Shown in pieces: positions 1-21,124 of a stretch of 21,124 nucleotides of DNA. The stretch spans positions 1 to 21,124 of the forward strand of contig JBFRWI010000173.1 of assembly GCA_051439505.1 (NCBI GenBank). The letters are read 5' to 3'. The translations under genes and the position numbers were made by a program. Source of the stretch: Hormoscilla sp. (GTDB taxonomy: Bacteria > Cyanobacteriota > Cyanobacteriia > Cyanobacteriales > Desertifilaceae). The notes below the pieces were generated by a model, which saw only the letters and a program-made list of their open reading frames with translations, searched no databases and was not told where the DNA came from. The first letter of the stretch is position 1, and every line of letters begins with the position of its first letter.

Positions 1-702
1 GTGGGCAAAGGTCTGACATTTGACTCTGGCGGTTATAATCTGAAGGTTGGCGGTAGCGGCATTGAAACCATGAAGATCGACATGGGCGGTGCTGGCGCTA
101 CCCTCGGTGCGGCAAAAGCTATTGGTCAGCTCAAACCTGATGTGGAGGTTCACTTCATTTCAGCGGCGACTGAGAACATGATTAGCGGTCATGGAATGCA
201 TCCAGGTGACATTCTTAAAGCTTCTAATGGCAAGACCATCGAAGTTAACAACACAGATGCGGAAGGGCGTCTAACTCTAGCAGATGCTTTGGTGTTTGCT
301 GAAAAGCTGGAACTCGATGCTATTGTGGATCTGGCTACCCTGACAGGTGCCTGTGTGGTGGCTTTGGGCAATGATATTGGCGGGATGTGGAGTACAGAGG
401 AGATTTTAGCGCAAGAGCTGAGTAAAGCCGCTGAAATTGCTGGTGAGAAATTCTGGCGCATGCCCATGGAGGAAAAGTATTTTGAAGGCATGAAATCCGT
501 GGTTGCTGATATGAAAAATACTGGCCCCCGTCCGGGAGGTTCGATTACGGCAGCCCTGTTTTTGAAACAATTTGTTAAGGATACTCCTTGGGTGCATTTA
601 GACATCGCTGGACCAGTTTGGACCGATAAGGAAAATGGCTACAATGGAGTTGGTGCTACGGGTTTTCCAGTACGGACTCTGGTAAATTGGGTGATGGGGT
701 GA
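1..702 (+). CDS. pepA: Leucyl aminopeptidase (M17 family), C-terminal part; 5' end lies outside the window
   Basis: M17 motifs [35 protein letters not shown] and WVHLDIAG. The ORF is open at base 1 and stops at TGA 700-702. Confidence 0.96.
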
Positions 703-720
703 TGGCTGATTGGTAAGAGC

Positions 721-736
721 GGGGGCGATCGCCCCC
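721..736. repeat. Perfect 16-bp palindrome built on HIP1 (GGGGGCGATCGCCCCC) just after the pepA stop
   Basis: Read directly. HIP1 GCGATCGC occurs many more times in the window (e.g. 4927, 5311, 6823, 6848, 7922, 8181, 9631, 9728, 14181, 16446). Confidence 0.8.
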
Positions 737-852
737 TCGGCTGGCAAAGGAACTCCAGCAAGCTAACAAACATAAAAATTTCCCGGTGCCAGATCCCGAT
801 TTCGGTGGCAAAATAGTAAATAAGCCCAATCGCAACCAGAATCCATCGGCCT

Positions 853-2520
853 ATGAATAACCTACCAGACTTCTCCAGCCACAACTATCAAGTCGAACGG
901 GAACTGGGGCAAAATCGCACCTGCGGTCGCGTTACCTACCTGGCACGTGAAGTCCCCATCTCCTCAGAAACACCGCTGGCACTGGCCCCGAGAGGCGATC
1001 GTGCTGACGCTGTGGTGATCAAGCAGTTCAATTTTGCTCAAACAGTCTCTAGCTGGTCGGACTACGACGCCTACGAGCAAGAAATTCGGGTGCTGCAACA
1101 ACTCAATCATCCCAGCATTCCCCGCTATCTAGATTCTTTCGCCACCCCAACGGGTTTCTGTATGGTGCAGGAATACAAGCAAGCACCCTCTTTAGCCGAA
1201 CCTTACCCCTGGACCCCCCAGGAAATTAAGCAGATTGGCTGTGCTATCCTAGAGCTATTGATTTACTTACAATCACTGAACCCTCCCATCATCCATCAAG
1301 ATATTAAACCGGAAAATATCCTGGTCGATCGTTGGCAAAATCTGAAAGTTTACCTGGTGGATTTTGGTTTTGCTCGCAATGGCGGAGCTGAAGTGGCCGC
1401 CAGCAGCGCTGTCAAAGGCACTTTAGGATTTATGCCTCCAGAAAAGCTGTTTAATCGCCAGTTGACGGCAGCATCGGACCTCTACAGTCTGGGCGCCACC
1501 CTGATCTGCTTGCTGACTAACACCAAATCAACGGAAATCGGCAATTTAGTTGATGGGTCTTTTCGGATCAACTTCAAGCATCTGGTGCCAAGGGTAAATC
1601 GTCAGTTTATTCGCTGGCTGGAAAAAATGACGGCACCTAACCCCAAACATCGCTTTGCTAATGCCGCAACGGCCCTGGCAGCACTGCGACCTATTGATGT
1701 TGTCGGTCTAGGTACTTCCCGAGGCATACTAGCCAACAGCCTCCAATTCTCTACTGGAGCAGCAGTAGTGGGACTGGCCACCCTGGGTAGTTTATCCCTT
1801 CTGGGTCGAACTCCGATGCTGTTGCGAAACGAACCTGCTTTATATGAAACCCGACTGCAAGTTCACAACATCCAACAACATCACAGGCATCTGCCAAGCT
1901 CGGGAAATAGCCATCACCAGTTGCTAGACAATCGTCAATGCAGCAAATGCGATCTCAGAGGTGCTAATCTCGCAAATATGAAACTCGCAGGTGCTAACCT
2001 CGCAGGTGCCAATCTCGCAGGTGCTAATCTGCGAGGCGCTGACCTTGCAGGTGCCAACCTGCGGGGTGCCGATCTGGGTTCGGCCTCTCTTACAGGTGCG
2101 GATCTGGGAAATGCTAACCTCCAAGGAGCGGATCTGGGAAATGCTGACCTCCGAGGCGCTTACCTCCGACATGCTAACCTAAGCTCTGCCTACCTAGAAG
2201 ATGCCTATCTCAAGCATGCTGACTTAGGGGATGCCCGATTGGGAGGTGCCAACCTGGAGGGGGCGCGTCTGGAGGGTGCTAAACTAGGACGTACACAGCT
2301 GGGGAATGCCGATCTCTCTGGCGCCGACCTGCGGGGTGCTGACCTCAAGCGAGCTAATCTCGCGAATGCCGATCTCAAGGGTGCTGACCTCCGGCATGCC
2401 CATCTATGGGGCGCTCATCTGCGGGGCGCTAATCTCGAAGATGCCTACCTCCGGGGTGCCGATCTCGAAGGTGCTCGTATCAAAGGTGCCATCATGCCCA
2501 ATGGTCATATCCACCCCTAG
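853..2520 (+). CDS. Pkn2-type Ser/Thr protein kinase with a C-terminal pentapeptide-repeat domain
   Basis: VVIK lysine, HQDIKPEN catalytic loop, DFG, GTLGFMPPE and SDLYSLG. These are followed by a hydrophobic stretch (GAAVVGLATLGSLSLLG), a CSKC cap and a long run of A(D/N)LxG pentapeptides ending in AIMPNG. Confidence 0.93.
   Translation: MNNLPDFSSHNYQVERELGQNRTCGRVTYLAREVPISSETPLALAPRGDRADAVVIKQFNFAQTVSSWSDYDAYEQEIRVLQQLNHPSIPRYLDSFATPTGFCMVQEYKQAPSLAEPYPWTPQEIKQIGCAILELLIYLQSLNPPIIHQDIKPENILVDRWQNLKVYLVDFGFARNGGAEVAASSAVKGTLGFMPPEKLFNRQLTAASDLYSLGATLICLLTNTKSTEIGNLVDGSFRINFKHLVPRVNRQFIRWLEKMTAPNPKHRFANAATALAALRPIDVVGLGTSRGILANSLQFSTGAAVVGLATLGSLSLLGRTPMLLRNEPALYETRLQVHNIQQHHRHLPSSGNSHHQLLDNRQCSKCDLRGANLANMKLAGANLAGANLAGANLRGADLAGANLRGADLGSASLTGADLGNANLQGADLGNADLRGAYLRHANLSSAYLEDAYLKHADLGDARLGGANLEGARLEGAKLGRTQLGNADLSGADLRGADLKRANLANADLKGADLRHAHLWGAHLRGANLEDAYLRGADLEGARIKGAIMPNGHIHP
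1951..2490 (+). repeat. Pentapeptide-repeat coding tract (15-bp period)
   Basis: Repeated GC(T/C)(A/G)A(T/C)CT codon units encoding A[DN]Lxx. Confidence 0.9.
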
Positions 2521-2575
2521 AGTGAGTGACCGGCGATCTCAAATACTGATAATTGTCCGTAATCATCACTTCATT

Positions 2576-2626
2576 GTGACGCTTGAGCGTCAACAACCAA
2601 ACAGAATTACGCTCAAGCGCCACTAC
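2576..2626 (-). repeat. REP-like inverted repeat with GTAG foot; possible terminator between convergent genes
   Basis: GTGACGCTTGAGCGT (2576-2590) pairs with ACGCTCAAGCGCCAC (2609-2623) with 1 mismatch. CTAC at 2623-2626 reads GTAG on the minus strand. Confidence 0.7.
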
Positions 2627-2722
2627 AAACCATTCTGGAAAATTGACCAATTGTTAATTAGCTAATTGCTAAGAGCATCTATATAGCCAGGGAGTTAACA
2701 ACGTTCCAACTGCACCTGCTCC

Positions 2723-2744
2723 TGGTGGGCGGTGCCCACCCTAC
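2723..2744 (-). repeat. GTAG-family REP-like hairpin (GTAGGGTGGGCACCGCCCACCA)
   Basis: GGTGGGC-GGT-GCCCACC stem plus GTAG tetranucleotide. A near-identical copy lies at 8427-8448. Confidence 0.8.
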
Positions 2745-2763
2745 AATACTAACAATTAACCAA

Positions 2764-3831
2764 TCACTTTTGTTCTGGATGATCTAATGCTGTCCGAACA
2801 GTTCCCATCTGATTTATCTTGGCAATCATCTGATACAAGCGTCCAAAATTACGCTGATTAAAATGTAAAACTAGGCGGGGTAACTCAAAGGTATCGTCTT
2901 GAGATTCTGCGGGTAAGGCTTTACTTTTTTCTATGGTTCCCGAGACGAGAATGTCGCCAAACTCAACATTTAACTGCTCAATATCGGCATCTTTGAGTTC
3001 TTCTTTGAGCCGGATGACTAATTTTTCTTTCACATAGCGGCTGGAGTGAAAGACGCGGTAAAAATGACTTATAGTCTCACAGGCGACATCCAATTTATCT
3101 GTAATCTTATACAAGCTTAAATCTTCGGGACTAATTAAACCCCTGCGTAATAGATGTTCTCGCACGTAGGCATCCCAATGCAGCCAGTAGTCTCCTCCGG
3201 GTTTGTCTATTAATACTAATGGTACGGGTCCATATTTACCAGTTTGGCATAATGTCAGGCTTTCAAAAGTTTCATCCTGAGTGCCCAAACCACCAGGAAA
3301 TAAGGCTAAGGCATCGCTTTCTCGCAGGAAAAATAACTTGCGGGTGAAAAAATATTTGAAATCGATTAACTTATCCCCTGCTATAAAAGGATTCGCATTC
3401 TGTTCAAATGGCATCTGGATATTCAAACCAAAAGATTTTTCTGGTCCTGCGCCAACATTGCCCGCCTCCATTATCCCCCCACCAGCACCGGTCATAACCA
3501 TAAACCCTTGCTGGGTGACGCGCCGAGCAAAGTCGATCGCGATCTGATATTCTGGGCTATCTGACGGCAGGCGGGCGGAACCAAACATGGTGATTTTGCG
3601 TACATGCCGATAGGGATAAAATATTTGAAACCCTCGCTCCAGGTCTTGCATGGATGCTGTGAGGATTTTCCAATCCAACCGGTCGATTTCGGAGCCAGCC
3701 ATCTGCACCAGGGTGACTAGGGCCTGCTGGATCCATTTGCCATGCTGTAAGTAAGGCAACTGGTTAATTAATTGGGCCACATCCTCCTGGAGAGATGCCA
3801 GTTCCTGAGAATTAGATGATGATTTTACCAT
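2764..3831 (-). CDS. LOG family protein (Rossmann-fold nucleotide monophosphate nucleosidase-like)
   Basis: FGSAR, TGAGGGIMEA, FKYFFTRK and PGGLGTQDETFE (PGGxGTxxE signature). Confidence 0.9.
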   Translation of the reverse strand: MVKSSSNSQELASLQEDVAQLINQLPYLQHGKWIQQALVTLVQMAGSEIDRLDWKILTASMQDLERGFQIFYPYRHVRKITMFGSARLPSDSPEYQIAIDFARRVTQQGFMVMTGAGGGIMEAGNVGAGPEKSFGLNIQMPFEQNANPFIAGDKLIDFKYFFTRKLFFLRESDALALFPGGLGTQDETFESLTLCQTGKYGPVPLVLIDKPGGDYWLHWDAYVREHLLRRGLISPEDLSLYKITDKLDVACETISHFYRVFHSSRYVKEKLVIRLKEELKDADIEQLNVEFGDILVSGTIEKSKALPAESQDDTFELPRLVLHFNQRNFGRLYQMIAKINQMGTVRTALDHPEQK

Positions 3832-3957
3832 GCTGTGACAGTTCCGATTTTTCCGGAACGGTGCCGAAAAGCGCCTCGAATGGGCTGTTAAGCTTCAAGG
3901 CGCTTACGCAACTGGGCGAGAGAGAAGCACTCTTGCGGTGGCCGCCGCTGGTGGTAG

Positions 3958-4296
3958 CTACTCTCCATCTTTTTTAAGGTACTTTTCCAAAGTATCCGCC
4001 AGTGTGCTCTTGGGCACAGCACCTACTACCATATCCACTCGTTGACCACCCTTAAAGATCATGAGTGTGGGGATACTGCGGATCCCATACTGGGTAGCGA
4101 TGTTGGGATTATCGTCTGTATTAACTTTAACGACTTTCACCTTTCCGTCGTACTGTTCTGCTATTTCCTCTACCACAGGTGACACCATCCGACATGGTCC
4201 GCACCAAGGAGCCCAAAAATCTACTAAAACGGGAATTTCACTGTCTAGTACGTCTTTCTGAAAGCTAGCGTCTGTAACTTGTGTGGTTGCTGACAT
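3958..4296 (-). CDS. trxA: Thioredoxin (m-type)
   Basis: [11 protein letters not shown] active site and IRSIPT. Start placed at ATG 4296 (MSATTQV) rather than the upstream TTG. Synteny with guaB and Yfr1 is typical of cyanobacteria. Confidence 0.95.
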
Positions 4297-4722
4297 TCCT
4301 GGCAATCCTTTCCTATCTTGTACTTATAAGGTTGATCTTGACATTTCCCTGGATCGAAGGGGCGTGGGTGTTAACCTATAGGCTTTTCCCACTTTAACCT
4401 GTGCGACCGGGAAAACTCAAGCGTCTGATAACACTCTTGACTTTTGTTTGCGCTTGTGGCATCTAGGGTTACTGGCCCGATCGCACATCAGGCCCCAACT
4501 GGATTCTACCGGTGATGGTAGACTCCACAACCACGCTCCCCTTGTTGGGGGCAGCCGCGATCTATTGCCCGAGACAAAGAGACGACATATTGGGTGGGAG
4601 TTTGACTGCCGATAGCTGGAGCGGGACTCCTCTATCTATCGCCATGTTCCTACTTTAGCATAATAAGAGCAAAGTGGTTTATTTAGATCGGCAGCGATCC
4701 CACAGCCGATCGCCCCTAGGCC

Positions 4723-4796
4723 AAAAGAAAGAACCGCCCGAACCGCAGTTCAGACGGAGTGTGGTGTGAGGAGTGAACGGAAACATGCGTCTCCGC
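4723..4796 (-). ncRNA. yfr1: Yfr1 small RNA
   Basis: The minus strand reads GCGGAGAC-GCAT-GTTTCCGT (stem 1), the conserved ACTCCTCACAC motif (+ 4764-4774), then CCGTCTGAAC-TGCG-GTTCGGGCGG followed by a U-rich tail (terminator). It sits between guaB and trxA, the known Yfr1 locus, with a -10 TAACAT at 4804-4809. Confidence 0.93.
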
Positions 4797-4862
4797 TATC
4801 TCTATGTTAGACGACGAATTTGCTTTTGCCCTCGATTCCCTCTATCGGGTCAGCCGGTAAGT

Positions 4863-6026
4863 CTATTTACCCATGCCTAGCTGCTGGGCTTTTTGATAGA
4901 CTTTTCCTTCGGTCAGCAAGGAGGGTGCGATCGCTACCTCTACTTGCTGCATTTCTTTGATATTCTTGGCTCCCAGTGTCCCCATGCTGGTTTTCAAGGC
5001 TCCCAAGAGGTTATGGGTGCCGTCATCCAGTTTTGCCGGACCGGTGAGGATTTCTGCTAAGGTACCAGTTGCGCCGACGCTAATGCGCGTGCCTCGGGGT
5101 AAAACTGGACTGGGGGTGGCCATGCCCCAATGATAACCCCGTCCGGGGGCTTCTTGGGCTCTGGCGAAGGGTGAACCGATCATGACTCCGTCAGCACCGC
5201 AGGCTATGCATTTGCAGATATCACCTCCGGTGATTAATCCACCATCGGCAATGATGGGGATATAGTTGCCAGTTTCCTGGTAATAGGTATCGCGGGCCGC
5301 AGCACAGTCGGCGATCGCTGTTGCTTGGGGTACTCCTATACCCAAGACGCCGCGAGAGGTACAGGCGGCACCAGGCCCTATGCCGATCAGCACTGCTGCT
5401 GCACCGGCTTTCATTAAATTCAGGGCGACTTCATAGGTGACGCAGTTGCCTAAAATCACCGGTATTGGCATTTCCTGACAAAGTTGTACCAAGTCTAGGG
5501 GGGTGACTGACTCGGGGGACAGGTGGGTCGTTGATACTACCGTTGCTTGCACGAAGAATAGATCTGCACCTGCCTCTGCTACTATGGAGCCATATTTGCT
5601 GGCTCCTACTGGTGTGGCGCTGACTGCGGCTATTCCCTGCTGACTTTTGATTTCTTCAATCCGCGCTCGGATTAATTCTGGTTGAATGGGTTCGGCATAT
5701 AGCTGCTGCATCAGGGTGACAAACTCGGTTTTGCCCACAGATGCGATCTTGTCTAGCACTGGTTCTGGATCGGCGTAGCGAGTGTAAATTCCTTCTAAGT
5801 TCAGGACGCCTAAGGCCCCCAACTGAGATAGGGAGACTGCCATTTTTACATCTACTACGCTATCCATGGCGCTGGCGATGATGGGAATTTCTCTGTCAAT
5901 GCCGCCGATGCGCCAGCTGGTGTCTGCTAATGTAGGATCTAAGGTCCGATTTCCCGGCACTAAGGCGATTTCATCGATTCCGTAAGCTCTGCGAGCTGTT
6001 TTGCCCCGCCCTATTTGTATGTCCAC
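4863..6026 (-). CDS. guaB: GuaB3-type IMP dehydrogenase family protein (no CBS domains)
   Basis: PIIASAMD, GIGPGAACTSR (catalytic Cys loop), IADGG and GADGVMIGS. The N-terminus MDIQIGRGKTARRAYGIDEIALVP is typical of cyanobacterial GuaB3. GTG start. Confidence 0.93.
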   Translation of the reverse strand: MDIQIGRGKTARRAYGIDEIALVPGNRTLDPTLADTSWRIGGIDREIPIIASAMDSVVDVKMAVSLSQLGALGVLNLEGIYTRYADPEPVLDKIASVGKTEFVTLMQQLYAEPIQPELIRARIEEIKSQQGIAAVSATPVGASKYGSIVAEAGADLFFVQATVVSTTHLSPESVTPLDLVQLCQEMPIPVILGNCVTYEVALNLMKAGAAAVLIGIGPGAACTSRGVLGIGVPQATAIADCAAARDTYYQETGNYIPIIADGGLITGGDICKCIACGADGVMIGSPFARAQEAPGRGYHWGMATPSPVLPRGTRISVGATGTLAEILTGPAKLDDGTHNLLGALKTSMGTLGAKNIKEMQQVEVAIAPSLLTEGKVYQKAQQLGMGK

Positions 6027-6084
6027 CTTTCTTTTCCCTTCCCAAGAGTATTTTTGCTAGGGTATCAAAGTTAGCGGTCAGTTG

Positions 6085-8022
6085 TCAGTTATTAGCGCTA
6101 TTCCCATCGGAAGGTGATTGAGTCTGTTCTGGCACCTCTTGGGACTCTTGCAATGGTACTGGCGGCGCTGCGGTTGGTGCTGGTGGTTGTGTTGCCGATC
6201 GTGCTTCTGTATCTTCTGGCTGGTTTCCTGTGGCTATTGTATCATTGCTGCGCAGCAGCTGACTTAATCCAGAGAGCAATGCCCCCAGTTTTCCTTCTTC
6301 CAGTAAGGTGTCAATTAAGGCTAATCCACTGGTTGACAGTAGCATTTTGTTGATTTCCCCGGCGCTATTGCCATTATTGGCTCCTGGGAAGGAGTATATT
6401 CTGGTATCCCCCAATACTCCGGGTTGCGGTGCTAATGCCTTGACTATTTCTGGTAATTGGGGGGCGATCGAGGGCCAGATTTCCCCGATCAGTTTAGCAG
6501 ATAGCTTGGCATCGTCGAGGGCGTTTTCCGCTTCAAAAACTGCTTGCTTTCCTTCCGCTTCTGCTAGGGCTTTGTCTCGATTCGCTTGTGCTAGAGTACG
6601 GATGGATTCTGCTTCGAGATCTGCTGCTTGGCGGGCGATTTCTGCTTGCCGTTTGCGCCGGAATACATCGAGTTCTACCACGTTTTGTTCCGAGATCCGG
6701 CGCTGTTGGGCCTCCTGTTCCGCTGCTATTACGGCAAGACGCTGTTCCCGTTCGGCTTTTTCCACTTCTGTCGCTGTCATGACTGCTGCTTCTGCTTGGG
6801 CCCGTTCTGCTTCGGAATTTAAGCGATCGCGTTCTTTTTCGGCTATGGCGATCGCGGCTTCTTCCTGAGCAATTTTTGACTCCCGTTCCGCTTCAGCGAC
6901 TGCCACCTGGGCTTTCAGGCGCGATGCATCAATGGTTTGCTGGCGATTAATTTCGGCAACTTCTGCTTCCTGTTTCTGCAATGTTTGGGCAACTTTCAAT
7001 TGCTTATTGCGCTCTTCTAAGGCAATGTTGGCATCTATTTGACTCTGTTGTACTGCCAACTGCTGTTTTATCTTTTCTTCTTCAACCGCTTTGTCCTGCA
7101 AAATCTTATTTCGCGCTACCTTTGCTGTTTCTTGGTCCTTCGATTCTTGAATTTCCCGTTCTCGCTGGGCCGTGAGGGACTCCACTTCTAGCTTCTGAGC
7201 TAGTTTCGCTTCTTCGGTCTCTTTGGCGATCCGCAAACTCTGCTTTTGGGCGTCCAGTTCCCGCTGCTCGATCGTTACCTGGGTTTTCAGTTCCACTTCC
7301 CGCTTTTGCTGGATGGATTTTTGGATGGTTTCCGTGCGCAGGCGCACCCCTTGGGCATCGAAGAAGTTATTTTCGTCGTAGGTATCGCTTTCTTCGATTT
7401 CAGAAATGGCAATGTTGTTGAGGGTCAAGCCGACTTTTTTCAAGTCTTGCTGAATTAAGTTTAACACTTCATCGGCAAATCCTAATTTGTCGGAATCAAT
7501 TTCTGCTAAACTCTTCTTTTTCGCCGCCGCCCGAATGGCATCGTCAGCCCGTTTTTCCAAGGCATCTTTGATATCTGTTGCCGAAATTTGTCCTTGTTTA
7601 GACAGTCTAGCTGCTGCGGTTAAAACATCTTGTTCCTTGGCATTAATGCAGACGTAAAAGGTGACTCGCATATTGGCCCGCAGGTAGTCTTGGGTGCGGA
7701 CGGCGAGTTTTCCTGTCCGTTCCACGTCAATGGAAATTTCTCGCAAGGGTACGCGGGTGATTTCGTGAAACCCGGGCAGCACTATGCAACCGCCATTCAG
7801 CACTACCATTTTCTTCTTGATAAATACGCCGCCTGTCCTCAAGAAGGCTTCGTTGTTGGGGGTTATTTTATAAACCCGGGTGTAGGCGAAAATGCTGAAC
7901 AGCAGTAAAATGACTACTGCGGCGATCGCCCCCGGGAAAAAGAGTATTCCCGGGCTTAACTGACCGATGGTTGGCTGTATTGGTGTTGGTGGGACTGTTT
8001 GGGCTATGTAGGATTTGGTCAT
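6085..8022 (-). CDS. Flotillin/SPFH (band 7) family protein, YqiK-like
   Basis: N-terminal TM helix, SPFH domain (NEAFLRTGG, VRTQDYLRA, NNFFDAQG), a long Ala/Glu/Gln-rich coiled coil and a Pro-rich tail. A YqiJ-like partner lies upstream. Confidence 0.9.
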   Translation of the reverse strand: MTKSYIAQTVPPTPIQPTIGQLSPGILFFPGAIAAVVILLLFSIFAYTRVYKITPNNEAFLRTGGVFIKKKMVVLNGGCIVLPGFHEITRVPLREISIDVERTGKLAVRTQDYLRANMRVTFYVCINAKEQDVLTAAARLSKQGQISATDIKDALEKRADDAIRAAAKKKSLAEIDSDKLGFADEVLNLIQQDLKKVGLTLNNIAISEIEESDTYDENNFFDAQGVRLRTETIQKSIQQKREVELKTQVTIEQRELDAQKQSLRIAKETEEAKLAQKLEVESLTAQREREIQESKDQETAKVARNKILQDKAVEEEKIKQQLAVQQSQIDANIALEERNKQLKVAQTLQKQEAEVAEINRQQTIDASRLKAQVAVAEAERESKIAQEEAAIAIAEKERDRLNSEAERAQAEAAVMTATEVEKAEREQRLAVIAAEQEAQQRRISEQNVVELDVFRRKRQAEIARQAADLEAESIRTLAQANRDKALAEAEGKQAVFEAENALDDAKLSAKLIGEIWPSIAPQLPEIVKALAPQPGVLGDTRIYSFPGANNGNSAGEINKMLLSTSGLALIDTLLEEGKLGALLSGLSQLLRSNDTIATGNQPEDTEARSATQPPAPTAAPPVPLQESQEVPEQTQSPSDGNSANN

Positions 8023-8048
8023 GGGTCAAGGGATTTATGCACGACAAC

Positions 8049-8060
8049 TCTATGTTAGCA
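8049..8060 (-). promoter_or_regulatory. Putative extended -10 element (TGCTAACATAGA) for the flotillin gene
   Basis: TGn-TAACAT about 27 nt upstream of the ATG. An identical 12-mer lies upstream of yqiJ-like (9290-9301). Confidence 0.5.
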
Positions 8061-8069
8061 TCTCCCCCT

Positions 8070-8139
8070 GCCGCCGCACCCTCAAGCCGCCGCACCCTCA
8101 AGGGTGCGGCTACATATACAAAGCCCGCCTGCGCGGGCT
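8070..8139. repeat. Double-hairpin REP-like element with an internal 16-bp tandem duplication
   Basis: GCCGCCGCACCCTCAA x2 (8070-8101). Stem GCCGCACCCT/AGGGTGCGGC (8089-8110) is followed by TAC (GTAG on minus). Second stem AGCCCGC/GCGGGCT (8122-8139). Confidence 0.75.
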
Positions 8140-8202
8140 GAACTTACATACATACATGCCTACTTTTTCGCCCGCCATGGGCGATCGCACCCCACGGACG
8201 TG

Positions 8203-8237
8203 AGTTCGGAGTTCGTAGTTCGTAGTTCGTAGTTAGG
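8203..8237. repeat. STRR-type heptamer tandem repeat (AGTTCGT)x5
   Basis: AGTTCGG AGTTCGT AGTTCGT AGTTCGT AGTTAGG. Confidence 0.85.
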
Positions 8238-8266
8238 GTGCATCCTTCTGCGGCGCAAATCTATCT

Positions 8267-8336
8267 GTAGGGGCGAAGCATTTGGGCGACAATATAAGCC
8301 ATAAATTGACAAATGGACTATCCAAATGCTTCGCCC
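8267..8336 (+). repeat. GTAG-footed long inverted repeat (REP/REPIN-like)
   Basis: GTAG, then a perfect 15-bp inverted repeat GGGCGAAGCATTTGG (8271-8285) / CCAAATGCTTCGCCC (8322-8336) with a 36-nt spacer. Confidence 0.8.
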
Positions 8337-8426
8337 ACCGCGTAGTGCAGTGTACCCCGTTGTTTTGGGGTTATAGCAGTTCTCGTGGTCTTGCACCAGT
8401 TGGAAAAAAAATACCACACCCACGAA

Positions 8427-8448
8427 TGGTGGGCGATGCCCACCCTAC
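8427..8448 (-). repeat. GTAG-family REP-like hairpin, second copy
   Basis: TGGTGGGCGATGCCCACCCTAC, one mismatch to 2723-2744. Confidence 0.8.
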
Positions 8449-8453
8449 TAAGC

Positions 8454-8485
8454 AATTCAAAATTCAAAATTCATAATTCAAAATT
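8454..8485. repeat. STRR-type heptamer tandem repeat (AATTCAA)x4.5
   Basis: AATTCAA AATTCAA AATTCAT AATTCAA AATT. Confidence 0.85.
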
Positions 8486-8611
8486 GGGAAAGCCTTTGAG
8501 AGTAAGGATCGCAGCAGATCGACATATGCAATTTAAATGCGCGACAGCTTAGGCAACTGTCTTTTAGTGCATGATGTTCTCTGACTATAGCAGATCCCGA
8601 GAGACATGTTC

Positions 8612-9265
8612 TCACAATTCTTGCCATCTTTCTTGGTCTATACTATCCTGGGCAATTACTAAGTAGCCCGACCCAGACCGATCGACTACAATTACGTTTT
8701 GGCCGCGACGGGGGATAACTGTGGCCCAGTCTGGCAACCGGGCGTCGATCGTCACTAGGTTGCGTGCTGGATCTATGACATCTACTTGCCCGATCGCCCC
8801 TTGACTTTCTTTAGGAATGGTGCTAGTGCTAACTGTACCGATGCAACCGATCAGGCGATCGGGGCTAGTATCTTCTCCAAAGGAGGCGAAGATTTTCCCC
8901 AAGGGTCGAGATATCAAACTCCCGGCCCACAGACTGAGGACCATGGACCCGACAAACACCGCAGTTGCTAACAAACCACTAGGGTTACCCAAAGCTACGT
9001 TCAGCATCCACCCCAAGACTCCCCAAAAGCTGAAGTCTATTGCTAATAGCAAAATCAAGGGGGCTTTACCAATACCTAACCATCCTAGCACTTCTAAGGG
9101 ACTGAAGTCACCACCAGCATCTACATCCATATCGGTATCCATATCTATGTCACTGTCCAGATCGAGGTCATCGTCTCCTCCTCCTGCAAAAATGACGATC
9201 GCCGCACATAGCACTCCTATTGAGAGAAAAATCCAGTATGGTAAGTTGGATGGGTCAAACAGCAT
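8612..9265 (-). CDS. YqiJ/NfeD-like membrane protein with C-terminal OB-fold (flotillin partner)
   Basis: Three hydrophobic segments, an acidic (D-x)n linker, LGWLGIGKAPL and a C-terminal LIGCIGTV...GQVDVID beta domain. It lies directly upstream of the flotillin gene on the same strand. Confidence 0.85.
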   Translation of the reverse strand: MLFDPSNLPYWIFLSIGVLCAAIVIFAGGGDDDLDLDSDIDMDTDMDVDAGGDFSPLEVLGWLGIGKAPLILLLAIDFSFWGVLGWMLNVALGNPSGLLATAVFVGSMVLSLWAGSLISRPLGKIFASFGEDTSPDRLIGCIGTVSTSTIPKESQGAIGQVDVIDPARNLVTIDARLPDWATVIPRRGQNVIVVDRSGSGYLVIAQDSIDQERWQEL

Positions 9266-9289
9266 AGATGGAATAGTAGTAAATCTAAT

Positions 9290-9301
9290 TCTATGTTAGC
9301 A
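9290..9301 (-). promoter_or_regulatory. Putative extended -10 element (TGCTAACATAGA) for the yqiJ-like gene
   Basis: About 24 nt upstream of ATG 9265; identical to 8049-8060. Confidence 0.5.
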
Positions 9302-9360
9302 GCTTTTTAGTAAAGTGGGCAACTCCCAGTAGCGGGGGGCAGCCCGCTCGCCTCAAAAAT

Positions 9361-9389
9361 TGGACATCCTATTGCGAATCTGCTATGAT
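9361..9389 (+). promoter_or_regulatory. Putative sigma70 promoter for terB1
   Basis: TGGACA-N17-TATGAT with an extended TG (TGcTATGAT). RBS AAGGAG lies just before ATG 9523. Confidence 0.5.
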
Positions 9390-9522
9390 GCTATCATCAG
9401 CTAACCGGGTCCTGGTTCACCATAACATTGCTTCTGGGAGCGATCGAAATGGCAGTGAAAACTCGGTTTACTAATTATAGCATGAGTTGATTGAATAAAA
9501 AAAAGGATAGAAGGAGTAAAAT

Positions 9523-10005
9523 ATGACCAGGAGGAAAAATTTGCAACCGTCAAACTATGCCATCAAAAAATATAACCTGACGACCGCTATTGATTTTGAT
9601 GTGGCGGTGAAGTACAGTAGCGTGTTAATGGCGATCGCCAGCGCTGATGGGTATCTGACTGAGGAAGAATTAGATTGGTATATTGAAGAACAGATTTTGA
9701 TCGGAGGAACTGAAGAATATATAGAGGCGATCGCAGCTATTGATTTGCGCCATACTAACATCGAGGATATTTTAAATGAAATTAAGGATGATTTTCCGCT
9801 GAATTGTAGTCACTGTTTGCTGTACCAAGCGATCAAGATGAGTCGCTCAGATGGAGTATATCATGATAAGGAAAAAGCAGCGGTGGCGCGAGCAGCAAAA
9901 ATTTTAGGGGTTGAAGATAGCGTGGTAGCTAGCATTGAGGCTCTCGTGGAAATGGAAGATGCTACAGATCGACTCAGGCGGGCCATGATGAAGAGGAAAG
10001 TTTAA
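9523..10005 (+). CDS. TerB-family (tellurite-resistance-like) protein, paralogue 1
   Basis: Duplicated TerB motif: LMAIASADGYLTEEE ... AIKMSRSDGVYHDKEKAAVARAAKILGV. RBS AAGGAG. Confidence 0.8.
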   Translation: MTRRKNLQPSNYAIKKYNLTTAIDFDVAVKYSSVLMAIASADGYLTEEELDWYIEEQILIGGTEEYIEAIAAIDLRHTNIEDILNEIKDDFPLNCSHCLLYQAIKMSRSDGVYHDKEKAAVARAAKILGVEDSVVASIEALVEMEDATDRLRRAMMKRKV

Positions 10006-10041
10006 TTAATTTGGTTAGTGGCCCCGGGAAGCCTACCGGTG

Positions 10042-10134
10042 CCGATCGGCCCTGGGCCTCTACCAAAGGACATAAAAGTAAGTGAGAAGAAATCGAGGGG
10101 TTGACAAATGTATCTCAAGTTGGTATAGTAAAAT
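10042..10134 (+). promoter_or_regulatory. Duplicated promoter cassette, copy 1 (TTGACA 10101-10106, N17, TGgTATAGT with -10 at 10124-10129)
   Basis: Consensus -35, exact 17-nt spacer and extended -10. The ~93-bp segment matches 11709-11802 with roughly a dozen differences by manual alignment. Confidence 0.8.
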
Positions 10135-10171
10135 TGAACAGGGTATTCACCAACAAGAAAAGGAGGAAAAT

Positions 10172-10651
10172 ATGAGCAACAGTCTCCAGCCGACAAAATA
10201 TGCTAAGCAGAAATATAACCTCACCTCTCCAGGAGATTTTGAGGTGGGAGTGAAATACGGCTGCGCGTTAATGGCTATCGCCGGTGCGGATGGGGAACTG
10301 GCAGAAGCAGAATTGGAGTGGTTTATTGACGAACAAAAACTCTTGATGGTAGAATCAGAAGAGTACATTGAAACGATCCGCAAATTCGATTGGAAGAATG
10401 CTAACATTGAAGAGCTATTGAGTGGAATAAAGTATGATTTTCCTCTGAATTTTCGGCGAGCCATATTGTACCAAGCGATCAAGATGAGTCGAGCTGATGG
10501 GATCTACCATGAAAAAGAAAAAGCAGCGGTGGCGAAAGCGGCGGAGCTTTTAGGAATTGAACGGAGCGTGCTTGTTAGCCTAGAGTCCGTGGCGGAAATG
10601 GAAGAGGCCACGGATCGACTGCGGCTGGCCTTATTTGAAACGGAAGTTTAA
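10172..10651 (+). CDS. TerB-family protein, paralogue 2
   Basis: LMAIAGADGELAEAE ... AIKMSRADGIYHEKEKAAV. Start placed at ATG 10172 after AGGAGG (10161-10166), giving 159 aa collinear with paralogue 1. Confidence 0.8.
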   Translation: MSNSLQPTKYAKQKYNLTSPGDFEVGVKYGCALMAIAGADGELAEAELEWFIDEQKLLMVESEEYIETIRKFDWKNANIEELLSGIKYDFPLNFRRAILYQAIKMSRADGIYHEKEKAAVAKAAELLGIERSVLVSLESVAEMEEATDRLRLALFETEV

Positions 10652-10825
10652 TTCTGCTTGACACCTTTTAAGAGAGGATTTAGATCTACTTGCTCGAAAT
10701 CCTCCCTTCGGCTGCGCTCAGAGATCGCAAACCCCCAGATTAGCAGTCAGCAATCAGTGGTGAAAGTTACAACCTCATGGCATACGCAACTTATTTTCAG
10801 ATTGCTGTCAAAAATATCTAACATA

Positions 10826-11704
10826 ATGAGTAGTCACAGTAACGAAGAAACGATTATTGAAAATATAGACTGGAATCAACTGTCGCTAGAACGATTGAAG
10901 CAGCTTCAAGCTCAAATATGTAAAGCGATCGATATTAAGAGCCGCGAATTAAAGTTGACAAAATATTCTGCCTATAATAGCAAAGATTATGAGTACAAAG
11001 CAAGTTTAGCCAAAATATTTCCCGGTCGTTTGCGGAACTCGCTGTCTGAGTATCATAACTGTGTTTTCGGAATCAGCCTGGGAAGCAAAAATTTCGTCGA
11101 GAGTAAGCGACTCGAAGCCTGCATCAAATGGATTAGCGAAAATTTCAAGGCTTGTGTAGTGCTAGTGGCGGATACGGTATACAGACTGACAATCGAGATT
11201 AGACATGGACTTAAAGAAGATGAAGCTTTGCCTTTGGCAGTTAGGACCGCAAAAGAGTTCATCAATGAGCACGGTCTTCTGTTCGAGAAATACTCCGGAA
11301 GCTGTTGGTTCGAGTTTATATTTACCTCAGAAATAGAGAAACGATCGGACTTTAAGATATATTACGAGGAGCTTGAGTGTCTTTATCGCAAAAATGAATC
11401 TTTTCAAAGCATAGTCAACTCCTTTGCCCAGACATATCTCAACCGAGGCGAACAGGTGGAAGATGAGCAAGTGTCCGACTTCAGGAAGGCGATAACATAC
11501 TTCCTTGAGGAGTCGGCTTTGTCAATCTGTCTTGTTAAAGAAGGATGGCCAGTCTTTGTTTATCCTGGGTCAATCAAAGCTTTTGCAGAAATATCAGAGG
11601 GGCTACACCCAGAAGTCCCGGAACCTCTCAAGCAAATGATCTGGGTAAGTCTGCGCCTCAAAAAGCGGCATAGTGAAAGTGGGCATCAACAGGTAGGAGA
11701 GTAA
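10826..11704 (+). CDS. tRNA-dependent cyclodipeptide synthase (CDPS), XYP subfamily
   Basis: CVFGISLGSKNF (GxSxx with the catalytic Ser, non-Asn at AlbC position 40), VVLVAD, YFLEES (Tyr178/Glu182 equivalents) and VFVYPG (Tyr-Pro, XYP signature). Start placed at the first ATG, 10826 (292 aa); this start is uncertain. Confidence 0.88.
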   Translation: MSSHSNEETIIENIDWNQLSLERLKQLQAQICKAIDIKSRELKLTKYSAYNSKDYEYKASLAKIFPGRLRNSLSEYHNCVFGISLGSKNFVESKRLEACIKWISENFKACVVLVADTVYRLTIEIRHGLKEDEALPLAVRTAKEFINEHGLLFEKYSGSCWFEFIFTSEIEKRSDFKIYYEELECLYRKNESFQSIVNSFAQTYLNRGEQVEDEQVSDFRKAITYFLEESALSICLVKEGWPVFVYPGSIKAFAEISEGLHPEVPEPLKQMIWVSLRLKKRHSESGHQQVGE

Positions 11705-11708
11705 ATTC

Positions 11709-11802
11709 CCGATCGGCCCTGGTCCTCTAGCAAAGGAGATTTATTGTAAGTGAGAATAAATCGAGGGGTTGACAAATGGCTCTCAAGTTGCTATAGTCAA
11801 AT
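11709..11802 (+). promoter_or_regulatory. Duplicated promoter cassette, copy 2 (TTGACA 11769-11774, N17, TGcTATAGT with -10 at 11792-11797)
   Basis: Same -35/17/-10 geometry and flanks as 10042-10134; begins 4 nt after the CDPS stop. Confidence 0.8.
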
Positions 11803-11863
11803 AATTAAGGAGTTTTCTACTGTAAACAAAGAACAACCAAGCATAAAAACAGGGACAGATGTT

Positions 11864-12784
11864 ATGCAGACGCAAAGGCCAGGAGAATTGGAAAATTTAG
11901 CGAAATATCCGAGTTTCAAGATGGAGCGTGCTCGGATGGAAGGGGATCGTTTGCTATTTGACCATCCCGATGGTATGATGCGAGCCTTAGGGACAGGAGT
12001 CTTCTCTTTAGAGATTCCTTCCGAGTTCCATATAGCTGCTGGCGACCTCATCGCGCGACACTATTTTGAAGAGCCTTTAGGGGATGACTTGGATGCCTAC
12101 AGGGGATTCCGAAACATTACCAGAGATATAGAATACTTTGGTTACAAAGATTATGAGGACGTTCAATGGGAACAATTTAGTATAGAAAGGGCTGAATGGG
12201 ATGCCTTATACCCAGACAATGTCGCCAGGTTAGGCGAGCAAATGCTCGACCTTGGGATCGGGGTTGTGCATAATGTTCTCGAATACCTAGGTATTAAGAA
12301 GTCAGACTGGGAAAATGTCACAAGTGGTCTGTCCGAAAAACGAGGTAATCATATGTTAAGTTTTAATCACTATCGTTCGGAAAAAAACTGTAGGGGATTT
12401 TCATTCCACAAAGACACGACTTGGGTGAGTGTGGTTCGCTCAACAGAACCTGGACTTGTTGGCGTAATTGGAGAGAAAATATTCTCGCTTAACCCAGTTC
12501 CAGGTCACTTTACCATTAACTTCGGTAGTACAATAGAATTTTTGACAGAGCAGATGGTTACTCCAGTACATGCTCTGAGACATGGAGTTGTGCGCACTCA
12601 GCGAAGTGCAGATCGAGAAGATAGAACTTCATACGTGCTTTTTCTAGATTCTAACTTAGGAGGATTAATTTATCGTTATGAGAACGGTGAGGCAAAACCG
12701 ATACAACCAGTAAAAGAATTTCTTTTTGATGAGGATCGTATTTTTAGTAAAAAGCTAGCTAAATATAACTGCTATTTGGACTAG
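11864..12784 (+). CDS. Fe(II)/2-oxoglutarate-dependent oxygenase (IPNS-like fold; resembles CDPS-associated Bcm-type tailoring oxygenases)
   Basis: FNHYR, H-K-D facial-triad motif, INFG, distal His (LRHGV) and the R-T-S 2OG-binding motif. Start placed at ATG 11864 downstream of the promoter cassette. The Bcm resemblance (N-terminal ARMEGDRLLFDHPDGMMRAL-GVFSLEIP) is from memory. Confidence 0.88.
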   Translation: MQTQRPGELENLAKYPSFKMERARMEGDRLLFDHPDGMMRALGTGVFSLEIPSEFHIAAGDLIARHYFEEPLGDDLDAYRGFRNITRDIEYFGYKDYEDVQWEQFSIERAEWDALYPDNVARLGEQMLDLGIGVVHNVLEYLGIKKSDWENVTSGLSEKRGNHMLSFNHYRSEKNCRGFSFHKDTTWVSVVRSTEPGLVGVIGEKIFSLNPVPGHFTINFGSTIEFLTEQMVTPVHALRHGVVRTQRSADREDRTSYVLFLDSNLGGLIYRYENGEAKPIQPVKEFLFDEDRIFSKKLAKYNCYLD

Positions 12785-12817
12785 GGAATAGAAAATTTAT
12801 GGATATCATGGGGTTGG

Positions 12818-13088
12818 GGCGATCGCCCGGCTTTGGTGGTACAAAATATACGAATAATACAGAGCTGGGGTATTATGTGCGCTACGATGTAATATGTGGG
12901 GTCGGCGATCGCCCGGCTTTGGTAGTACAAAATATACGAATAATACAGAGTTGGGGTATTATGTGCGCTACGATGTAATATGTGGGGTCGGCGATCGCCC
13001 GGATTGCGTAGTACAAAATATACGAATAATACAGGAGTATGGTATTATGTGCGCTACAATGTAATATGTGGGGTCGGCGATCGCCCGG
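12818..13088. repeat. Tandem array of three 86-bp units plus the start of a fourth, each beginning with GGCGATCGCC (HIP1)
   Basis: Unit starts at 12818, 12904, 12990 and 13076 (exact 86-bp period). Units 1 and 2 differ at 2 positions and unit 3 is more diverged. Each contains the ATAATAC-N9-GTATTAT inverted repeat. Confidence 0.95.
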
Positions 13089-13291
13089 GTAAGGGGGTGT
13101 AGTCAAAACCCGTTGGCAGACGAAAAGTTCATCCGACCGATCGCGTGGGGGGCGGTGAAACAGGGTTTTTTTTACTAATATCGTCTTGGTTGTCACTTCA
13201 CAATTAGCAGCGTTTAATGCCAATATAAAAGTGAGATTCTCCCGATATATGCTCTTAAAAAAAATATGCGATCAAGAAAGTTTGAATAAAA

Positions 13292-14446
13292 ATGCCTGAC
13301 ATGCCAACCCCAATACTGACTTTTACGCCGATGGGAATAGATCTGATTTCGACTATGTTAGCTGGAAACAAATCGGACTGGCGACCCATTTCTCTAGCTT
13401 TTGGTCAATCGGACTTCCCCATTCAAGAATATGTTGACCTGACAATAAGGGCCCCTGAGGTAGAAAGGGTACTGGGTTACGGGGATATTGGCGGACAGAT
13501 GTCACTGCGGGAAAAAATTAGCGGCTTTTATGCGGACCGCTTAGACGTGGATATCCCAGCGGCACGGATATTGATAACTGATGGGGCGACAGGTGCATTA
13601 GTCTTGGCACTGGGGCTGCTGGTGCGCCCGGGTAGCGAAGTCATTATACCCGCCGTCGGATATGCTGCCTATCGCCGCACCGTGCAGATGTTTGGTGGCA
13701 TTCCCATATCGGCACCCCTGGATGCAGAGTTTAACCTCTCACCCCACAGACTGCCGGATTTAATCACTGCCAAAACTGCTGCCATTATCCTCAACTCTCC
13801 GGGAAATCCCTACGGAAATGTCGCCAGTCTGGAAATGCTAGCAGAAATTGCCTCATTCGGCATTCCAGTTATTTTCGATGAAGTTTACCAGTTCATAACT
13901 TTTGCGGGTGCTTTCGCTCCCAGCGCGACGCAACTGCCTGGGGAACATTTCGTTGTCAATGGATTTGCCAAGTCCTTTGCCGTTCCGGGATTGCGTATTG
14001 GTTTTCTCATCGTACCATCAAGCTTAGCTGAAGCTGCCGAGAGTCTGAAAGTGCTGTTGAATATTTGCCCGAATATTCCCGGACAACTGTTGGCAGAACG
14101 ACTGCTAGAGAGATCCCAGCGGCTGATCGAGGAGCATCGCAGCTACTTGCGTCGCCGCCGGAAGTTCTTCTTGGCGACTTGCGATCGCCACTCTCTGCCT
14201 GCGATGGTAAATTCCCAGGCGGGATTTTATGGTATAATCGAGCTGCCGTCCGGGATGGACTCGATGAAAGCAGCATCGATGCTAGCCAAAGACTATGCAG
14301 TTGCGACTGCTCCGGGAACTGATTTTGCGGAAACAGACCCCAGTTTTTTGCGGGTCAACATTACTAAAAGCCCTGAAGATGTGTCCGAGGGAGTGCGGCG
14401 GATCGCCAAGTTCCTGGAAAGGTCCGGGATATGCGATCGGGATTAA
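13292..14446 (+). CDS. PLP-dependent aminotransferase class I/II family enzyme
   Basis: ITDGATGAL, LNSPGNPYG, IFDEVY, NGFAKSFAVPGLRIG (Schiff-base Lys) and FLRVN (carboxylate Arg). The start could be any of the Met codons at 13292, 13301 or 13331. Confidence 0.9.
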   Translation: MPDMPTPILTFTPMGIDLISTMLAGNKSDWRPISLAFGQSDFPIQEYVDLTIRAPEVERVLGYGDIGGQMSLREKISGFYADRLDVDIPAARILITDGATGALVLALGLLVRPGSEVIIPAVGYAAYRRTVQMFGGIPISAPLDAEFNLSPHRLPDLITAKTAAIILNSPGNPYGNVASLEMLAEIASFGIPVIFDEVYQFITFAGAFAPSATQLPGEHFVVNGFAKSFAVPGLRIGFLIVPSSLAEAAESLKVLLNICPNIPGQLLAERLLERSQRLIEEHRSYLRRRRKFFLATCDRHSLPAMVNSQAGFYGIIELPSGMDSMKAASMLAKDYAVATAPGTDFAETDPSFLRVNITKSPEDVSEGVRRIAKFLERSGICDRD

Positions 14447-14474
14447 ACTGAAATAATGGCAAAGGGAAATAAAC

Positions 14475-15413
14475 ATGGCAGTGCTACTACTGGCAAACAT
14501 CGATTTAGAGGAATGGTTTGGACAATTAAGGGCAGAGTTGCTGAAACGCCAGCCCGATCTAGATTTGCGAATCTGGCCGGAATGCGGGAAACTAGAAGAG
14601 ATTGAAATCGTGCTGGCATGGTGGCCCCCACTGGGAGTGATGCAAAAGTTTCCCAACCTGAAGCTGATTATGTCTCTAGGAGCCAGCGTCGATCGGATTT
14701 TAATCGACCCGGATCTGCCCGATCGCATTCCGATCGTGCGTCTGGTGTCGGAGGGTAAAATATTGCAAATGACCGAGTATGTCACCCTAGCAGTTTTGCT
14801 GTTTCAACGGCGATTTATCGAGTATCAAGCAGGGATGCGATCGCGGAGCTGGTCATATCTACCGGTGCTAGAGGCGAAGACATTTACAGTGGGGATTTTG
14901 GGTTTGGGGGAATTCGGTTCCAGGGTGGCCAAAAAGCTAGCAGCTATGGGGTTTACCGTGCGGGGATGGAGTCGATCGCCCCAAGCAATTCCTGGAGTAG
15001 AATGCTTTAGTGGGGGCGAACAGTTTAAGATGTTCTTGAGCAAATGTCGGGCGATCGTCTGCTTGCTGCCAGTAACGCCAGAAACTGAGGGAATTCTCTG
15101 CCATGAAACTTTTTGGGCTTTACCGACAGGGGCGTACTTAATTAATGTCGGTCAAGGCAAGCATTTAGTAGAAGCAGATCTATTGAGGGCATTAGATGCA
15201 GGTCAAATGAAGAGTGCCTGTTTGGACGTATTCCATAGGGAACCCTTGCCCAGTGACCATCCTTTTTGGGATCATCCCCGCATTATTGTCACTCCCCATA
15301 TCTCGGCTGTGGGTCAGCCCGGAGAAGAAGCCGATCGCATTCTAGATGCGATCGATCGCAGTCGCGAGGGAAGACCATTGGAGTATGCGATCGACCGAAA
15401 CCGGGGCTACTAA
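14475..15413 (+). CDS. GhrA-like D-2-hydroxyacid dehydrogenase (glyoxylate/hydroxypyruvate reductase A family) with a variant active site
   Basis: 312 aa. GILGLGEFG Rossmann motif, GWSRS (NADP-type), LDVFHREPLP and TPHISA. The usual NxxRG reads NVGQG and GAGVD reads GASVD. It starts 28 nt after the aminotransferase stop. Confidence 0.88.
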   Translation: MAVLLLANIDLEEWFGQLRAELLKRQPDLDLRIWPECGKLEEIEIVLAWWPPLGVMQKFPNLKLIMSLGASVDRILIDPDLPDRIPIVRLVSEGKILQMTEYVTLAVLLFQRRFIEYQAGMRSRSWSYLPVLEAKTFTVGILGLGEFGSRVAKKLAAMGFTVRGWSRSPQAIPGVECFSGGEQFKMFLSKCRAIVCLLPVTPETEGILCHETFWALPTGAYLINVGQGKHLVEADLLRALDAGQMKSACLDVFHREPLPSDHPFWDHPRIIVTPHISAVGQPGEEADRILDAIDRSREGRPLEYAIDRNRGY

Positions 15414-15475
15414 TTGGCTCAATGTGGTTAAGTAGATGCCAAGCAAGGATAAGAGACCATGAGATTTATCAGTCC

Positions 15476-15580
15476 GAAAAATTGTCCCTGTCAGAGTTAG
15501 AGATGTTGTCCTTAGAGATTTTTGATTTCATGAGCTTGTCTGACTTGTCCAGTTGGTTGCGATCGCATGTCGGACAGTAA
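15476..15580 (+). pseudogene. Probable DUF4351-domain C-terminal remnant
   Basis: Translation EKLSLSELEMLSLEIFDFMSLSDLSSWLRSH fits the LSxxxLExLxxxxxDFxSLxDLxxWL pattern of cyanobacterial DUF4351 tails. No upstream domain is present. Confidence 0.6.
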
Positions 15581-15752
15581 AGAAAAAAGGCCCGATCGCC
15601 CCCACAATTTGTACTTGACGGCAAAACAGCTTTTAACTTGCTGTTGAGAATTAGGATCGCAGAAAACGCTCAATCCAGGAGACATGAGGCGATCGGACTG
15701 TGCTATTAGGGATAATTTGTAGTAAGATTGAGGAAGAAAAACGCAAGGAATT

Positions 15753-16118
15753 ATGACGATGAAGCTGAAACGACTGGGGCACGTGGCAATCTGCGTGCAG
15801 GATATTGACAAAGCAGCGGAATTCTACCAAAATATAGGCATGTCCTTAGCCTGGAAGGACAGTGACTGGGCTTACCTGAAGGCAGGTGATGATGGGTTGG
15901 CGCTGTTAAGTCCGAGTTACGGCCAGGCAGGACCGCACTTTGGCTTCGTATTTAGCGATCGGGCCCAAATGGAAGCTTGCTATCAGCAGCTACAGGGATC
16001 GGGCGTGAAAGTAAGTCAGATCCACGAACACCGGGATGGCACGGCCTCCTTCTACGGACAAGATCCAGACAGCAACTGGTTTGAGTATCTATACGAACCG
16101 GCTGTGTCCCCCGGGTAG
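15753..16118 (+). CDS. VOC (glyoxalase/bleomycin-resistance) family protein
   Basis: RLGHVAICVQD, HFGF, HEHRDGTASFYGQDPDSNWFE. RBS AAGGA. Confidence 0.9.
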   Translation: MTMKLKRLGHVAICVQDIDKAAEFYQNIGMSLAWKDSDWAYLKAGDDGLALLSPSYGQAGPHFGFVFSDRAQMEACYQQLQGSGVKVSQIHEHRDGTASFYGQDPDSNWFEYLYEPAVSPG

Positions 16119-16174
16119 CGATCCTAACGCTCCCGGCAGCAATGAGTGCTTGACGGAAAATGTTATGATTGACA

Positions 16175-16268
16175 TCTTGCACCTAAGCGCGTTACGCCGC
16201 CTGCAAACCCCTGGCCTGTGTTACTTGACAGAGAGTCGGGTCGTGGGCCTGTTGACAATGGTGCAAGA
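16175..16268. repeat. 94-bp element bounded by 9-bp inverted repeats (MITE/REP-like)
   Basis: TCTTGCACC (16175-16183) and GGTGCAAGA (16260-16268), with GGCCTGT twice internally. The same 9-mer occurs at 8389-8397. Confidence 0.5.
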
Positions 16269-16309
16269 GATAAGTTATGAGCGAAGAGCGAAAGACTGTT
16301 AGGAGGTAG

Positions 16310-18037
16310 ATGATGGTTGATTCGCCCAATCTATTCGGGTTCGGTTGGTTGTTGTTGTTGGCAAGCGCTTTGCTGATTATGAAAGTTTCCGGTGCTGACA
16401 CAGAGGCTGAAGAGAGGGTGGAACTCCCCCATGACTCATTGCTGCGCGATCGCCTGAATGAGTTAGGTATTGCTAACTGGAAGGAGTTGCGGAGAAAATC
16501 TGGGTTAAATACCCCACGCCTGTTGGAGGCCCGTCGCGGGAACCTGGAAAAGCTGACTTTTGAGGAAGTGAATCGCTTGGCAGAGACTCTCAATTGGAAG
16601 CCAGCAGAATTAAGAGCCTGTTTGGGTTTTGCCTCAACAGATGACCAGGAGGTAAAATCTCTGTCAACGGCAATATCGCAATTGCAGCAGCTTTCATCTC
16701 AAAAAACAACGGAAGTATCGCAACTGCGCTCTCAATTGCAGCAACTGGAAAGCGAGAAAACAGCGGAAATAGCTTCATTGCAGCAAGAAGGTCAGGGACT
16801 ACGCGAGCAATTGCAGCAGTTGGAAAATGAGAAAACGGCCACCCTGGCAGAGTTGCAGCAAGAACGCTCACAACTGCGCTCTCAATTAGAGCAACTCGAT
16901 AGTGATAAAACGACTATTGTATCACAATTGCAGCAAGAACGCTCACAACTGCAATCGCAATTGCAGCAACTCGATAGTGAGAAAACAGCGACCCTGGCGG
17001 AGTTCCAGCAAGAACGGGATCAACTGCGATCGCAATTGCAGCAACTCGATAGCGATAAAACGGCCAGCTGGGCAGAGTTCCAGCAAGAACGGGACCAACT
17101 GCGCGAGCAGTTACAGCAACTCGATAGTGATAAAACGGCCACCTTGGCAGAGTTCCAGCAAGAACGGGACCAACTGCGATCGCAATTAGAGCAACTCGAA
17201 AGTGAGAAAACGGCGGAAATATCCGGTCTACAGCAAGAACGGGATCAACTGCGTCAGCAATTAGAACAGCTCGAAAGTGAGAAAACGGCGGAAATATCGA
17301 GTCTACAGCAAGAACGGGATCAACTGCGATCGCAATTAGAGCAACTCGATAGTGAAAAAACAGCGGAAATATCACAATTGCAGCAACTCGAAAGTGAGAA
17401 AACCGCAGAAATATCCGGTCTACAGCAAGAACGAGACCAACTGCGATCGCAATTAGAGCAACTCGAAAGTGAGAAAACAGCGGAAATATCCGGTCTACAG
17501 CAAGAACGAGACCAACTGCGTCAGCAATTAGAACAGCTGGCAAGTGAGAAAACGGCGGAAATATCAGAGTTGCAGCAAGCATGCGAACAACTGCGCTGGC
17601 AATTGCAGCAGCAAGCGACGGAAATGATTGAATTCCAGCAACAATGTCAGCGACTGCAATTGCAATTGCAACAGCAATCAAGTCAGCTAAATGCAGATTT
17701 TCGCGACTCTACTTTCGCGGAATTGCAAGCTTTGCTGACTAATTACCCCAGCGCCCGCCAAATTGCGGAAACGAAGCCGGATTTGCCAGCCAAGAATATG
17801 ATGAAGCTGTTCACGCCCTTGGAGAACATGCTGGAGAATTGGGGTTATGAACCGATCGCGTCGGTTTGGGAACAGGTCCCTTATAATCGGAACTTGCATC
17901 AGGCGGATACTGATGATATCCAGGAAGGAGAGATGGTTTATGTCCGGTTCGTGGGATATAAGTCGGGCGATCGGGTAATCTGTCCTGCTAAGGTCAGTCG
18001 CACTCTCCCCACGGGAATTAAACCGAAGAACTCATGA
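16310..18037 (+). CDS. Membrane-anchored protein: N-terminal TM/signal, XRE-like HTH, long 25-residue-repeat coiled coil and GrpE-like C-terminal domain
   Basis: RBS AGGAGG and hydrophobic N-terminus (LFGFGWLLLLASALLIM). HTH-like LNELGIANWKELRRKSGL...VNRLAETLNW. The C-terminus WGYEPIASVWEQVPYNRNLHQ...GEMVYVRFVGYKSGDRVICPAKV resembles the GrpE beta domain. Confidence 0.75.
   Translation: MMVDSPNLFGFGWLLLLASALLIMKVSGADTEAEERVELPHDSLLRDRLNELGIANWKELRRKSGLNTPRLLEARRGNLEKLTFEEVNRLAETLNWKPAELRACLGFASTDDQEVKSLSTAISQLQQLSSQKTTEVSQLRSQLQQLESEKTAEIASLQQEGQGLREQLQQLENEKTATLAELQQERSQLRSQLEQLDSDKTTIVSQLQQERSQLQSQLQQLDSEKTATLAEFQQERDQLRSQLQQLDSDKTASWAEFQQERDQLREQLQQLDSDKTATLAEFQQERDQLRSQLEQLESEKTAEISGLQQERDQLRQQLEQLESEKTAEISSLQQERDQLRSQLEQLDSEKTAEISQLQQLESEKTAEISGLQQERDQLRSQLEQLESEKTAEISGLQQERDQLRQQLEQLASEKTAEISELQQACEQLRWQLQQQATEMIEFQQQCQRLQLQLQQQSSQLNADFRDSTFAELQALLTNYPSARQIAETKPDLPAKNMMKLFTPLENMLENWGYEPIASVWEQVPYNRNLHQADTDDIQEGEMVYVRFVGYKSGDRVICPAKVSRTLPTGIKPKNS
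16781..17572 (+). repeat. Intragenic 75-bp (25-aa) tandem repeat: 10 full units plus one 42-bp (14-aa) unit
   Basis: Consensus QQERDQLRSQLEQLESEKTAEISGL. 10x75+42 = 792 bp, matching 16781-17572. Confidence 0.92.
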
Positions 18038-18121
18038 CGGTTCTTGTCTTGGTTAACTAGCAATAGGTCGCATTCGGAACTAGCAATTGTGGTTCCGAAT
18101 GTATCGAATAATTTCTTTTCC

Positions 18122-19072
18122 TCAAATTGTCCTATCTGGCCGATTCCTAACATCCAAAAACTTCAACTGTCGAGCAAGCATAGAAATCATCTGCAAATCA
18201 ACCCCCGCCTCCCTTGCCATCTGCAAAGGATTGCCCAGAATTGCCTCGACTTCCAAAGGTCTTTTCCCATCATAATCCAGTTTCATGCTGGTTAAATAAG
18301 GCTTCATTTTATCCGTATGGTCGAGCATTTTTTGGATAAAGCGATCGTCGATTATCCGCCCGCAACTCTGGGCCCCTGCTGCCACTTCCCGCATTAATTG
18401 TTCTGCTAAAAACCGCGTATCTGCATTGGCCATAATTTCATCTGTTCTGGCATCTAAAACCACGGAAAGACCGTTATAAGGAATATTCCAAACTAACTTT
18501 TTCCACCTCGCTAACAGCAAATCTTCGCTCAACTCAATAGGGATCCCCGCCTTTTCCAAATCCCTCCCAATTTCGCGCATTGTTTCCGTAACGCCAGCAG
18601 CCCGATCGTTAGCAGCATATTGTCCTATGGTAATAGCACCATAGTCGATGTGGCGAATATGACCCGGCCCTACTTTATTAGAACAGACAAAACATAACCC
18701 ACCTATTATGGTATTGCCTCCGATAATTTGGGCAATTTCTGGTTCGATATTGATGCCGTTTTGTAAGAGCAAAACTACGCTATTGTCATTTATTAATGGC
18801 GGCAATAACTCTGGCAAAAGATGATTTTGCGTCGCCTTCAATGCCACGACAATCACATCGCAATTCGGCATTTTTTTAACATTGTTATAGGCATCCACTT
18901 CCGGCAGAGTAAAATCCCCATCCACAGATTCGACAATTAAACCTTTTTCGGCGACGTGGTGGTAGTCGCTACGCAGTAAAAAGCTGACTTGATGACCTGC
19001 TTTTTGCAGTTTGGCACCGTATAATCCGCCAATAGCACCGGTGCCGATAATTGCATAAGTTCGATTTGACAT
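18122..19072 (-). CDS. panE: 2-dehydropantoate 2-reductase (PanE/ApbA family)
   Basis: IIGTGAIGG, VALKA, LLQNG, RWKKLVWNIPYN and TSMKLD...PLEVEAI. Confidence 0.92.
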   Translation of the reverse strand: MSNRTYAIIGTGAIGGLYGAKLQKAGHQVSFLLRSDYHHVAEKGLIVESVDGDFTLPEVDAYNNVKKMPNCDVIVVALKATQNHLLPELLPPLINDNSVVLLLQNGINIEPEIAQIIGGNTIIGGLCFVCSNKVGPGHIRHIDYGAITIGQYAANDRAAGVTETMREIGRDLEKAGIPIELSEDLLLARWKKLVWNIPYNGLSVVLDARTDEIMANADTRFLAEQLMREVAAGAQSCGRIIDDRFIQKMLDHTDKMKPYLTSMKLDYDGKRPLEVEAILGNPLQMAREAGVDLQMISMLARQLKFLDVRNRPDRTI

Positions 19073-19216
19073 TTTGAGAAAAGAGAAAAGATTACAGTTT
19101 AATATTTAATCACAGTTGCCACACATGAATAATACCTCATCTTTAATTAATTTTTTTCTTGGCTGCTGGCGTTCGCTCTCTTTCACACCGGTGGCAACAG
19201 CGATCCTAAAATCATC

Positions 19217-19474
19217 TTACCTAATCTTGGAGTCCAAATATCTCACTTTTGATTCTAAAGACCGGACTTGTGATTTCAAAGAATTAACTTCCCGATTTAA
19301 GTCATCCACGGTATTCTGCAAGCGCCGGAAATCCCCTAATGTCACCGACTCTAGTGCCGGCGCGGGAGGTGGCGCCGCCGGTTCGGCCTGCTGTGCAAGA
19401 GAGTTTCCGACTGTCAATAGCAAAAGACCTATGGATATCATGGCCATAAATAAGATCGGCCCGGGATTTTTCAT
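19217..19474 (-). CDS. Small secreted or membrane-anchored coiled-coil protein (hypothetical)
   Basis: Signal-like N-terminus ending SLA-QQ, Pro/Ala linker, then heptad coiled coil LQNTVDDLNREVNSLKSQVRSLESKVRYL. Confidence 0.7.
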   Translation of the reverse strand: MKNPGPILFMAMISIGLLLLTVGNSLAQQAEPAAPPPAPALESVTLGDFRRLQNTVDDLNREVNSLKSQVRSLESKVRYLDSKIR

Positions 19475-19540
19475 ATCTATACTATGATATAATTGTCACT
19501 GTCACCCCTTGTAACTATACTATGATAGCAAGAAGAGGTC

Positions 19541-20572
19541 ATGAGCGAGCTGATTATCATTGTTTTGATTGTTATTTCTGGTTCGGCTTTATGTGCGGTG
19601 GCCGAAACAGCGTTATTTTCGGTATCGGAAATCAAAGTCCAACAGTTAGCAGAGTCTAAAAATAAATCCGCCTTGGCCCTGCTGAAGCTTCAGTCTCAAA
19701 TGAATCGCGCTATTGCCACCATTGTAATTCTTAACAATAGTTTTAACATTGTGGGCAGTATTGTCATCGGCAGAATTGCAGCGGCGGTATTGGGAAATGT
19801 GTGGTTCGGGTTGTTTTCGGGATTTTTGACTTTCCTGATTATTATATTTGGGGAAATAATTCCGAAAACAATAGGCGCTCGCTACTCGGAAAAAAATGCC
19901 CTGATGGTGGCCATTCCTGTGGCCGCCCTGACTTTGATTTTCGCGCCTGTAGTATGGATAATAGAAATAACCACGGCCCCCCTGACAAGGGGTGAGAAAG
20001 GACCAACTACAGATGAGGCGGAAATCCAGTTTTTGGCAAAGATTGGGGAACGAGAAGGCATAATTGAAGATGATGAAGCGGCGATGATTCAACGGGTATT
20101 TCGCTTGAACGACCTGACAGCAGTTGACTTGATGACCCCCCGGACAAAAATGACCTATTTGCAGGGCGATCGCCTGCTATCCGAAGCCACCGAGGAGATT
20201 ATCGCCTCGCAACATACGAGAATAATTGTGATAGAAGAATCGATCGATAAAGTGGTAGGGGTAGTATTAAAAGCGGAATTGCTGGCAGGGAGCATAGGGG
20301 GAAAGCAGTCGGAAAAGGTAGCCAGCTTGATGCGGAACGTGCGCTTTGTGCCGGAAACGGTGCGGGCAGATAAGCTACTCATTGAATTCCAAGAAACCCG
20401 GGAACATATGGTGGTAGTGCTGGATGAATATGGCGGGGTATCGGGTGTGGTAACATTGGAGGACGTGCTGGAGGTGTTAACTGGTGAAATAGTAGATGAG
20501 ACAGACCGCAATATTAACCTACAAGAAACAGCCAGGCAGCAGGGAAAACAGCTGTTAGATAATGTCGGTTGA
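19541..20572 (+). CDS. Hemolysin-family/CNNM (DUF21) plus CBS-pair membrane protein
   Basis: AETALFS, IIIFGEIIPK, LMTPR, HTRI and VVLDEYGGVSGVVTLEDVLEVLTGEIVDE. No C-terminal CorC domain. RBS GAGG. Confidence 0.92.
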   Translation: MSELIIIVLIVISGSALCAVAETALFSVSEIKVQQLAESKNKSALALLKLQSQMNRAIATIVILNNSFNIVGSIVIGRIAAAVLGNVWFGLFSGFLTFLIIIFGEIIPKTIGARYSEKNALMVAIPVAALTLIFAPVVWIIEITTAPLTRGEKGPTTDEAEIQFLAKIGEREGIIEDDEAAMIQRVFRLNDLTAVDLMTPRTKMTYLQGDRLLSEATEEIIASQHTRIIVIEESIDKVVGVVLKAELLAGSIGGKQSEKVASLMRNVRFVPETVRADKLLIEFQETREHMVVVLDEYGGVSGVVTLEDVLEVLTGEIVDETDRNINLQETARQQGKQLLDNVG

Positions 20573-20590
20573 GTGGCAAGCAGAAGATGT

Positions 20591-20661
20591 GATGGAAAAT
20601 TGCTAATTGCGAATGGAGAATGGAAAATGGAGCAATCAGCAATTTTATCTTGCTCAATTTT
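20591..20661. repeat. Degenerate heptamer tract (AATKGNN) with an inverted repeat; possible terminator
   Basis: GATGGAA AATTGCT AATTGCG AATGGAG AATGGAA AATGGAG. AAAATGGAGCAA (20624-20635) pairs with TTGCTCAATTTT (20650-20661) with 1 mismatch. Confidence 0.6.
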
Positions 20662-20834
20662 CAATTTGATTTTCTTTCAATTGCTACATTGACAAATCTG
20701 GGATGCACCCTGCTCTCGGGTTTGTTACCATTCCTAAAGGACCAGAGTCCAAAATTATTATTCTACTCATGCTCATGGAAACAATGGTCTATTGGATAAA
20801 CGATCTTCATCCTCCCGATCGAAGTTGAAACGCT

Positions 20835-20880
20835 TCGGCGCCCGCCTCGGTCCGGGGTTCGGCCTAGGGCGGGCGTCCGA
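20835..20880 (-). terminator. GC-rich hairpin immediately downstream of the XRE gene
   Basis: CGCCCGCC (20839-20846) / GGCGGGCG (20868-20875) with extra outer and inner pairing. There is no clear U-tract, so it may be a stabilising hairpin instead. Confidence 0.45.
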
Positions 20881-20884
20881 TCGC

Positions 20885-21124
20885 TCAGCCCGGCGCTGTC
20901 ATTGCCTTCTTTTTTTTCTTCTCTTGCCATTTTTTCCCGATCCGTGCTGCTTCCTCGATTTCCTCAAAATCAACCCGCATTACAGCCTTTTCTACTTCCA
21001 CACCCAAAGCGACGCTGACTTCAAGAAGCTCTACAAAACTGGCACATTGATAATCTGTATCTTCATACTCCTTCACCCGCTGTGAGGAAATTCCCAGTGT
21101 CTCCGCTAATTCTTCCTGGCTAAT
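20885..21124 (-). CDS. XRE-family helix-turn-helix regulator (possible antitoxin), C-terminal part; 5' end lies outside the window
   Basis: The frame is open to the window edge: ISQEELAETLGISSQRVKEYEDTDYQCASFVELLEVSVALGV, a classic HTH_XRE pattern. The ORF track called only the internal GTG. Confidence 0.8.
   Translation of the reverse strand: MSQEELAETLGISSQRVKEYEDTDYQCASFVELLEVSVALGVEVEKAVMRVDFEEIEEAARIGKKWQEKKKKKAMTAPG

Follow-up and report, generated by a model that had tools for sequence, protein, structure and literature searches.

The CDPS described here falls in the clade of CDPS 18, whose entry as a cyclo(Ala-Pro) enzyme reportedly derives from Jacques et al. 2015. In the supplement to PMC5816076, CDPS 18 is entered with cAP as 100% of its product on overexpression in E. 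coli, an entry that gives the product and not whether Ala or Pro occupies pocket P2, and CDPS 89, the other cAP enzyme listed there, has the P2 motif FFYRGID. A second point of reference is the bicyclomycin (bcm) cluster, which consists of BcmA, five Fe/2OG dioxygenases, the P450 BcmD and an MFS transporter (PMC5930311, PMC6934819). BcmE from Streptomyces sapporonensis (8XHY) is a hydroxylase of cyclo(Ile-Leu) (PMC12089406). Our literature searches, in which most matches were judged by their listing and subscription papers lay outside the scope, returned no paper describing TerB paired with a CDPS, nor one in which a cyanobacterial CDPS accompanies a 2OG oxygenase. The region analysed here, from a filamentous cyanobacterium, looks like a modular small-molecule locus rather than one six-gene pathway, and its gene set probably makes a Pro-containing cyclic dipeptide, as judged from the encoded sequences.

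Genetic organization of the locus

In the window, that is, the whole analysed stretch of 21,124 nucleotides, six co-oriented forward-strand reading frames, all open and full length, lie between a yqiJ-like gene (8612-9265, reverse strand) and a VOC gene (15753-16118). This arrangement, described in the initial annotation, is borne out by our ORF and family assignments. Alignment with homologues led us to revise the likely starts of terB2, the CDPS gene and the oxygenase gene to the ATG codons at 10172, 10826 and 11864, respectively. The GC content is 42-46% in the terB-CDPS-oxygenase part and 51-52% in the aminotransferase-dehydrogenase part.

A consensus scan placed a sigma-70-like promoter match (TGGACA-17-TATGAT, extended TG) 5' of terB1 at 9361..9389 on the forward strand, and predicted near-consensus promoters (TTGACA-17-TATAGT) in two copies of a repeat on the same strand. 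Copy 1 (10042..10134, promoter at 10101-10129) precedes terB2 and copy 2 (11709..11802, promoter at 11769-11797) precedes the oxygenase gene. The copies are 87% identical over 94 nt, and they are the two copies of this element in the whole genome, both at the terB-CDPS-oxygenase locus. The duplicated 94-nt element had been overlooked in the initial annotation.

The 507-nt gap between the oxygenase and aminotransferase genes holds the GC step and an array of a dispersed 86-nt unit (12818..13088, forward strand, 3.2 copies, 94% matches); no terminator was found between the two genes. Related copies of this unit are present on contigs C73, C171 and C190, and we judge the array to be a junction marker outside the pathway. 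We rejected the reading of the array as an RNA (no Rfam match, folding z −1.66) and as a CRISPR, the units being arranged head to tail without distinct spacers.

The terB2-CDPS unit and its predicted product

The conserved unit is terB2 (10172..10651, forward strand) together with the CDPS gene (10826..11704, forward strand); in 19 of the 22 distinct loci of the close CDPS clade, a terB gene in the orientation of the CDPS gene lies 61-208 nt away from it. Both TerB-like proteins of the window exceed the PF05099 cut-off of 24.4 (33 and 38 bits). They are not the twin pair that had been proposed, since terB1 (9523..10005, forward strand, COG3793 type) is a divergent paralogue that is 58% identical to terB2 and 49-58% identical to CDPS-linked TerBs, the two being placed in different parts of the tree. 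TerB2 matches the fold of 2OU3 (TM 0.74; Z 18.4, rmsd 2.8, 150 aligned residues, 28% identity), the only solved structure of this TerB subfamily, which is listed with indole-3-carbaldehyde bound. The divergences of TerB and CDPS were poorly correlated (Spearman coefficient 0.13, p 0.10). No terC, terD or terZ was found beside terB, and both TerD genes of the source genome (G000) are on contig C180. TerB2 is most likely a non-essential accessory protein and a putative binder of the CDPS product or a related small molecule.

In the HMM family check both the CDPS (72.4 bits against a TIGR04539 cut-off of 45, and 27.8 against a PF16715 cut-off of 27) and the oxygenase (27.1 bits against a 2OG-FeII_Oxy cut-off of 23) scored above threshold. 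Residue mapping confirmed the motifs that had been noted as intact in the CDPS, namely GIS (S84), YFLEE (Y225, E229) and YP (Y246, P247). S84, Y225, E229 and Y246 correspond to Ser37, Tyr178, Glu182 and Tyr202 of AlbC, and S87, Y246 and P247 to the X40-Y202-P203 signature of the XYP type. Among solved structures the S. sapporonensis CDPS 9J61 is the closest (E 9e-42), and the predicted model (pLDDT 86) matches it as well (E 7e-22, TM 0.95 of target). The 50-residue helical N-terminal extension had no match in an Atlas search and may resemble H-NS oligomerisation helices. TIGR04539 under-counts the CDPS 18 clade, finding 2 of 400 other genomes of the phylum, and profile A2 was used instead; it finds a CDPS in 20 of 400 other genomes of the order.

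Over 288 residues the CDPS is 67% identical to P0012, the sequence of which is that of CDPS 18, and our pocket mapping recovers the CDPS 18 motifs as published in PMC5816076. The pockets read VGLATLSF (P1) and FTYRGIK (P2). P2 is thus that of the CDPS 18 type and P1 departs from its FILCAVFF, and neither pocket fits the motifs of the cLI/cLL (BcmA type) group (P1 FGLGC[VI]F[MF], P2 FxYRGF[SG]). Among the supplementary file 4 entries of PMC5816076 that were examined, no characterised enzyme has the P1 motif VGLATLSF. Because P2 is the same as in CDPS 18 and P1 is roomier, cyclo(Xaa-Pro) is predicted rather than the bicyclomycin core, most likely with Pro bound in P2 and with P1 accepting a residue bulkier than Ala. 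The product, held by the initial annotation to be beyond prediction, is hence partly predictable, the pockets pointing to cyclo(Xaa-Pro) and not to cyclo(Ile-Leu). Both pockets recur unchanged in P0008, a 93% identical CDPS (X7 record 22) on a contig where the 232 letters 3' of the CDPS gene differ from the window.

A Bcm-type oxygenase as a probable accessory module

The oxygenase gene (11864..12784, forward strand) encodes a relative of Streptomyces BcmE with an altered substrate pocket, and we regard it as an accessory module. Its metal and 2-oxoglutarate motif, reported as intact and upheld by residue mapping, is H182-x-D184..H240..R254-x-S256. The best solved match is SsBcmE 8XHY (300 bits, E 1.7e-88 over residues 5-290, against 137-145 bits for other Bcm-type structures). 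Together with the HxD..H triad and RxS, full-length similarity to BcmB/C/E/G marks the protein as Bcm-type. Of the bicyclomycin-like logic that had been proposed, an XYP CDPS and a genuine member of the bicyclomycin dioxygenase family are supported, and the six-gene pathway is not. The oxygenase keeps the BcmE ring-contact residues F273/D275 as F260/D262, which is weak evidence of substrate because these residues are common throughout the family. In the BcmE pocket (R111, Y120, H175, M177, S198, F273, D275, T307, Y308), 3 of 7 scored positions are kept, the C-terminal ones (T307, Y308) aligning poorly. Since Streptomyces BcmE groups with Gram-negative BcmF, hydroxylase or desaturase activity is not readable from kinship. 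A halogenase type was ruled out by the HxD motif; a search of G000 for SyrB2/BarB-type halogenases gave no match, and its control also matched nothing.

With profile A3, one family member was found in G000 (93% complete). The oxygenase was found at none of the 34 other CDPS loci, in none of 400 other genomes of the phylum and in none of 5 near genomes, so that its link to the CDPS has no support from conservation; no oxygenase locus was found in the metagenome scan or in plasmids. On a related contig (X5 record 15), a close orthologue flanked on either side by the promoter element separates terB1 from terB2; this contig ends within terB2, before any CDPS position. At 80% likeness, run X5 had no CDPS cover and run X7 no oxygenase cover, neither being counted as absence, and 10 of 14 small-share runs were left out of the comparison. 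The oxygenase gene looks like a mobile module of the terB-CDPS locus, and the chances that its product acts on the dipeptide made by the neighbouring CDPS are about even.

It is a real possibility, if not a probable one, that terB2 and the CDPS gene form the sole unit and that the oxygenase is separate, perhaps paired with terB1 and acting on another diketopiperazine or small molecule, its position next to the CDPS gene reflecting a site where TerB-led enzyme modules preferentially insert. The oxygenase gene has its own promoter copy and lies directly 3' of terB1 in X5 record 15, terB1 groups (support 87/93, not full) with TerB paralogues located ahead of other enzymes, and 6 of the 7 other TerB-like genes of G000 directly precede small-molecule enzymes other than CDPSs; even P0002, a 73% identical relative, has a pocket unlike that of the window enzyme. 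Against this, the characterised family members described in PMC12089406 and PMC6934819 all use diketopiperazines, and although cyanobacteria very seldom carry the enzyme, both placed copies are in the TerB locus.

A locus in decay, made up of acquired genes of which some or all have ceased to function, is in our view unlikely. In L029 the corresponding site shows terB and VOC frames that are split and a CDPS gene interrupted by stops, breaks that may be assembly errors, and in G004 it retains only a terB1 fragment; an oxygenase remnant lies on contig C175, and the dehydrogenase lacks Arg227. Protein identity of the oxygenases (73%) is low for their DNA identity (125 differences in 801 nt), which also fits diversifying selection on pockets. 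The window itself, however, keeps its six frames and its near-consensus promoters, and the catalytic residues of the CDPS, the oxygenase and the aminotransferase are complete.

The aminotransferase and dehydrogenase genes

The two remaining genes encode a fold-type I PLP enzyme of the class I/II aminotransferase family (13292..14446, forward strand; Aminotran_1_2) and a GhrA-like D-2-hydroxyacid dehydrogenase (14475..15413, forward strand; 2-Hacid_dh_C), both of which we judge to be passengers. The aminotransferase scores 198.4 bits against the GntC cyclodehydratase profile NF041364 (cut-off 415), and the dehydrogenase 256 bits against the GhrA profile NF012013 (cut-off 403). The catalytic triad of GhrA-type dehydrogenases consists of Arg, Glu and His, the Arg binding the 2-oxoacid carboxylate. 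The dehydrogenase retains E256 and H275, and at position 227 it carries Gln instead of the Arg of its orthologue, of its paralogue and of E. coli-type GhrA; from this residue pattern it is probably impaired.

Aminotransferase and dehydrogenase orthologues are found at none of the 34 other CDPS loci, and the cluster, drawn initially as a six-gene pathway at 9523..15413, accordingly shrinks to 9523-12784, the outcome that the initial annotation had itself named as counting against the larger cluster. The four close aminotransferase loci have no CDPS or TerB match and show methyltransferase, carbamoyltransferase/JmjC/radical-SAM or other contexts. In L056, orthologues of the aminotransferase (80.5%) and the dehydrogenase (74%) flank a PRMT-like methyltransferase on a 7.8-kb contig without a CDPS match; 1120 other letters separate the two genes in X5 record 17. 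In X4 record 13, by contrast, they adjoin each other with no methyltransferase. The pair probably represents the remains of an aminotransferase-methyltransferase-dehydrogenase cassette that has lost its methyltransferase and would not act on the dipeptide. The occurrence of these genes elsewhere without a CDPS and the loss of Arg227 also speak against the hydroxyl-to-ketone-to-amine route suggested for them. A six-gene pathway, in which the dipeptide would be hydroxylated, oxidised to a ketone by the dehydrogenase and aminated by the aminotransferase, is very improbable: co-orientation, open frames, the rarity of the aminotransferase (no match at E 1e-60 in 400 genomes of the class) and of the oxygenase, and the similar depth (15-19) of terB, oxygenase, aminotransferase and dehydrogenase in run X5, which suggests that this relative may have the same neighbourhood, are outweighed by the distribution of the orthologues, by the gap with its dispersed repeat and GC step, and by a dehydrogenase without the Arg for a carboxylate that a diketopiperazine does not have.

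Proposed mechanism and significance

The reading that we put forward, with an even chance of being correct as a whole, is that terB2-CDPS makes cyclo(Xaa-Pro), that the BcmE-derived oxygenase module modifies this dipeptide, and that the aminotransferase and dehydrogenase are passengers. Module 1 (promoter, terB2, CDPS) would convert two aminoacyl-tRNAs into a diketopiperazine by the ping-pong mechanism on Ser84, which is established for the family and the residues for which are present here. Module 2, a second promoter copy with the oxygenase, would most likely hydroxylate or desaturate one side chain of the dipeptide, its presumed substrate, using Fe(II), 2-oxoglutarate and O2, a chemistry established for the family. 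The promoter repeats might let modules reorder, in keeping with the reordered genes of the relative. More tentatively, and with considerable doubt, filamentous cyanobacteria may hold a diversity-generating cyclo(Xaa-Pro) system with a fixed P2, a fast-changing P1 and a TerB product binder or sensor per copy, extended here by a BcmE-derived oxygenase with a re-tuned pocket, on a duplicated promoter cassette that allows modules to be shuffled, to give an oxidised cyclodipeptide; COG3793 TerBs would then serve biosynthetic enzymes quite generally as partners that bind small molecules, and would not be tellurite resistance proteins.

The system has two to three genes and a CDPS that is 67% identical to an enzyme active in E. 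coli. It bears on three questions: which product a P1 pocket of the VGLATLSF type yields, whether a Bcm-type oxygenase that stands alone, away from a bcm cluster, oxidises a Pro-containing dipeptide, possibly as a new C-H oxidation catalyst, and what role a TerB domain has away from ter operons. The corrected border spares effort on the aminotransferase and dehydrogenase.

Comparison with known systems

The aminotransferase shares its fold and most motifs with class I/II aminotransferases including GntC, and scores below the GntC cut-off; the dehydrogenase likewise shares fold and most motifs with the GhrA glyoxylate/hydroxypyruvate reductase, and differs in its score below cut-off and in Gln for Arg227. 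TerB2 shares its fold with the COG3793 TerB-like protein Npun_F6341 (2OU3) of Nostoc punctiforme. CDPS 18 of Moorena (Moorea) producens 3L (WP_008190827) has the N-terminal extension, P2 FTYRGIK and the catalytic residues in common with the window CDPS, whereas 5 of 8 P1 positions differ in kind or size (FILCAVFF against VGLATLSF), mostly to smaller residues in the window, where an oxygenase gene is moreover adjacent. Relative to BcmE, the window oxygenase keeps the metal and 2OG ligands, M177, F273 and D275, but has Tyr for R111, Ser for Y120, Asn for H175 and Thr for S198, and does not keep the C-terminal QEVSRTY helix. The bcm cluster and the window both have an XYP CDPS beside a Bcm-family oxygenase; the window differs in having one such oxygenase genome-wide, no P450 or MFS gene in the locus, pockets outside the cLI/cLL group, and TerB genes.

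Gene content and DNA elements of the locus

Reading of the open reading frames recovered the six plus-strand genes that the initial annotation had placed between the yqiJ-like and VOC genes, and its family calls held against Pfam and NCBIfam: terB1 (9523–10005), terB2 (10172–10651), a CDPS (10826–11704), a 2OG-Fe(II) oxygenase (11864–12784), a class I/II aminotransferase (AT, 13292–14446) and a D-2-hydroxyacid dehydrogenase (DH, 14475–15413). Homologues favour the ATG starts at 10172 (terB2), 10826 (CDPS) and 11864 (oxygenase). A 94-nt element is present in two copies (87% identity), one before terB2 and one before the oxygenase gene, and no further copy was found anywhere else in the Hormoscilla genome (G000), of which the window is the complete contig C173. 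This element carries TTGACA-17-TATAGT plus an extended TG, and a third promoter-like site is located upstream of terB1; these sites are matches to the consensus, not mapped transcription starts, and the predicted promoters may be active. A repeat array (12818–13088; 3.2 copies of an 86-nt unit), with relatives on three further G000 contigs, follows the oxygenase gene, and the GC content rises across it from 42–46% to 51–52%. The window also contains dispersed intergenic repeats (13090–13190 and about 8250–8550) with many copies in G000 or same-genus genomes, an ordinary YqiJ-flotillin pair (6085–9265, minus strand), a Ser/Thr kinase with pentapeptide repeats (853–2520, plus strand), and a genus-conserved protein (16310–18037) with an HTH-like N-terminal part, a coiled-coil region encoded by a 75-nt tandem repeat, and a C-terminus resembling GrpE.

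Conservation of the TerB-CDPS pair

We compared the wide flanks (0.2 to 9.7 kb) of 40 CDPS loci, of which 34 remained after removal of 6 duplicates; two short fragments were left out. Twenty-two of the 34 CDPSs are at least 45% identical to that of the window, and in 19 of these 22 close-clade loci a TerB-like gene lies on the same strand at a distance of 61–208 nt. The exceptions are L025, L027 and a third locus, L026, whose available upstream sequence spans just 224 nt. Among the more distant CDPSs, 3 of 12 have a TerB-like neighbour. A crude estimate comes from contig sizes: of the 106 in the CDPS homologue table, 39 recur among the 120 of 184 TerB matches listed. The named carriers, all filamentous cyanobacteria, include Moorena, Okeania, Symploca, Dapis, Calothrix and Hormoscilla. 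Most CDPS-linked TerBs are 69–81% identical to terB2 and 49–58% identical to terB1, which in the tree clusters with TerB paralogues leading other genes, with incomplete support (87/93). In L031 (7398–11310) three CDPS genes of two types alternate with two TerB-like genes, and in L095 (8615–17477) an NRPS with a methyltransferase domain lies directly downstream of the pair.

The structure most similar to the TerB model is 2OU3 (Z 18.4 with 150 residues aligned at rmsd 2.8; next structure Z 8.7), a protein tabulated with indole-3-carbaldehyde in PMC2954221. G000 has seven further TerB-like genes, and six lie directly upstream of a co-oriented small-molecule enzyme (a CAT-like acyltransferase, three methyltransferases, a flavin monooxygenase and a FeeM-like acyltransferase). 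For 37 control genes (39 random ORFs of 135–200 aa, minus two that were TerB genes themselves) the neighbour was co-oriented in 18 cases and a small-molecule enzyme, a lipoxygenase, in one; Fisher's p-value of 7e-6 is overstated, as the paralogues are not independent and the category was set post hoc. TerB may have a binding or sensing role. The TerB-led groups sit on contigs C129, C53, C91, C86 and C147 (L106, L107, L109–L111); one methyltransferase group includes an aromatic amino acid lyase, another group consists of O-methyltransferase, flavin monooxygenase and type III PKS-like genes, and the FeeM-like acyltransferase has a cNMP-binding domain. The TerD genes of G000 are on a contig other than the window's.

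Substrate pockets and predicted product of the CDPS

The CDPS motifs described in the initial annotation are intact, with the full set of catalytic residues, and the predicted structure matches the S. sapporonensis CDPS 9J61, presumably BcmA. A nearer reference is CDPS 18 of Moorea producens, which matches in sequence P0012, a protein 67% identical to the window CDPS. The supplement of PMC5816076 lists CDPS 18 as producing 100% cAP when overexpressed in E. coli; judging from the column heading there, this clade can probably work in E. coli without a TerB partner. Our pocket mapping reproduces the motifs given there for CDPS 18 and was thereby validated. The P2 pocket motif, FTYRGIK, is common to both enzymes, whereas P1 is VGLATLSF in the window CDPS, FILCAVFF in CDPS 18 and FGLGC[VI]F[MF] in the cLI/cLL group. 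Across 112 homologues six of the seven P2 positions are nearly invariant, while P1 positions 35 (Gly in 44, Ile in 32, Ala in 13), 67, 119 and 186 vary, with entropies in the 65th–83rd percentile of the core. Because Ala fits the bulky P1 of CDPS 18, and because the second cAP enzyme in that supplement also has FxYRGI in P2, P2 is probably the Pro site. The predicted product of the window CDPS is thus cyclo(Xaa-Pro), Xaa being larger than Ala, although PMC5816076 itself warns that predictions for XYP CDPSs are less secure; its supplementary file 4 may contain a P1 motif nearer to that of the window. Roughly 90 of the 112 homologues share a conserved helical extension some 50 residues long. Other CDPSs have a long N-terminal part (L096, 3744–4904; L098, 8789–9949; similar ORFs in L097 and L099), which in L098 is an aminoacyl-tRNA editing (tRNA_edit) domain, or are fused with a cyclic-nucleotide-binding domain (PF00027; P0113, P0116, P0118, P0119).

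Function of the oxygenase, aminotransferase and dehydrogenase

Beside the observed gene content, residues, synteny and module order we set a reading to which we give about even credence: the terB2-CDPS module would yield cyclo(Xaa-Pro), the oxygenase would oxidise it once, and AT and DH would be passengers. The oxygenase retains all ligands for iron and 2OG, as the initial annotation had claimed, and its best solved match is SsBcmE 8XHY (300 bits; other Bcm-type structures 137–145). The substrate residues of BcmE named in PMC12089406 include M177, F273 and D275, which are retained in the window enzyme, and R111, Y120, H175 and S198, which are replaced by Tyr, Ser, Asn and Thr but all kept in the BcmE-like relatives P0004, P0006 and P0240. 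Speculatively, loss of the Y120/Y308 pair, which binds a ring NH, would be in keeping with a ring that contains Pro. The gene is rare: we found six other related proteins at E 1e-20, and none in 400 other genomes of the phylum (E 1e-15) or in five near genomes. P0005, attributed in EukProt to the gregarine Selenidium serpulae, shares 42% identity and nearly the same pocket residues with the window enzyme and has long insertions; either transfer or contamination may explain it. A short fragment corresponding to the N-terminus of the oxygenase, with a frameshift, remains on C175 of G000 (L112, 43119–43257).

That the oxygenase is unrelated in function to the CDPS is the strongest alternative, though we consider it rather unlikely. 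In its favour, a contig of a relative (X5 record 15) that carries the oxygenase has no CDPS but ends at terB2, and in run X7 the 232 letters that come after a CDPS with 95% DNA identity do not resemble the window. The sole 2OG profile match in the CDPS survey was a partial domain on the opposite strand, 2.5 kb from the CDPS of L025. 

The order on X5 record 15 is yqiJ, terB1 with a promoter element, oxygenase, promoter element, terB2. A second lineage therefore has the oxygenase at this locus too, but placed differently, as a module flanked by promoter elements. Between X5 and the window the oxygenase gene differs at 125 of 801 nt (yqiJ, 48 of 762; terB1, 51 of 634). On the leading reading, the CDPS dipeptide would be the substrate of the oxygenase.

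Decay of the locus would be in keeping with the same site in L029, where terB1-terB2-CDPS with broken frames precede transposase-like genes and then VOC, and in G004, where only a terB1 fragment is left; with motifs intact in the window, we regard it as improbable there.

Least probable is the six-gene pathway, since the linkage of AT and DH to a CDPS proposed in the initial annotation failed to recur: tblastn matched neither these genes nor the oxygenase at any of the 34 other CDPS loci (flanks 0.2–9.7 kb), and CDPS, TerB and oxygenase had no match in the AT loci L056, L057 and L058. A metagenome scan for AT yielded six loci, four of them close (61–81%). The cyanobacteria-like cluster L056 (3340–7773) has the order AT, PRMT-like methyltransferase, DH (74%), second PRMT-like methyltransferase; in L057 and L058, also cyanobacteria-like, AT lies among cupin-like, carbamoyltransferase, PLP, JmjC, radical-SAM and FGE-like genes adjoining NRPS genes. 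The AT-DH gap is 28 nt in the window and holds 1120 other letters, the size of the L056 methyltransferase, in X5 record 17; the best G000 match to that PRMT-like methyltransferase is 34% over 131 aa, not a close orthologue. Residue 227 of DH is Gln in the window versus Arg in L056, the C140 paralogue and GhrA, and Ser replaces Gly in the GAG loop. The top NCBIfam match of AT is GntC, far below the GntC cut-off. Against passenger status for AT and DH, X4 record 13 likewise has AT beside DH without a methyltransferase, and terB, oxygenase, AT and DH have similar depth in X5 and may be long-term neighbours. The intact DH paralogue (51%, Arg kept; L113, C140 14490–16644) stands back to back with another aminotransferase.

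Comparison with known systems

In the literature searched (parts of PMC12089406, PMC5816076, PMC5930311, PMC6934819, PMC2954221 and PMC7761380) we found neither the TerB-CDPS link, nor a cyanobacterial CDPS locus with a single oxygenase derived from BcmE, nor the promoter-flanked modules. The combination of a CDPS with a 2OG oxygenase is already known chemistry, and the CDPS clade has one characterised member.
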